In this document: piece by piece, positions 1-64,000 of the stretch
How positions within the stretch are numbered: the first letter of the stretch is position 1
How the letters are laid out: every line of letters starts with the position of its first letter
Source of the DNA: an uncultured Muribaculaceae bacterium
GTDB taxonomy: Bacteria > Bacteroidota > Bacteroidia > Bacteroidales > Muribaculaceae
Assembly: GCA_905233915.1 (NCBI GenBank)
Contig: CAJOFM010000006.1
Coordinates: 16,873-80,872 of the forward strand
Direction: 5' to 3'
Length of the DNA stretch: 64,000 bases
The notes under the pieces: generated by a model
Databases searched by the model: none
What the model was told of the DNA's origin: nothing
The model's input: the letters and a program-made list of their open reading frames with translations, nothing else
Position numbers and translations under genes: made by a program

Positions 1-2
1 AC

Positions 3-284
3 TACCAGCGCGAGCAGTTCCGCATCATCAACTACAGCAGCGACAACCAGCAACGCGTGTGGCTCTATAAGCTCGTCGATGAGCCGACGCCTGACTTCAT
101 CCTGGGTGACGTGAACAACGACCACAATGTGAACGTGAGCGACGTCACGCTGCTCATCAGCGTCATCCTGGGCAACAGCGAAATGACACCTTACATCTGG
201 CTAGCCGGCAATGTCCAGGCCGACGACAACATCAATGTGGGCGATGTCACAGCACTCATCAGGATGATCCTGACAGGCCCATAA
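3..284 (+). CDS. 3' end of a secreted protein with C-terminal type-I dockerin (truncated by window edge)
   Basis: Frame is open from the window start: YQREQFRIINYSSDNQQRVWLYKL..., then two Ca-binding repeats GDVNNDHNVNVSDVTLLI and GNVQADDNINVGDVTALI. Confidence 0.85.
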   Translation, partial: YQREQFRIINYSSDNQQRVWLYKLVDEPTPDFILGDVNNDHNVNVSDVTLLISVILGNSEMTPYIWLAGNVQADDNINVGDVTALIRMILTGP

Positions 285-317
285 CCAATGCCAGCACAAC
301 CGATAGCGTCAATCAAC

Positions 318-353
318 AAGTCGCGCGTCCCTGCAGTGTGGGACGCGCGGCTT
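318..353. terminator. Hairpin between convergent genes (probable bidirectional terminator)
   Basis: aagtcgcgcgtccc / gggacgcgcggctt 14-bp stem with one G-T pair and an 8-nt loop. Confidence 0.7.
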
Positions 354-396
354 ATAGTATCGGGTGACCTCAAGGGTCACCGTTGATGGCAGGGGG

Positions 397-3300
397 TTAC
401 ATGAGCACCTTGTTCACTTGGGTAGTGCCATCGTTGTAGCGGGTAACCACGATGTTAACACCCTCGAACGGGGTCTTGCTCTCCTGGCCCATGACGTTGA
501 AGAAGCTGACGCTCTCCACAACACGTGCGGCCTCAACCTCATTGACGTCGGTATAGGTGGAGCCATGACCCAGCAGGTCAAGCGGGAACACCATAAACTT
601 CTCGTCTCCGTCGCCAAAACTATAATCCTTATACTCGCCCATAGCCGTCTCACTAGGTTCACGCTTGGGAGCATTCAGGTTCACGGGGTCTTCAGACTCG
701 ACCGTAATGATAGCAATGTGGAAGTCATAGTCATAGTTCACCATCAAGGCATCGGCGCTTTCACCGGTTTCGTTGGGGTTGCCATAAACGACATCGGTGT
801 CGCTGTTCTTGTCCAGGCGGTTATAGTCCCAGCCAGCCACACGGAACTTGCCGTTCAGGTCATATCGGTTGGTATTGGACGAGTGCTTGTAAACAACAAA
901 CTCGTCATTGCCCTTCCAGACGCCCCACACGTGAACAATTTCGCCAATCTTGGGATTGACAAAGAAGAAGTTGTTCTTGGGGTCATCCTGGTCAGCCTGA
1001 ATAGCCTGCGGACCAGGAGTCTGGCCTTCGTCATAGGAGTAAAACAGGAAGTTACTGGGCGTGTAGTAGTTGTAGCAATATACCACTCCGTTGAGTTCCT
1101 CGTGAGGATCTCTCAAGAAACCAGGATAGCCGATGGTGTCGGCCAGCACTCTGGGAGCTGTGTCCATATATATCTTGAACATGCCGTCCTCGAAGCAGTA
1201 GGAGCCCTTTATCGAGAGGGGTTCTAATTGCTTATTGACAAACTGCGACATCACCTCATCAATAGCGCCATAATCTCCCTCTTCATTCGGGTCAAGCCTA
1301 TAATTCAACCACAGGTAATCCACCAAGTCAACCGCTACCCAGTTGCTCTGGTCCCAATCGCCGTCCTGGAGATCAAACTCCACATTATAGTCACGCTGCA
1401 TGCTCTCGGTGCCCGGAATCATCTGGGGATAGTTAGGAGAGATGGACTTGTTTCCGATGTCCTTGCACCACAAGATGCTGCGGGCGGCCCATACACCAAC
1501 CAGCGTATCACAAACGGTCCGCTCACGGGTAATATGTTCAGCCCTATAATTCTCCAGGTAATGGAGTGGTGTGTACCTGAACCAGCCCGTTTTTTCCACT
1601 TCAATCCAACCTATATAGGCATGGCCCTTGGCCAGGATGTCCATGGGGGCGCAGACGGTAATCGTGTCGCCCTCGACGGTTGTGGAATAATTTATGCTAG
1701 AGTTGAATGCCACCTTCTTGTCAAAGTAGAAGGTTGCATCATCCTCATTGGGATTAATGGCTTGAACCTCTGCTTCAATGTCGCTTGTTGCTGTTACAAC
1801 AGTATTATATGTCACATAAACCGGTTGAGTGTTGGTAGGTCCACCAGCAGGGGTGAGGGTCAACTCGACGGGATGCTTCTCTACCCACATCTGGGTCTTG
1901 TCACCGCTCACGTAGATGGTATAGATGCCCGGCTCGATCTCAAAGGCGGCAGAGTGGTCAGAGCCTGCATTCAAGTGATGCATCACGGGAGATTCACCAT
2001 CCACATAGGAAGTCACGGGATAATCGTTCCAGTCGGCTATCAGATAGTTCCACGGGTTACCACTGGAGTTGTCCTGCACGGTCGAGAAGTGGAAGTAGCC
2101 CTTCTGCAAGTCTCCATCGGTGTACTCACGGCCCTGGCGGATACCTTTGTAATAAACCTTGATGCTATAGGTGTTGGTATTGATATCATATTCCAGGGGG
2201 GTACCGTACATCTGGAAGGTGCTTGAACCGTTGTGGAAGCCCAGCAGATAGAGGCTCTGGGGAGCAACCACGTTGTAGGTGGCAACATCCGAAGCCTCGA
2301 TGTAGCCGATCCACGCGTCGGCAGTCACGGTGTTATTGCCGCCCTGGGTGAGGGTCGCATGGTCGCCGATCACCTTGCCGCCGTTGTTGATGCTGTAGTC
2401 GTTGGTGGCTGCAGGCTCGTTCACGTCGGCATAGAGGTCGGCAATGGCCTGTACCTTCTCGTTCACGTCGCTGGTCCAGGTCACATCGGTTCCGGCGGCC
2501 ACAGTGGCACCGTCCTCGGGGCTGGTGATGGTGAGCGACACGGGGGTCTGTCTCACGGTCACCTCGGTCTTGCCGGTGTTCACGATGATGCGGTAGATGC
2601 CGGCGGGGATGACAAAGGCCTTGCCAGAGTAATTCTGGGCGATCGGCCTTGTCTGGCCATCGACGATGTCCATATCGTAACCATTGTTATCAGGATAGAT
2701 GCGATAATTGCCAATGGTGGCCCAGCCATTCTGGTCACTGGGATCGGCAATCTTGGTCGTCAGGCTGAAGTAGCCGTAGCGGTCATCCCCATTGGTCCAG
2801 TTAAGGCCCTGACGGATACCCTTGAAGTAAACATCGATGTAGTAATACTCGTTGTTGTAGTCATAGGTGAACTTGGGACCATAGGGGGCCCAGGTCTTGC
2901 CCAATGCGGTACCCAGCAGGTAGAGGTCCTCGGGAGCGAAGTAGGCGGTGATGGTCACTGCACCGTCGGGCATGGTGAAGGTGTAGGTGCTGTTCTCCTC
3001 GGTCAGGGGGATTTCGCCCTCGGTGCCGTCGGTATAGGTGACGGTCACGTGGTCGAAGGTGAAGCCCTGGTTGGTGGTCGTGGTGAAGGTCACCGTCTCG
3101 CCCTCTTGGGCCGATGTGGCATCAACCGTGATGCTGCCGCCCTCAGCGGGCTTGCACACGGTGGAGATGTTGTGGTAGTTGTCGGCCAGCTTGTAGAGCC
3201 ACACACGCTCGTCGGTGTTATTGCCATAATTAATGATCCTGAACGAGTTGCTAGCAGCCTCATAGCGGATGGTGCGGTTGGCATTGCCGATGGAGTCAAA

Positions 3301-5304
3301 CGTGCACAGGTAGTTGTGCTCACCATCGGACGAACCGCTGATGTACATCGTGGCATGGTTATAGGCGCTCAAGTCGGGCGTGGACACCACATTGCCTGTC
3401 GTGCCGTTATAGCCGCTGTAGCCCAGATAGCCCACCTGGGTGTTCAGGAAGCCTGCGGGATTGCCGCTGGTGTTGTCGGCATCCAAGCGGAAGAAGCAGG
3501 CATTGTCATCGACACGCACCCTGGACTTGTCTGCCTCAACCCACTCAACGATGGGAGTGCCCTGGAAGGTGGTCTCGCTGCGGTTCCAGTGCTTCATCAC
3601 CTTGTCGTGATACTGGCTCACGATGATGTAGGTGGCACCGTCCACAATCTGGCTGGTGCTGGTCACCAGGTCAAAGATGTCGCCAATCACGCGGTCGAAC
3701 GTCGCGCTCAGCGTCACGTCGTTGGCCGGCATGATGAAGGTGTAGGTGCCGTCGCCGTTGTCAATCAGGTTCAGGTCGCTGCCGTTGGTGTCGTTGGTGC
3801 CCGTCAAGCCCGTGAACACGTAGCCCTGGCTGGGCGACACGGTGAAGGTGACGGTCTTGCCCTCGTTGCTGATGTAGGTATTGTTCAGGTCAACAGCACC
3901 GCTCAGGAAGTCAAACTCGCCGCCATACTGGGGCGTGCTCACGGTGTGGATCTCATAGGGGTCGGTAAACGTGGCCACAATGTGGACATCGGCACCAGGC
4001 ATCACAAAGGTGTAGCTGTTGCCCAGCGCACTCTCGCTGGTGCAGGTCAGCGCCACGGGGTTGCCGATGCTGTCGGTCGCGGTGACCGAGCCGATGCCAT
4101 AACCCTCGCGGGTGCCGACAAAGAAGGTTACCGTCTCGAACTGTTGCGAGGTTTGGTGACCATCGATTTCAAGCACGCCATCGCCCAGGGTGATGAAGCC
4201 GCCGGCAGTGGGGTCGCACTCGGTCGTGATCTCGTAGTTGCGGGCCGGCATGTAAAGGTAAACACGCTGGTTGGCCGCCGAAGCATTTCTCGACGAGTAA
4301 TCAATCGTCCTGAAGTAACTATAACTATTGATATAGCTGATGGCACAAGTGTCGGTATTGGTCGACGTCGTGGCATCGCGCTTGAAACGGATGCGTGCAT
4401 CATAATTATCGGTAGCTCCAATTTCAATCCTCACTGGGCTGTAGGTTGCGTTTAATCCTTCATAGTACAATGAATAGCCATTGTTGGCGGAATTATAGGC
4501 ATTGTAGGGGCTGGTGCTGTTTGCATTACCTTTCTTGACAGAATTGCGACGCAAGTAGTTGTCGGAGCCCGTAATGCCCAATAGCCAGGGGCGATTGGAG
4601 TCGGACGATTCTTTCAGGGTGAAAATCTGCACCTCGGGATTGATAATCACTTTCATCTTGGTATCGTCAACAAACGAAATGCCGACCGCATCCATCGTGA
4701 CCTGAGTGCCACTGAAGCACGACTGGGTTGCAGTGCTCATCGCCATGTTGTAACGCTGGTTGACGATGACATACTTCTGGTCGGGCTGCAACTGCGAGTA
4801 GTCGGTCACCAGGTCATAGATGTCACCCGTCTCCTTCTCGAAGGTAATCTCTACCGAGCCAAAGCGTACGGGCTTGGCCATCGTGGTGAACTGGATCTTG
4901 TTGGTCTCGCCCACCCACGTGCCGGTGTAGCCGCTGTAGGTATAGGTGCCCGGCTCGGACTGATTGTAGAAGTTCTGCACAATCGAGATGGTCGAGGGGC
5001 CCCAATAGAAGCAGTCCAGGTTGTCGCTGGTCGTGTTGTCCACGCAGCGGAAGACAATCTTCTTGATGATGTAGCTCTGGTTGACCGAGCGCACCTCAAA
5101 GTACACCTGCTGGTGCTCCACCAGGTAGTTGGGATTGTTCATACCGCTGGTGAACGTCATCATCAAGCCGCCCTTGTAGCAGTAATAGACGCCGTTCGAC
5201 TCCTCGAACTGCCCCTCGTTGCGGTTGATGACGACCGTCTGCTCTCCAGCCCAGATGGGGATGGACAGCATCAATGTCATCAATAGTAAGAATAGTTTTT
5301 TCAT
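397..5304 (-). CDS. Large multi-module secreted protein (1635 aa): divergent InlB-B (Flg_new_2-like) repeats, SusE/F-like modules, T9SS-like CTD
   Basis: Signal peptide MKKLFLLLMTLMLSIPIWA; three GG..(T/F)...GETVTF...GY...YTF.MP..DV...ATF repeats; two D(I)(Y/F)DLVT...Y(V/I)IV modules; two LYLLG modules; CTD VESVSFFNVMGQESKTPFEGVNIVVTRYNDG...KVLM. Confidence 0.85.
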   Translation of the reverse strand: MKKLFLLLMTLMLSIPIWAGEQTVVINRNEGQFEESNGVYYCYKGGLMMTFTSGMNNPNYLVEHQQVYFEVRSVNQSYIIKKIVFRCVDNTTSDNLDCFYWGPSTISIVQNFYNQSEPGTYTYSGYTGTWVGETNKIQFTTMAKPVRFGSVEITFEKETGDIYDLVTDYSQLQPDQKYVIVNQRYNMAMSTATQSCFSGTQVTMDAVGISFVDDTKMKVIINPEVQIFTLKESSDSNRPWLLGITGSDNYLRRNSVKKGNANSTSPYNAYNSANNGYSLYYEGLNATYSPVRIEIGATDNYDARIRFKRDATTSTNTDTCAISYINSYSYFRTIDYSSRNASAANQRVYLYMPARNYEITTECDPTAGGFITLGDGVLEIDGHQTSQQFETVTFFVGTREGYGIGSVTATDSIGNPVALTCTSESALGNSYTFVMPGADVHIVATFTDPYEIHTVSTPQYGGEFDFLSGAVDLNNTYISNEGKTVTFTVSPSQGYVFTGLTGTNDTNGSDLNLIDNGDGTYTFIMPANDVTLSATFDRVIGDIFDLVTSTSQIVDGATYIIVSQYHDKVMKHWNRSETTFQGTPIVEWVEADKSRVRVDDNACFFRLDADNTSGNPAGFLNTQVGYLGYSGYNGTTGNVVSTPDLSAYNHATMYISGSSDGEHNYLCTFDSIGNANRTIRYEAASNSFRIINYGNNTDERVWLYKLADNYHNISTVCKPAEGGSITVDATSAQEGETVTFTTTTNQGFTFDHVTVTYTDGTEGEIPLTEENSTYTFTMPDGAVTITAYFAPEDLYLLGTALGKTWAPYGPKFTYDYNNEYYYIDVYFKGIRQGLNWTNGDDRYGYFSLTTKIADPSDQNGWATIGNYRIYPDNNGYDMDIVDGQTRPIAQNYSGKAFVIPAGIYRIIVNTGKTEVTVRQTPVSLTITSPEDGATVAAGTDVTWTSDVNEKVQAIADLYADVNEPAATNDYSINNGGKVIGDHATLTQGGNNTVTADAWIGYIEASDVATYNVVAPQSLYLLGFHNGSSTFQMYGTPLEYDINTNTYSIKVYYKGIRQGREYTDGDLQKGYFHFSTVQDNSSGNPWNYLIADWNDYPVTSYVDGESPVMHHLNAGSDHSAAFEIEPGIYTIYVSGDKTQMWVEKHPVELTLTPAGGPTNTQPVYVTYNTVVTATSDIEAEVQAINPNEDDATFYFDKKVAFNSSINYSTTVEGDTITVCAPMDILAKGHAYIGWIEVEKTGWFRYTPLHYLENYRAEHITRERTVCDTLVGVWAARSILWCKDIGNKSISPNYPQMIPGTESMQRDYNVEFDLQDGDWDQSNWVAVDLVDYLWLNYRLDPNEEGDYGAIDEVMSQFVNKQLEPLSIKGSYCFEDGMFKIYMDTAPRVLADTIGYPGFLRDPHEELNGVVYCYNYYTPSNFLFYSYDEGQTPGPQAIQADQDDPKNNFFFVNPKIGEIVHVWGVWKGNDEFVVYKHSSNTNRYDLNGKFRVAGWDYNRLDKNSDTDVVYGNPNETGESADALMVNYDYDFHIAIITVESEDPVNLNAPKREPSETAMGEYKDYSFGDGDEKFMVFPLDLLGHGSTYTDVNEVEAARVVESVSFFNVMGQESKTPFEGVNIVVTRYNDGTTQVNKVLM

Positions 5305-5468
5305 AATACTATGAACTTTGGCGGGTTCTACTCATTCTCTTCGGCACCAGCAAGGAAGAACCCTTTATCCTCGCAGTTGCCATCATCATTATTCAATCTT
5401 TCTTTGTATATCCCAACGCGGTTACTCGATAACGGCGCCAAGTTGGCAATACTTAATACTCTAATGGA

Positions 5469-5476
5469 CAAAATTA
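5469..5476 (-). promoter_or_regulatory. Possible Bacteroidetes -7 promoter element for the 1635-aa gene
   Basis: TAATTTTG on the minus strand matches TAnnTTTG; the -33 element is weak. Confidence 0.4.
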
Positions 5477-5632
5477 TAGACAAAATCCCAAACCGACAAC
5501 ACAGCAACATTGATTTAACATTTCTTTTCAATCAAGCGCCCTGGGCCTTAAGTAAACGCATTAGCATGCGAATTGACGATTTCCAGGGAAAGACAACCTG
5601 ATCTTGATGATTTAATAGTTATTAGCATGATG

Positions 5633-5649
5633 GTGCCAAATAGTGGCAC
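5633..5649. promoter_or_regulatory. Palindromic operator-like site upstream of recA
   Basis: GTGCCA-aatag-TGGCAC perfect dyad, 70 nt before the likely recA ATG. Confidence 0.4.
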
Positions 5650-5718
5650 TTCGCCTTTGTTCCTTTGCAGCGTCAACGTGAATCAACCAACAATAATAAC
5701 GATAAAAACAAAACAGCC

Positions 5719-6825
5719 ATGACAGAGCAAATTTTGAAACAAGAAGTGATGATTGACGGGCAGCAGGTGCTGAGCATCACCACGCCCGACATTGTGACCA
5801 ACCACGTGGCCGAAACGGCACCCCACACGCCGCGCACGGCCGAGGTGGACCCCATGAAACTGCAAGTGATGCAGAATGCGGTGGCCAAGATAGAGAAAGC
5901 CTTCGGACACTGCGCCATCATGCGCATGAATGACGAGAGCGTCGAGGATGTTGACGTCATCCCCACCGGCTCCATCGGGCTGGACCGCGCCCTGGGTGTG
6001 GGCGGCTACCCGCGCGGACGCATCGTCGAGATCTATGGCCCCGAGTCGTCGGGCAAGACCACGCTCGCCCTGCATGCCATCGCCCAGGCACAGCAGATGG
6101 GCGGCATCGCGGCCTACATCGATGCCGAACACGCCTTCGACCGCTCCTATGCCGAGGCTGTGGGCGTGAACACGCGCAACCTGTGGATCTCGCAGCCCGA
6201 CAACGGTGAGCAGGCACTGGAAATCGCCGACCAGCTCATCCGCTCAGCAGCCATCGACGTCATCGTCATCGACAGCGTCGCCGCACTCACTCCCAAGGCC
6301 GAAATCGAGGGCGAGATGGGTGAGAGCAAGATGGGTCTGCAGGCACGACTGATGAGCCAGGCGCTGAGGAAACTCACGGCCACCATCGCCAAGACGCGCA
6401 CCTGCTGCATCTTCATCAACCAGCTGCGCGAGAAACTGGGTGTGATGTTCGGCAACCCCGAGACGACCACCGGCGGCAACGCCTTGAAGTTCTACAGCAG
6501 CGTGCGCCTCGACATCCGCCGCCTGGCACACATCAAGGACGGCGAACGCGTGCTCGGAGCCCAGACGCGCGTCAAGGTCGTCAAGAACAAGGTCGCCCCA
6601 CCCTTCCGCAAGGCAGAGTTCGACGTCATCTACGGCACGGGCATCAGCCGCGAGAGCGAAATCCTGGACATGGGTGTTGAGGCGGGCATCATCAAGAAGA
6701 GCGGCGCCTGGTTCAGCTGGCAGGACATGCGCCTGGGACAGGGACGTGAAGCCGCCAAGCAGTTCCTCATCGACAATCCCGATACCGCCGACGCCATCGC
6801 CGCCCTGCTCCAGCCCACCCCATAA
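5719..6825 (+). CDS. recA: Recombinase RecA (start reassigned to ATG 5719)
   Basis: [14 protein letters not shown] Walker [52 protein letters not shown]. Confidence 0.97.
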
Positions 6826-6944
6826 ACCAACAACCTGATACCATGAAAAACCCAGAGGTGTGCTGCCCCCAACAGGCAACGCACCTCATTTTCTATCGGC
6901 GAACCTTTTGCTCGGCGAAGCCAATTTTGCGGATTATTGGGATT

Positions 6945-7207
6945 GGCATCCGCATTGTAGGGCCTCGCCTTGGCGTGGCCGCTTGCCTCACGCTAAGACG
7001 CTAAAGTTTTCAGTTGGCATCCGCATCCATTTTTTAAAGACAAGAAATACAAGAAAAACTAAGGCTGCGCGCATTCCTTGTTATTAAAAACAACTTAAAC
7101 AACTCAACCAACAGCATCCGCACCCCCGTCGTCACAGGAATGCGGATGCCAAAATTAGTTTAATTAGCGAAATAAGCATTGAAAAAGAAGTTTTTTTGTA
7201 CTTCTTG
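6945..7207. repeat. Intergenic composite repeat/palindrome cluster
   Basis: (G)GCATCCGCA at 6945, 7016 and 7114 with an inverted copy at 7141; CAAGAAATACAAG at 7041 with an inverted near-copy at 7196. The same motifs recur near 42.5 kb and 62.6-62.7 kb. Confidence 0.7.
6957..6982 (+). repeat. GTAG-type REP-like repeat, copy 1 of 3
   Basis: GTAGGGCCTCGCCTTGGCGTGGCCGC is identical to 62871-62896 (+) and 63958-63983 (-); internal hairpin GGCC-T-CGCC-TT-GGCG-T-GGCC. Confidence 0.85.
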
Positions 7208-7495
7208 TTTTCTATCACCTATTGCGCCATGGCGTGAAGAAAATACTGCAGCAAACAACTGATAATGATAGGGTTAACGTAAACGATTGCACAAAAAAAC
7301 ATAGCCTATTTTTCACAAATCGCACATTATTAAATTAAAACAAAATAAATTAGCGGGCCTTTTTCGTCATCAACACTTGATGAAAAAAGTAGTTTTGGGA
7401 TAAGAAATTAAACCAATAAACCTATCAAGCATCTCATTGAAGATGCCTATAACAGACCATCAATATTAGTACTTTTAAATAACCAAATTCTTAAA

Positions 7496-10400
7496 ATGCG
7501 ACATTTTAAACTATTCACCAGGGAGAAGTTCAAGCTATTGCTCTTGATCTTCTGCCTCGCTGTATCGGTACCGCAGCTGCGGGCCGATGTTGTGGTAGCG
7601 GGCAACAACACGACGCTATTTGGCGGCAGTTGGACCACTGCCACTAACTCATCCAACAAGATGACGCAGCACAGTGGCACAAACTACTACTATCTGACCA
7701 AGACCAATGCCAACCTGACTGGAAACTTAGAGTTCAAGGTCGTTGACAATGGCAACTGGTACGGCACCAGCAGTGGCGACAATGTGACCTGCAACGCTAC
7801 TGGCACCCACACCATCACTTTCCTCTATAACTCCAGCAACCATGAAGTTGACCGCATTGGCACCTTCAGCACGGATGTTATTGTGACGGGTAGTGATGCG
7901 CAAGCACTGGGTAGTTCATGGGCTAACTCTAATCTGAGCAATGCCATGTCGACAAGTGATGGCCTCACCTTCACGTTGACCCGTACCGCGCAATACACCA
8001 GCGCAACCTCCATGCAGTTCAAAGTCCATTCGGTCACTACCGACCGATGGTACGGCACCAGCAGTGGCGACAATGTGTACTACAGTATTCCTGGCGCCGG
8101 CACCTATGACGTCACCTACACCTTCAATGTCATTTCCAGGGAAGTGAGCGCCACCGTAACCCCCACATCGGTTACGCCTCCCACTCCCGATTATTACATC
8201 ATTGGTGACAACACCGACTTGTGGCCTAACGGCTGGAACACTTCCAACATTCCCGCCAGCCAACAGATGACCGAGAGCAATGGGGTTTACACCTGGAGTG
8301 TGAGCAATGTCCACCTGGACGCCGGTAGCATCGGTTTCAAGGTCTATGACAGCAATGGTGTTTACCATCCCAGTGGCTCAGGCACCAACATCAATATCAA
8401 TGTCAGCCAATCGGGCACCTATGATCTGGTCATCACCTATGACCCCAACAGTGCTGACGACCGGGCCACCGTTGTTCTCACACCCATCTCCCTTGACCCT
8501 GTCATCCCCCATTATTATGTCACGGGTGACAACGGGTTAGGCCTTGGCGGTTTCACCTGTGTGCCCACACTGGAACTGACCGATGCCGACGGCGACGGGA
8601 TTTTCACCTACACGACCACCGCAACAGCCGACGGAACATACAGCTTTGTGTTTGCCAACGGCAAGGGAGCCAATTCCAGCGACTGGAGCAACTTCAATGA
8701 CAATTATCGCATTGGTCCGACCAATGGCAACACACAAATTGCCATCAATGCCCCCTTCCAACAAACGCAATTGTCCGGTGGTGACCATGGCGCCTACCAG
8801 ATCACTGTAGCGGCAGGTCCTGTGACATTCTACATCAACCACAGCGACATGACCTTCAGGATCGAGGCCACCGAACTCACCATCCCCGTCAATTATTACG
8901 TGAAGGGCGACAATACCGACATCTTCCCCAACGGCTGGAACGACGGAGCAAGCACTGCCATGACCGACAATGGGGACGGCACCTACATCTGGACTTCGGG
9001 GCAGTTCCGCCTCGAGATGGGCACCAGCTATGCGTACAAGGTTTGGGGTGATGACAACTCTTGGCATCCCAATGGTGACAACGCCACCTTCAGTTCCAAT
9101 GTTCCCGGCACCTACACGGTAACCATCACCTACGACAACAACAATGAGACGGTAAATGCCGTGCTGAATCCCATCCAGACCGACCCGACCTACGACTACG
9201 ATATCTACGTGCGCTACACTGGCGAAGAGCCCGTCGAGAACGTCTTCATTTACGCATGGGACGCTGGTGGCGACTTGTCGGATGCGTGGAGCGGCAGCAC
9301 AGGCGGCACCTCGCTGTCGAGCCTCACCACTCAGGAGATCAACGGCTACACCTACTACAAGGTGAGCTATACCTCCTATGCAACAAGCATCGGCGTTATC
9401 TTCAACGAGAACGGTTCTGGCGACACAAAGACCGCCGACCTGACCGCCAACCCTGGCAACAGCTACTTCACCTATGGCGGCGGCAGCGATGTTGTCGGTC
9501 CGTCGTCCCAAGCCGACGTGCCTGACTACTTCGTTGTGGGCCAGGACACCAGCCTCTTCCCCAACGGCTGGAACACCGGCAGCGAGACGCTGATGACCGA
9601 TAACAACGGCACCTATACCTTGACCATGACCAACGTTCAGCTGAACGCCAATCAAAACTATGAGTACAAGGTGCGCGGCACTGACGGTTCCTGGTATCCC
9701 GACGGCGACAATGCCTCGTTCAGCGTGGACGCCAGGGGCACCTACAACGTGGTGTTTACCTTTGACGGCACTAATGTGAATGCAGTAGCAACGCTGGTAC
9801 AAGCCGATCCGACCTACGACTACGACATCTACGTGCGCTACACTGGCAACGAGAATGTGAGCAACGTGTTCGTGTATGCCTGGGACAACGAGGGAACACT
9901 CTCTGACGCCTGGGACGGCAGCACGGGCGGCACCGCACTGTCGAGCCTGACTTCACAGGAAATTAACGGTCACACCTACTACCATGTGACCTACACGAGC
10001 TATGACTCGTCCATCAGCCTTATCTTCAACGAGAACGGCTCGTCATCGACACAAACAGCCGACTTGACCGCAGAGCCTGGTGACAGCTACTTCACCTATG
10101 GCGGCGGCAGCACCGTCGACGGTCCCAATGCCGAGGCCGACGAAGCCATTACCTCGATGTATCTTATCGGCTACGCAGGCACACAGCAATGGGCTGCCAA
10201 CGCCGGTATCGAGATGGAATGGGATGAGGCGAACGGTTATTACAAGCTGACCAATGTCGTGTTGACCGCTGGCAGCCAGTTTGCCTTCGCAACTCAGCTG
10301 GGCAGCAACAATGATGACTGGGAGACGCTCAACAACCATCGTTTGAGCTCCAACGGAGCCAACAACTGGTTGATTACCGATGACATGTTCGACACTTGGC

Positions 10401-13174
10401 TAAATTATCGCGATTACACCGACGAAAACCACAACTGGTATGTCAATCATGCCGGATCCTATGACATCTTTGTCAACCCTGCCACCCGCATGGTGATGGT
10501 TTCGGCACCGCACGAGGAGATGTACATTTCCTATGGCGTCAACTGGACCTATCAGGACAACAGCATGCAGATGAGCACGGTAGACGGTAATATTTACCAG
10601 GCCACCATCACGCTCAACAACGGCGACTACTTCCTGTTCTCGACTAACCTGACCGATGAGACCGCATGGGGAGCCGAGACCAACGGCTACGAGATTACCG
10701 ACATGAGAATCGGCTATGCCCAGAAGATGGTTCAGGGCTCTGCCAACAACTACCACTTCACTGGCACCTCGGGCAAGTATATTGTTGTGGTCAACAAGGA
10801 GAAGAAGACCGTTACCCTGCGCAAGACCACCGATGCCACGGTGACCAAGGTCTATCTGCAGAAGAGCCCCAACGTGGTTCTTGACCCTGCCGGTGGCACC
10901 TATAACAACGTGCCGGTAGAAGGCAAGCGCGGCGGCATCTATGCCTGGAACAAGCTAAACCTGGAAGCCCAGAACGGCCAGACCTACACCTGGGCAATGG
11001 ATAAAGGTCCCACCAACTACACCTACGCTGGCGAGGTCGGTAACGACTATGGTGGCGACAACTATCTGAAGGACTTGAACGACACCATCACAGCCGATGG
11101 CAAGCAGTGGTATGCCTGGAGCATCCGCAACTCCATCTGCGAGTTCTACTTCATCCGCAACAACAAGGATGACCACAAGTCGCAGAATGTGATGCGCCGC
11201 GCCGGTGAGGTGTGGCTCGTCTGGACCGACGAGGATGCCACCAGCAACCGTCAGGACGACGCTGTGCAATGCGACAGCCTGCAGGAAGTGACACGCGACT
11301 ACTATGACGTGAGTGCCGGGTCGGTTGGCGACTGCGCCACCATGCTCGAGGGTCACTATTATGTGTATTACACCAACACCACCGGTTGGGATTCAGTTTA
11401 CTGCTACGCTTGGAGTGAGAATCCTCTGGTTGAATTCAATGGCACTTATCCCGGCAGCAAGTGTACCTTTGTCGGCTATGACGAGCACGGTTACGAGGTT
11501 TGGTGCTATGACTTCGGCCTGATTGACCAACACGGCGATAATGCGCCCGAACATGTCATCTTTGACAACGGCATGAACACCGACGAGACCCGTCAGCAGA
11601 CCGGCGACATGGTCTATGACAATGGCGCATGCTACGACTATCTGGGAATGATTTACCTGGGCAACTCGCTGAATGCCATCATCAACAGCGGCGTTGTCAA
11701 CGGTCCCAAATACACCGTCGAGGATGACCTGATTGGTGTTTACTACGACGAGAATGCCATCACGCTCATCAAGGCCTTTGACGAGAGTGGAACCGAGGTT
11801 GATTACTACGTCCGTGGTGCCCTCTATGCCAAGGACAACGAGAACTACAGCGCCAAGTCCAAGATGGCAGGCGGAAGCACCGACTACGTCTATGACATCT
11901 GTGCCCACCCCAAGACGACACAGTACCCCGGCGGCTCTCAAATCCAGCTCAAGCGCACTTACTACGATCAGAGTAACTGGGTAAAGATTGTGCTCTCGCC
12001 CAACTTTGACAACACCAATGCCAAGAGTAACGGTGATGTGACCATCGACGCCGACCAGTTTGACACGATGAACTATGAGCAGGCAACAGCTGTCGAGGGG
12101 GGTTACCTAAGCCGCTACGTCGGTAAGATCATCCCCGGCCACTCCATGTCGGGTAATCTAGTCAACAACGTCAATCCCCAGATGCACATCACCAACATCG
12201 CCAATCCCGTTGCGGCCAACCAGCAGTACGAGAAGAACGTGTATGTCACGACCCACTTCAACGACTCGGTAGTATTCAGCTACGCGCATCAGGACTGGAA
12301 GCCCGGCAACTATCAGGGTGTGTATCGGACCGTTCCCTATCTGGGCACCGACGACCAGGGCAACACCATCATCGACCACACCGAGGTGGACGAGTCTGTC
12401 CTCTACAAGATGTACTATGTGGCACCCAAGCCCCAGGAGGTAGCTTACATCACTTGGGCAGTGTTTGACCACCCCAATCCCAATAACAACATCGGCACTC
12501 CCAGCTGCGTGCAGGAGCCCGATGAACCCGGTGCCTTCTATGCACCCATGAATTGGGATAGGACCGGCCAGTTGTGGGATGGCACCAACCCCAATGATCC
12601 CAATGCTCCTTGGGGCACCACCTATGGCCCGTTCAGTAACGGTTACATGCAATACGGCGCATTCCAGGTCAACTGGTCACTCTTTGAGGACATGGAAATT
12701 CCCGTGAGCAACACTAACCGTGAGCAGCTCCCCTGGTATCAGGTCTTCAAGCCTGGTCAGGCCTATAAGATTCTTGCCATCATCCGCTACGCCCATGGTG
12801 ACAAGCCCGAGGATGTCGAGTACACGCCAGGCGTTTATTCGGGCAACGAATACAATGAGGGTGCAGGCAGCCACGTGGCTAACGCTCCGCGCCGCAGCAA
12901 CACCCGCTGGGCCGACATCAAGCCTGTGGAGTATGATGACCTGGATCAGAGCAAGTTCATCATCTTCCCCCTGAGGGGAAGCAGTGAGGACTCCAATGGC
13001 AACGACATTGGAAACGTGACCGTTGTCAAGGAGGTCAGCACCGCTCGCACCGTCGTCAGTGAGCGCTACTACAACCTGATGGGTGTCGAGAGCGACAAGC
13101 CGTTCAGCGGCATCAACATTGTCGTGACCACCTACAGCGACGGCAGCCGCACGAGCAAGAAAATCCTGCGCTAA
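7496..13174 (+). CDS. Very large secreted protein (1892 aa) with about 12 starch-binding-like modules (X25/SusE-F-like, CBM26-like) and T9SS-like CTD
   Basis: N-terminal hydrophobic signal; repeated Y(Y/F)(V/I).GD...(F/W)PNGW modules; YVYYTNTTGWDSVYCYAW and VFIYAWD...VIFNENG CBM26-like modules; CTD VVSERYYNLMGVESDKPFSGINIVVTTYSDG...KILR. Confidence 0.85.
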   Translation: MRHFKLFTREKFKLLLLIFCLAVSVPQLRADVVVAGNNTTLFGGSWTTATNSSNKMTQHSGTNYYYLTKTNANLTGNLEFKVVDNGNWYGTSSGDNVTCNATGTHTITFLYNSSNHEVDRIGTFSTDVIVTGSDAQALGSSWANSNLSNAMSTSDGLTFTLTRTAQYTSATSMQFKVHSVTTDRWYGTSSGDNVYYSIPGAGTYDVTYTFNVISREVSATVTPTSVTPPTPDYYIIGDNTDLWPNGWNTSNIPASQQMTESNGVYTWSVSNVHLDAGSIGFKVYDSNGVYHPSGSGTNININVSQSGTYDLVITYDPNSADDRATVVLTPISLDPVIPHYYVTGDNGLGLGGFTCVPTLELTDADGDGIFTYTTTATADGTYSFVFANGKGANSSDWSNFNDNYRIGPTNGNTQIAINAPFQQTQLSGGDHGAYQITVAAGPVTFYINHSDMTFRIEATELTIPVNYYVKGDNTDIFPNGWNDGASTAMTDNGDGTYIWTSGQFRLEMGTSYAYKVWGDDNSWHPNGDNATFSSNVPGTYTVTITYDNNNETVNAVLNPIQTDPTYDYDIYVRYTGEEPVENVFIYAWDAGGDLSDAWSGSTGGTSLSSLTTQEINGYTYYKVSYTSYATSIGVIFNENGSGDTKTADLTANPGNSYFTYGGGSDVVGPSSQADVPDYFVVGQDTSLFPNGWNTGSETLMTDNNGTYTLTMTNVQLNANQNYEYKVRGTDGSWYPDGDNASFSVDARGTYNVVFTFDGTNVNAVATLVQADPTYDYDIYVRYTGNENVSNVFVYAWDNEGTLSDAWDGSTGGTALSSLTSQEINGHTYYHVTYTSYDSSISLIFNENGSSSTQTADLTAEPGDSYFTYGGGSTVDGPNAEADEAITSMYLIGYAGTQQWAANAGIEMEWDEANGYYKLTNVVLTAGSQFAFATQLGSNNDDWETLNNHRLSSNGANNWLITDDMFDTWLNYRDYTDENHNWYVNHAGSYDIFVNPATRMVMVSAPHEEMYISYGVNWTYQDNSMQMSTVDGNIYQATITLNNGDYFLFSTNLTDETAWGAETNGYEITDMRIGYAQKMVQGSANNYHFTGTSGKYIVVVNKEKKTVTLRKTTDATVTKVYLQKSPNVVLDPAGGTYNNVPVEGKRGGIYAWNKLNLEAQNGQTYTWAMDKGPTNYTYAGEVGNDYGGDNYLKDLNDTITADGKQWYAWSIRNSICEFYFIRNNKDDHKSQNVMRRAGEVWLVWTDEDATSNRQDDAVQCDSLQEVTRDYYDVSAGSVGDCATMLEGHYYVYYTNTTGWDSVYCYAWSENPLVEFNGTYPGSKCTFVGYDEHGYEVWCYDFGLIDQHGDNAPEHVIFDNGMNTDETRQQTGDMVYDNGACYDYLGMIYLGNSLNAIINSGVVNGPKYTVEDDLIGVYYDENAITLIKAFDESGTEVDYYVRGALYAKDNENYSAKSKMAGGSTDYVYDICAHPKTTQYPGGSQIQLKRTYYDQSNWVKIVLSPNFDNTNAKSNGDVTIDADQFDTMNYEQATAVEGGYLSRYVGKIIPGHSMSGNLVNNVNPQMHITNIANPVAANQQYEKNVYVTTHFNDSVVFSYAHQDWKPGNYQGVYRTVPYLGTDDQGNTIIDHTEVDESVLYKMYYVAPKPQEVAYITWAVFDHPNPNNNIGTPSCVQEPDEPGAFYAPMNWDRTGQLWDGTNPNDPNAPWGTTYGPFSNGYMQYGAFQVNWSLFEDMEIPVSNTNREQLPWYQVFKPGQAYKILAIIRYAHGDKPEDVEYTPGVYSGNEYNEGAGSHVANAPRRSNTRWADIKPVEYDDLDQSKFIIFPLRGSSEDSNGNDIGNVTVVKEVSTARTVVSERYYNLMGVESDKPFSGINIVVTTYSDGSRTSKKILR
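8891..10150 (+). repeat. Intragenic tandem duplication of about 630 nt (X25-like + CBM26-like pair)
   Basis: DPTYDYDIYVRYTG at 9182 and 9806, with near-identical DNA through GGT.LSSLT.QEING.TYY and YFTYGGGS. Confidence 0.85.
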
Positions 13175-13201
13175 GCGCAAGAGATATCCCGACGATTGAT
13201 G

Positions 13202-13230
13202 AAAAAGGGGGGCTAAAGGCTCCCCTTTTT
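13202..13230 (+). terminator. Intrinsic terminator
   Basis: aaaaaggggggc-taaag-gctccccttttt stem-loop just after the stop codon. Confidence 0.75.
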
Positions 13231-13296
13231 CTGTGCGTTTGACACATGTTAATAAAAAAACTACCCGTGGGACTGATGTCTGCCGAAAAAAATCAT

Positions 13297-13304
13297 TAAT
13301 TTTG
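13297..13304 (+). promoter_or_regulatory. -7 promoter element
   Basis: TAATTTTG 30 nt upstream of the DUF1599 ATG. Confidence 0.55.
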
Positions 13305-13334
13305 TAGGTTTAATTGACAACTCAACCGACTACT

Positions 13335-13883
13335 ATGCAGAATACCAGCAAACAATATGACGAGGTGATTGCCCAGTGCCGCAAACTGTTCATCAACAAG
13401 ATGAAGGATTACGGACCATCGTGGCGCATCCTGCGTCCCCAATCGGTGACCGACCAGATCTTCATTAAGGCCAAGCGCATCCGCACCCTGGAACTCAATG
13501 GCGAGACCAAGGTGGGAGAAGACATCTGGCCCGAGTTCATCGGCATCATCAACTACGGCATTATCGGGCTCATCCAGTTGCGACTGGGCTACAGCGACGT
13601 GGTGGATATCACCAGTGAGCAGGCCCTGGAGCTCTATGACGAGCTCATCCAGGCCACCAAGGACCTGATGATTGCCAAAAACACCGACTATGGCGAGGCA
13701 TGGCGCGACATGCGCATCTCAAGCTATACCGACCTGATCCTGACCAAGATACAGCGCACCAAGGAAATCGAGAACCACAACGGCAAGACCCTGGTGAGCG
13801 AGGGTATCGACGCCAACTATCAGGACATGATCAACTACAGCGTGTTTGCCCTCATCAAGCACAACGAGGGAACTGATAGTTAA
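13335..13883 (+). CDS. DUF1599 (nucleotide-modification-associated domain 1) protein
   Basis: Two repeats of K..DYG..W...R..S.TD.I..K..R; typical Bacteroidetes length. Confidence 0.85.
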   Translation: MQNTSKQYDEVIAQCRKLFINKMKDYGPSWRILRPQSVTDQIFIKAKRIRTLELNGETKVGEDIWPEFIGIINYGIIGLIQLRLGYSDVVDITSEQALELYDELIQATKDLMIAKNTDYGEAWRDMRISSYTDLILTKIQRTKEIENHNGKTLVSEGIDANYQDMINYSVFALIKHNEGTDS

Positions 13884-13885
13884 TA

Positions 13886-13913
13886 GTTTAGAGTTTAGGG
13901 TTTAGAGTTTAGA
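13886..13913 (+). repeat. Heptamer tandem array GTTTAG(A/G) x4
   Basis: gtttaga gtttagg gtttaga gtttaga, read directly. Confidence 0.8.
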
Positions 13914-13930
13914 GAATTCTTGATGCGAGA

Positions 13931-15259
13931 ATGATGAAAATCAAGACCATAGTCAATGCCGTCAAGGGTGAGAAGTGGTGCAAAGTGCTCACCACGCTCA
14001 TGCGGCTCGTCGTGGGCGGCGTGTTCATCTTCTCGGGGTTTACCAAAGCGGTAGACCCGTGGGGTACCTGTTACAAGATTACCGACTACCTCAATGCCAT
14101 GGGATTGGAGAGCTGGACCAGCACGGCGTTAATCATTGCCGTGGCACTGGCAGCCCTAGAGTTTGTGTTAGGCATGTGCCTTGCACTAGGCACCTACCGC
14201 CGCAGCTCTCCCATCATCGCCCTGCTGCTTTTACTGGTGATGACACCGCTGACGTTGTGGCTCGCCGTTACCAACGCCGTACCCGACTGCGGCTGCTTTG
14301 GCGACGCACTGCACCTGAGCAACTGGGCCACCTTCGGCAAAAACCTGCTGCTCTTGCTGGGCGGCATCTACCTGCTGTTGTTTAACACGTCGCTGCGAGG
14401 CGTCTATGGGCCTGCAGTCCATTGGGTTGTGTCGGCTTTGTCATTCGCATTGGTCATGAGTGTGGCCTACTATGGCTACTTCTATCAACCCCTCATCGAC
14501 TACCGCCCCTATCCCGTAGGGACACAACTCTTGTCCACGACCATTGAAGAGAGCGACGAGGAAAGCGAGGACGATTTCATCTTCATCTACAGCAAGGATG
14601 GCGTGGAGCATGAGTTCACCATCGACAGCCTGCCCGATGAGGAAGACGGCTGGGAATATGTCACCCGCTACCATGCTAACCGCCCCCACGGCAAGGTCAT
14701 CCTGCAGAACGGCAATGCACAGAACGCCATTGCCATCATGGACGAGGGTGGCAATGACGTCACCGCAGATGTGCTGGGCAGCAACCGCCGCATGGTGTTG
14801 CTCCTGTTCCCTGACCTGGAACAGGTGGGAGTCGTTAACTCGTTTGCATTGAATGAACTCACCGACGCGGCCCTAGTCGCCGATGCCGAAGTCGTTGGTC
14901 TCACGCCCGCCACTAGCGAGCAAATCGAGCAGTGGCAAGATGTGTCGATGGCCAGCTATCCCATCTACAACATGGATGACAGCGAGCTCAAGATGGTGGC
15001 CCGCGGCAATCCTGCAGTGGTCTATCTCGAGGACGGAACCATTAAGTGGAAGCGCACCCTCTCATCGCTGGAAGATGTGGAACAACCAGTGGAGCTGAGC
15101 GACATGAACAATGACTATGACGCTGACAAGATCTTGACGACTCTCATGCTCACTTTCCTTGCCGCCATGGTGGCCTTGCTGATGCTCAACCGAAGCCACC
15201 TGGCCGTCAAGTACATCGTGGGCAGGAAGAAACATAATACCGATAATCCCAACAACTAA
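13931..15259 (+). CDS. BT_3928-family DoxX/MauE-like membrane protein
   Basis: RLVVGGVFIFSGFTKAVDPWG, VPDCGCFGD, PLIDYRPY; N-terminal TM helices, a periplasmic thioredoxin-like part and a C-terminal TM. Confidence 0.85.
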   Translation: MMKIKTIVNAVKGEKWCKVLTTLMRLVVGGVFIFSGFTKAVDPWGTCYKITDYLNAMGLESWTSTALIIAVALAALEFVLGMCLALGTYRRSSPIIALLLLLVMTPLTLWLAVTNAVPDCGCFGDALHLSNWATFGKNLLLLLGGIYLLLFNTSLRGVYGPAVHWVVSALSFALVMSVAYYGYFYQPLIDYRPYPVGTQLLSTTIEESDEESEDDFIFIYSKDGVEHEFTIDSLPDEEDGWEYVTRYHANRPHGKVILQNGNAQNAIAIMDEGGNDVTADVLGSNRRMVLLLFPDLEQVGVVNSFALNELTDAALVADAEVVGLTPATSEQIEQWQDVSMASYPIYNMDDSELKMVARGNPAVVYLEDGTIKWKRTLSSLEDVEQPVELSDMNNDYDADKILTTLMLTFLAAMVALLMLNRSHLAVKYIVGRKKHNTDNPNN

Positions 15260-15296
15260 AAACCAGGGACTAGAAACTAAGGACTAAAAACTAGAA
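15255..15296 (+). repeat. Heptamer tandem array ACTA(A/G)(A/G)(A/G)-like x6
   Basis: actaaaa accaggg actagaa actaagg actaaaa actagaa, directly before the kinase-AAA ATG. Confidence 0.75.
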
Positions 15297-15298
15297 AC

Positions 15299-17140
15299 AT
15301 GATACTCAAAGAAGGACAACCGATTGGCCAATGGCACGTGGTTTACCTCATCAAGGAAAACCCTTACGCCGAGAGTTACCGCGTCGAGGACGAGAGCGGC
15401 AACCCTTACTTCATGAAGATTTACCGCCTCAAGAACACGCCCGACAAGCTGATTCGTAACGGCGAGGTGAACGAGATCGCAATTTGCCGGCAGTTGAGCC
15501 ACAAGAACATTGTGAGCATTATCGACGACGGCGTCTATGACGACAAGGCGGGCGAATGCCAATACATGGTGTGCACCTACTTCAGCGGAGAGTTGTTAAG
15601 CGAGATGCTGCAGCGCAAAAAGAAAAAGAAACTCGACAAGAAAACCGCTGTCAAGATTTTCATCGAGATGCTCCAAGGCCTGCAATACCTGCATGAGCGT
15701 CCCGGTGTGCTGCTGCACAACGACATCAACCCCACCAACGTCATGTTGAGCAAGAAAACAGGCGGCACGGCTGAACTCATCGACTTGGGTCACGTGTCAT
15801 CACGCTTCATGGGCAACGCCCTGTTCGACACCGCCGACCTCGACCCCCGCTATGCCAGCGGGCAGTCCTTCCTGGGCAAGTATGACGAGCGGAACGACAT
15901 CTTTGCCGCTACGGGCGTGTTCTACACCATGCTCACGGGCAAAGCCCCCTGGGGTGTGGAATTCACGCCTGGCATGAGCCGCAAGGAGAAAATCCGCCTC
16001 GTGCAGAAGGCCCGAAGCGAGCAGGGCGAAATCGACGTCGATGACATCAAGGACGAGAAGCTGCAGGCCATCGTCGCTTGTGGCTTGTCTTTGAGCTACA
16101 CCGAGCGCTACGAGAGCGTTGACGAGATACTCAACGACCTGCTTGTTGACGATGACAGCGAGATGGCGCAGGAAATACGCGACCGACTCAATGCCCGTGA
16201 CCAGGAGGCCATTAAGGGCGAATTTGAGGATTCCTCAAACCGCGGCAATGACAACCGCAGCCAGGCTGCCAGCGAAACCAGTGCCGATGTCGAGATCAAG
16301 AAAGGCGGTGGTAACGGCTTTGCCGACATCGCCGGCATGGATGAACTCAAGGAGATGCTGCGCAAGCGCGTCATCCTCATCCTCCAAAACAAGGAGCTCG
16401 CCGACAAATATAAACTCACGCCGCCCAACGGCATGCTGCTGTATGGTCCTCCGGGATGCGGTAAGAGCTTCTTTGCCGAGAAGTTTGCCGAGGAGACTGG
16501 CTTCAACTTTATCCTCGTCAAGGCGAGCGACCTGGGCTCCATCTACATCCACGGCTCGCAAGGCAAAATCGCCGACCTGTTCAAGAAGGCCGAGGAGAAT
16601 GCCCCTACAGTGCTGTGCTTCGACGAATTTGACGCCTTTGTGCCTAGCCGTTCGGGCGACAACGTGGGTAGCAACCAGGCAGGAGAGGTCAATGAGTTCC
16701 TCTCGCAACTCAACAACTGCTCCAAGCGCGGCATCTTTGTCATCGCCACCAGCAACCGCCCCGACAAGGTGGACCCCGCTGTGCTACGCACTGGCCGCAT
16801 CGACAAGCAAGTGTATGTGCCCATGCCCGACTTGACCGCACGCAAACTCATGTTCGAGCTGTACCTCAAGGACCGCCCCTGCGATGAGATTGACTGCGAG
16901 GCCCTGGCAGTGAAGGCCGACGGCTATGTCGCCAGCGATATCGCCTATGTTGTCAACGAGGCAGCTACCATCGCCGCCTTCAACCGCGAGAATATCACCC
17001 AAGAACTGCTCATCAAGACCATCGAGGGCATCAAGCCGTCGATTAACAAGGAACTGCTCAAGGAATATGAGGAGATGAAAGACAAGATGGAAGGCGTTGA
17101 GCGCAGCAACTCCCTGCCTCGCGTAGGCTTCAATGTTTAA
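15299..17140 (+). CDS. Ser/Thr kinase-like domain fused to a classic-clade (Cdc48/FtsH-like) AAA+ ATPase
   Basis: Kinase part: LSHKNIV, HNDINPTNVML, LIDLG, DIFA.G. AAA part: GMLLYGPPGCGKS, LCFDEFD, ATSNRPDKVDPAVLRTGRID. Confidence 0.88.
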   Translation: MILKEGQPIGQWHVVYLIKENPYAESYRVEDESGNPYFMKIYRLKNTPDKLIRNGEVNEIAICRQLSHKNIVSIIDDGVYDDKAGECQYMVCTYFSGELLSEMLQRKKKKKLDKKTAVKIFIEMLQGLQYLHERPGVLLHNDINPTNVMLSKKTGGTAELIDLGHVSSRFMGNALFDTADLDPRYASGQSFLGKYDERNDIFAATGVFYTMLTGKAPWGVEFTPGMSRKEKIRLVQKARSEQGEIDVDDIKDEKLQAIVACGLSLSYTERYESVDEILNDLLVDDDSEMAQEIRDRLNARDQEAIKGEFEDSSNRGNDNRSQAASETSADVEIKKGGGNGFADIAGMDELKEMLRKRVILILQNKELADKYKLTPPNGMLLYGPPGCGKSFFAEKFAEETGFNFILVKASDLGSIYIHGSQGKIADLFKKAEENAPTVLCFDEFDAFVPSRSGDNVGSNQAGEVNEFLSQLNNCSKRGIFVIATSNRPDKVDPAVLRTGRIDKQVYVPMPDLTARKLMFELYLKDRPCDEIDCEALAVKADGYVASDIAYVVNEAATIAAFNRENITQELLIKTIEGIKPSINKELLKEYEEMKDKMEGVERSNSLPRVGFNV

Positions 17141-17165
17141 ACAATGGACTAAAAACTACAATACA

Positions 17166-17582
17166 ATGGACTTAAACAAACTGATGATGGATTACCTGGC
17201 CGAGGAAGGGTTCCGTCCCCACGAGACCCCCTTTGGCATCGCTTTCAAGAAAGAAGGCATTAATTTCTTGTATTTCAAGGATGAGGACGACGAGCAGTAC
17301 TTCAGGCTCATGATGCCCGCCATCTTTGTCGTCACCGAGGACAACGAGGATATGATCCTGCACGCCATGAACGATGTGAACAGCAACATCAAGGTGGTGA
17401 AACTCTACACCATGGACATGGAAGACGAGCAAGGCAATAAAGAGACCAGCGTTTGGGTTGCCTTTGAAATCCTTGCCGACACCACACCCGAACTGGGCGA
17501 CATCGTGCCACGTGCCATTACCTTGCTGCAAGGCGCACGCATTGCCTTCCTCGCCCGTCTTGAAGAAGTAGCTGACCATTAA
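17166..17582 (+). CDS. YbjN/T3SS-chaperone-like protein
   Basis: Acidic 138-aa protein with DYLAEEGFRP...YFRLMMPAIF...NDVNSNIKVVKLY...WVAFE, a YbjN-like pattern. Confidence 0.65.
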   Translation: MDLNKLMMDYLAEEGFRPHETPFGIAFKKEGINFLYFKDEDDEQYFRLMMPAIFVVTEDNEDMILHAMNDVNSNIKVVKLYTMDMEDEQGNKETSVWVAFEILADTTPELGDIVPRAITLLQGARIAFLARLEEVADH

Positions 17583-17604
17583 TTGATATAATCCAGACAG
17601 AACA

Positions 17605-18114
17605 ATGAAAAAGTACATATGCATGGCTGCACTATTCATCGTGGCAGCCCTCACCCTCACCTCATGCGGCGATGATGAGCCCAAAGAGACCGTAACGGCA
17701 ACCGCAACCTATAATATGAGTTTCTCGCAGGACCTGCTCAATGCCTGCAATGTGTTCATCACTTACAAGGCCGAGAATGGCCGCAACGTGATGGAGGCAG
17801 TTACATCCACCTGGTGGAGCAAGTCGGTCACAAGCGACAAGTTCCCCGCAGAGTTTGGGGTGATGTACAAGTTCAGCACCAAATCCGACGCCGAACTTGT
17901 ACAGGAGAAGTATGACCTCACCTGTGAGCTGAATTTCTCCTGCAAGACCAGCAAGGGAGCCAGCTACACCAATTTGGTGACCATCATCAACAGTAAGGGT
18001 GTAGCCAGGGACAAGGTAGTGAGCACCCTGGACAGACTGAGTGGTAAGTCCACGGGATTCAGGGTTACAAAGGACGGCATCGTCTCACCGGCCAACAGCC
18101 TGGATTACGATTAA
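17605..18114 (+). CDS. Hypothetical lipoprotein
   Basis: Lipobox LTLTSC-GDDEP; beta-rich 169 aa. Confidence 0.75.
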   Translation: MKKYICMAALFIVAALTLTSCGDDEPKETVTATATYNMSFSQDLLNACNVFITYKAENGRNVMEAVTSTWWSKSVTSDKFPAEFGVMYKFSTKSDAELVQEKYDLTCELNFSCKTSKGASYTNLVTIINSKGVARDKVVSTLDRLSGKSTGFRVTKDGIVSPANSLDYD

Positions 18115-18134
18115 GCTCTCCTTACACAATATCT

Positions 18135-18177
18135 AAAACAGCGAAGCGCCAGAACACGTCCGGCGCTTCGTTGTTTT
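18135..18177. terminator. Bidirectional terminator
   Basis: aaaacagcgaagcgcc...ggcgcttcgttgtttt between convergent genes. Confidence 0.8.
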
Positions 18178-18189
18178 ATTTTGAATACT

Positions 18190-19074
18190 TCATTTTTTCG
18201 GCTCCATGTGAATGGTCACGTGGGTCTGCTTGCCGAAGCGTTGCCTGATGCTCTGCTCGATGGCTGTTGCCCGGTCATGAGCGGCAGTGAGTGACAGGTT
18301 CCCGTCCATGCGCACATGGGCTTCGATGGCAAAGCGGTTGCCGATGCGTCGCGTGCGCAGGTTGTGAGGCTCGCTCACGTCGGGGAAAGAGCAGATAATT
18401 TCCTCGATTTCCTTCTCAATGTCTGATGAAAGTGAAGACTCGGTGAGTTCGCCCACACTGCTGTGCAGCAAGTTGACGGCAACCTTGACCAGCATGCCAC
18501 CCACGAGCACCGAGGCTAACGGATCAAGTACTGTCCAACGATTGCCTAGCAAGATCGCGCCGCCAATGCCCACCATGGTCCCTATCGATGAGAAGGCATC
18601 ACTGCGGTGATGCCAGGCGTTAGCCACAAGGGCTTGCGAGTCAAGCCGTTTGCCCAGTATAACCGTGTAGCGGTACAGCACTTCCTTCACGATGATTGAG
18701 ATGATCGCTGCTGCCAGCGCCAGCCATCCCGGTGCTGCAAGCTGCTTGCCGCCCGCCCAGTCGATGAGTTTTGTCACACCCGAAACAATGATGCCTGTGG
18801 CGGCTGCTATCAACGCCAGACCAATGATGAACGTGGCAAACGTTTCATACTTGCCGTGGCCGTAGTCATGGTCTTTGTCCTGGGGCTTGGCGCTCACATG
18901 AACAAACGCCAGCACGATGACGTCGGTAATGAAATCCGAGAGCGAGTGTACGGCATCGGCAATCATCGCCGAGCTATGTCCCATCACACCCGCGATGAAC
19001 TTGAAGGTCAGCAGCGCCACATTGCCCGCACTGCCCACCAGCGTCACTTTATATATTTCCTTCTCCCGGTTCAT
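18190..19074 (-). CDS. Cation diffusion facilitator family transporter (FieF-like)
   Basis: ADAVHSLSD, HDYGHGKYE, ANAWHHRSDA, and C-terminal HNLRTRR...HVTIHMEP. Confidence 0.93.
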   Translation of the reverse strand: MNREKEIYKVTLVGSAGNVALLTFKFIAGVMGHSSAMIADAVHSLSDFITDVIVLAFVHVSAKPQDKDHDYGHGKYETFATFIIGLALIAAATGIIVSGVTKLIDWAGGKQLAAPGWLALAAAIISIIVKEVLYRYTVILGKRLDSQALVANAWHHRSDAFSSIGTMVGIGGAILLGNRWTVLDPLASVLVGGMLVKVAVNLLHSSVGELTESSLSSDIEKEIEEIICSFPDVSEPHNLRTRRIGNRFAIEAHVRMDGNLSLTAAHDRATAIEQSIRQRFGKQTHVTIHMEPKK

Positions 19075-19160
19075 AACACGCCGACAAAGATAAACCTTTA
19101 CTCCATCCCATCCAACACTCCACCACAGTATTTTTTAGCAATGGGGGTAATTTATGCGAC

Positions 19161-19190
19161 AACGAGGGCATGCCATGGCACGCCCTCGTT
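19161..19190. repeat. REP-like palindrome
   Basis: AACGAGGGC-A-TGCCA/TGGCA-C-GCCCTCGTT. Confidence 0.6.
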
Positions 19191-19209
19191 TAATTATCTA
19201 TCTCAAGGT

Positions 19210-21207
19210 TTACTCGGCGGTGGGTTGGAATTTGTCGGGAGCGGGAGAAGTGCCTACGGACTCTATCTCGCGGTCGATGGCCTCGAACTTGCTCTGCTGG
19301 CTCTTATACTCGGGCACAAAGACCTTCATGGCATAGACCATGTCATGAACATTTCCATCAGCTGCCAGCTTGATAATCTTATCGATATTGTGGCACACCT
19401 CATCATAGTCATAGGTCTTGACCTTGGCAATCATGATCTTCTTGTTGACGGTTGCCGTGGTCTTTTCCTTGTCGTTGAGCAGTTCCTCATAGAGTTTCTC
19501 TCCGGGGCGCAGGCCCACCTCTTCAATCTTGATATCCACATCGGGTTTGAGGCCGGCAAGTGATATCATGCGGCGTGCCATGTCGTAAATCTTAACCGGC
19601 TCACCCATGTCAAAGATGTAAATCTCACCGCCGCTACCCATACAACCGGCCTCAAGGACAAGCGAGCAAGCCTCGGGGATGGTCATGAAGTAGCGGATGA
19701 TCTCCTTGTGCGTTACGGTGACAGGGCCACCGGCAGCAATCTGGCGACGGAACAGCGGAATCACCGATCCGTTACTGCCCAAAACGTTACCAAAGCGCGT
19801 GGTGATAAACTGCGTCTTCTTGCCCTCGCTCTGGGCCTTGCGGAAGAGTGATTGACAATAAATCTCGGCCAAGCGCTTGGTACAACCCATGATATTGGTG
19901 GGGTTGACCGCCTTATCGGTTGAGATCATGACGAACTTATAAACGCCATATTTCAAGGCCACGTCGGCCACGTTGCGGGTACCCATCACGTTGGCAAGAA
20001 TGGCCTCGGTGGGGTTAATCTCCATCATGGGCACATGCTTGTAGGCAGCAGCATGGAAGACGTAGCAGGGATGGAACTTGGCGAAAGCCTCCTCGAGACG
20101 TTCCCGGTTGCGCACATCACCCATAAAGAGTTCAATATCGGCATCGGGATACGACTTGCGAATCTCGATAGACACATCATGCATGGGGGTTTCGGCCTGG
20201 TCGAACAAGACAATCTTGCTGGCGCCATAGTTAGCCACCTGACGAACAATCTCGCTACCAATTGAGCCACAAGCACCGGTAATGAGCACACAACTGCCAT
20301 TGATGTGCTTCTTTACCAAGGGGTTGTCGAGCACGATGGGGTCACGGCCAAGCAGGTCCTCGATCTGCACCTCCTTGATGAAGGTGGAGATGTTCTTGTT
20401 GGACTCCTTGTCCTGCTCAAACTCTGCCACCCTGTTCATGGCCAGCAAGGGCAGGTCATTCTTGATGAAATAATCGGCAAAGCCGCTGCGCATCAAGTTA
20501 TTGCTCTTGGCGTCAAAAATCAGGGCTGAGATATTCTTCTCGGCAAACAACTCGGTCATCTTGGACGGGTCAAAACGATAGACCTTAAAGCCGTTAATTT
20601 CAGTATTCTCCGGTCCGGCCTTGATGCTCAACAGGCCCACTGGCAGGTATTTGCCGCCAATCTCGCCCTTGAGTGCGTTGGCCAGGAACACCGAGTTGAA
20701 CGAGGTGCCAAGCACAAGCACGCGTTTACGGCCCTCGGTGGCACTGTTCATGCGCATATACAGGTACTTGATGCACAAGCGTTCGATCATCATGATTGAA
20801 AATGACAAGGCACCAATGACAAGCAAATTCCAATATTTGACAAACGAATGCCCCGTAAATCCCTGATAAACAGCGTTAATTCCTATAAGTAAAGTTGTAG
20901 CAATGGCTACAGCCATAAAGATGCGATACAAGTCCTCAATCACCGACAAGCGGATGACACAAGTATAGGTCTTGGAGATAAAGGTGACGAAGAAATACAC
21001 AAATAGCACAATACCACCCACTTGCAGCACGTGCATCGAGCCTGTGGGGTGTATCTGTGAGTAAGTATCGGCGAGTACCGTGCAGGCATAGCACACTAAT
21101 ACTATGACCATATCAAGTAATAGAATAATCCAGCGTGGTGTGGTTCTCACCTTGAAAGACCTGAACATCTTCAGATCCAATATCTTATCTATAAGTCTTG
21201 TAATCAT
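19210..21207 (-). CDS. CapD/WbpM-like nucleoside-diphosphate-sugar dehydratase (polysaccharide biosynthesis protein)
   Basis: Four N-terminal TMs; LITGACGSIGSEI, FHAAAYKHVP, ISTDKAVNPTNIMG.TKR, RFGNVLGSNGSVIP, GLRPGEKLYEEL. Start moved to the second Met. Confidence 0.93.
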   Translation of the reverse strand: MITRLIDKILDLKMFRSFKVRTTPRWIILLLDMVIVLVCYACTVLADTYSQIHPTGSMHVLQVGGIVLFVYFFVTFISKTYTCVIRLSVIEDLYRIFMAVAIATTLLIGINAVYQGFTGHSFVKYWNLLVIGALSFSIMMIERLCIKYLYMRMNSATEGRKRVLVLGTSFNSVFLANALKGEIGGKYLPVGLLSIKAGPENTEINGFKVYRFDPSKMTELFAEKNISALIFDAKSNNLMRSGFADYFIKNDLPLLAMNRVAEFEQDKESNKNISTFIKEVQIEDLLGRDPIVLDNPLVKKHINGSCVLITGACGSIGSEIVRQVANYGASKIVLFDQAETPMHDVSIEIRKSYPDADIELFMGDVRNRERLEEAFAKFHPCYVFHAAAYKHVPMMEINPTEAILANVMGTRNVADVALKYGVYKFVMISTDKAVNPTNIMGCTKRLAEIYCQSLFRKAQSEGKKTQFITTRFGNVLGSNGSVIPLFRRQIAAGGPVTVTHKEIIRYFMTIPEACSLVLEAGCMGSGGEIYIFDMGEPVKIYDMARRMISLAGLKPDVDIKIEEVGLRPGEKLYEELLNDKEKTTATVNKKIMIAKVKTYDYDEVCHNIDKIIKLAADGNVHDMVYAMKVFVPEYKSQQSKFEAIDREIESVGTSPAPDKFQPTAE

Positions 21208-21307
21208 ATATTTACAAACGGTTACATGTACCCTAACGAGTTGACGGTTACTCATCCATCATCTGGAGAATAGGGTTTATCATGTTTCACCTCTTCATTA
21301 GAGCCTA

Positions 21308-21376
21308 CAAAATTAGCTATTTTATCCCAACAAACAACAATAAACTTTGTTTTTTCCTTACTTTGGATTAATTTTG
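21308..21376. promoter_or_regulatory. Divergent Bacteroidetes promoters (capD-like / GAF-rarA)
   Basis: Minus strand TAATTTTG at 21308-21315; plus strand TTTG(21346)-N19-TAATTTTG(21369). Confidence 0.7.
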
Positions 21377-21381
21377 CAGGC

Positions 21382-21846
21382 ATGGACAAGACAGCAACTT
21401 ACCAATTACTATTAAAGCAGGTCGAGAGCCTCATCGAGGGAGAGAATAACCCTGTTGGGCAACTCGCCAATACCGCCGCCATCCTCCAGGAGACCATGGG
21501 CTGGTGGTGGACAGGGTTTTACCTCGTCAATGATGACACATTGCAATTGGGACCGTTCCAGGGTCCGGTGGCATGCTACAATATCAAGTGTGGCCGCGGC
21601 GTGTGCGGCACGGCATGGCAGGAGAATCGTACCATCGTTGTTCCCGATGTGGAGCAATTTCCAGGGCACATTGCCTGCAGCAGCCAGTCACGCAGCGAGA
21701 TTGTCGTCCCCCTGCGCGGCGCTGATGGCGAGGTCATCGGCGTGCTTGACATCGACAGCAAGGACTTAGCCACCTTTGACGAAGTGGACGCCCACTGGCT
21801 GGAACAAATCGCCCGCGTCATTGAGAAACACGCCCTTAACAAGTAA
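21382..21846 (+). CDS. GAF-domain protein, free methionine-R-sulfoxide reductase (MsrC/YebR-like)
   Basis: WTGFYL, LGPFQGPVAC, GRGVCG, VPDVEQFPGHIAC, SEIVVP, GVLDIDS. Confidence 0.9.
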   Translation: MDKTATYQLLLKQVESLIEGENNPVGQLANTAAILQETMGWWWTGFYLVNDDTLQLGPFQGPVACYNIKCGRGVCGTAWQENRTIVVPDVEQFPGHIACSSQSRSEIVVPLRGADGEVIGVLDIDSKDLATFDEVDAHWLEQIARVIEKHALNK

Positions 21847-21851
21847 CTGAA

Positions 21852-23153
21852 ATGGCTTACGAACCTCTTGCCGAACGATTAAGGCCCCGCACGCTCGATG
21901 ACTACATCGGCCAACGCCACCTGGTGGGCGAGGGCGCGGTGATACGCCGCATGATTGAGAGCGGCAACATCTCTTCCTTCATCCTGTGGGGACCGCCGGG
22001 TGTGGGCAAGACCACGCTGGCCCGCATCATCGCCGAGCAGACTCAGGTGCCGTTCTACACATTGAGCGCGGTAACCTCGGGCGTGAAGGACGTGCGCGAG
22101 GTGCTCGACCGTTGTCAAGCCGATGCCCGCAGTGTTTTCACCAAGGGCCGACCCATCCTGTTCATCGATGAGATCCACCGTTTCAACAAATCACAGCAGG
22201 ACTCCCTACTCGGCGCTGTGGAACGCGGAACGGTGACGCTTATCGGTGCGACGACCGAAAACCCGTCGTTTGAGGTCATCCGTCCCCTACTCTCCCGCGC
22301 CCAGGTCTATGTGCTCAATCCGCTCGACCGTGATGACCTGCTGCAACTGCTGGATCATGCCATCAAGACCGACAAGATGTTCCAAGGTCGCGAAGTGCGT
22401 GTTGAGCAGACCGAGGCCCTGTTGCGCTTCTCGGGTGGCGACGCGCGCAAACTTCTCAACATCCTCGACCTGATCATGCAGTCGTTGCACGATGGCGAGC
22501 CATTTGTCATCACCGACGACATCGTCACCGACCGTCTGCAGAAAAATCCGCTCGCGTTCGACAAGGACGGTGAGATGCACTACGATATCATTTCGGCTTT
22601 TATCAAGAGCATACGCGGCAGCGATCCCGACGCTGCAGTCTATTGGCTGGCAAGGCTTATCGCTGGCGGCGAGGATCCCAAATTCATCGCGCGCCGATTA
22701 TGCATCCTGGCAGCCGAGGACATCGGCCTCGCCAATCCCAATGCGTTGTTGCTGGCCAATGCCACGTTTGACATCATCAACAAAATCGGTTGGCCCGAGG
22801 GGCGCATCCCCTTGAGTGAATGCGCTATCTACCTGGCTACCAGCGCAAAGAGCAATAGCGCCTATCTTGCCATTGACGATGCTTTGGCACTAGTCAACCA
22901 GACAGGCAATGCACCCGTGCCGCTGCACCTGCGCAACGCCCCCACAGGACTGATGAAGCAATTGGGATATGGCAACGACTACAAGTATGCCCACGATTAC
23001 CCGGGCCATTTCGTTGTCGAGCAATATATGCCCGAGGAATTGAATCACCCGCAACTGTGGCACCCGCAGGACAACCCTGCCGAGAACCAGATGACGGCAC
23101 GCCAACAAAGCCGTTGGGGCAAAAACGCCGGGCACGGCCCAGAAAAAAAATAG
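21852..23153 (+). CDS. rarA: Replication-associated recombination protein A (MgsA family)
   Basis: PLAERLRP, ILWGPPGVGKTT, FIDEIHRFNKSQQD, GATTENPSF, ISAFIKSIRGSDPDAA, EDIGLA. Confidence 0.95.
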   Translation: MAYEPLAERLRPRTLDDYIGQRHLVGEGAVIRRMIESGNISSFILWGPPGVGKTTLARIIAEQTQVPFYTLSAVTSGVKDVREVLDRCQADARSVFTKGRPILFIDEIHRFNKSQQDSLLGAVERGTVTLIGATTENPSFEVIRPLLSRAQVYVLNPLDRDDLLQLLDHAIKTDKMFQGREVRVEQTEALLRFSGGDARKLLNILDLIMQSLHDGEPFVITDDIVTDRLQKNPLAFDKDGEMHYDIISAFIKSIRGSDPDAAVYWLARLIAGGEDPKFIARRLCILAAEDIGLANPNALLLANATFDIINKIGWPEGRIPLSECAIYLATSAKSNSAYLAIDDALALVNQTGNAPVPLHLRNAPTGLMKQLGYGNDYKYAHDYPGHFVVEQYMPEELNHPQLWHPQDNPAENQMTARQQSRWGKNAGHGPEKK

Positions 23154-23169
23154 TTAAAACGATTGGAAA

Positions 23170-26112
23170 TCAGTCGGCTGTGGTGTTGCGCGCTTCGGTG
23201 GGCGTCATGCCATAGTGCTGACGGAATACGCGCGAGAAATAAGCCACGTCCATAAAGCCGCACTGCTCGGCCACATCACCGATGCGCAAGTCGGGACGCG
23301 CCTTCAACAAGTGCATCGCACGCTCCATGCGCAACTGCACAATATAGGCCGCCATATTCTTTCCCGTTAACTGCTGTACACGACGGCGCAACTTGCTTTC
23401 ACCCATCTTGAGCGACAAGGCAATCTTGTCATAGTCGAGTTTGAAACCCACGGCCATCTGTTTATCGACTTCATGCTTGAACTTATCGAGGAACACGTCA
23501 CCATCGTCTTGATTATCACAGTATTTACTGGATTCAGTATCAGGTAGCGGCCTCTCTATGCCAGCCTCCTGACAAGCACGCACACAGTCTTCCAACTGCA
23601 CGCTGCGGCTCTCTAACAACCGCTGAACCCAAGCAAGCAATTCCTCGGGGACGAAGGGTTTGACCAGATAGGCGTCGGCACCCGCCTTAATGCCCTGGAC
23701 GCGGTAGGCATCGGCCGTGCGGGCACTGAGCAGGATGATTGGTATGCTTCTCAAGTCACTTGATGATCTCATCTGCCTACACAGCTCCAGGCCATCCATT
23801 TTGGGCATTTTCACATCGGTGATGACCACATCGGGCCGCTGCTGACGCATCTTTCTCAAAGCCTGCTCTCCGTCGCTAGCATAGATAACATTATAGTTGC
23901 CGTCCAGCACCCTACCCACGAGATGAGCCACGTCGGTGTGGTCCTCAACGACGAGTGCCACAGGTAAAGAGTTGTCCACCTGGTTATCAGACGTTAGGCC
24001 AGATTCATATTCCTGACGTCTTCTAGCCAACGCAGTAACAGGCTCTATCATGTATTCAATGCGCTTTTTCACACCTTCATCATGCCTCAATGGCAGGCTC
24101 ACGACGAAACAAGAGCCTTGACCTTTCACGCTGGTGGCTGACACCTCGCCGTCCATTGCCATAGCCATGTCTCGTGCTACCGTCAAACCGATGCCCACGC
24201 CATCCACCATGTGCTCAGCCATCGCTCCGCGGAAGAACGGTTCAAACACGTGTGGCAGGTCCTTCTCGGCAATACCCATGCCATTATCGTTCACTTTGAC
24301 AACAAAATGGTCTTTCTCAACAGATGAAATGACAGTGATTTTACTGAAATCATTGCTATAGGCAATTGCGTTCTCAAGGTAACTGCCAAGGATGGCTTTG
24401 AGATAAGGGGGAACCGTATCGATGGTAACACTGGCCTCGTTGGGTGTATAGGTCAGCTCGATGTGGCGCTCGGCGCAACGCTCGCGATACGTCTCGATCA
24501 CCATGCGCACAAAGGTAACAGCATCACCCGTACGCCATTCAGGCTGACGCAGGGCGCTGCGCACACTACCCACCTGCAGGATGCGGTCCACAAGCACAAG
24601 CAGGTTCTTACCCTGGCGCTCAATAATCTCAACATTCTTGCGTTGTTCAACATCATCAGTAGCATCTGCTGCCACAATTCTATCGGTGGCGCCCATGATA
24701 GCCGTCAAGGGAGTGCGCAATTGATGCACCACATTGGTAAAGAACAGGGAGCGCGTTTCTTCGACCTGACGCAGCTTGCGTTGAGTGCGGCTCCTCAATC
24801 GAATTGCATAGACCAGTGCGGCAATAATGGCACCAGCCATCAAGAACAAAAACAGAGCGAAGACAGCCATCATGTTACGCACCCGCTTCAAATGCGAGAT
24901 GTCCTGATTAAGGGTATTCATTTCGCCACTCTTGATGACGCTCTCATAATCGGTGCGCTGGCAGCGTATCTTCTCACTATTCTCCAAGCTATAGATGCTA
25001 TCTTCCAATTCCTCGCTCTTGACATAATAGTTCAACGCTTCATTGGCATTGCCCTCGAGCAAGGCCAAATCATAGTGAGCCATATAAGCTCTGGCAAGGT
25101 ATTCATTGTTGTTGATGCGACGGGCCTCGGTCTCGGCTTCCTGAAGGAAGTGCCGCGCATCGTCCTGCTCACCGAGCAGGATGTTCACGCTGGCTAACGA
25201 CAGGCACGCATCCAGCCAATGATAGCTTTCGCCCAACTCCTTGAGGGCTTCGTAGGCCAATTTGTATTCCTCGCGGGCATGAGAGAAATTGCGCTCGCTT
25301 TCCAGCAACTCGCCATAGTGAAGATGACAAACAGCCTCACCATCAGCATTTCCTGTTATCTGGTCCAATGCCTGAGCCTTACGATAATATACCCAGGCCG
25401 AGTCGGTTTCTCCCAAGGCAGACATTACATCTCCAAGCCTGGCATAGTTGATAGCCATACCCGATTGGCTACCCAGCTCCATCTCGCCTTGCAAAGCCAA
25501 TCGAAAGATGCTGTCGGCAATAGCATAATTGTACATCTCAAGCTCAATGACACCGACGCCGTTAAGAGTGACAACGCGGCTCTTTAATGCTTCGGAACTC
25601 GCATGATCACTATAAGTATCACTCAACTTGAGTGCATGGTAATGGTAACCGCCGGCTGCGCTCAAGTCACCCATGCGGCGGAAATCAGTACCGATGTTGT
25701 TCAGTGCCGCAATCATTTCTATCGTGTCGGCGGCATTAGTAGCCACATTCAGCCCGCGGGTGTGCGCCTTGACAGCATCGTCATATCGCGATAATTTGCG
25801 CAGACGCAAACCTAAACGCTTGAGGGCGAGCATCTCGCCAATGTGATCATCGGCTTTCTGGTATTGATTGGCCATGGCCACCAACGTGTCCACATCCTCA
25901 ATACCGTTCAGCAAGCTGTCCAACTGAAGATAGTGGGCATCGGCGCTGTGGCTAAGTGCCGGTGCCGAGCGATGACACGACATCAACACAGACAACAAGA
26001 CTGCAGCGGCAACTAAGACAGTAGCCACCCGCCGACAGGTATTAAAACAGGCCATTGGATTTTTCATCCCACAAGCAATCATTTTAAGATTAAACCGCAA
26101 ATATAAGGACAA
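23170..26112 (-). CDS. Hybrid two-component sensor/regulator (TPR sensor, HisKA, HATPase, receiver, AraC HTH); exact start uncertain
   Basis: TPR-like helical periplasmic part, one TM, HQLRTPLT, DNGMGI, GVGIGL, VVEDH/DVKMP/KPF, VAEQCGF.DVAYFSRVF. Confidence 0.9.
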   Translation of the reverse strand: MSLYLRFNLKMIACGMKNPMACFNTCRRVATVLVAAAVLLSVLMSCHRSAPALSHSADAHYLQLDSLLNGIEDVDTLVAMANQYQKADDHIGEMLALKRLGLRLRKLSRYDDAVKAHTRGLNVATNAADTIEMIAALNNIGTDFRRMGDLSAAGGYHYHALKLSDTYSDHASSEALKSRVVTLNGVGVIELEMYNYAIADSIFRLALQGEMELGSQSGMAINYARLGDVMSALGETDSAWVYYRKAQALDQITGNADGEAVCHLHYGELLESERNFSHAREEYKLAYEALKELGESYHWLDACLSLASVNILLGEQDDARHFLQEAETEARRINNNEYLARAYMAHYDLALLEGNANEALNYYVKSEELEDSIYSLENSEKIRCQRTDYESVIKSGEMNTLNQDISHLKRVRNMMAVFALFLFLMAGAIIAALVYAIRLRSRTQRKLRQVEETRSLFFTNVVHQLRTPLTAIMGATDRIVAADATDDVEQRKNVEIIERQGKNLLVLVDRILQVGSVRSALRQPEWRTGDAVTFVRMVIETYRERCAERHIELTYTPNEASVTIDTVPPYLKAILGSYLENAIAYSNDFSKITVISSVEKDHFVVKVNDNGMGIAEKDLPHVFEPFFRGAMAEHMVDGVGIGLTVARDMAMAMDGEVSATSVKGQGSCFVVSLPLRHDEGVKKRIEYMIEPVTALARRRQEYESGLTSDNQVDNSLPVALVVEDHTDVAHLVGRVLDGNYNVIYASDGEQALRKMRQQRPDVVITDVKMPKMDGLELCRQMRSSSDLRSIPIILLSARTADAYRVQGIKAGADAYLVKPFVPEELLAWVQRLLESRSVQLEDCVRACQEAGIERPLPDTESSKYCDNQDDGDVFLDKFKHEVDKQMAVGFKLDYDKIALSLKMGESKLRRRVQQLTGKNMAAYIVQLRMERAMHLLKARPDLRIGDVAEQCGFMDVAYFSRVFRQHYGMTPTEARNTTAD

Positions 26113-26227
26113 ATCTTGAATACCACGCTACAGTAGGGCATTTTTCTTTCATAAAAGACCTATAAAACAATTTTTATTCACAAGGAGGCGCTATATCGAT
26201 TAAAATGACTAACTTTGCCATTTGATT

Positions 26228-26770
26228 ATGGCGACAGAGACCAAGAGCATCTATCAGCGGGCTGGCGAATGGGGAATTCCGTTCGGCCTTTACATGGCGT
26301 GCACCGCCGTGGCATCCATCTTTGCCGACAAGTTCCCGCCACTGGCCTATGTTTTCATGATTTTGCTGGTGTGCACACCCATCGTGGTGTATAATTTCCA
26401 GCGGCGCAAGTTCATCGAGGATGGCGGTTTTGGCGAGCATTCATCCTTGTGGATGCTTGGCATCATGCTGTTCATCCTGGGTTCGGTCATCTCGGGTTTC
26501 ATCGTCTATCTCGTCCTGCAATACATCAGGCCTAACTACATGTATGAGCAGGGACAGGCCGCTATCGACGCCTACAGCAAAATCCCGCAGATGGCCAACA
26601 GCGACATGTTGCTCGTGCTGCGCCGCATGGTCAACGAGCGCCTCATGCCGTCAGCCATCGAGGTGGTGTTCGACGCCTTCTGGTTCATCGCCTTTGGCGG
26701 TTCGGTAGTAAGCGCCATCACGGCGATTTTTGCCCGTCGCTCTGTCAACAAGAGGGGCACCCCAAGTTAG
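26228..26770 (+). CDS. DUF4199-like membrane protein
   Basis: Four TM segments; directly upstream of the GT2/DUF6452/DUF6048 block; TAACTTTG promoter at 26210. Confidence 0.7.
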   Translation: MATETKSIYQRAGEWGIPFGLYMACTAVASIFADKFPPLAYVFMILLVCTPIVVYNFQRRKFIEDGGFGEHSSLWMLGIMLFILGSVISGFIVYLVLQYIRPNYMYEQGQAAIDAYSKIPQMANSDMLLVLRRMVNERLMPSAIEVVFDAFWFIAFGGSVVSAITAIFARRSVNKRGTPS

Positions 26771-26820
26771 ATTAAACGATTTTCACGATATAAAACGACA
26801 TATAACTCAATACAAGGAAA

Positions 26821-27864
26821 ATGGATATTTCAGTAGTAGTGCCATTATATAACGAGGCCGAGTCACTGCCCGAGTTGGCGCAGTGGATTGAGCGCGTGAT
26901 GCAGGAAAACGGCTTTGACTACGAGGTGCTGTTCATCAACGACGGCAGCACCGACGACTCGTGGCAGGTCATCAAGCAGCTGCACGAGCAGAACCCGCGC
27001 ATGAAAGGCGTCTCCTTCCGCCGCAACTACGGCAAGTCGCCGGCGCTCAACACAGGTTTTGAACGTGCCCAGGGCAATGTCATCATCACGATGGACGCCG
27101 ACCTGCAGGATAGTCCTGACGAGATTCCCGAACTCTACCGCATGATTACCAAGGATGGTTATGACCTGGTGAGTGGATGGAAAAAGAAACGCTACGACCC
27201 GCTGAGCAAGACAATTCCCACCAAGTTGTTCAATGCCACAGCACGCCGGGTGAGCGGTATCCACAACCTGCATGACTTCAACTGCGGCCTCAAGGCCTAT
27301 CGCCGCGAGGTGGTCAAGCACATCGAGGTCTATGGCGACATGCACCGCTATGTCCCCTATCTGGCCAAGAGTGCCGGTTTCACCCGCATCGGCGAGAAAG
27401 AGGTAAAACACCGGGCCCGCAAGTACGGCACCACCAAATTCGGCCTCGACCGCTTTGTCAACGGCTATCTGGACCTGCTGACGTTGTGGTTCCAGGCCAA
27501 GTTCGGTGTCAAGCCGATGCATTTCTTCGGCCTGTTAGGCAGCCTGATGTTCCTGCTTGGTTTCATTGCTGTAATTCTCGTGGGCGGGCTCAAGCTTTAC
27601 AATATGTACCACGGCAACCACTATACCTTGGTTACCAATTCGCCCTACTTCTACCTGGCATTGACGTCAATGCTCTTGGGTACCCAGCTGTTCCTCACAG
27701 GTTTTCTGGGCGAACTCATCATCCGCCACAGCAACGACCGCAACCACTACGAGATTGGTGACGAAATCACCGGTGACGCGCCTGCCATTGAGGCCCGCAA
27801 GAGCAAGCAGACCTTAACCGAAGAACTCAACGTCGAACAAACCGTTCCTGTCAAAACGAAATGA
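26821..27864 (+). CDS. Glycosyltransferase family 2 (ArnC/GtrB-like polyprenol-phosphate GT)
   Basis: ISVVVPLYNE, FINDGSTD, RNYGKS, TMDADLQD, HDFNCGLKAY, two C-terminal TMs. Confidence 0.93.
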   Translation: MDISVVVPLYNEAESLPELAQWIERVMQENGFDYEVLFINDGSTDDSWQVIKQLHEQNPRMKGVSFRRNYGKSPALNTGFERAQGNVIITMDADLQDSPDEIPELYRMITKDGYDLVSGWKKKRYDPLSKTIPTKLFNATARRVSGIHNLHDFNCGLKAYRREVVKHIEVYGDMHRYVPYLAKSAGFTRIGEKEVKHRARKYGTTKFGLDRFVNGYLDLLTLWFQAKFGVKPMHFFGLLGSLMFLLGFIAVILVGGLKLYNMYHGNHYTLVTNSPYFYLALTSMLLGTQLFLTGFLGELIIRHSNDRNHYEIGDEITGDAPAIEARKSKQTLTEELNVEQTVPVKTK

Positions 27865-28361
27865 CACGCTTGACCCACATAGCCAGCCTGTTCTCGCTGC
27901 TCGTTGTTCTGCTCCTAGGCACGGCATCTTGCGGCGATAACAGTTGCTATGACAACGGCAACAGCCTGCCGCTGGCCACATTCTATGTGGGCAACAGCCA
28001 ACAGACGGTGTCCGGACTGACCATCATGGGAATCGGCGTCCCTGGCGACAGTCTTCTTGCCGATTCCAGCAGTCTGAAGGAGATTTATCTGCCCTTGCGC
28101 ACCAGTGTCACAACCACAGCCTACAAGGTGTCACGATGGATCACTATCGGCGACACCAAGGCACAGACTATCGACACCATAACGTTTGATTATCAGCCCA
28201 TTGAGTTCTTCCACTCTATCGAGTGCGGAACGATGTTCAATTTCGATATCAAGCGTTTGACCTACACTACTAACGGCATCGACTCGGTCGTGCTGCTCAC
28301 GCCACTTGTCACCAACTCACCCACCCCTGCCCTGCGCATCCACTTCACCAATTTCAACTAA
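27861..28361 (+). CDS. DUF6452-like lipoprotein
   Basis: Lipobox GTASC; C..N.NSLP, LYLP-like motif, F.S.ECG; overlaps the GT2 stop codon. Confidence 0.7.
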   Translation: MTRLTHIASLFSLLVVLLLGTASCGDNSCYDNGNSLPLATFYVGNSQQTVSGLTIMGIGVPGDSLLADSSSLKEIYLPLRTSVTTTAYKVSRWITIGDTKAQTIDTITFDYQPIEFFHSIECGTMFNFDIKRLTYTTNGIDSVVLLTPLVTNSPTPALRIHFTNFN

Positions 28362-29248
28362 TGACACGCCGCCACACATATCCGCATGACATCATCAAAG
28401 GGACGCTTCTTTTGATGGTACTCTGCCTGTTCTTTGCCTTCAGCGGCATGGCGCAGGAACCCGACAAGCGGCATGTCACCCCCGTCAAGCCCGAGACCAA
28501 CCGCGTGCAGCCGCCGCCCAAGGGCACCGACGAGAAAGTTATCCAGCAATACATCAGCGGAGACAGCACCGCAGCCATTCAGGAAGCGCGCAAGGACTCG
28601 CTGCGCCGGGCTTACAAACGCTATCCCCGCCTGACCGATTTCACCGTGGGCATCAACCTGGCAGACCCCTTATTTATGGCCTTTGGACAGAGCTATGCCA
28701 GTGCCGACGTGAGCGCCACACTCAACATGTGGAACCGCCTGCAACCCACCATCGAGTTGGGTCTGGGTTGGGCCAAATCCACGCCCGACGACATGAACTT
28801 CATCTACCGTGGCAAGCCATCGCCTTACGTCAAGGTGGGAGCCAATTACAACTTCCTGTTCAAGAACAGTCCCTACTATCAGGTCTATGCAGGTATCAGG
28901 CTGGGTTACAGCACCTTTGGCTACGATATCGACGAGGCCCGTTACATCAATAGTTACTGGCAAGAAGACAAGGAATTCAGCATCAAGGGAGAGCATTCCC
29001 ATGCCCTGTGGGGTGAGGCAGGAATTGGCCTTAAGGTCAAGTTGTGGGACCGTCTGTCGATGGGATGGATGATCCGCTACCACGGCATCTTCAACTACGG
29101 CAAGAGCGATCACTCGAGGCCGTGGTTCATACCTGGTTACGGCCCTCGCAACAGTTCGCTGGGATTCTCGCTCGGCTTCTATTACACCCTGCCCTTACAT
29201 CGTGACAATGGCCGCGCCATCAACAATGACACCACTCCCACGCCATGA
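28361..29248 (+). CDS. DUF6048-like outer-membrane beta-barrel protein
   Basis: Signal peptide, alternating beta strands, PWFIPGYG near the C-terminus; conserved position in the operon. Confidence 0.7.
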   Translation: MTRRHTYPHDIIKGTLLLMVLCLFFAFSGMAQEPDKRHVTPVKPETNRVQPPPKGTDEKVIQQYISGDSTAAIQEARKDSLRRAYKRYPRLTDFTVGINLADPLFMAFGQSYASADVSATLNMWNRLQPTIELGLGWAKSTPDDMNFIYRGKPSPYVKVGANYNFLFKNSPYYQVYAGIRLGYSTFGYDIDEARYINSYWQEDKEFSIKGEHSHALWGEAGIGLKVKLWDRLSMGWMIRYHGIFNYGKSDHSRPWFIPGYGPRNSSLGFSLGFYYTLPLHRDNGRAINNDTTPTP

Positions 29249-29382
29249 TCAAGAAATCTTTTAAAATACCGCGTCCCGGCGGCCGCATCGCCCCCATCAG
29301 GCCCGCAACCCGTCCCGACTGGTACAAGCGTTTCCGCCAACTCGCCCAGCGCGCTGGCAAAACCTTCACGACCAAGCCCTGA
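29245..29382 (+). CDS. Putative 45-aa basic small protein (absent from the ORF track)
   Basis: ATGA overlap with the DUF6048 stop; MIKKSFKIPRPGGRIAPIRPATRPDWYKRFRQLAQRAGKTFTTKP; lies before the operon terminator. Confidence 0.4.
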   Translation: MIKKSFKIPRPGGRIAPIRPATRPDWYKRFRQLAQRAGKTFTTKP

Positions 29383-29462
29383 CGAGCACGCAGTCATCAT
29401 AGCATCATCTTTGCTTTTTTCACCGAGGTTCAGCGTTGATTCACCTCGGTATGTACCCTAAC

Positions 29463-29480
29463 AAGCCCTACGGGCTTTTT
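29463..29480 (+). terminator. Intrinsic terminator
   Basis: AAGCCC-tac-GGGCTT-TTT. Confidence 0.6.
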
Positions 29481-29560
29481 CAGTTGACACCGGCATCATA
29501 AAAATCATTTATCTGACGAGGGAATGTTAATAGTTTTTTAGGGCGATTTTTCAAAAAAAT

Positions 29561-29591
29561 TTTGTCAGTTCAAAAAAAGTTCGTAATATTG
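29561..29591 (+). promoter_or_regulatory. Bacteroidetes sigma promoter
   Basis: TTTG-N19-TAATATTG (one mismatch to TAnnTTTG). Confidence 0.55.
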
Positions 29592-29774
29592 TAGTCTGAA
29601 AAGCGGGAAAAATGGGGCTTTTTATACCCAGTTTTCTCATTTTCAGTGAATTACATTCATTCGTAACACCTTGCCACTAGACTTGTATGGCAAGGGAGCC
29701 GATGGATGTTTATAACGTGTTGAAACCAAAAAATATTAATTAACATTATTACTAACTATTTAATTCATTTCACT

Positions 29775-30761
29775 ATGAAGGTAAAAAATTTACTTCTTTT
29801 TGCAGCTGCCGCAGCCTTGAGCGCAACCGCAATGGCTCAGGATCTGAAGACCGGTGAGTATGCTGTTCAGAATGACGGTAGCCCCGCCATCATTGGTCAG
29901 TGCGTACAGGACCACCTCTTCGTACGTAACGATTATGACGATCAGGGTGAGACCAAGACCTATGACAACGTTATCAGCTTCAAGACTGGTACTCCTCAAG
30001 TCGTAGCTTTCTTCCTTGATGACCGTGAAATCTACAACAATGCCGAGGTTCAGGCTCTGACTCCTGTGCCCTGCACAGATGGTGGTAGCGAGCTCTATAA
30101 GGAGATCACTTACAACTCAGCTCAGTTCGACATCTATCTGCCCATGACCATGTCGCTGATTAAGTACAAATTCCCCGGTGAGAAGCGCGCTATTGAGGCT
30201 CAGGCTGGCGATCGTCTTCCCTATGACGCAAGCATTTCTTGGTCCAAGAAGGATAACACCAAGACCATCGACGGTATTGAGTACAATGTTTACACTGTTC
30301 TGATCACCAACCAGAAGAACGACGCTTGCCACTTCTCTGGCAACGAGGACACCTATGCTGACAATGAGGGTGCCCTGATGATGGACGACGCTCCCCTGTT
30401 CAAACTGGCAGTCGAGAACGCTAACCAGGCTGAGGTTGAGGGTCACCTCGCTGACATGATCATTGCTAACCAGGAGTTTGGTATCCGTGAGGCCAACATC
30501 AATTGGGGTACTGATCCCAACAAGTGCCGCTACATCTATGGTACTGGTGGTAACAACGTTGAGCAGCGCTTCCAGCTCTACAACCGCGTAAGCCTCTATG
30601 GCAGCAGCGCCGTTGTTGAGAACCTGGCCGAGAAGACCATCAAGAGCGTACGTTACTACAACATCGCCGGTATGGAGAGCGAAGTTCCCTTCGAGGGTGT
30701 TAACATCAAGGTGACCACCTACAACGATGGTACCAACAGCACCTGCAAGGTGATCAAGTAA
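29775..30761 (+). CDS. Secreted protein with a cohesin-like core and T9SS-like CTD
   Basis: Signal peptide ending ATAMA; AQFDIYLP...YTVLITN...FSGN...LFKLAV; CTD IKSVRYYNIAGMESEVPFEGVNIKVTTYNDG...KVIK; strongly biased codons. Confidence 0.8.
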   Translation: MKVKNLLLFAAAAALSATAMAQDLKTGEYAVQNDGSPAIIGQCVQDHLFVRNDYDDQGETKTYDNVISFKTGTPQVVAFFLDDREIYNNAEVQALTPVPCTDGGSELYKEITYNSAQFDIYLPMTMSLIKYKFPGEKRAIEAQAGDRLPYDASISWSKKDNTKTIDGIEYNVYTVLITNQKNDACHFSGNEDTYADNEGALMMDDAPLFKLAVENANQAEVEGHLADMIIANQEFGIREANINWGTDPNKCRYIYGTGGNNVEQRFQLYNRVSLYGSSAVVENLAEKTIKSVRYYNIAGMESEVPFEGVNIKVTTYNDGTNSTCKVIK

Positions 30762-30785
30762 GAAATTTTTCACACTTGATAAATC

Positions 30786-30817
30786 AAAAAGCCACGGGCA
30801 AATGCCTGTGGCTTTTT
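30786..30817. terminator. Bidirectional terminator
   Basis: aaaaagccacgggc-aaat-gcctgtggcttttt. Confidence 0.85.
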
Positions 30818-30819
30818 CT

Positions 30820-32700
30820 TTATCGTGTGCCGGGTAACCAGACGTCGCAAGCGAGTGACTTGTCGGGAGCAACCTGGCGAGGAACGACCAAGCCGTCCTC
30901 CATCAGCAGCAGACCAATGGCACGCGTCATCAGGATGTCGTCGTGTTTGCCCTGGCGGGCTCCGTAGCGTCCGCCACCCAGGTCCTGATAGTCACGCATC
31001 TCGTTCACCGCATCTTGGTCGCGCTCCACATATTTCCCGTCCCTGACCGCACCCACCAGTGCGGCAATCGCTTTGCCCTTTGTCTTGACATTGGTGTGGA
31101 AACCCAGTTTGTGAGGTGCGCGTTGATAGACGTTGCCATACACGCTGTACACCTTCTGCAGGATGTAATCGCTCTCCCCGGCACGCGCGGCCTCGTTGGT
31201 GAGCGTGTTGCTCTCAACGACAAGCAAGGCATTGTTATAAAATAAGGCCAACTGCATCGCTTTCCATGCCAGCATGTCGTGGTCGATGTGGCCGCGCCAC
31301 TGGGCGACGATGGCTGCCGGACGGACACCGCACGGCAGACGCCACACGGCAATCACCGAGTAGTCGCTGACCACACTCTTGCCACCCACATCCACCACTG
31401 CCATGTAACGTGCCGTGACCGGCCCATCCCGTTCAGGTTGTTCCCACACCTTGAGCAAGCCGTTGCTCGCTGCCACCAGATGAACGTTGACCTTCGCCCG
31501 GCTGCCGCTCAGCCCGTCGGCCTGGATATCACCAACAAACGATGGCGCAGCCACGCTTTGCCGCTCCATGCGGTCGAGATGCTCAGGTGCAAACGGGTTG
31601 CTACTTGTTGCCGTGAAGGCCTCGGTTGCCGTCGTGGGATATTCGGCCATCATGAGTGTCTGAGTATGATATTCCTTGCGTTTTTGATGATACCAGTTAA
31701 TCTGCTCCAGGGTGCAGCCGTTTTCCCACAGTTCACGCTCATAATCGTCCATCGCATCCCATAGTGCCTGCACATCATCCACCGGTTGACGATAAATCTC
31801 GATCTCATGCCATGGCACAAACAATGGTTCCTTGTCACTGCGCCCCATCTGCGCCCTTAACCACTCGTCATGGAAATAATTACCCACACCGTTTGCCGTG
31901 GACTCGAGCACGATAACCGTGTCGGGCTTGAGGGCCACACTGCCACACACGCTGCGCACCACATCGTCGGGGTTATGCATCGTGCTCGTTTTCCAGAAGG
32001 CCACTTCACTCAGGTGGGCCATCGAGATATCATAGCCACGCGCCATGTCCTCGCTGCGCGAACTCCCTGTGAGCACCAAGCAGTCCCGAGTTTCAATCTG
32101 CTGCACATTGGGTTGCCCCTCCAGCTTGGTAAAGCGCGGCGGGGCCTCCTCGTCGAGTAATTCCCGAGGATAATGACGCAGCAACAGGTTATACATGCGC
32201 TTGATGCTCTTACTGGTAACGTGCAAGTGACCGCAGATGAGGCTGTTCCAGCCCGTGTGCCTCACTATCTGCATCCATGCCATGTAGAGCTGCACCAGCG
32301 TGGAGCCACCCCACTGGCGGGCTTTTAACAGGATAACGCGCACGGGGCGGCCCGCCACGCGCTGTCCTTCCATCAGGGCCAGCAGCCTGCGTTGCGGGCG
32401 ATTGGGCACAAAAGGGATATTGCGGCTCAGGACTTTGTCCTTGATGGTCGCGCACCTCACGCACCAGAACTCAAAATCCTCCTGGATGCGGGCCCGATCC
32501 CGTGCCACCTCATCCAGCGTCAAGTAATCGGGGTGGTGTTCCAGCTCTGCCCGCGGCACCAGGCTGCCATCTACCTCTACCCTGTCTCCCCAGCACCCCA
32601 CGCCGGTCATCGGGTCATAAGGATTTCCCTCGAGTCGCGCCGTGCGCCTGCGGTTCTCTTCCAGGATTTCCTCTATATTATTATATAATGTGTGTTTCAT
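30820..32700 (-). CDS. terL: Phage terminase large subunit (orphan)
   Basis: ILLKARQWGGST (Walker A region), AHLSEVAFW (Walker B), VLESTANG (coupling motif), RNase H-like VVDVGG..SDYS and HDDILM. Confidence 0.85.
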   Translation of the reverse strand: MKHTLYNNIEEILEENRRRTARLEGNPYDPMTGVGCWGDRVEVDGSLVPRAELEHHPDYLTLDEVARDRARIQEDFEFWCVRCATIKDKVLSRNIPFVPNRPQRRLLALMEGQRVAGRPVRVILLKARQWGGSTLVQLYMAWMQIVRHTGWNSLICGHLHVTSKSIKRMYNLLLRHYPRELLDEEAPPRFTKLEGQPNVQQIETRDCLVLTGSSRSEDMARGYDISMAHLSEVAFWKTSTMHNPDDVVRSVCGSVALKPDTVIVLESTANGVGNYFHDEWLRAQMGRSDKEPLFVPWHEIEIYRQPVDDVQALWDAMDDYERELWENGCTLEQINWYHQKRKEYHTQTLMMAEYPTTATEAFTATSSNPFAPEHLDRMERQSVAAPSFVGDIQADGLSGSRAKVNVHLVAASNGLLKVWEQPERDGPVTARYMAVVDVGGKSVVSDYSVIAVWRLPCGVRPAAIVAQWRGHIDHDMLAWKAMQLALFYNNALLVVESNTLTNEAARAGESDYILQKVYSVYGNVYQRAPHKLGFHTNVKTKGKAIAALVGAVRDGKYVERDQDAVNEMRDYQDLGGGRYGARQGKHDDILMTRAIGLLLMEDGLVVPRQVAPDKSLACDVWLPGTR

Positions 32701-32702
32701 TT

Positions 32703-34721
32703 CTAAGTCCGTTTTGGTTTCTCCAGCGAGTACAGCAAGGTGGGGAGAAGCAGGCTACCCGTTTGGGCCTCGCCAGTCACGGCAAGGCGCAAGGTGCGTG
32801 ACTGCACCGCCATCGTGGGCGACGCCAGAGGCTGCTCTACACGGCCCTCAACGGTTGTCACACTCACGTCACTGTCTTGTGCCATGATGCCACGCTGTCC
32901 CGTGACACGCAGCGTGAGCGAGACCTCCTCCCCCGACACATGCCACACGACCCGATGCACCGCCTGTCCCATCAACGGATGCAAGGCAACGGGGTGCGAA
33001 CGCCACTCAACGGGCATTAGCCCCGCTTGCTCCTGTTCCAGGTCAAGCACGTCACCTGTAGGCGCCACTGCCACGGCATGGCGCGGGTCACTATAGAGCT
33101 GCGCCACGTCCACCGTGCGGCGGCTCATTGTGCCGCTCGCCATCATCACCATAGGGTCGCCCTCGGGCGGCAGGAGCCACAACTCGTCATGGGCATTGCA
33201 CCATGCCAGCGCACGATAAGCCACATCTCGCTGGCACACGGTGAGCCTCGAGCCGCTCAACCGGCACAAGTGGCCGTGACGCGACACCAGCCACACGTCA
33301 TGTCCCGCCTCGACAGGATGAACCGTGGCAGCAATAATGGTGCGGTCCACCAGGCGGGCTTCGCCCATGTGTCCCGTTGCCCCCTGAGGTATGGCATAGA
33401 TGCCGTCGTCGCTGAAGACATACACCGAATAACGCCCAAAACCGCCCGAGTACAACGGGCTGGTGACTACCGCCATGGCAATAGGCACCGTTCCCAGCAC
33501 AGCCCGTCGGTGCGCCTCAATCAAGGCATTGCCTGGAGCACTCACCACCACCTCGCCGCGGGAGTTACAGCAGTACAACCTGCCCGCCGCAACCGTCGAG
33601 CACACCACATCAGTCACACGGAACGGTGTGGCAATGGTGGCACACTGACTCGCCGTCAGCGTCAACGCTTCGACTGGAGCCGTGAAATCCTGGCTACCCG
33701 TACGAGCCGACGCTGGGGCCGTAGCAATGAGTCGCCAAGACGATGCCTCCAATTGATGCCCGATTGCCGTTGACGAGCGTCTGGTCAACCCCATCTCGAG
33801 GACATATTCACGACCGCCAGCCGTGCGCATCAGGCAACGGTAATCGAGTGCACGGCTCGACGACACCAGCTGAGCCTCGTCGGTAGCCAGCACGTCGATG
33901 CCCGCCACCAGCGGTTGCCACGCCTCGGGGATGGCACGCACCAGCGAGATGCCTAACAAATAACGTTTCAACGTCATCGCAGTGGCCTGGGTCCCCGTGA
34001 AACCACTGTTGTTGCTGTTCACCACAGCGCTGACGCGGTCGGCATTGGTCAACGTCTCGTCACCCACACGCACGGGGTCGCTCATCCACAGGTAGGAGCC
34101 GTCAATCAGTCGCACGGCCCACCGCACCAGCACGGGTGCCGTGCGAAAGCCCTCGGCACGGGCATCGGCGTTCAGCGTGTTCCATGCCGAGCGGATCAGA
34201 GTGGAATACACATTGATGTCAGCATCGGCCAGCGGCGCCTGCCAATGGCTGTAAGGGCTCTCAAATGTCACTGCGGGGATGTCGGCACTGGTTGTGTTCA
34301 CGTTTGCCGTAAAAGCCAACGTGGGTATGGCATCGGCTGGATCCATTCTTTGCCAGCCATCATCGGCGAGCAGTAGGTAGGTCAATCCTGTAGTGGCGAC
34401 GATGACGACAAAAGGCCCCACGACATGGGCGCCCACAATAGTGCCGTCAATCGTCACGCCATGGGCACCATCCAGCTTCACCATCGAGCCGTGGCAGGTG
34501 ATCATGTGACCTGCCGCCAACGTCAACAGGCGGTCGTCCTCGGGCACCTGCCCCACCCTGACGGGCAGTCCTGTCACTTGCAGGGATTGTTCCCGTTCCC
34601 TGATGTTCACTGCCGCAACGGCCTGGCCAGGCCGGGCCGCCTCACCGTTGGCGAGCGCCACAGCACCCCGAGGCACGATGCGGATCTCTCTCATGTTTCT
34701 TTTTCTTCTCGTGTTTTTCAT
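32703..34721 (-). CDS. Hypothetical protein resembling Bacteroidetes phage virion-stabilisation/tail-tubular proteins (start 34721 or 34694)
   Basis: Stop is 2 nt from the terL start; beta-rich; the N-terminal G....A.N.R...L pattern recalls P22 gp10/T7 tubular-B-like proteins (by eye only). Confidence 0.55.
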   Translation of the reverse strand: MKNTRRKRNMREIRIVPRGAVALANGEAARPGQAVAAVNIREREQSLQVTGLPVRVGQVPEDDRLLTLAAGHMITCHGSMVKLDGAHGVTIDGTIVGAHVVGPFVVIVATTGLTYLLLADDGWQRMDPADAIPTLAFTANVNTTSADIPAVTFESPYSHWQAPLADADINVYSTLIRSAWNTLNADARAEGFRTAPVLVRWAVRLIDGSYLWMSDPVRVGDETLTNADRVSAVVNSNNSGFTGTQATAMTLKRYLLGISLVRAIPEAWQPLVAGIDVLATDEAQLVSSSRALDYRCLMRTAGGREYVLEMGLTRRSSTAIGHQLEASSWRLIATAPASARTGSQDFTAPVEALTLTASQCATIATPFRVTDVVCSTVAAGRLYCCNSRGEVVVSAPGNALIEAHRRAVLGTVPIAMAVVTSPLYSGGFGRYSVYVFSDDGIYAIPQGATGHMGEARLVDRTIIAATVHPVEAGHDVWLVSRHGHLCRLSGSRLTVCQRDVAYRALAWCNAHDELWLLPPEGDPMVMMASGTMSRRTVDVAQLYSDPRHAVAVAPTGDVLDLEQEQAGLMPVEWRSHPVALHPLMGQAVHRVVWHVSGEEVSLTLRVTGQRGIMAQDSDVSVTTVEGRVEQPLASPTMAVQSRTLRLAVTGEAQTGSLLLPTLLYSLEKPKRT

Positions 34722-34776
34722 GTCATTTGGTTTTATTGTATAAAAAAGTGAGCACGCGCTCATTTGTATTGTCCTG

Positions 34777-34784
34777 CAAAAATA
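34777..34784 (-). promoter_or_regulatory. -7 promoter element for the phage-like pair
   Basis: TATTTTTG on the minus strand, CTTG 21 nt upstream, located after the upstream gene's terminator. Confidence 0.55.
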
Positions 34785-34810
34785 CGTTATCATCCATCAC
34801 TCCCGCAAGT

Positions 34811-34847
34811 ACAAAAAGCAAGCAGGCCGTGCCAAAGCACAGCCTGC
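34811..34847 (-). terminator. Intrinsic terminator of the dockerin gene
   Basis: GCAGGC-C-GTGC-caaa-GCAC-A-GCCTGC followed on the minus strand by TTGCTTTTTGT. Confidence 0.75.
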
Positions 34848-34876
34848 CGCTAATCTTTTTTCAAAAAACTGTCGCG

Positions 34877-36055
34877 TTAGTTACTCAGCACAATAGAGAT
34901 CAATGCTGTAACGTCAGCCACATTAATTGCACCTTCAGCATCTCCGTTTACGTTTGCCTCTTCAACAAAGAATGGTTCAGGCTCATTACCCAGCACATAC
35001 TGGATCAAGGCAGTCACATCGGCCACGTTCACAAAACCATCGTGGTTAACGTCGCCCAACTCGAAGCTAACGCTTGAAGGTACTACAAACGTTGAGCCAT
35101 CGGTATAATACAGGCGGTTATCGGTCCAGCCCGACCAAGTGCGGGCACGGTTCCAGGGCATCGTAGCTCCCCAAGTGATTTCCTCCTGATTGACAGCACC
35201 AGTGTTGCCACCAGCAATGTCACCGCCGTTATCGGTAGCGTTATACCACACACCCATACCGCCGGCTGCAGCCTCGTCGGGAATGTCACGCAGCATCTGC
35301 AGGGGATAGGTCATCGTGCCGTCGCTGTTCAAGATCATGGCAATCTCGGGGGCACCATAACCATAGATGTTGGTCACATACACGGTGTCGCCACTCTGAC
35401 GGATGCACACATCCACCATGCGGGCCTCACCAGTGGCCACATCGGTAAACTCATGCTTGCCATTGGGCACCAGAAGCTTCAGGTCGCGGAAGATGCGTGA
35501 CACATCGGCGGTCTCGTCGGTAAAGGTGCGGCTCTCGCCGTTACGGCCAGTGATGGTCGTGGTCTTCACCGTCTCGATATAGTAGGCAAAACCGCCAGGG
35601 ATATGGATGTTGTCGTTGGCGTCGACCACACCCTGAACATCGGCCAATTCTCCGCCAGTAATCCACTCCTCATTCACCACATAGAAGTTCTGCACGCTGT
35701 CCACCCTGGTGATGACACCGTCATTCTCGATGGTGGTTGTGCCCATTACTGAAGCAAACGGATTGTCGCTCGTGGCGTCGAGCGTCACTGTGCCCGTGCG
35801 GTAGTCGATCTGCAACGGCTGGGACACCTGATAGAGCGTGAGTCCATTGCGGGCTACCAATACGTCACCCTCGGCCGACGGCTGCATGATTACCGTCCAG
35901 CCACCATAATAATAGGGGTCAGCCTCGCTGATAGTCACAGCGCCCGTCGTGGACTCGTTCCAGTTATACAGATGAAACATGCTGATGCGGTTCTGGGCCA
36001 TTGCCGTCAAGCACACAAGCACGCTCAAGATTGCGACAATATTTCTCTTACACAT
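34877..36055 (-). CDS. Secreted protein with C-terminal type-I dockerin
   Basis: Signal peptide ending LTAMA; GDVNHDGFVNVADVTALI and ANVNGDAEGAINVADVTALI. Confidence 0.85.
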   Translation of the reverse strand: MCKRNIVAILSVLVCLTAMAQNRISMFHLYNWNESTTGAVTISEADPYYYGGWTVIMQPSAEGDVLVARNGLTLYQVSQPLQIDYRTGTVTLDATSDNPFASVMGTTTIENDGVITRVDSVQNFYVVNEEWITGGELADVQGVVDANDNIHIPGGFAYYIETVKTTTITGRNGESRTFTDETADVSRIFRDLKLLVPNGKHEFTDVATGEARMVDVCIRQSGDTVYVTNIYGYGAPEIAMILNSDGTMTYPLQMLRDIPDEAAAGGMGVWYNATDNGGDIAGGNTGAVNQEEITWGATMPWNRARTWSGWTDNRLYYTDGSTFVVPSSVSFELGDVNHDGFVNVADVTALIQYVLGNEPEPFFVEEANVNGDAEGAINVADVTALISIVLSN

Positions 36056-36104
36056 AATATAAATAATGTACTGTTATAAAGATGATTTCATTTCAAACTG
36101 CAAA

Positions 36105-36218
36105 GTTACGTATAAACGAGAGAAAAGCAAAAAGAAAAATTGTTTTTTATTTTTGCTTTTGCGAGTGCCAGTAACTTCGGCGAAGCCAACGTTACGTATA
36201 AACGAGAGAAAAGCAAAA
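36105..36218 (+). repeat. 28-nt direct repeat x2 (period 86 nt), Bacteroidales intergenic element
   Basis: GTTACGTATAAACGAGAGAAAAGCAAAA at 36105 and 36191, with TAACTTCGGCGAAGCC between the copies. Confidence 0.75.
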
Positions 36219-36273
36219 GGAAAACTCGTTTTTTATTTCAGAGTATTCAGATGATTCAGTTGTTTGATACAAC

Positions 36274-36305
36274 AAAGAGGCCAGGCTTGAAGCCTGACCT
36301 CTTTT
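36274..36305 (-). terminator. Intrinsic terminator
   Basis: aaagagg-ccaggct-tga-agcctg-acctctttt. Confidence 0.7.
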
Positions 36306-36350
36306 ATTCATTGGACCGGAATTGCTTCCAGCCTGTTTTATCGCAACTGA

Positions 36351-38075
36351 TTATTGGTTGAGAACCAACTGGATCAGAGCGGTAACGTCAGCAACGTTGA
36401 GGACGCCAGCGGCATCGCCGTCACAGTTAGCCTGCTCTACATAGAATACCTCGGGCTCCTCGCCAGAAGTCAAGACGAACTGGATCAGAGCGGTAACGTC
36501 AGCAACGTTCACGTTTTTATCGTGGTTAACGTCACCAAGCTTCCAAGTCTCAACAGGCTCGGGCAAAGTCAGAGGAGCGTTGAAGGTCAGCTTGTTGTTC
36601 AGCCAGCTTGCCAAGTAGCCATAAGCCAGGTGCAGGTAATCATCCTCCTCGGTGGTGTACATATTATAGATATCGGTAGCTGCCCAGGTGATCTCGGTCT
36701 TGTCGGCGTTCAGCTCGCAAGGAGTGTCATCCCAGCTCCAGCCGGTCATATAGTAACCGTTAAGGCCTCCCTCGTTGTAGAGGGCATAGGTAGGAGCGAA
36801 GTTAACGAAGGCATCGGTCATGGTAATACCGTCCTGATTATAGGCGCTCATGTCCTCGTGGTAAACGGGCTGCCAGGGGAAGTTAACCAGACCATCGGCA
36901 TCGAGTGAGAACTCTACACCAGGATAGTTAGACAGACCAAACAGGTTCCAAGCAAAGATGGTGTCACAAGCCTGGTTCTGATACATGAAGACGGGAACTT
37001 GTACTTCAGGAATAATGGAGTCCTTAAGAACTACATTGTATGTGCTATCGTCAACAGTAACGCTTACAGTGTGAGGATCAACATTGGGCTCATAGGCCTG
37101 ATCGAAGGTGTGAGTAGCATTAGGCAACATAAACATGTTGTCGGTGTACACGGCGTTTCTATATGAAGTCGAGTCGCTGACAGTCATGGTGTAGGTCCAA
37201 CCATACTGGGCAAACAAATCCTGGTATGTGTTCAAATAGAATGCCATTTGACGAACATTTGATGAGGAAGACGAAGTACCAACACCTAATGCGTTAGCAA
37301 TAGCATTATAGTTGGTCCTGGAAATACTGATCGTCTTGGTCACTTGAGCCTCGATGGGGCCGAAGGGCTTGTCAAGCTCGATCATGCCATAGTCCCAATT
37401 TACAACACCATGAGAAACATTGCCAGCGAGTTCGCCATTCTCATCACCGATACCGGTGTACCAGTAGCGAGCGTTAATGGTATAGGTGGTGTTACCATTC
37501 CTTGTTGCAGCCAGAGGATAGGTGTACATCCAGCCACCAAAGATGCCGATGCTGTCGGTTGCAGGCTCATACCATGCATAGCAATCGGGGAAGTCAGTGT
37601 AATGACCCGGATCGTACTGCGTGCCAGAACCATCAGGGTCAGTCATGAAGGGCATAGCACCCAGGTAAACCTCGCAATAACCACGATCCTCAAAGATGGT
37701 GTCGATCTTGAAATTCAAACCAGCGATGCCATACCAAGTGGGAGTTGTCTCGCCATTGGTAATAACATTCTCGATGCTGCTGTAGATCCAGTTGCCCTCG
37801 ATGTCGGTGTAGGTGCTGGCGCGACGGGGAGCGCGGTTCATCAGCGTGTTCTGGCTCAAGTCATGAGTCTTTACAAACTCATTGAGGGTTTTAGCCTCGC
37901 TAGCCTTAACCATCTTGTTGGTCAGGTCCTTGGCCAGCGTGTTGGTCTTGAACAACTGAGCTCCTCTTTCGAGCTGACGCTGCTGCATCTTAGATGTGTT
38001 TACGTGATGCACGGGATTGATAGCCATGGCGGTCAGTCCAGCGCACACAAACAAAAGTGCAAATAATTTCTTCAT
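36351..38075 (-). CDS. Secreted protein with C-terminal type-I dockerin (574 aa)
   Basis: Signal MKKLFALLFVCAGLTAMA; GDVNHDKNVNVADVTALI and ANCDGDAAGVLNVADVTALI; strongly biased codons. Confidence 0.87.
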   Translation of the reverse strand: MKKLFALLFVCAGLTAMAINPVHHVNTSKMQQRQLERGAQLFKTNTLAKDLTNKMVKASEAKTLNEFVKTHDLSQNTLMNRAPRRASTYTDIEGNWIYSSIENVITNGETTPTWYGIAGLNFKIDTIFEDRGYCEVYLGAMPFMTDPDGSGTQYDPGHYTDFPDCYAWYEPATDSIGIFGGWMYTYPLAATRNGNTTYTINARYWYTGIGDENGELAGNVSHGVVNWDYGMIELDKPFGPIEAQVTKTISISRTNYNAIANALGVGTSSSSSNVRQMAFYLNTYQDLFAQYGWTYTMTVSDSTSYRNAVYTDNMFMLPNATHTFDQAYEPNVDPHTVSVTVDDSTYNVVLKDSIIPEVQVPVFMYQNQACDTIFAWNLFGLSNYPGVEFSLDADGLVNFPWQPVYHEDMSAYNQDGITMTDAFVNFAPTYALYNEGGLNGYYMTGWSWDDTPCELNADKTEITWAATDIYNMYTTEEDDYLHLAYGYLASWLNNKLTFNAPLTLPEPVETWKLGDVNHDKNVNVADVTALIQFVLTSGEEPEVFYVEQANCDGDAAGVLNVADVTALIQLVLNQ

Positions 38076-38286
38076 AAATCTAATTGATTTTAAAGTTGTT
38101 AATAAAAAATATTAGTTTTAAAAAATAATTTCTTAATCCAAATCAGGTTTACGAACTTCTTGCAAAGGCAAAGCCATTAATAATAGCCTACTTTCATAAG
38201 ATGCCACAAATTTACATCTTCTATTTCAAATGAACAACATTTTTTATAAAAAAAATCACAATTGTTTACAATTATTACCCGTTATG

Positions 38287-38838
38287 TCACTGCAGCAACA
38301 TCCCGTCGGCAACCTGTCGAGCGGCATCAGCACCAAGGGACTGGGCGACAAGGGCCAACGCAAAGGGGGCAGCGGCCGCAGGACCGTTACCAGTCACCAC
38401 GTTACCGTCAACAGCAACAGGACCATCAGCCCAGTTCACGCCCTCGATGCCCTGCTCCATGCCAGGATAGCACACCGCTTCACGGCCGGCAATGATGCCC
38501 AAGGGAGCCAGCACCACCGCTGGCGAGGCACAGATCGCCGCCACACGGCCGCCACGTTCATCCTGAGCCACTAACTCGCGGCACAAGGCCTCGTGGGCTG
38601 CCAGATTAGGAGCCCCGGGAATGCCACCAGGCAGCACGAGCCACTCGGCATCGGTATAATCGTTGTCGTCATAGAGGCTGTCGGCCAGCACCGTCACGCC
38701 ATGCGCTCCCGTCACCTCCAGACCGGGGTTAATCGACACCGTCGTCACAGGCATCCCCGCGCGACGCAACACATCCACACACGTCAAGGCCTCAACTTCC
38801 TCAAAGCCATCGGCCAGAAAAACATAAGTCTCTTTCAT
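38287..38838 (-). CDS. DJ-1/PfpI (YajL/ThiJ) family protein
   Basis: VFLADGFEEVEA, LVLPGG.PGA, AAICASP, VVTGNGP. Confidence 0.93.
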   Translation of the reverse strand: MKETYVFLADGFEEVEALTCVDVLRRAGMPVTTVSINPGLEVTGAHGVTVLADSLYDDNDYTDAEWLVLPGGIPGAPNLAAHEALCRELVAQDERGGRVAAICASPAVVLAPLGIIAGREAVCYPGMEQGIEGVNWADGPVAVDGNVVTGNGPAAAAPFALALVAQSLGADAARQVADGMLLQ

Positions 38839-38954
38839 CTTCTCTGTTATTATTAAGTTATTCAAAATCAATTAAATTGCATTAATAGCAGAATCCGTCT
38901 AACTGAGCGGAAATCTATTCAAAAAACTTCACTCCCAACCTCGTAGAGGCCAAG

Positions 38955-39717
38955 CGGGTTGAAGACCCGATTTCACAGAAAAACACCATGCAAGCGGGCA
39001 GTAGGCCCGCGCAGCTTGGTGCCAGGGCGCCAAGTAACAAGTGCGTCGAAGACGAACTTCAATCAGGTCAGTCTATAATCATTCCAATCCAGTCCAGAGG
39101 ACTCTATCATGGTCCTATACTCATCCTCAAATGTTTTCGCCTTGTGGTGTTCACGTTGATTGATGATATAGTTAATGATGACATCCTTTTCACGCTGACT
39201 GCAAGAGAATGCGCCGTACTCTTTACCCCATCCGCTGAATTGAGGGAAAAGAGCCTGTTGCCTGGCCCACTTGCTGCTGCCCTGTTTGACATCACGCACA
39301 AGATCACTCAACGCCATTGTGGGGGAAAGCTCAATAAGCATGTGAATGTGATTGCCTATGCCATTAATGCGATAGAGACGGCAACCACGGCTCTTGACAA
39401 TCGACCAAATATATCGATAAAGATGTTCACTAGTTTCATCGGGTATGGTCATCTGACGTCGATAGGTGTTGATGACAACATGAAATATGGAACTGACTGC
39501 ACTCATTCTTCAACTTGGTGTGAGGGTTGGAACTGCAAAGTTAAGATTTTTGTTTTTCCCATGCAAGTGCAGCAGGTTTGAAGTTCGTCTTCGACGCACA
39601 TTCACATCATCATCATTCACACCAAGCGTCGAACCCCGCTGGGGTTCTTGCATGGTGTTTGCACACAACGGCGGCACTTCGAGCCGCCAACCTCTTCGAG
39701 GTCACCCTTGCGGGTGA
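38955..39717 (-). mobile_element. Y1 HUH transposase locus with mirror-symmetric hairpin flanks (REPtron-like)
   Basis: Perfect 22-bp IR 39041-39062 / 39578-39599; 14-bp IR 38981-38994 / 39647-39660; several short hairpins on each side; no tnpB. Confidence 0.7.
39063..39506 (-). CDS. tnpA: IS200/IS605-type (Y1) transposase, TnpA/TnpA-REP-like
   Basis: FHVVINT, HUH motif NHIHML, KQGSSKW, W..EYGAFS, catalytic YIINQ.EHH; own TAACTTTG promoter at 39536-39543 (-). Confidence 0.9.
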   Translation of the reverse strand: MSAVSSIFHVVINTYRRQMTIPDETSEHLYRYIWSIVKSRGCRLYRINGIGNHIHMLIELSPTMALSDLVRDVKQGSSKWARQQALFPQFSGWGKEYGAFSCSQREKDVIINYIINQREHHKAKTFEDEYRTMIESSGLDWNDYRLT

Positions 39718-39870
39718 GACGCGACTTGAAATGGAACACCAATTATTCCACATGACCAAAAAGTTTTCATCCATCAGAGTACATCATCGGGCAAAATGGG
39801 CAATTTTGGGCTAAAAAAACGGGGGATTTTGAAAAAAAACGGCTTTTTTTGAAAAAAAATCGCGATTTTG

Positions 39871-39901
39871 TTTGGTGGTTTAAAAAATAGCAGTACCTTT
39901 G
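39871..39901 (+). promoter_or_regulatory. Canonical Bacteroidetes promoter of tRNA-Val
   Basis: TTTG-N19-TACCTTTG. Confidence 0.8.
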
Positions 39902-39921
39902 CATCGCTTTTGACAATTCTT

Positions 39922-39999
39922 GGGCAGTTAGCGCAGTTGGTTCAGAGCATCTGCCTTACAAGCAGAGGGTCGGGGGTTCGAATCCCTCACTGCCCACCA
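39922..39999 (+). tRNA. trnV: tRNA-Val (anticodon TAC), CCA encoded
   Basis: GGGCAGT/ACTGCCC acceptor stem, anticodon arm TCTGC-CTTACAA-GCAGA, T-loop GGTTCGAATCC. Confidence 0.96.
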
Positions 40000-40005
40000 A
40001 CAAAG

Positions 40006-40037
40006 GTCCCGCACCACCTCGGTGTGGGATTTTTTTG
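40006..40037 (+). terminator. Terminator after tRNA
   Basis: gtcccgcacc-acctc-ggtgtgggat followed by a T run. Confidence 0.75.
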
Positions 40038-40117
40038 TGTAAAAAACCATAAAAAGAACTGCAAAAAGGAGCAGTTTGGAAAATTATGTGTAGTTTTGGG
40101 GTTTGAAATCACCATAG

Positions 40118-40717
40118 ATGCAGAATATGAACAAGAGACTTCTCATCGCAATCCTGATCACCGCCTTCCTGTCACTGCCCGCAGCAGCACAGGTGAGGTT
40201 TGGCGTTCGTGGCGGTTTGACCATCGGCGAGCTGCGCTTTGACCGCGACATCATCGACAGCGACAACCGCATGGGATGGTGTGGAGGCTTGCTGATTGAT
40301 GCAGGCATTCCCGTCATCGGGCTGGGCGTCGAGGCCAGCGTGATGTACACCCACCGCAACAACCGTCTGACCGACGAGTACCGCCTGTTCAAGCGCCACT
40401 ACATCGAGATTCCAGTGTATGCACGCTACCGCCTCAACCTGCCCTCGGTGGAAAGGTTTTTTGCGCCCCTGGTGTTCACCGGCCCTAACATCTCGGTGCT
40501 GTTCAACGACAACGGGTCCAGCTCCTATAACAACAGCAAGACCTACCTGTCGTGGGACGTGGGCGCCGGTGCCGACCTGTTCAGGCACTTGAGAATCACG
40601 GCGACCTACGGCATCGGCATCTCCAAGGCGATGAAATACATCAACCAGGACTACAATGGTGATGTGGTCCAAGGCAAGGACCGCTATTGGACCCTGAACG
40701 CCGCCTGGCTCTTTTAG
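40118..40717 (+). CDS. Outer-membrane beta-barrel (porin/PorT-like OMP family)
   Basis: Signal peptide, FGVRGG, YIEIPV, FTGP, terminal aromatic residue WLF. Confidence 0.8.
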   Translation: MQNMNKRLLIAILITAFLSLPAAAQVRFGVRGGLTIGELRFDRDIIDSDNRMGWCGGLLIDAGIPVIGLGVEASVMYTHRNNRLTDEYRLFKRHYIEIPVYARYRLNLPSVERFFAPLVFTGPNISVLFNDNGSSSYNNSKTYLSWDVGAGADLFRHLRITATYGIGISKAMKYINQDYNGDVVQGKDRYWTLNAAWLF

Positions 40718-40792
40718 TCCGCGTCAGCGTCAATCCATACCGTGGCTCAGCCACGGTTCTCCAGCAACAAAAACAAAAAAATCAATAATAGA

Positions 40793-41416
40793 ATGAAAAA
40801 GTTAACACTTCTCATCACAGCCCTTATCCTCTCCACGGCCGCCGCTACGGCGCAGACCTCCTCACGCTGGGGTGTCACCGCCGGCGCCAACTTCAATGAG
40901 CTCCACTTCAAGCAGAAAGACATCGTTCCCTCTGAAAGAAGGTGGGGACCGCAAGTGGGCGTGATCGGAGAGATGAACTTCAGCGGCATCGGTTTCGGTG
41001 TCGAGAGCGGACTGCTCTACACCCTCAAGCAGAGCAAGGTGAACTATGGCTCACGCACGATGTGGGACGCATTGGGCAAGGGCAATGAGACCGTGTCGAT
41101 GCACTACCTTGATGTGCCCCTGCACCTCAAGTTCAAGTACCACCGCCTGGGCGGACTGGAGACCTCCTTCATGCCTCTGGTCTATGTGGGCCCGCAGTTC
41201 TCCTTCCTGGTACACGGCAGCCAAGGCGACCTCAACAAGTACCCACCCGTTAACGTCTATCTAGACATGGGTGCGGGCTGCGAACTCATGGAGCGCGTAC
41301 AGCTCAGGGTCGGCTACAACTTCTCGGTGGGTCAGACGCTCCACACGCGCCTGCTCGACGACAATGTCGCCAAGAACCGCACCTGGTACGCCAACATCAC
41401 CTGGTTCTTCAAGTGA
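40793..41416 (+). CDS. Outer-membrane beta-barrel, tandem paralogue
   Basis: MKKLTLLI signal, WGVTAG, YLDVPL, YVGPQFS, C-terminal WFFK. Confidence 0.8.
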   Translation: MKKLTLLITALILSTAAATAQTSSRWGVTAGANFNELHFKQKDIVPSERRWGPQVGVIGEMNFSGIGFGVESGLLYTLKQSKVNYGSRTMWDALGKGNETVSMHYLDVPLHLKFKYHRLGGLETSFMPLVYVGPQFSFLVHGSQGDLNKYPPVNVYLDMGAGCELMERVQLRVGYNFSVGQTLHTRLLDDNVAKNRTWYANITWFFK

Positions 41417-41473
41417 TTTCAAGTCAGTCTAAAGCACAGCCACTTGAATCCCTCTTAAGACTAAGTCCCATCA

Positions 41474-42481
41474 ATGAATAGACGATATGCGGCCATACTG
41501 ATAGCGCTGGCCGTCGCGATTGTGGCGATGTTCTGCTCGCGCGACCGCATGCGATTCTTCTCCCATGAGGGTGTGGTGTGGACCACCGATTACCACATTA
41601 CCTACGAGGCCACCCGCGACCTGAACGACAGCATCCAGCTCATCCTTGGCAACATCGACATGAGCGCCTCGCCCTACAACAAGGCCTCGCTCATCAGCGC
41701 CATCAACGAGAATGCCACCAACCGTGTGGACGCCTATATCAAGCTACTTATCGAGGCCTCGCGCATCGTCAACCGCGAGAGTGAAGGTGCCTTTGACCCG
41801 ACGGTGATGCCGCTGGTCAACGCCTGGGGTTTCGGCTACAAGAGCGGAGCCCTTCCTACCCGCGCCCAACTCGACAGCATCCTGCTTTTCATCGGCATGG
41901 ACAAGGTGACCCTCCACGGCGACACCCTCATCAAGAGTGACCCGCGCGTGATGCTAGACTTCAGTTCTATCGCCAAGGGGATGGCTTGTGACGAAATCGG
42001 CCGCATGCTTTCCCGAAACGGCGCCCGCAACTGGCTCGTCGAAATTGGCGGTGAGGTGGCCGTCCACGGCAAGAATGCGCAAGGCAAGCCCTGGACAGCA
42101 TCGGTCGATATGCCCACCGACGAGCAAGACGGTGCGGTTTCCCATGAGAGCGCCATGCTGCTCACCCTAGACAACGAGGCTGTCGCCACCAGCGGCAACT
42201 ACCGCAAATGGCGCAACGAGGGCGGGAAAAAACTGTCACACATTGTGGATCCCAAGACGGGTGACAGCCGTGCCGGCACGCTGCTGAGCGCCACCGTCAT
42301 TGCCAACGACTGCATGACCGCCGACGCCTGGGCCACGGCCTGCATGGCGATGGGCGAACAAAAAGTGAAAAACATGATGCAAGGCCGCAACGACCTGGGT
42401 GTGATGACCATCTCAGCCGACACCGTAGCCGGCGCCCTCGTCGTGTGGAGCAATGCTGCCTTTGCCAACCACATCCCCTAA
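41474..42481 (+). CDS. apbE: FAD:protein FMN transferase
   Basis: GAFDPTV.PL...WGFG, LDFSSIAKG, LVEIGGE, AVATSGNYR, HIVDPKTG, ADAWATA. Confidence 0.93.
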   Translation: MNRRYAAILIALAVAIVAMFCSRDRMRFFSHEGVVWTTDYHITYEATRDLNDSIQLILGNIDMSASPYNKASLISAINENATNRVDAYIKLLIEASRIVNRESEGAFDPTVMPLVNAWGFGYKSGALPTRAQLDSILLFIGMDKVTLHGDTLIKSDPRVMLDFSSIAKGMACDEIGRMLSRNGARNWLVEIGGEVAVHGKNAQGKPWTASVDMPTDEQDGAVSHESAMLLTLDNEAVATSGNYRKWRNEGGKKLSHIVDPKTGDSRAGTLLSATVIANDCMTADAWATACMAMGEQKVKNMMQGRNDLGVMTISADTVAGALVVWSNAAFANHIP

Positions 42482-42500
42482 AACAACCCAATTAAGAAGG

Positions 42501-42615
42501 CAAGAAATACAAGCCATCCAGCGAACAGCATCATTAAAAACAACCCAAACAACCGATATCGATGTTGTTTGGGTTGTTTTTATTGTGGAGGGTGTGGATG
42601 GCCTTGTATTATTTG
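42501..42615. repeat. Nested long palindrome between convergent genes
   Basis: Perfect 18-bp IR AAAAACAACCCAAACAAC (42536-42553 / 42564-42581) inside an outer imperfect IR 42501-42520 / 42595-42615. Confidence 0.8.
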
Positions 42616-42624
42616 TCTATATTA

Positions 42625-43389
42625 TTACTGGGCGATGATGAGTTCGATGCCCAAGTCCTCGATTTTCTTGATGAGTTTGGGCGGGATGCCTGCGTCGGTG
42701 ATGATGATGTCAACGGCATCGATGTCGGCAATCTTGGCAAATCCGCGGCGCCCGAACTTGCTGCTGTCGGCCAGGACGATGGTCTTCTGGGCCGCGGCAA
42801 TCATCTTCTGATTCAACGCCGCCTCGCGCATCTCGGTCGTGGTGATGCCATAATCCATGTCAATGCCGTCAACTCCGAGATACAGTTTGCTGAAAGAACA
42901 CAACTCCAGGATGCGGGAAGCATACTCGCCTACCACCGACAGGCTACTGTGCCTGAGCATGCCGCCCAACTGCATGATATCGATGTTCTCGTGCTGGGAC
43001 AAGATGTTGCTCACGGGCAACGAAGCCGACACGACCGTCAGTTTGTGGATGGGCTGGATGTTGCGCGCCAGGGCATGAACCGTCGTTCCCGAAGCGATGC
43101 AGATGCTGTCGTTGCGCGTGATGAGTCGCGCGGCCTCACGGCCGATGGCGTGCTTCTCATCGGTGGCCAGCTTCTCTTTCTCGTTCACCGAGCGGTTATT
43201 GATATAAGGGTTGACCAGCACCGCCTTGCCGTGGCTGCGGTACAGCTTGTCACTCTTCTCCAGTTCGGTGAGGTCCTTGCGCACCGTGACGGCACTCACG
43301 TCAAGCATCGACACCAGATCAGACACCTGCACCGACCCATGCTTGATCAACGCTTCCATGATTATCTCGTGACGTTCTTCCTTGGTCAT
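42625..43389 (-). CDS. DeoR/GlpR family transcriptional regulator
   Basis: VS.VTVRKDL..LE HTH, IASGTT, KLYLG.DGID; divergent from glpA. Start moved to MTKEERH. Confidence 0.92.
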   Translation of the reverse strand: MTKEERHEIIMEALIKHGSVQVSDLVSMLDVSAVTVRKDLTELEKSDKLYRSHGKAVLVNPYINNRSVNEKEKLATDEKHAIGREAARLITRNDSICIASGTTVHALARNIQPIHKLTVVSASLPVSNILSQHENIDIMQLGGMLRHSSLSVVGEYASRILELCSFSKLYLGVDGIDMDYGITTTEMREAALNQKMIAAAQKTIVLADSSKFGRRGFAKIADIDAVDIIITDAGIPPKLIKKIEDLGIELIIAQ

Positions 43390-43410
43390 AACAAAATGGA
43401 TTAAAGATGA

Positions 43411-43721
43411 TTTCGTTTTGATGCGGCAAAAGTATATAAAAGATAAATACACTCCAAAAAATTTGGCAAAAAAGTTTCGATTTTTACCAAAATGAAACAT
43501 AAAATAGGAACAAAATAGTAATTATTACTTTTATTTTTAGAACAAAACGAAATCATAATGAAATACTATCGAAACCACTATTTACAGTAAAAATTCAATA
43601 TCGGAATTCTCATAATTGCTTATATATCAATAATTTCTATCAATATTTCAATATATGTCATCAAAATAAATACGAAATTGTTTTGCTGTTCCAAAAAGAA
43701 GCAGTAACTTTGCAGCGAAAC
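43411..43721. promoter_or_regulatory. glp promoter with candidate DeoR operator half-sites
   Basis: TTTG(43682)-N19-TAACTTTG(43705); repeated CGAAA/TTTCG at 43411, 43475, 43548, 43570, 43673 and 43716. Confidence 0.6.
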
Positions 43722-43762
43722 TAATTCACTCAATTAGTTTTGCTACCTTAAAAACTTCATTT

Positions 43763-45406
43763 ATGGTAACAGAGGACATTTATAACAAAGAATATGACGT
43801 GATCATCGTGGGAGGCGGCGTCACCGGCGCCGGCACCGCGAGGGATTGCGCGTTGCGTGGACTGAGCGTGCTGCTCGTGGAGCGCAACGATTACAGCACT
43901 GGTGCCACAGGACGCAACCACGGCCTGATGCACAGTGGAGCGCGCTATGCCGTGACCGACGGCGAGAGTGCCCGCGAATGCATCAGCGAGAACATGATCC
44001 TGCGCCGCATCGCCCGCCACTGCGTGGAGGAGACCGACGGCCTGTTCATTACCCTGCCCGAGGACGACCTGGCTTACCAGCGCACCTTCGTCGAGGCGTG
44101 CCAGAGTGCCGGCATCCGTGCCGACATCATCGACCCCGAGGAGGCTCGCCGCATCGAGCCGGCGGTTAACCCCGACCTCATCGGCGCTGTGCGCATTCCC
44201 GACGCCTCGATCGACCCGTTCCGCCTCACCATCGCCAACCTGCTCGATGCCCGCATGCACGGCGCCGAGGCTCTCAACCACCACGAGGTGGAGGGCCTCA
44301 TCCTCAACCAGGGCCGCGTCGAGGGCGTGAAGCTGTTCAACAAGCTTAAAGGCGAGCACGTCGAGGTGCGTGGCCGCGTTGTGGTCAACGCCGCAGGCAT
44401 CTGGGGTCAGCGCATCGCCGAGATGGCAGGCTGCAAGATTTCAATGTTCCCCGCCAGGGGTGCGTTGCTCATCTTCGGCCACCGCGTGAACCAGATGGTC
44501 ATCAACCGCTGCCGCAAGCCCGCCAACGCCGATATCCTGGTACCCGACGACACCGTGTGCGTCATCGGCACCACCAGCGACCGCATCCCCATCGAGACCG
44601 TTGATGACATGCGCGTCACCCGCGAGGAGGTGGACATCCTGCTCAAGGAGGGCATCAAGCTGGCACCGTCGCTGGCCACGACCAGGGTTATCCGCGCCTA
44701 TGCCGGCGTGCGCCCCCTTGTTGCCAGCGATGACGACCCCAGCGGCCGCAGCATCAGCCGTGGTATTGTGTGTCTCGACCATGCCAAGCGTGACGGCGTC
44801 GAGGGTTTCATCACTATCACCGGCGGCAAGATGATGACCTACCGCCTGATGGGCGAGATTGCCACCAATGCCGTGTGCGCCAAGTTGGGCAACACCGCTG
44901 CCTGCGTCACCGCTGCCCAGCCGTTGCCCGGCTCGGAGGAGGGTGCTCCTTCACAGAGCGACCTAACCAAGCGCTACAGTTTCGGCCAGCGCGCCGCCAT
45001 CGGCCGTCACGGCTCATTGGCAGCCCGCATCGAGAAGGACAACGATATCGACAACGCCCTGGTGTGCGAGTGTGAAGGCGTCACCGTGGGCGAAATCAAA
45101 TATGCCGTCCAGCAACTGCATGTCCACAACCTGGTGAACCTGCGCCGCCGCACCCGCGTGGGCATGGGCACCTGTCAGGGCAAACTCTGCTCCTGCCGCG
45201 CCGCGTCGCTCATGGGAGAAATGAGCCACGACGTGAAGCGCGCCCAGCAAGATCTCGCCTCGTTCCTTGACGAGCGATGGAAGGGCATGAGGCCCGTGGC
45301 ATGGGGCGACACATTGCGCGAGGCACAGCTGACCGCAGCCATCTACGAGGGCCTGTGCGGACTGGATATGGCTGTTAATACCCAAGGAAAGGAGGACCAG
45401 CAATGA
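43763..45406 (+). CDS. glpA: Anaerobic glycerol-3-phosphate dehydrogenase subunit A
   Basis: IIVGGGVTGAG, GATGRNHGLMHSGARY, TITGGK, BFD-like CECE...RTRVGMGTCQG..C. Confidence 0.96.
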   Translation: MVTEDIYNKEYDVIIVGGGVTGAGTARDCALRGLSVLLVERNDYSTGATGRNHGLMHSGARYAVTDGESARECISENMILRRIARHCVEETDGLFITLPEDDLAYQRTFVEACQSAGIRADIIDPEEARRIEPAVNPDLIGAVRIPDASIDPFRLTIANLLDARMHGAEALNHHEVEGLILNQGRVEGVKLFNKLKGEHVEVRGRVVVNAAGIWGQRIAEMAGCKISMFPARGALLIFGHRVNQMVINRCRKPANADILVPDDTVCVIGTTSDRIPIETVDDMRVTREEVDILLKEGIKLAPSLATTRVIRAYAGVRPLVASDDDPSGRSISRGIVCLDHAKRDGVEGFITITGGKMMTYRLMGEIATNAVCAKLGNTAACVTAAQPLPGSEEGAPSQSDLTKRYSFGQRAAIGRHGSLAARIEKDNDIDNALVCECEGVTVGEIKYAVQQLHVHNLVNLRRRTRVGMGTCQGKLCSCRAASLMGEMSHDVKRAQQDLASFLDERWKGMRPVAWGDTLREAQLTAAIYEGLCGLDMAVNTQGKEDQQ

Positions 45407-46644
45407 GAATGGATACCGTCATCATGGGCGGAGGCCTGAGCGGCCTTACCTGTGGCATCGCGCTCGCCAAGCGCGGCCAGCGTGTTACCATCGTGGCCAG
45501 CGGCCTGAGCACCCTGCAGTTCAACTGCGGCTCGATGGAGTTACTGGGCTGCATCGACGGCAAGGCGGTCACCTCCCCACTTGAAGCCATCGCCACCCTA
45601 CCCCAGGGCCATCCCTACAGCAAAATCGGCACCGACCGCATCGCCACGCTCGCCGAGCAGGCCAAGTCGCTGCTTGATGATGCAGGCGTCATCATGGAGG
45701 GTAACGCCGCCGCCAACCACTGGCGCATCACTCCAATGGGCATCGCCAAGCCCGCATGGCTCACCCTATTCGGCCACCTGCACATCGACGACCTCAACCA
45801 GTTGCCCGCCCGTCGCGTGGCGCTGATGTGCGTCCGCGGGTTCTTTGACCAGCCCAATGGCATGCTGGCCAACGGATTAAAGGAGCTGGGCTTCGAGGTG
45901 GAAAAAATCGAATTCACGACCGACGACATCACCGCCCTGCGCCGCAGCCCGAGCGAGATGCGTGCCAGCAGCCTCTCCAAGCATCTGGTGAGCAACCATG
46001 CCCTGCTGCGCGTGGCCGACCAGATCAACAGCCTGACCGGAGACGCCGAACTGGTGCTGATGCCCAGCGTGCTCGCCGACGAGGAAGCCGTGCGCACCCT
46101 GCAGTCGATGGTCAACAAGCCGCTGCGCATGATTGCCACACTGCCACCCTCGGTTCCCGGGGCGAGGATTCAAACCTTGCTGCGCCACTACTTCAGGATG
46201 CTGGGCGGCAACTATCTGATGGGCGACTCGGCAGTGAGCGGCACCTTCGACGGCGACCTGCTGACCGCCATCACTACCGCCAAACTGGGCGACATGCCCC
46301 TCAAGGCTGACAATTTTGTCCTCGCCACCGGCTCGTTCATCAGCCGCGGACTGATTGCCGACTATGAGCGCGTCTATGAACCCGTGCTGGGCCTGGACGT
46401 GGATGCCGACGCCGAGCGCGAGCAATGGACCCGCTTCGGGGTGCTCGAGCAGCAGGCCTACATGGGTTACGGTGTCGCCACCGACAACAACCTGCGCTGC
46501 CTCAAGCAAGGCAAAACCATTTCCAACTTACATGCCATCGGCTCGGTCCTGAGCGGACACGATGCCATCAAGATGGGAGACGGCACCGGCGTGTCACTGT
46601 TAACAGCCCTTGCCGCTGCCCAAGACATCCTGGGCAACAAATAA
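45403..46644 (+). CDS. glpB: Anaerobic glycerol-3-phosphate dehydrogenase subunit B
   Basis: IMGGGLSG, TLPPSVPG.R, FVLATGSF.SRGL, G.GVSL; overlaps the glpA stop. Confidence 0.95.
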   Translation: MRMDTVIMGGGLSGLTCGIALAKRGQRVTIVASGLSTLQFNCGSMELLGCIDGKAVTSPLEAIATLPQGHPYSKIGTDRIATLAEQAKSLLDDAGVIMEGNAAANHWRITPMGIAKPAWLTLFGHLHIDDLNQLPARRVALMCVRGFFDQPNGMLANGLKELGFEVEKIEFTTDDITALRRSPSEMRASSLSKHLVSNHALLRVADQINSLTGDAELVLMPSVLADEEAVRTLQSMVNKPLRMIATLPPSVPGARIQTLLRHYFRMLGGNYLMGDSAVSGTFDGDLLTAITTAKLGDMPLKADNFVLATGSFISRGLIADYERVYEPVLGLDVDADAEREQWTRFGVLEQQAYMGYGVATDNNLRCLKQGKTISNLHAIGSVLSGHDAIKMGDGTGVSLLTALAAAQDILGNK

Positions 46645-46725
46645 ACGTCAGTGCACGGGGCAGCCACCCCGACAATGATATATAGATAGATAAAGATTTG
46701 ATTGATGATTTTTTAATGGGATATC

Positions 46726-47988
46726 ATGGCTGAAAGAATGCAATTGTGCAATATCAGCGTCAACAACTTTGAGCAATGCACCAAGTGCTCCATCTGCACG
46801 ACGGTGTGCCCTGTTGCCGCTGTGACTACCGACTATCCCGGTCCCAAGCAGGCGGGCCCCGACGGGGAGCGCTACCGCTTGAAGGACCCCGCCTACTATG
46901 ACAAGATGCTCAAGCTGTGCCTCAACTGCAAGCGCTGCGAGGTGGCATGCCCCAGCGACGTGCACATCGCCGACATCATCCAGCGGGCACGCATGAGCGC
47001 CAGCGAGGGCAAGCGCGCGAGTCTGCGCGACACCATGCTCGCCAACACCGACCTGCTGGGCACGATGGCCAACCTGGTGGCACCTGTTGCCAACGCCACG
47101 CTGGGCCTCAAACCCACCAAATTGGTGATGGACAGCATCATGGCCATCGACAAGCACCGCACCTTCCCCGCCTATAGCCGCCAGAAGTTCACCACATGGT
47201 TCAAGCGCAACGCTGCCAAGGAGCAGGACGCCTATGCCCACCATGTGAGCTATTTCCATGGCTGCTACGTCAACTACAACTTCCCCAAACTGGGTCAGGA
47301 CCTGGTCAAGCTGATGAATGCCATCGGCTACGGTGTGCACCTGCTCGACAAGGAGCAGTGCTGCGGCGTGGCCCTCATCGCCAACGGCCTATACAAGCAG
47401 GCCCGCCGTCAGGGACAGACCAACATCACCAGCATCCGCAAGTCGGTCAACGATGACCATCGCCAGGTCATCACCACGAGCTCAAGCTGCACCTTCAACC
47501 TGCGTGACGAGTATCCCGCGATGCTCGACATCGACAACAAGGACGTGCGCGACGGCATCTCACTGGCCACCCGCTTCATCTACAACCTGGTGGACGACGG
47601 CAAGGTGAAACTCGTGTTCAAGCAGGACTACAAGCGCCGCCTGGCCTATCACACCGCCTGCCACATGCAACGCATGGGCTGGCAACTGTTCAGCATCGAG
47701 CTGCTGCGCATGATTCCGGGTCTCGACCTTGTGGAACTGGAGCAGAACTGCTGCGGCATCTCGGGCACCTACGGCTTCAAGAAGGAGAACTACGAGCGCA
47801 GCCAGGCCATCGGCTCCATCCTGTTCAAGGACATCGCCGACGCCCAGGTCGAGGCCGTCACCACCGACTGCGAGACCTGCAAGTGGCAGATCGAGATGTC
47901 CACCGGCCTGCCCGTCGAGAATCCCATCAGCGTGCTGGCCGACGCCCTTGACGTCGAGGCCACCCGCCAAGCTAACAACATCAACTAA
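46726..47988 (+). CDS. glpC: Anaerobic glycerol-3-phosphate dehydrogenase subunit C
   Basis: CTKCSICTTVCP and CLNCKRCEVACP 4Fe-4S motifs; CCG domains YFHGC/CCG and YHTACH/CCG. Confidence 0.96.
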   Translation: MAERMQLCNISVNNFEQCTKCSICTTVCPVAAVTTDYPGPKQAGPDGERYRLKDPAYYDKMLKLCLNCKRCEVACPSDVHIADIIQRARMSASEGKRASLRDTMLANTDLLGTMANLVAPVANATLGLKPTKLVMDSIMAIDKHRTFPAYSRQKFTTWFKRNAAKEQDAYAHHVSYFHGCYVNYNFPKLGQDLVKLMNAIGYGVHLLDKEQCCGVALIANGLYKQARRQGQTNITSIRKSVNDDHRQVITTSSSCTFNLRDEYPAMLDIDNKDVRDGISLATRFIYNLVDDGKVKLVFKQDYKRRLAYHTACHMQRMGWQLFSIELLRMIPGLDLVELEQNCCGISGTYGFKKENYERSQAIGSILFKDIADAQVEAVTTDCETCKWQIEMSTGLPVENPISVLADALDVEATRQANNIN

Positions 47989-48036
47989 CAATCAATATTT
48001 CAAACATTAAGCTTTAAACTATAAACATTAGAAATT

Positions 48037-49461
48037 ATGGCAAGTTTTTTAGCTCCCCCGGCCTATAAGCCGGAACAGACCGGCCCTGAGGCCGATGCCA
48101 AGTACAAGAGACTGCGTTGGCAAGTCTTTATCGGCATCTTCATCGGCTATGCCGGCTTCTACCTGGTAAGAAAGAATTTCTCCATGGCGATTCCCATGCT
48201 CGAGCCCTTCGGATTCACCAAGGGTATGCTGGGTACCGCCCTGGCGATGAATGCCGTGGCCTATGGCTTCTCCAAGTTTGTCATGGCCAGCATCAGCGAC
48301 CGTAGCAATGCGCGCCGCTTCCTGCCGCTGGGCTTGATCCTGTCGGCCATCGCCATGTTGTTCATGATGGTTCCCATCACCATGCTCGACCCCATCGGTC
48401 ACCCCGAGCGCAAGGGCCTCGCCGTCTTCCTGATGGGTGCCTTCAACTTCCTCGTAGGTTGGTTCCAGGGTATGGGCTGGCCTCCGTGCGGACGTGTCAT
48501 GACCCGCTGGTTCTCCATTAAGGAACGCGGCACCTGGATGAGCGTGTGGAACTGCGCCCACAACGTGGGTGGCGCCCTCGTCGGCCCGATGGCTGCCTAT
48601 GGTGCCATGTGGTTCGGCTCCTGGTTCTACGGCAACGATGAGAAGATGTACTTCCTCATCGGCACCTATGCCTTCCCCGCCGCTGTGGCCATCCTGATCG
48701 CCATCATCGCCTATGTGCTCATCCGTGACACCCCCCAATCGTGCGGTCTTCCCTCGATCGAGAAGTGGAGCGGCAGTGCCTCCAAGAACTACGACGAGAA
48801 GAAAAGCGAGCAGTCGCTCAGCATCGGTCAGATTTTCAAGACCGTGCTCTCCAACAAGTTCCTGTGGTACATCGCGCTTGCCAACTCCTTTATCTATATG
48901 GTGCGCTACGGCTGTCTGGACTGGGCTCCCACCATCCTGAGCGAACAGGGCGTGGACATCAAGAATGCCGGTTGGGCTTACTTCGCCTATGAAATTGCCG
49001 CTATCCCCGGCACTATCTTCTGCGGTTGGTTGAGCGACAAGGTCTTCAACGGCCGCCGTGCGTTGCCCACGATGATCTTCATGGCGCTGATTATCGTCGC
49101 CATCGTCATCTACTGGCAGAACATGACCAACCTGAGCGTTGTCATCGCTTGCCTCATCGCCATCGGTTTCCTGATTTACGGTCCCGTGATGCTCATCGGT
49201 GTGCAGGCGCTTGACCTGGCTCCCAAGAATGCTGCGGGCACCGCTGCCGGCCTCACTGGCTTCATGGGCTACGTGCTCGGTACCGCTATCCTCGCCAACA
49301 GCGTGCTCGGTTATGTTGCCGAGAGCACCGGTGGCTGGGACATGCCCTTCATCCTGCTCATCATCGGCTGTGTGATGGCCATCTTCTTCATGGCATTGAC
49401 CTACAAGGAGGAGCAGTACCTCGTTGCCGACCGCAAGGGCGAACACATCGAGAAGAAATAA
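48037..49461 (+). CDS. glpT: Glycerol-3-phosphate transporter (MFS, OPA family)
   Basis: YLVRKNF, SDRSNAR, GWFQGMGWPPCGR, WNCAHNVG, RDTPQSCGLP, GPVMLIG, AAGTAAG.TG. Confidence 0.95.
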   Translation: MASFLAPPAYKPEQTGPEADAKYKRLRWQVFIGIFIGYAGFYLVRKNFSMAIPMLEPFGFTKGMLGTALAMNAVAYGFSKFVMASISDRSNARRFLPLGLILSAIAMLFMMVPITMLDPIGHPERKGLAVFLMGAFNFLVGWFQGMGWPPCGRVMTRWFSIKERGTWMSVWNCAHNVGGALVGPMAAYGAMWFGSWFYGNDEKMYFLIGTYAFPAAVAILIAIIAYVLIRDTPQSCGLPSIEKWSGSASKNYDEKKSEQSLSIGQIFKTVLSNKFLWYIALANSFIYMVRYGCLDWAPTILSEQGVDIKNAGWAYFAYEIAAIPGTIFCGWLSDKVFNGRRALPTMIFMALIIVAIVIYWQNMTNLSVVIACLIAIGFLIYGPVMLIGVQALDLAPKNAAGTAAGLTGFMGYVLGTAILANSVLGYVAESTGGWDMPFILLIIGCVMAIFFMALTYKEEQYLVADRKGEHIEKK

Positions 49462-49504
49462 TCAACAATTATCACAATAATTATTCATTAAAAATCAATT
49501 ACTT

Positions 49505-51187
49505 ATGTTTAAAAATCTCGTTAGAGTAGGCTTGTTGAGCACCGTTATGCTTGCAGCCTTCACCTCATGTGAGGACGAACAGCAGTTCACCAATGAGAAT
49601 ACCGATGCCCGCAGGATCGAGGTTTCTGTCCTGCCCGACAACCTGGCAAAGGTACGTGACTATGTGCCCTTGTATGCCGTGGCAGCCCACCGTGGCTCCA
49701 TCTTCTGGACTCCCGAGGAGACCGAGGCATCGTGGCGCTGGGCCCGTGAAATGGGTGCTGACTATCTGGAGAGCGACATGCAGGCCACCAAGGACGGTAT
49801 CGTGCTCGCCAACCACGATGAGAACCTGAAGCGCACCACCAACATCCAGTACGTCTTCAGTGACTACGTTCCCACCACCCGCAAGGACTTCTACCGCAGC
49901 TTCCGCAACGCCGACGGCAGTCAGCACTTTACCGAGGCCGACATCGAGGCTCAGTACCAGCGTGACGTGAACGACTTCCGCACGTTCTACACCATGTCCT
50001 ACTACTATGCCGAGCTGCTCATGCTCGACGCCGGCAGCTGGTTCAACAACAGCAGTCTGGAGGAGGCACGTCCCGGTTTCGCTGCCAGCCACAACGGTTA
50101 CTACCGCGACGGCAAGATCGTCTATAGCGACGGCCAGTATGTTTCGGCCATCCAGGACCAGATTGCTTTTGCCGAGGGCAAGAAGCTGCGCCGCAACGCC
50201 GATGGCGAGCGCATCCTCACCTACAAGATCAAGGACAAATATGCCAACATGACCCTTGAGCAGATCTACAACAGCGAGCACAAGACCGTCAAGTGCGACG
50301 ATCCCAACGTGAGCTACAGCTATGCTGCCAAGTACATGGACTTCGTGGAGTATGACTTCGCCAACGCCTACGTGGACGACGAGCAGGACACCGGCAACCG
50401 CCCTGGTATCTACATCGAGTTCAAGGAGAGCTGGCTGAATCCCAAGGACATGGAGGTGCGCGTTTACAACGTGCTCGCCGAGCAGGGCTGGAACATCATC
50501 ACCAAGCCCGAGAGCGAGAAGCGCTTCTACATCAATGGCAAGGTCAACGTGGGTAACACCAACGGTAAGGTCATCCTGCAAACCTTCTCGTTCGACGCTC
50601 TGCACCGTGCTTATGACGTCTTCAAGGGCCAGATGCCCATGTGCTTCCTGCTCTGGATCAGCGAGCCCCCCTATGCTACCGACATCGCTTTCGACACCCC
50701 CACCGGCTATGCCGACTTCATCCGCTACGGACAGGAGTACGGTGCCCACATCATGGGTCCGGCTATCAGCGGTGCTCCCAACAACTATCCCGAGATGAAC
50801 CAGCCCTGGCAGGCCTACATGATCCGCAAGAGCCAGATGCTGAACCATCCCTACTCGTTCGACAGCTATGCCCAGATGGCAAAGTACATGGGCTACTATG
50901 TTGACTACTATGGCCAGGGCAACACCACCATGTTCGACGACCTGCTGCGTCTCACCATCCCGGCTACGCCCTACACCAATTTCACCGGCTCGAACAGCGT
51001 TCCCGTTTATCTGGACGGTTACTTCACCAACCGCAGTGAGATCTCGCTGCAGTACATGATCGAGAACGGTTTCCGCTGCAACGGCGCCCTGCCCGATCCC
51101 TTCCACCCCGGTCAGACCTACGACAACTCGCAGGCTCCCAGCAAGGTGCCCGATCCCAAGGCTCTGCTTACCCGTCTGGGTTACTAA
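49505..51187 (+). CDS. Glycerophosphodiester phosphodiesterase lipoprotein (GDPD/GlpQ-like) with large insertions
   Basis: Lipobox FTSC; AAHRG, DYLESD, LANHD, IYIEFK, VILQTF, GYFTN. Confidence 0.88.
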   Translation: MFKNLVRVGLLSTVMLAAFTSCEDEQQFTNENTDARRIEVSVLPDNLAKVRDYVPLYAVAAHRGSIFWTPEETEASWRWAREMGADYLESDMQATKDGIVLANHDENLKRTTNIQYVFSDYVPTTRKDFYRSFRNADGSQHFTEADIEAQYQRDVNDFRTFYTMSYYYAELLMLDAGSWFNNSSLEEARPGFAASHNGYYRDGKIVYSDGQYVSAIQDQIAFAEGKKLRRNADGERILTYKIKDKYANMTLEQIYNSEHKTVKCDDPNVSYSYAAKYMDFVEYDFANAYVDDEQDTGNRPGIYIEFKESWLNPKDMEVRVYNVLAEQGWNIITKPESEKRFYINGKVNVGNTNGKVILQTFSFDALHRAYDVFKGQMPMCFLLWISEPPYATDIAFDTPTGYADFIRYGQEYGAHIMGPAISGAPNNYPEMNQPWQAYMIRKSQMLNHPYSFDSYAQMAKYMGYYVDYYGQGNTTMFDDLLRLTIPATPYTNFTGSNSVPVYLDGYFTNRSEISLQYMIENGFRCNGALPDPFHPGQTYDNSQAPSKVPDPKALLTRLGY

Positions 51188-51239
51188 TCAGCCACTGGTG
51201 TAATGAAACATTATCAACATTAAATCGACTCAATTCAAT

Positions 51240-52580
51240 ATGAAAAAATATATTTTGATGCCTCTTTTGGCAGTCTTTGCGCTGACAGCCGCTGCTCAGG
51301 ACTTCGACACCGACCCCACCCTGGAGCTCGAGAACGCTGAGAAGGAAGTGAAGTTCACCGTGGGCGCACGCATGATGGCCGACGCTGCTTACTATAACAG
51401 CGACTTCACCCCGCTGCAGAGCGGTGCCTCGATCACCGATGCCCGCATCCGCACCTCGATGACCTACAAGGACTGGTACTTCTATGCCGACTTCGGTTTC
51501 GGTGGCGGCAAGTTCGCTCAGAAGAACATCTTCCTGCAGTACAGCCACCTGGACAATAACGACAACACCCATGCCATCAAGTTGGGTTACTACAACGACC
51601 CCGCTGGCTCCATGGCCCGCAACACCTCGCTGGGTAGCTACCACTTCATCAGCCGTCCCGGTTCGACCAATGCACTGGGCGAAGGCCGCGAGCTGGGTGT
51701 CAGCTACAAGTTCAACAGTAACCGTTTCATGGCCTATCAGGGTGTATTCACCGAGAACGCCTACAACAAGATTGAGGCTGGTTTCAACGGCATGACCGTA
51801 GCAGGCCGCTACCTGTTCCGTCCCATCGTTGACGAGACCCAGACCCTGCACATCGGTGCCAACGTACGCTTTGCCCACATGGGTGGCGGCGTCGTTACCA
51901 ACAACGTCCTGAAGAAGACCCTGCACCTGGGTCAGGCACTTGAGACCTACGTTGACGAGGACGACCAGTTCGTTAGCTGCGAACTGCCCTGGATCAACAA
52001 CGTGTTTGATGCCGGTGCCGAGTTGCTCTACCACAACGACCGTTTCTTTGTGCGCGGTGAGTATCTCTACAAGCACACCACCAAGAAGCGCGACAGCAAC
52101 ACCCTGTGGGAGGCCAGCAACAACAACATCGACACCTGGGGTTCCTATGACTGGTGGTTGGCTGCCAACCCCCTGCGCAACGACAACTTCCATGGTTGTT
52201 ATGTGGAGGCCGGTTTCATGATCTTTGGCAACCCCTACCACTACAACATGCAGGAAGGCATCCTGGGCGGTCTTGACGGCAAGGCTCTGGAGATTGTAGC
52301 CCGCTACAACTACACCAGCCTCAACGACGTCAACAAGGGCGAATACTACGCAATAGGCCGTGACCAGTACTATCCCAACGGCTACATGGAAGACTGGCCC
52401 TACGCTTCATCGAGCGTGGGTGGCGGTAAGGCCAACAGCTATACCATCGGTTTGAACTACAGCTTCAACCGCTACGTCCTCTGCATGGTTGACTACACCT
52501 ACCACCGCCTGCAGAAGGACTTCCTCCCCTACGACCGCAACATGCACGTGGCTCAGGCCCGCGTACAGTTCACCTTCTAA
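51240..52580 (+). CDS. OprO/OprP-like phosphate-selective porin
   Basis: Signal peptide, GARMMADA, DARIR, FYADFGF, GRELG, LEIVARYNY, terminal RVQFTF. Confidence 0.8.
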   Translation: MKKYILMPLLAVFALTAAAQDFDTDPTLELENAEKEVKFTVGARMMADAAYYNSDFTPLQSGASITDARIRTSMTYKDWYFYADFGFGGGKFAQKNIFLQYSHLDNNDNTHAIKLGYYNDPAGSMARNTSLGSYHFISRPGSTNALGEGRELGVSYKFNSNRFMAYQGVFTENAYNKIEAGFNGMTVAGRYLFRPIVDETQTLHIGANVRFAHMGGGVVTNNVLKKTLHLGQALETYVDEDDQFVSCELPWINNVFDAGAELLYHNDRFFVRGEYLYKHTTKKRDSNTLWEASNNNIDTWGSYDWWLAANPLRNDNFHGCYVEAGFMIFGNPYHYNMQEGILGGLDGKALEIVARYNYTSLNDVNKGEYYAIGRDQYYPNGYMEDWPYASSSVGGGKANSYTIGLNYSFNRYVLCMVDYTYHRLQKDFLPYDRNMHVAQARVQFTF

Positions 52581-52680
52581 TGGGGAAACCGCGATTCATG
52601 GAAAGAAATTGATCTAATGACATCTGATTACCAACATAGATAATACATTTAGTCTAAATTTTTCCTATCAATCACAATCG

Positions 52681-52720
52681 TCCCGCCTCACCCGCGATGG
52701 GTCAGGCGGGATTTCTTTTT
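52681..52720 (+). terminator. Terminator of the glp operon
   Basis: tcccgcct-cacccgcgatgggtc-aggcggga followed by tttcttttt. Confidence 0.8.
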
Positions 52721-52750
52721 GGGCAAGGCGATGCCTTGCAACACCTCGAC

Positions 52751-52795
52751 TCAACACAATAGGCACCGCCAATATGGCGATGCCTATTGTGTTGA
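52751..52795. terminator. Long hairpin after the convergent CTD-protein gene
   Basis: TCAACACAATAGGCA...TGCCTATTGTGTTGA, a 15-bp perfect stem. Confidence 0.65.
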
Positions 52796-52812
52796 TCGTT
52801 AAGTGATGCTGA

Positions 52813-54045
52813 TTACTTGATGACCTTAACGGCGCTGGTGGAGCCATCGCTATAGGTGGTCACTTGGATGGTCAGGCCACTGGGATGAGTCATCTCCTGT
52901 CCGGCGACGTTGAAATAGCGCACGCTGGACACGCTCTTGCCGGCGTTGACTTCGTCTACTGCCGAGGGCTTGGGATAAACATCCAGATAAACGATATTGG
53001 ACTTGTTAGAGATGCCGTCAACGGTGTAGTTCAACTGGATGCCGATGCGCCAGGTGAACATGGGATTCTCACCGTCATTGGTGCGATAGAAGTAAACGCG
53101 GCGCAGGTAGAAGTCCTCACCACTGAAGCCGTAGGGAATCTCAGTCATGTCGGTATCGAAGCCGTTGAGCGCGCCATAGGTTTCGGCATCAAATGTGAAC
53201 AGCTCATCATCGTCGGTAAAGATGCTGTAAGTCAGGTAATCGCTGTTCAACGGGTTGCCGTCAACGTCAACCAGGTTGATGTTGAAATCAAGTCGCGTGT
53301 AACCACTCTCATCGCCACAGTCAAAGAACTCAATCACCTCGGGATCGGCGGGAACGGCGGGTACAGCCTCGCCCATCCTGGTCCAGGTAGAACCCCACTC
53401 GATGGTGGCGATCGAACCGTCATCGCTCCAGATACCTGCAAGGCCAGTAGCGACACAGTCATAGGGGTAAGGATTGTTCATGTCACCCTCACTGCCCTGC
53501 AGCGTGATGGTGCCGTTCTCGGGATCGATGGCGTAAATCGCCTCGGTCTCGCGCTCATCGGCATAGAATTCAAACCAGTAAAAATCGTCACCCAAGTCAA
53601 TAACGTCGGTTGAGCCCCAAGCCAAAACAACGCCATAGCCATATAGCTCATTATAGGCAACATACTGGCCGAGAGGAACAGAAATCGACAGTCCGTCGGG
53701 ACTCAATTCGCCAACGACCCACGTGCCGGTACCCTCGGCATAGCACAGGATGTCCTGGATGTAAACGGTAGTGCCGTCATCGGCATAGACCACCTTGACG
53801 CGACCCGTTTGAGCGGCAGGCTCGTAGCCGTAGAAGCTTGAAAGCACATACTCGCCGCTGCGCAAGTAGTTCACCACGGTGCCCTCGGGCTGCTCGGTGA
53901 TGATGTCAACACGCGACGGGGCATTAATGGCTGTTCCGGGAGCAGCCTTGCCCATCGGACGATAGGCATTACCTGCCGACTTGATACCAGCCGACGCACT
54001 CACGGCAATCGCCGCACTCAACAAAAGTAAGGTTAATTTCTTCAT
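52813..54045 (-). CDS. Secreted protein with T9SS-like CTD (410 aa)
   Basis: Signal MKKLTLLLLSAAIAVSASA; IITEQPEG domain; CTD VSSVRYFNVAGQEMTHPSGLTIQVTTYSDG...KVIK. Confidence 0.82.
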   Translation of the reverse strand: MKKLTLLLLSAAIAVSASAGIKSAGNAYRPMGKAAPGTAINAPSRVDIITEQPEGTVVNYLRSGEYVLSSFYGYEPAAQTGRVKVVYADDGTTVYIQDILCYAEGTGTWVVGELSPDGLSISVPLGQYVAYNELYGYGVVLAWGSTDVIDLGDDFYWFEFYADERETEAIYAIDPENGTITLQGSEGDMNNPYPYDCVATGLAGIWSDDGSIATIEWGSTWTRMGEAVPAVPADPEVIEFFDCGDESGYTRLDFNINLVDVDGNPLNSDYLTYSIFTDDDELFTFDAETYGALNGFDTDMTEIPYGFSGEDFYLRRVYFYRTNDGENPMFTWRIGIQLNYTVDGISNKSNIVYLDVYPKPSAVDEVNAGKSVSSVRYFNVAGQEMTHPSGLTIQVTTYSDGSTSAVKVIK

Positions 54046-54207
54046 AATAGTTTAGGTTTTAAATGAATTGTTGGTTATCGTGTATTGTGACACATTTTCT
54101 GCTTTTCGCCGCAAATCTATAAAAAAATGCTAAGACTTACAACTAAAAGGCAACAACTGAAAACTATTTTCACTATATTTGCACTTTCAACCTTAATAAC
54201 GACCTTA

Positions 54208-55572
54208 ATGATGGAAACCTTGAACGCCTTTTTTACGACAATGAGTGACTACCTCTGGGGGTGGCCCATGATTATATTGCTGTTGGGAACACACATTTAC
54301 CTCACCATCAGGCTGGGTGTGCCACAGCGCAAACTACTGACAGGCATTAAGTTGTCGCTCAGCAAGGACAAAGGTTCGACCGGCGACGTGTCACAATTCG
54401 GCGCGCTGGCAACGGCCCTGGCTGCCACCATCGGCACGGGTAACATCGTCGGCGTGGCCACTGCTGTTGCCCTGGGCGGACCAGGTGCAGTGCTGTGGTG
54501 CTGGCTATCGGGCGTATTTGGCATCGCCACCAAGTATAGCGAGGGTTTGCTCGCGATTAAATATCGTGTCAAGGCCGAAGACGGACGCATGCTGGGAGGC
54601 CCCATGTATGCGTTGGAACGTGGCTTGGGCTGGAAATGGCTGGCGGTGTTGTTTGCCCTGTTCACAGCACTGGCATCGTTCGGAATCGGCAATACGGTGC
54701 AGGCCAACGCCATCTCGACCATCGCCAACGAGTCCTACGGCATCCCCGCCTGGATTACTGGAGCCGGTGTATGTCTGCTGTCGGCACTTGTGCTGCTGGG
54801 TGGCATCAAGAGTATCGCCCGCGTGTGTGGCGCGCTGGTACCTTTCATGGCATTCTTCTATGTCTTGGGCTGTATCTATATCCTGATAGCTAACGGGCAG
54901 TATGTGTGGCCAGCTATCAAACTCATCTGTGAATCGGCTTTCACCCCTCAGGCTGCAGGAGGTGGCTTTGTGGGTACCACGGTTATCATTGCGGCACGCA
55001 TGGGTATCGCCCGCGGTCTGTTCAGCAATGAATCGGGTCTTGGCTCTGCACCCATTGTGGCTGCAGCGGCTCAAACACGCAATCCAGTACGCCAAGCGCT
55101 TGTCTCCTCAACGGGCACCTTCTGGGACACGGTGGTCATTTGTGCCTTTACGGGCCTGGTGATCGTCAGCTCCATCATCGCTTACCCCGACATCAGCTGC
55201 ACCGACGGCGCCGCCCTGACCAAGGCCGCCTTCTCCAAGATACCCTACGTGGGCACGCCGCTGCTGACCTTCGGCCTGTTGACCTTCGCCTTTACAACCA
55301 TCCTGGGCTGGTGTTATTATGGTGAACGTGCCGTAGAGTACCTCAAGGGCAAGCGATGGATGCTCGCCTACCGCATCATGTTTGTCGCAATGGTGTTTGT
55401 GGGCAGTATTGTAAGTCTCGACATCGTGTGGAATGCTGCCGACTGCATGAACGCCCTCATGGCAATTCCCAACCTCGTCGCGTTGCTGCTGCTGAGCAAT
55501 GTGATAGCCCGCGAGACCCGCCACTACCTGTACGGGAACCGCTTGGACCATCACGCCCCCAAAGAGGACTAG
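54208..55572 (+). CDS. Alanine/glycine:cation symporter (AGCS family)
   Basis: ATIGTGNI.GVA, GGPGA, GGPMY, ARGLFSNESGLGS, FAFTTILGW.YYGE, MAIPNL; TATATTTG promoter at 54175. Confidence 0.95.
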   Translation: MMETLNAFFTTMSDYLWGWPMIILLLGTHIYLTIRLGVPQRKLLTGIKLSLSKDKGSTGDVSQFGALATALAATIGTGNIVGVATAVALGGPGAVLWCWLSGVFGIATKYSEGLLAIKYRVKAEDGRMLGGPMYALERGLGWKWLAVLFALFTALASFGIGNTVQANAISTIANESYGIPAWITGAGVCLLSALVLLGGIKSIARVCGALVPFMAFFYVLGCIYILIANGQYVWPAIKLICESAFTPQAAGGGFVGTTVIIAARMGIARGLFSNESGLGSAPIVAAAAQTRNPVRQALVSSTGTFWDTVVICAFTGLVIVSSIIAYPDISCTDGAALTKAAFSKIPYVGTPLLTFGLLTFAFTTILGWCYYGERAVEYLKGKRWMLAYRIMFVAMVFVGSIVSLDIVWNAADCMNALMAIPNLVALLLLSNVIARETRHYLYGNRLDHHAPKED

Positions 55573-55590
55573 TAATAAAAGAAACGTTTA

Positions 55591-56019
55591 TTAGAATTCT
55601 TCGGCCTGAACGTCAATGATTTCGGGCAGATTTAAATCTTCGGCTTCGTCCACATCGGGGCCGAACCACTCACGCATGCGCTGGCGTGCCTTGCGCTCAA
55701 TCTCGGGCGTGATGTGTTTCCTGATTGTGAACAGCGCCCATGCCAGGGCCGCCAAGTCATCGGTGAAGCCAAGTCCCAGAATGGCATCGGGGATGAAGTC
55801 CAGCGGCAAGATGAAATACCCCAGTGCACCCAAAATCTTGAGTTTCAACTTGGTAGACACCGAGGCGTCACGCGACACGTAGTAGAGCACAAGCACATAA
55901 TAGACCGCCTTGCGGCCAGCACGTTGTGCCACTTTCTTGAGCTTTGCCCACAACTTGCTGTCGTTGAAATACTTGGCAAACTCATCCAGATTGATGTTAC
56001 TCATGTTCATCGCTATCAT
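55591..56019 (-). CDS. YkvA/DUF1232 family protein
   Basis: GALGYFILPLDFIPD...LGFTDD. Confidence 0.9.
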   Translation of the reverse strand: MIAMNMSNINLDEFAKYFNDSKLWAKLKKVAQRAGRKAVYYVLVLYYVSRDASVSTKLKLKILGALGYFILPLDFIPDAILGLGFTDDLAALAWALFTIRKHITPEIERKARQRMREWFGPDVDEAEDLNLPEIIDVQAEEF

Positions 56020-56136
56020 TGTTTAAAAACCAAAACTGCATCAGCAAATCCCGTGCCAAAACCATAGTCTGATGCAAAAAGATACTGGAGCTTCCTTTAC
56101 GGCAGGCTGGTCGAAGACCTCGTGTGCCCTGGGGAT

Positions 56137-56178
56137 ACAAAAACAGACATCGCCGCGACCTGCCGTCGCAGCGATGTC
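56137..56178 (-). terminator. rpsO terminator
   Basis: GACATCGC-C-GCGAC...GTCGC-A-GCGATGTC followed by TGTTTTTGT on the minus strand. Confidence 0.8.
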
Positions 56179-56211
56179 AAAAATGAGTTTCGTTCTTGTC
56201 GAAGTGACTGA

Positions 56212-56487
56212 TTACTTGCGGATACCCAGCTCCTTCTTAGCGATGAGAGCGCGGTAACGGTTGATGTCCTTGCGCATCAGGTAATCGAGCAATTTGCGGC
56301 GCTTACCTACCAGCATCTTCAATGAACGTTGAGTCGTATGATCCTTCTTGTTGACCTTCAAGTGCTCGGTCAAGTGGGCAATACGGTATGAGAATAATGC
56401 AATCTGGGCCTCGGGAGAACCAGTATCAGTATTGCTTTTGCCGTAAGTGCCAAAGATCTCTTTCTTTTTCTCTGAATCTAAGTACAT
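56212..56487 (-). CDS. rpsO: 30S ribosomal protein S15
   Basis: DTGSPEAQIAL, HLTEHL, LVGKRRKLLDYL; TATCTTTG promoter at 56527-56534 (-). Confidence 0.97.
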   Translation of the reverse strand: MYLDSEKKKEIFGTYGKSNTDTGSPEAQIALFSYRIAHLTEHLKVNKKDHTTQRSLKMLVGKRRKLLDYLMRKDINRYRALIAKKELGIRK

Positions 56488-56604
56488 TACAATAAGTATT
56501 TAAAAAATTATTCGTAAAAAGCGGTGCAAAGATACAACCAATTTTTGAACTGGCAAGCCCTTTTCATAAAAATATTTTCAGGAAATCTCTAATCCCTATG
56601 ATTT

Positions 56605-57714
56605 TCAACCTCTTGTGGCAAACACTTGTGACAACACCTCTCCCGTTAACTCACCGAACATCGGGCCGTTGCACATCTGGTGGAAATCCACTTGCCCGAA
56701 GGTCATGTTCACCTCGATGACAACAGGTTCTCCATCGGCCCCGATGGCCAGATCCCATGACAACAGCTTGGAGGTGGTGCAGAACCTGCCTGCCAACGAC
56801 TTGACCAGTTCGCAACACTTGTCATAGCCCACAATTTCATAGCCCTTGAAAACAGTCCCCTGGGGATGTTGCGTCCAGGTGTTACCCTTGGTGTCATGGG
56901 CATGCGCCTTCAACGTGCCATCATTATTGATGCCGCAAAAGATGCCGCCGCTGCTGGCGTTATCCACACGGGCTCCGTCGCGTCCCATCCTGAGCACCGA
57001 CGACAGGAGATGAACCTTGTCTTGATAATAGAACGTCATGATCCTCACGGTGTTAACGCTCTTATCATGGATTTTGTTGAGGCACTCATGCTGACTGACA
57101 ACCTCTTGTATGATAAAATCATAGTGACCGTCCATTCTTGACTTCAACTCGTCAAGAGAGCCAGAAGTGGCGTCATAGAAGAAGATGCCCTTGCCCCCCT
57201 GGGAGTTGCGCGTGGGCTTATATATCACCTGGCCCGCCTCTTGGCACAATTTGATGGCCTGATCGATGGTGAGCGGATGATAATCCTTATCCATGAGCGC
57301 GCCATTGCACTTGCGCGCCACAGTGACCGGGCGCCTCACGTCGCCAAAGAAGAGGTCATACAGGTTCTTGTCATCCAGCTCATAACTGCGGCGGACATCA
57401 GTATAGAACATGTCTATATCTGTATAGAAGACACTGTCAGGGATGTAATACTTGAGGCTGCCCTTATCTTCACAGAAACGGTTATAAAATGCAAACCAGT
57501 TCAACTCGCTGGAGACATCAGCATAGGGCTTCCAGTAAGCGATGATGTCAGCCTTCTGGGCTTCGGTGAGCGGCAGTTGGTGCTCCTGTTTGGGCTGGAA
57601 ATACTTCTTGGCCTTACTGAGCCGGTCATTCTTCAGGTGCTTATTCCTGCTTACCGTGTAGATATCACTCAAGCGGCCTTTTATCCCGGTGATTATCGAT
57701 TTTATCATACTCAT
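56605..57714 (-). CDS. Sugar-transfer-associated ATP-grasp protein, paralogue 3
   Basis: KPTRNSQGGKGI, IIQEVVSQHE, SVNTVRI, VDNASSGG, SWDLAI...IEVN. Confidence 0.85.
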   Translation of the reverse strand: MSMIKSIITGIKGRLSDIYTVSRNKHLKNDRLSKAKKYFQPKQEHQLPLTEAQKADIIAYWKPYADVSSELNWFAFYNRFCEDKGSLKYYIPDSVFYTDIDMFYTDVRRSYELDDKNLYDLFFGDVRRPVTVARKCNGALMDKDYHPLTIDQAIKLCQEAGQVIYKPTRNSQGGKGIFFYDATSGSLDELKSRMDGHYDFIIQEVVSQHECLNKIHDKSVNTVRIMTFYYQDKVHLLSSVLRMGRDGARVDNASSGGIFCGINNDGTLKAHAHDTKGNTWTQHPQGTVFKGYEIVGYDKCCELVKSLAGRFCTTSKLLSWDLAIGADGEPVVIEVNMTFGQVDFHQMCNGPMFGELTGEVLSQVFATRG

Positions 57715-57759
57715 AATTCATTCTTAATAAACTGCATGCAACGGGCCTAACGCCTCATG

Positions 57760-58857
57760 TCATTTCCCAGTCTTGTAAATCTCGTTGAGCACGCGCTCGG
57801 TCAAGTCACCGAATATCGGCCCGTTACACATCTGGTGAAAATCCACTTCACCGAATGACAAATTCACCTCAATAATCACGGGGTCCCCGTCCGTGTCAAT
57901 TGCCAGGTCCCACGAGATGAGTTTAGAAGTGGTGCAGAACCGCCCGGCAAGACTCTTGACAAGGGCGCAGCACTTATCATAGCCTTCAATTTTCTGCCCT
58001 TTAAAGACAGGTCCTTGAGGATGCTGCGACCATTGGTCCCCCTTGGTATTATAGGCATACTCCTTGAGCGTGCCATCCTCATTGATGCCACACACGATGC
58101 CTCCCTTGCTTGCATTATCCACGCGCGAGCCGTCACGGCCAAGCCTCAGCACACCCGACAACAGATGCACCTTTCCGTCAAGCACAAGCGACATGATTCT
58201 CACCGTGTTGATGCTCTTGTCATAGATGTTGCCTATTGACTCATGCTGATGCAGAACCTCTTGAATGATAAAATCTTTGGAATCGTTCAGTTCCCGGGTT
58301 AACTCCTCGTCGGTCGTGGCCGAGAGGTCCATGAACTTGATGCCCTTCCCCCCCTGGGAATTACGGGAGGGCTTTTTAATGATCTGCGACTCCTTGCGAC
58401 ACAAGTCCACGGCCTGCTCAATGGTCATGAGCTGATAATCCTTGTCAAGGATAACGCCATTGCACTTCCTGACGATTGCGCGCGGCAATTTGGCATCCTT
58501 GAAGTAAAGGTCATACAGATTCTTGTCATCGAGCTGATGGGAACGTGCCGGATCGGTTAACGTCAAGTCGATATCAAGATACATGATGCTGTCGGGGATG
58601 TAATACTTCAGTTGCCGCTTGTCACTGCAGAAACTATTGTAGAACTCAAACCATCGCATCTCGTCGGCAACGTTCTTGAAGGGTTGCCAGAACCGTATGA
58701 TTTCTTCCCGTTGAGCGCCATCAAGTATGGTCAGATGATTCTGCTTTTTAGCCAGGTCATTGTTGGTGAGTTTCCTGCGGTGTCTCTTGCGATACATCAA
58801 ATGGCCATCCACGTACAGCTTTTCCAGCATGTCATGCAGCTTCATGTAAAGTGACAT
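57760..58857 (-). CDS. Sugar-transfer-associated ATP-grasp protein, paralogue 2
   Basis: Same motifs: KPSRNSQGGKGI, SINTVRI, VDNASKGG, SWDLAI, IEVN. Confidence 0.85.
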   Translation of the reverse strand: MSLYMKLHDMLEKLYVDGHLMYRKRHRRKLTNNDLAKKQNHLTILDGAQREEIIRFWQPFKNVADEMRWFEFYNSFCSDKRQLKYYIPDSIMYLDIDLTLTDPARSHQLDDKNLYDLYFKDAKLPRAIVRKCNGVILDKDYQLMTIEQAVDLCRKESQIIKKPSRNSQGGKGIKFMDLSATTDEELTRELNDSKDFIIQEVLHQHESIGNIYDKSINTVRIMSLVLDGKVHLLSGVLRLGRDGSRVDNASKGGIVCGINEDGTLKEYAYNTKGDQWSQHPQGPVFKGQKIEGYDKCCALVKSLAGRFCTTSKLISWDLAIDTDGDPVIIEVNLSFGEVDFHQMCNGPIFGDLTERVLNEIYKTGK

Positions 58858-58915
58858 CTCTTCCAAATTGAAATTAATGAGGTTAGTAATTCATCAGCTC
58901 TTGTGATAACCATAA

Positions 58916-60019
58916 TCACTGATTCTTGTACACACGGGCCAGCACGCGCTCGGTCAAGTCACCGAACACGGGTCCGTTACACATCTGGTGCATGTTGACA
59001 CCGCCATAGGTGAGATTGACCTCTATCAGAATCGGCTCACCGTCGGCGCCGATGGCAAAGTCCCACGACACGAGGCGGGATGCGCTGCACATGCGGCCAG
59101 CCACCTTGCGGATGACCTCATAACACTTCTCCAGCCCTATGATCTTGACTTCATTGAAAACCGTTCCTTGCGGATGCTGCATCACCTTCTCTCCGTAGTT
59201 GCCAAAAGCGATATCCTTCAAGTAACCCTTTTCATCGATACCGCACATGAGGCCTCCGCTGCTTGCGTTATCGACCTTGGCTCCATCCACGCCCATGCGC
59301 AACAATGCCGACAAGACGTGCACCTCCCCGTCAAACATCAACGAGATGATGCGCAGCGTGTTGATGCTGTTACGGTGTATCTTGTTCAGGCTCTCGTGCT
59401 GGGACACCACTTCCTGAATATTGATGTTGTCATTTTTCTTCTGGGAGAGCCACTTCTTGAACTCCTCCACATTGCATGACGAGAAATCAAAGAATTTCAA
59501 GCCGAAGCCTCCGCACGAGAGTCTTGACTCCTTGCTGATGACATTGCTGGCATTGACGCAAAGGTCCACTGCCTGGTCAAGCGTTATCACCTGGTAATCC
59601 TTGTCAAGGTAGAACCCATCGATTTTCCTCACGATGGTGCGTGGCATGTTCACGTCGTAGAACAACAGGTCATACAGATTCTTGTCGTCCAACTCCTCGC
59701 AGCGCCGGGCGTTGGTGAAAAAAGTGTCTATCTCGGTGAAATAGATGCTGTCAGGAATATAATACTTCAGTTTTGACTTGTCTTCACAGTGGAAATTATA
59801 GAACTCAAACCACCCGATTTCCTTCTCCACGTTGCGATAGGGTTTCCAGAATTCTATAATCTCAGCCTTTTGGGCCGCGCTGATGGGCTCGGCCTGCAGT
59901 CGTCTCTTGCGATAACCTCTGTTAACGGTCCGCTTCCTGGAAATCTTGACCAGGTCCTCGGTGTAAAACTTGACGAAACGGTCACGCAAACCTATCCTGA
60001 TTGAAGATATCAAACTCAT
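58916..60019 (-). CDS. Sugar-transfer-associated ATP-grasp protein, paralogue 1 (start moved to MSLISS)
   Basis: KESRLSCGGFG, SINTLRI, VDNASSGG, SWDFAI, IEVN; TACCTTTG promoter at 60098-60105 (-). Confidence 0.85.
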   Translation of the reverse strand: MSLISSIRIGLRDRFVKFYTEDLVKISRKRTVNRGYRKRRLQAEPISAAQKAEIIEFWKPYRNVEKEIGWFEFYNFHCEDKSKLKYYIPDSIYFTEIDTFFTNARRCEELDDKNLYDLLFYDVNMPRTIVRKIDGFYLDKDYQVITLDQAVDLCVNASNVISKESRLSCGGFGLKFFDFSSCNVEEFKKWLSQKKNDNINIQEVVSQHESLNKIHRNSINTLRIISLMFDGEVHVLSALLRMGVDGAKVDNASSGGLMCGIDEKGYLKDIAFGNYGEKVMQHPQGTVFNEVKIIGLEKCYEVIRKVAGRMCSASRLVSWDFAIGADGEPILIEVNLTYGGVNMHQMCNGPVFGDLTERVLARVYKNQ

Positions 60020-60275
60020 AGACAAAACAGCATTTAATGTGAGTTGTTTAACACCTGTTGTTACGTGGAGGCGACTGAAAACCATCCAGTCATGCCACAA
60101 AGGTAATCATTTTTTTTGATTACTTCCTTAAAACGATGAAAACATGGTGCTTATTTGGAAAATAATGTGTACCTTTGCCCGATTTTTACAAAATTAGCGC
60201 AAACCGAGCGCACAGTCGGGCTTATCCAATGGTGTTGAAACGACGCCTAATTTACCAATATTATAGTAATTTTTT

Positions 60276-62549
60276 ATGACACCTACTACAAAAACCATCG
60301 TACTGAGTGACGGACGTGAGATCACTCTGCAGACTGGAAAGCTTGCCGAGCAAGCCGATGGAGCTGTTGAATTGAGGTTCAACAACACTATGTTGTTGGC
60401 CACCGTATGTTCGGCCAAGGAGGCCGACGAGGGCGTGGACTTCATGCCCCTTACTGTTGAATACAAGGAGAAATTCTCGGCCTATGGCCGCTTCCCCGGT
60501 GGCTTTACCCGCCGCGAGGGCCGCGCCAGCGACTACGAGATCCTGACCGCGCGTCTTGTTGACCGCGTGTTGAGGCCCTTGTTCCCCTCTAACTATCACG
60601 CTAACACTATCGTTCACATCTTGATGTTCTCGAGCGACGGTGTTGACGCCCCCGATGCCCTGGCAGGTCTTGCCGCATCGGCAGCCATCGCAGTGAGCGA
60701 TGTGCCGTTTGAAGAGCCCATTGCCGAGGTGCGCGTTGCACGCATCGACGGCCAATTCGTTATCGACCCGACGTTTGAGCAGATTGAGAAAGCTGACATG
60801 GAATTGATGGTAGGTGCGACTTACGATAATATTATGATGGTCGAGGGCGAAATGGACGAAGTGAGCGAGGATGACCTGATTGCCGCCTTGAAGGCTGCCC
60901 ACGAGGCTATCAAGCCCATGTGCCTGATCCAGAAGGAGTGGGCCCGTGAGCTGGGTGTAGCCAAGCGTGAGTACTGCCACGAGACCGACGACGAGGAACT
61001 CCACGAGCGCGTTCGCAAGGAGATTTATCCCAAGTGCTACGCTGTTGCCCAGGCCGGCAAGGCCGACAAACAGTGGCGCAACGAGACCTTCCAGAAGGCC
61101 TATGACGACTTCATGGAGACCATCCCCGAGGAAGAGCGTGAGGAGAAGGAACCGATGATCAAGCGCTACTACGAGGAAGTGCAGCGCGACGCCGTTCGCC
61201 GTTGCATCCTCGACGAGCACATCCGCCTGGATGGCCGCAAGACCAACGAGATCCGTCCCATCCTGTGCGAGCCCGACTACCTGCCCTACCCCCACGGTTC
61301 GGCCCTGTTCAAGCGTGGCGAGACTCAGGCATTGGCCACCGTCACCCTGGGCACCAAGGACGACGAGAAGCTCATCGATGACGTGCTGCGTCACGAGAAC
61401 GAGCGCTTCCTGTTGCACTACAACTTCCCCGCCTTCTCGACCGGTGAGGCCCGCGCACCCCGTGGTGTAAGCCGCCGCGAGATTGGCCACGGTAACCTGG
61501 CCCACCGCGCCCTCAAGCGCATGATCCCCGAGGACACCCCCTACTGCATCCGCATCGTGAGCGACATCCTGAGCAGTAACGGTTCGTCGTCGATGGCTAC
61601 CGTGTGCGCCGGCTGCATGGCACTGCTCGACGCCGGTATAAAGCTCAAGAAGCCCGTGGCTGGTATCGCTATGGGTCTGATCACCGACGAGGGCAACGTG
61701 AAGCACGCCGTGCTGAGCGACATCCTGGGTGATGAGGACCACCTGGGCGACATGGACTTCAAGGTGACGGGTACCGTTGACGGTATCACCGCCACTCAGA
61801 TGGATATCAAGTGCGACGGTCTGCCCTACGAGATTCTCGAGCAGGCATTGCACCAGGCCAAGGAAGGCCGCCTCCACATCCTCAACCTCATCAACGAGGC
61901 CATTCCCGAGGCTCGTGCCGACTACAAGCCCCACGTGCCCCGCATCGTCACCATGGTTATCGACAAGGAATTCATCGGTGCCGTTATTGGCAAGGGTGGT
62001 GAAGTTATCCAAGGTCTGCAGGAAGAGACCGGCACCAGCATCAGCATCGAGGAGGTTGACGGCAAGGGAATCGTCGAGATTGCTGCCGCCAACAAGGAGA
62101 GCATCGAGGCTGCCGTGGCCCGCATCAAGGCCATCACCGCAGTACCCGAAGAGGGTCAGGTCTATACCGGTAAGGTTGTCAGCATCCTCGAGTTCGGCGC
62201 CTTCGTTGAGTTCATGGCTGGCCGTGACGGCCTGCTGCACATCAGCGAGATCAGCTGGGATCGCCTCGAGAACATGGAGGCCAGCGGTCTGCACGAGGGC
62301 GATGAGGTCACTGTCAAGCTCATCGAGATTGACAAGAAGACCGGCAAGTTCCGCCTGTCGATGCGCGCCCTGCAGGACAAGCCCGAGGGTTATGACGAGC
62401 GTCGCCAGAACGGCCCCCGCGGTCCCCGTGGCAACGGTGGCAATGGCGGCAACGGTGGCAACCGTGGTCCCCGCCCCAACGGTCCCCGCGGTCCCCGTCC
62501 CAACGGCCCGCGCCGTCCCCGCCGTGACGACCGTCGCGACGACGAGTAA
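60276..62549 (+). CDS. pnp: Polyribonucleotide nucleotidyltransferase (PNPase)
   Basis: Two RNase PH domains ([26 protein letters not shown]), KH (IGAVIGKGG), S1; TACCTTTG at 60170. Confidence 0.98.
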
Positions 62550-62574
62550 GAAAGATACTCACATCCATAACACT

Positions 62575-62610
62575 AGTGCCGAGGCCCACAACGCCCCGGC
62601 ACTTTTTTTT
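62575..62610 (+). terminator. pnp terminator
   Basis: AGTGCCG-AGGC...GCCC-CGGCACT followed by a T run. Confidence 0.8.
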
Positions 62611-62634
62611 CCAAAAAACAACTAATTTGATTTG

Positions 62635-62930
62635 GGCATCCGCACCCCCTTTTTCAAACAACATGAACAACAATGAACAACCATAACAACACTATTATTT
62701 AGCATCCGCACCCATTTTTCAAACAACAGAACAACAAATGCTATTTAGGGCCCGGTAAAAGCTCCGCCAGGAGCGGCTAGAGCACAGGCAGATGTGTAAC
62801 GAGGCGAAGCCGAGTGCAACCCCTGCAACAGCGAACACCCGCCCAAGCCCCATCGGGGCGGCAGAAATGGGTAGGGCCTCGCCTTGGCGTGGCCGCATGT
62901 CGTCGGGCGAGGCCGAGGGCCTCGAATTGC
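62635..62930. repeat. Intergenic REP/BIME-like cluster including GTAG-REP copy 2 (62871-62896)
   Basis: GCATCCGCACCC x2, several short GC hairpins, and an exact 26-nt REP copy. Confidence 0.75.
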
Positions 62931-62942
62931 GGCAACACCAGG

Positions 62943-63794
62943 CTATAAGATATATTCGGTATAGTATCCGACGATGTCCAGCGCTTCCATTACGGTGTCA
63001 ATCATCGTGGGGAAGAACAGCCAGATCAATAACATGAAGAAGACAACGACACAGACCGAAACCAAAGCTTGACGCCACAGGGTGCCCCATATCCCATAAC
63101 CGAACAATTGCTTATAACCGACAAAATAATAGGTCATTATCAACAAGTCATAGGCGACAGTAGTGATTATGGATTGGGTGAAATCAAGCGGTATAGTCAA
63201 TATTGACAGCACGATGGTGAGCGTTTGGAAGAACACCTGGATGAAGAAGCCCTCAGGAATCGTGTGGCGGGTGTTGCGTGGCGAGCGCCTGAAGATGACC
63301 CATGTGGGGATGATGGCTAAAGCCGACATAATCAGCATGGCCCAACTATAGTGTTCCCTGATCCACAACTTATACCCTACCACTCCCTGTTCCTCCAGCG
63401 GCAGTTTCAACACTTCGGGGAAAAACCAAAAGTAGATATTGGCATAAATCAAAGCGATGATAAACAGCATCTTGACCGGCGGGAAACTCAACTTCCGCTT
63501 GCCACTGATGTAGTCACCGATGAAATAACCCGGGCGGTACAACAGCTGCCAGACGGACAGGGTCATCGACCGCGTGCCCAGACCCCAAACGTCCATCACA
63601 CCAATCAGGACGCTGCGCCAAGTGATGCGCCCAAGTTCCGCCTTTTGGGAACAGCGCGGACAAAAGTTCCCGCGATAGCTGTGTCCACAGCATTGGCAGC
63701 GATGCTCCTCTTCGCTCAAGGGACTGAACGGGGGCGTCCGCCGCACCCAGCGCCTGAAGCGCACAAATCCTCTTTTCAGTTGTTGTAGGTTCAT
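62943..63794 (-). CDS. DUF3667-like membrane protein
   Basis: N-terminal zinc ribbon CQCCG...NFCPRCSQ, L.RPG..I..YI.GKR, several TMs. Confidence 0.82.
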   Translation of the reverse strand: MNLQQLKRGFVRFRRWVRRTPPFSPLSEEEHRCQCCGHSYRGNFCPRCSQKAELGRITWRSVLIGVMDVWGLGTRSMTLSVWQLLYRPGYFIGDYISGKRKLSFPPVKMLFIIALIYANIYFWFFPEVLKLPLEEQGVVGYKLWIREHYSWAMLIMSALAIIPTWVIFRRSPRNTRHTIPEGFFIQVFFQTLTIVLSILTIPLDFTQSIITTVAYDLLIMTYYFVGYKQLFGYGIWGTLWRQALVSVCVVVFFMLLIWLFFPTMIDTVMEALDIVGYYTEYIL

Positions 63795-63957
63795 TGCATC
63801 TATTGCACTTTATTTTAGGCTTGTGCAAAATTACGCAAAAACCGCTATCAAACAACACCTTGCCTCAAAAAAACCGACAATTTTTCACCACCCCCCTACG
63901 CTGCGACGACAAGTAAACCCCGACGGTGTATCAGGCAAGGGGGTCGCCTGGCCGGGG

Positions 63958-63983
63958 GCGGCCACGCCAAGGCGAGGCCCTAC
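63958..63983 (-). repeat. GTAG-type REP-like repeat, copy 3
   Basis: Exact reverse complement of 6957-6982. Confidence 0.85.
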
Positions 63984-64000
63984 CTGCCCGACGCCCCCTC

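Follow-up and report, generated by a model that had tools for sequence, protein, structure and literature searches.

The known systems closest to the locus reported here combine a Y1 enzyme with DNA repeats or hairpins, arranged in different ways. In the IS200/IS605 insertion sequences, a single strand bears the hairpins of both ends and inverted repeats are lacking, and classical members of the family insert on the 3′ side of a fixed tetra- or pentanucleotide and leave the target unduplicated. REP sequences are imperfect palindromes of 20–40 nt with a 5′ GT[AG]G foot, present in families of hundreds of copies, and in the REPtron or REPIN-RAYT systems, such as those of the E. coli TnpA-REP and the Pseudomonas RAYTs (Nunvar 2010, PMC2817692; Bertels and Rainey 2011, PMC3116915), inverted hairpin repeats bracket a single-copy Y1 gene of class 2 (Y---NP). 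In the TIRtrons (TIRYT), the Y1 gene is flanked instead by long inverted repeats that are not GTAG REPs, moderately abundant and organized as dimers (Di Nocera, De Gregorio, Rocco 2013, PMC3733652). Most TIRYT proteins are of class 2.1, and GGGGWSAS is the motif common to their repeats (Quentin et al., PMC6006769). The same work, the one systematic classification of Y1 enzymes, lists TnpAY1 subclass 1.2 without REPs and generally without IS200-type terminal structures, which leaves the function of the subclass open (Quentin et al. 2018, BMC Genomics 19:475). According to its table, these enzymes have the motifs YIKNQKEHH, DH[IV]H, and WQ, a median length of 148 aa, and a low copy number in Bacteroidetes or Cyanobacteria (PMC6006769).

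Here, we describe a tnpA locus of a rumen Muribaculaceae bacterium in which a Y1 gene lies between two mirror-image inverted arms of ~125 nt. It lies in a stretch of DNA of 64,000 nucleotides (the window). What is new, as far as can be read from the sequence, is that inverted hairpin arms flank a gene of the subclass 1.2 type, against the published description; because gene-less pairs of the same arms are dispersed in this and related genomes, a subclass published without partner repeats does have them. We consider it reasonably likely that the locus is the protein-coding master copy of a REPtron- or REPIN-like system based on a TnpAY1 subclass 1.2 enzyme, and that the gene-less doublets are its derivatives. 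The concept behind REPIN/RAYT systems, in which a repeat population persists over long times in association with a single enzyme gene, would then apply to a further class of enzyme and to Bacteroidota of the gut and rumen.

The tnpA gene (39063–39506, minus strand) encodes an HUH/Y1 single-strand-DNA transposase of 147 aa. The first-pass annotation had called it a Y1 transposase, and Pfam PF01797 (Y1_Tnp) agreed (76.7 bits against a cut-off of 23, E = 2e-21). Both the HuH motif (H53-I54-H55) and the catalytic tyrosine (Y113) are present in the translation, the latter followed by Q117 and H120-H121 in the motif YIINQREHH. The suggested TnpA-REP/RAYT identity, however, did not hold: NCBIfam NF047646 (REP_Tyr_transpos) scored 23.7 bits against a cut-off of 80, while the NCBIfam IS200/IS605 model scored 59.5 bits against 55. 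In a PDB sequence search, the closest solved structures were the IS200-type TnpAs 2f4f and 2xm3, and up to E = 1 only IS200-type TnpA chains were matched, none of them named as REP-associated. Judged by these matches, TnpA is not a classical RAYT, and its Y---Q motif is that of class 1, unlike the class 2 enzymes of REPtrons.

More specifically, Y113-I-I-N-Q117-R-E-H120-H121 carries the Y---Q--HH signature of subclass 1.2 (Table 1, PMC6006769). A length of 147 aa against the median of 148, a short C-terminal tail, a low copy number (one copy here and one to three in congeners), and a Muribaculaceae, hence Bacteroidota, host are further points of likeness. The remaining motifs are NHIH and WG, compared with DH[IV]H and WQ in the table, and relatives at 44–49% identity carry DHIH, WQ, and YIKNQKEHH exactly as tabulated. 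On the strength of the Y---Q--HH motif, we place TnpA within or adjacent to subclass 1.2 as defined by Quentin et al. (2018). The genome has a single tnpA of this type, together with two distant class-2 Y1 genes elsewhere. With a dN/dS of 0.035 at a dS of 1.6, and with nearly all matches intact, the gene is under strong purifying selection.

The left arm (38937–39062, plus strand) lies on the 3′, or downstream, side of tnpA, and the right arm (39578–39704, minus strand) on its 5′, or upstream, side. Both were well recognized by nhmmer (E = 1e-29 and 1e-28, respectively) and by a covariance model (121 and 108 bits), and each has four hairpins whose GNA loops are on the plus strand in the left arm and on the minus strand in the right one. 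The repeats noticed in the first-pass annotation are all in place. They include a perfect 22-nt inverted repeat, GTGCGTCGAAGACGAACTTCAA (39041–39062 on the plus strand and 39578–39599 on the minus strand), which contains CGTC-GAA-GACG and for which 100 shuffles led to no expected chance match; a 14-nt inverted repeat, AAACACCATGCAAG (38981–38994 and 39647–39660); and CTTGGT (39016–39021) mirrored by ACCAAG (39622–39627). The left 22-nt repeat, and with it the left arm, indeed abuts the tnpA stop codon, its last base being 39062 and the stop (TCA on the plus strand) occupying 39063–39065. Mirrored hairpins with unlike stems (GCGGGC vs. GAACCCC and CGGGT vs. GGCGGC) can likewise be read in the sequence. 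The two hairpins listed per flank are therefore real, but the total was too low, since there are four per arm; the outermost one on each side (38939–38949 and 39690–39702) and a fifth on the right (39703–39716) had been overlooked.

As read from the sequence of the left arm, hairpin H1 (38939–38949) is CCTC-GTA-GAGG, and H2 (38955–38969) is CGGGTT-GAA-GACCCG, with one T.G pair adjoining the loop. The extended H3 (38984–39021) is composed of a base helix, CACCA/TGGTG, around an invariant internal loop (TGCAA / GCAGCT) and a variable stem, GCGGGC-AGTAG-GCCCGC, while H4 (39041–39057) is GTG-CGTC-GAA-GACG-AAC and falls within the 22-nt repeat. What had been described as constant linkers, AAACACCATGCAAG and GCTTGGTG, are the base helix and the invariant internal loop around the third hairpin. 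In the right arm, the minus strand carries H4′ (39583–39599), the extended H3′ (39620–39657), H2′ (39670–39688), and H1′ (39690–39702). The extra outer hairpin (39703–39716, minus strand; CACCC-GCAA-GGGTG), visible in both the sequence and the fold, is found on the right side of this copy only and is absent from the other aligned arms. As single-stranded DNA, the strand with the GNA loops folds better than shuffled sequence in both arms (z = −4.8 on the left and −5.5 on the right, where the base helix is also predicted).

These structures are supported by covariation. Among 58 arms of about 30 species, which comprise 232 hairpins, 98.1% of the stem cells were paired (shuffles gave 81%, and sliding the partner column gave about 40%), and compensatory changes on both sides were present in 18 of the 24 pairs, a number reached by none of 500 shuffles. 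In helix 1 (H1), 95% of the cells pair and all five pairs vary on both sides; in helix 2 (H2), 97.7% pair and five of six pairs covary; and in the H3 stem, 98.8% pair and six of seven covary. The outer pair of the H3 base helix is C-G in 41 arms, G-C in 16, and unpaired in none. Helix 5 (H4) pairs in 100% of the cells, with columns 118–127 being G-C in 30 arms and C-G in 28. The earlier view that structure rather than sequence is conserved thus applies to the variable stems, where covariation is strong, but not to much of the rest of the arm, since the linkers and the internal loop are conserved in sequence. Because the stems of an element's left arm are unlike those of its right arm, the pairing is conserved within an arm and not between arms. 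Pairing between the arms, as one long hairpin or a cruciform, was considered as the selected structure and rejected for this reason, each arm being self-complementary. Left and right arms also keep their identity: At the syntenic loci and in the doublets of this genome, one arm has CGTC/GACG as its H4 and its partner has CCTC/GAGG.

The loops follow a rule as well. GNA loops close 211 of the 232 hairpins (91%), with GAA the commonest, and the closing pair is C-G in 217 (94%). The extraordinary stability of the DNA mini-hairpin is confined to GNA triloops, of which GAA is the most stable in vitro (PMC13037366). Going by loop and closing pair, the arm hairpins are this known hyper-stable DNA motif, although they differ from the model d(GCGNAGC) in that the second stem pair is usually T-A instead of G-C and the stems are longer (4–7 bp). 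C-GNA-G hairpins are sparse in the genome as a whole, at just 0.016 per kb per strand. The GNA rule provides a direct argument, at the level of sequence, for single-stranded DNA as the probable working form, and the excess of G.T over A.C pairs in the arm stems (34 vs. 8) points to one folding strand. We found no link between the GNA mini-hairpin motif and HUH transposases in the literature consulted.

Alternatively, the arms could act as RNA, either controlling tnpA from structured untranslated regions at its 5′ and 3′ ends or serving as terminators or stabilizers elsewhere, which we regard as quite improbable. RNA-level effects of REPs are described in other bacteria (PMC3733652), the arms exceed shuffled sequence in folding on either strand, and the upstream arm could be transcribed by read-in from a host promoter; at a site in the genus, locus A, a copy of the neighboring gene's promoter lies just upstream of the arm. 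The loops, however, are C-GNA-G DNA triloops and not GNRA or UNCG RNA tetraloops, and the downstream arm, if part of the tnpA mRNA, would show the complementary UNC loops. An Rfam search returned the neighboring tRNA as the sole match and no family for the arms, and the palindromic doublets described below occur in every orientation relative to the neighboring genes. The leader between the upstream arm and the ATG (39507–39577, minus strand) also bears on this question. The −7 box of Bacteroidota promoters has the consensus TAnnTTTG, and minus-strand TAACTTTG (plus-strand CAAAGTTA, 39536–39543) matches it and is a putative tnpA promoter box; a box of the same kind, TACCTTTG, is present in the remnants L083 and L085. 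Because the candidate box is on the gene side of the upstream arm, that arm would be left out of the tnpA transcript.

The arms are not restricted to the tnpA locus. When the repeats were counted genome-wide, as the first-pass annotation had proposed, each flank turned out to be one module of ~125 nt with 14 occurrences in this genome, distributed over eight intergenic loci: the tnpA locus, five gene-less doublets, and two single arms. The doublets are 81–85% identical to one another, so there is no sign of recent activity in this genome. In the genus, 77 of 121 genomes contain arms, from 2 to at least 29 each, and thus tens of copies, unlike the hundreds in REP families. All 18 genomes with a TnpA 81–86% identical to this one have the arm-gene-arm layout, and the median number of extra arms was nine in the 32 genomes with a close tnpA against one in the other 89 (p = 3e-8). 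This co-occurrence is imperfect, as the bins G111, G126, and G197 hold 10–28 arms without a close tnpA, and copies 98–99% identical are present in G111. The gene may be missing from some bins on account of its position between repeats: Arm repeats coincide with many contig ends in the bins examined, and they probably break assemblies there and cause the loss of tnpA.

The proposal of a REPtron-like locus is consequently sustained in its layout, which is that of a single-copy Y1 gene bracketed by inverted hairpin modules, with the modules also present without the gene at seven other intergenic loci. Dispersed, intergenic, gene-less inverted doublets and a cognate repeat variant for each enzyme lineage are also features of REPIN-RAYT systems, as are long-term vertical inheritance and purifying selection. 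The proposal fails on the enzyme, which is no TnpA-REP/RAYT, on the gene-plus-arms unit, which is an insertion relative to the congeners examined, and on the terminal-repeat/target-duplication shell that encloses some doublets (see below). The arm is also unlike a REP in being a 125-nt module of four hairpins without a GTAG foot. The TIRtrons are similar in having a Y1 gene between long inverted repeats other than GTAG REPs, with moderately abundant repeats organized as dimers, but here the enzyme is of class 1.2 and the arms are arrays of GNA mini-hairpins with covarying stems.

The locus shows synteny as well as signs of movement. In 16 congener species tnpA is syntenic, at a locus other than that of the window, and in this genome the DJ-1/tRNA site of the window is filled. 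The same site is empty in at least eight congeners, so that empty sites, which the first-pass annotation proposed to look for, do exist, although they are too diverged for a base-by-base alignment with the window copy. By comparison with the congeners examined, gene and arms together are an inserted unit. Among strains, no empty site was found for the element: All eight public contigs with an identical DJ-1 protein carry tnpA, and the one compared was 100% identical. We also found no direct repeat flanking the window copy of arm-tnpA-arm. At locus A, the site is filled, has a solo arm, or is empty, depending on the species, with flanks 92–96% identical in one filled/empty pair, and the promoter of the neighboring host gene is duplicated over 13–47 bp. 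Presence/absence polymorphism of arm elements among genomes was therefore seen. In three species (G015, G019, and G120), the whole arm-tnpA-arm unit is duplicated, and in the first two the homology starts 6–8 nt outside H1. No flanking sequence was shared among 25 sampled doublets. Measured against the single-copy, vertically inherited gene of a classical REPtron, then, tnpA has synteny in 16 species and a dN/dS of 0.035, yet it occupies another locus in this genome, and in some species the gene has moved or been duplicated together with its arms.

An insertion of this kind invites comparison with a canonical IS200/IS605 element with ordinary left and right ends, an explanation that is largely refuted and that we hold to be very improbable. 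The NCBIfam family call and the IS200-type nearest solved relatives would agree with it, as would the status of the unit as an insertion. The ends, however, are inverted, with the GNA loops on the plus strand on the left and on the minus strand on the right, instead of both hairpins being on one strand. Moreover, the unit has no tnpB, the gene is outnumbered by gene-less doublets, and it is present in one copy here and in one to three diverged copies in congeners, with modules at seven other loci, which is not the picture of a multi-copy IS200 whose repeats occur nowhere else. Synteny across 16 species at near-saturated synonymous sites (dS 1.6) is not IS behavior either. Shared with IS200/IS605 elements and with PATEs are an HUH/Y1 enzyme of the same class, gene-less derivatives, and hairpins that are likely recognition elements.

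A more serious alternative is raised by some of the doublets. In G111, G155, and G158, doublets have 19-bp terminal inverted repeats, (T/C)ATTRYTGTCCGGGGAAAG, at their boundaries, together with 9-bp target duplications, which are perfect in L125, L129, L145, and L147 and near-perfect in L107 and L135. The terminal-repeat motif is found 39 times in G111, 36 in G158, and 13 in G155, compared with one to four times for a control pattern, and internally deleted derivatives retain the terminal repeats. In the genome studied here, the doublet on contig C5 has the same 19-bp terminal repeats, with no clean target duplication readable. Terminal repeats together with a duplication of fixed length, the hallmarks of a MITE, are thus present in four copies of gene-less doublets; they are not a feature of the window's tnpA unit, and none of the tnpA-bearing units has these terminal repeats. 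To our knowledge, HUH/Y1 enzymes do not produce terminal inverted repeats with target duplications, and we know of no REPIN enclosed in such a shell. Because of this shell, the spread of doublets may use another enzyme or mechanism: Either a second transposase captured the modules, or the HUH enzyme can make target duplications.

Consequently, the doublets could be ordinary MITEs of a DDE transposase, with the arms as mere cargo and TnpA as a domesticated HUH protein that uses its own arms otherwise, for example in self-regulation or in the processing of hairpins at replication forks. We judge this unlikely. Besides the terminal repeats, their counts, and their retention, such an origin would fit the recent copies in G111, which lacks a close tnpA, and the host-gene-like character of tnpA, which is kept under purifying selection at a single locus that is syntenic across 16 species. 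Nevertheless, none of 20 terminal-repeat loci in G111 and G158 contained a transposase ORF, and neither an autonomous DDE partner nor terminal-repeat pairs were found in this genome; multi-copy IS elements may be missing from draft genome bins. Structural selection on the arms is strong in the doublets too, and not just beside tnpA, and the two arms of a doublet retain the left and right characters that they have in the tnpA unit. In addition, arm-tnpA-arm units without terminal repeats were duplicated in three species, and genomes with tnpA contain more arms than those without. A search of 121 congeners for an empty site of the L145 doublet, which has a 9-bp duplication, found none, and only the neighboring coding sequence was conserved.

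We therefore return to a master copy with derivatives, for which the following course can be envisaged. The gene, with its own putative promoter, would be maintained between the inverted arms, each of which, once single-stranded, would form four mini-hairpins with C-GNA-G triloops on one strand only, the third raised on the conserved base helix. While the DNA is single-stranded, for instance at replication forks, TnpA would bind the arm hairpins and would cut and rejoin in the invariant sequences beside them. The arm-arm doublets would be derivatives by internal deletion, scattered to intergenic sites with the left and right variants of H4 kept. Whereas the anatomy, the covariation, the loop motif, the copy distribution, the presence/absence polymorphism, and the selection on the gene were observed, binding, cleavage, and movement of the arms by TnpA are what we infer. 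Because the arms are inverted, only one of them would be recognizable on each DNA strand, an arrangement that resembles the REP/BIME and REPIN systems and differs from these in that terminal inverted repeats and a 9-bp duplication of the target can accompany the doublets. In this genus, the conserved DNA partner of the enzyme would be an arm of four C-GNA-G mini-hairpins, one of them on a covarying base helix, which makes the arms concrete substrates for binding and cleavage assays.

The arrangement is also found outside the genus. Inverted C-GNA-G hairpins, distributed over the two strands in the same way, also border distant subclass 1.2 genes of Chitinophagaceae, Planctomycetia, and Porphyromonadaceae, so that for close and distant relatives alike, the genes checked differ from the published description of the subclass (PMC6006769) in having flanking inverted hairpin arms, which are also dispersed. 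It is tempting, but distinctly unlikely, that subclass 1.2 enzymes are the cognate enzymes of inverted multi-mini-hairpin arms across phyla and that the same enzyme also moves the doublets bounded by terminal inverted repeats. If this were true, the ends processed by an HUH nuclease would be inverted, hairpinned, and on opposite strands, somewhat like the hairpinned terminal repeats on which the parvoviral Rep acts, and insertion with a 9-bp target duplication would be a form of transposition as yet undescribed for HUH/Y1 enzymes.

Other repeats were also considered. A separate family of GTAG REPs in the genome, also represented in the window, was rejected as a substrate of TnpA, as it has its own RAYT on contig C7. 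A repeat of 130 nt adjoining L040 was rejected as a mobile element, since it encodes a C-terminal protein domain that occurs repeatedly and is probably a T9SS sorting domain.

The tnpA gene of the window (39063–39506, minus strand) is a 147-aa ORF matched by the Pfam model Y1_Tnp with 76.7 bits (E = 2e-21), and the mirrored flanks that the first-pass annotation had described around it were found on both sides. They comprise a 22-nt perfect inverted repeat (39041–39062 and 39578–39599; no chance matches in 100 shuffles), the CTTGGT and ACCAAG blocks, a 14-nt inverted repeat (38981–38994 and 39647–39660), and hairpins in mirrored positions with unlike stems. The left repeat abuts the stop codon, as reported, its last base (39062) being the one just before it. 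All the listed elements are present, but the proposed span proved slightly narrow, as three outer hairpins fall outside the listing: one on the left (38939–38949), one on the right (39690–39702), and a fifth hairpin found in the right flank only (39703–39716). Both flanks, taken as single-stranded DNA, fold far better than their shuffles (z = -4.8 and -5.5).

The protein scores 59.5 bits against the NCBIfam IS200/IS605 transposase model (cut-off 55) and 23.7 bits against the model for REP-associated tyrosine transposases, whose cut-off is 80. The solved relatives found for it are IS200-type TnpAs (2f4f, 2fyx, 2xm3, 2ec2, and 2a6m), and the matches up to E = 1 included no PDB chain with the name of a REP-associated enzyme. 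By its Y---Q--HH pattern, length, short tail, low copy number, and phylum, the predicted protein matches TnpAY1 subclass 1.2, although its motifs are NHIH, WG, and YIINQREHH, while the subclass table has DHIH and WQ. Relatives with 44–49% identity, from Chitinophagaceae, Chryseobacterium, Planctomycetia, and Porphyromonadaceae, carry the exact motifs of the table (DHIH, WQ, and YIKNQKEHH). The subclass is listed as "REP: no" and generally lacks IS200-type terminal structures (Quentin et al. 2018; PMC6006769).

The genome holding the window, G000, is a bin of 2.8 Mb in 24 contigs, with the window on contig C6. Searching it by tblastn yielded no second copy of tnpA, and a genome-wide count of the 22-mer and 14-mer gave six further loci, so the repeats are not confined to the transposase gene. 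With an HMM made from an alignment of the flanks, 14 copies of an arm of ~125 nt were found at eight loci, every one of them intergenic: the tnpA locus, with one arm on each side of the gene, five doublets of inverted arms without a gene, and two single arms. The arms of a doublet face each other over 20–28 nt, and one compact doublet shares its inner hairpin. Identity is 81–85% among the doublets and about 70–85% between the doublets and the arms of the window, so no copy in G000 is recent.

An alignment of 58 arms from G000 and about 30 congeners revealed a common order, from the outside to the inside: H1, H2, (C/G)ACCA-TGCAAG, H3, CGCNGCT-TGGT(G/C), a variable stretch of ~15 nt, and GTGC-H4-GAACTT. 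The arms are under selection for structure: standard pairs occupy 98.1% of the cells in the four hairpins, compared with 81% for shuffled partners and about 40% for a shifted partner column, and 18 of the 24 hairpin pairs have changed on both sides, a number reached by none of 500 shuffles. Because ACCA pairs with TGGT around H3, and the next pair outward swaps between C-G (41 arms) and G-C (16 arms) and is unpaired in none, H3 stands on a base helix, with an invariant internal loop, TGCAA/GCNGCT, between the two. The linkers, which had been called constant, are so in sequence, but they are partly structure, as this helix and its covarying outer pair demonstrate. Likewise, the proposal that structure rather than sequence is conserved holds for the covarying stems but not for the linkers and the internal loop, whose sequence is largely constant. 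Several arm positions are invariant across orthologues at which the dS of tnpA is ~1.6.

The loops of the hairpins follow a DNA-type motif. GNA triloops were observed in 211 of 232 hairpins (GAA 157, GTA 26, GGA 16, and GCA 12), and the loop is closed by a C-G pair in 217; the extraordinarily stable DNA "mini-hairpin" is formed only by GNA triloops, with stability in the order A > G > C > T (PMC13037366). On the GNA strand, G.T pairs (34) outnumber A.C pairs (8), and the two arms of one element have unlike stems, while each arm remains self-complementary. On the basis of these three features, we argue that the selected object would be local hairpins on one strand of single-stranded DNA, neither an RNA nor a long cruciform.

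In some lineages the inverted symmetry runs 50–150 nt past the four-hairpin arms (loci L110–L112 in genome G005, L116–L117 in G019, L040 in G158, and L153–L154 in G120), and the modules in these extensions are lineage-specific (GGGACACCTGCAAAAAC... in G005 and G120, for example), which makes the elements layered palindromes built on a shared core. On contig C6 of G120, a tnpA unit has an 86-bp insertion in one of its arms (L153, 1031–1116), between the base helix and H3, read against a 99.8%-identical second unit in the same genome.

The gene and the arms are linked across species and phyla. The arm-gene-arm layout was present in all 18 genome records with an 81–86% identical TnpA, with an upstream arm whose GNA loops are on the coding strand, a spacer of about 70 nt, the gene, and an inverted arm that starts at the stop codon or a few bases off. 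The unit is syntenic in 16 of these 18, between genes for a glycosidase-like lipoprotein and a membrane protein, and at these 16 loci H4 is CGTC/GACG in the upstream arm and CCTC/GAGG in the downstream arm. Since the doublets of G000 retain this left/right difference, they look like full units minus the gene. The gene itself is under purifying selection (dN/dS 0.035 at dS ~1.6, for the 16 syntenic orthologues and the copy of the window). A second TnpA lineage, with 54–62% identity, coexists in many genomes and had weaker arm-model matches beside the gene in both cases checked (G024 and G023). Around distant relatives, a C-GNA-G hairpin was found upstream on the coding strand at 12 of 15 loci and downstream on the other strand at 9 of 15, usually inside repeats that are inverted between one flank and the other; for comparison, G000 has 0.016 such hairpins (stems of 5 bp or more) per kb per strand.

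Within the genus, searches with a covariance model of the arm were positive for 23 of 25 genomes (E <= 0.001); in 16 other genera of the order they gave no arms except one weak match. At E <= 1e-15, arms were detected in 77 of a sample of 121 genus genomes, with highest counts of at least 29 per genome; 32 of the 121 have a close tnpA (identity of 66% or more), in one to three copies that are nearly all intact. Omitting the two arms flanking tnpA, the median number of extra arms was 9 in genomes with the gene and 1 in those without it (Mann-Whitney p = 3e-8, a test that ignores kinship). Clear exceptions are G111, G126, and G197, which have 21–28 arms but lack a close tnpA. The distance from an arm or terminal repeat to a contig end is often no more than 350 bp, with many cases in G005, G111, G155, and G158; these repeats probably break short-read assemblies, and a tnpA piece of ~0.6 kb may thereby be lost from genome bins.

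The unit is polymorphic for presence among congeners, and several observations indicate that it has moved. At the window site, flanked by a DJ-1/PfpI gene and a tRNA, the insertion is fixed at the strain level, and the suggested look for empty sites found them in at least eight congeners, which keep the order DJ-1–tRNA–OMP and lack both arms and tnpA. Three tandem A/T-rich units of 20 nt (AAAAAAACGGGGGATTTTGA and variants; 39813–39871) lie just upstream of this tRNA gene (39922–39996), and as they are also conserved there in element-free congeners, they probably belong to its promoter region. At a second site, locus A, both flanking genes were readable in 19 species: four have the full unit, two a solo upstream arm with the tnpA promoter region, and 13 neither arm nor tnpA, the two genes being about 190–260 bp apart in 12 of the 13. 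The flanks of a filled (L082) and an empty (L084) locus are 92–96% identical. At locus A, a direct duplication of the neighbor gene's promoter (TTTTCATCTTTGTGCAACTTTTTTGA; L081, L082, L092, L083, and L085) flanks the unit on both sides; 13–47 bp of it survive depending on the species, perfect over 47 bp in L092, while the empty site has a single copy. The shared right-junction sequence suggests a single old insertion with later decay and loss, and the duplication is therefore not generalized. Whole units are also duplicated within G015 (95% identical), G019 (89%), and G120 (99.8%), with homology beginning 6–8 nt outside H1 in G015 and G019. The flanks of 25 doublets, taken as a sample from nine genomes, have no sequence in common.

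In G111 and G155 the copies of the doublet are 93–99% identical, which made their ends readable. The repeated unit, of 367–372 bp, has a 19-bp terminal inverted repeat, (T/C)ATTRYTGTCCGGGGAAAG, that directly adjoins H1 on one side and is set off from H1' by a segment of ~85 nt on the other. Doublets enclosed in this shell occur among loci L125–L147 from G111, G155, and G158, and AT-rich targets are duplicated as perfect 9-bp direct repeats at L125 (ACTTTTTTT), L129 (ATATTATTC), L145 (AATTTTAAC), and L147 (ATAAAGATT), and as near-perfect ones at L107 and L135. The terminal-repeat motif was counted 39 times in G111, 36 in G158, and 13 in G155 (control pattern, 1–4), and shorter derivatives of 127–218 bp are internal deletions that retain the terminal repeats. 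A doublet on contig C5 of G000 (72.5–72.9 kb) has the same terminal repeats; a search of G000 for such terminal-repeat pairs found none. The 19-bp repeats are absent from all the tnpA-bearing units. Terminal inverted repeats with a target duplication of fixed length are the signature of DDE transposons; to our knowledge, no HUH/Y1 enzyme is known to leave it. The doublets may be cargo captured by a second, unseen transposase, or the system may insert by an undescribed mode. The shell would fit the main rival explanation, in which the doublets are MITEs moved by a DDE enzyme and TnpA would be a domesticated protein that serves another purpose. The 20 terminal-repeat loci examined, from G111 and G158, yielded no transposase gene, and arms are more numerous where tnpA is present; we regard this explanation as rather unlikely.

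An explanation of the REPtron/REPIN kind, in which TnpA acts on the mini-hairpin arms, appears to us moderately probable as a whole. The gene would have its own promoter, the TAACTTTG box located between the ATG and the upstream arm, and TnpA would bind mini-hairpins in single-stranded DNA, the best candidate targets being H3, extended by its base helix and invariant internal loop, and H4, which is nearly invariant and lies beside the gene. Cutting and rejoining would take place in the invariant sequence adjoining the hairpins. Because the arms are inverted, each strand shows one arm in GNA form, which recalls REP/BIME and REPIN systems and sets the unit apart from IS200/IS605.

The locus had been called REPtron-like. 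This stands for its way of working, which is like that of REPtron/REPIN-RAYT systems, and it also resembles the TIRtrons (Di Nocera et al. 2013; PMC3733652). It belongs to neither, however, as its enzyme is of predicted class 1.2 instead of class 2, and its repeat, present in tens of copies, is a four-hairpin module of 125 nt without a GT[AG]G foot. From classical IS200/IS605 elements it differs in its inverted ends and single-copy gene. Full-text literature searches found no description of partner repeats for subclass 1.2, or of such elements in Bacteroidales; added here are the GNA mini-hairpin rule, the covarying base helix, the left/right arm asymmetry, the genus-wide census, and the shell of terminal inverted repeats with 9-bp target duplications.

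A genuine GTAG-REP family is also present in G000 (GTAGGGCCTCGCCTTGGCGTGGCCGC, a GTAG foot with an imperfect palindrome), with 47 copies within three mismatches, many of them inverted pairs 110–120 bp apart; the window holds copies at 62871–62896 (+), 63958–63983 (-), and 6957–6982 (+). This family has its own RAYT on contig C7 (51353–51988), and the two repeat systems are therefore separate. The RAYT has the motifs NHVH, WQ, and YINNN and a REP inserted in frame in its gene, which fits subclass 2.4, for which such an insertion has been described. The third Y1_Tnp gene of the genome (C6:4140–4979; 39.8 bits), about 12 kb upstream of the window start, appears class-2-like, with the motifs NHVH, YIHQNP, and YRWSS and a long C-terminal tail.
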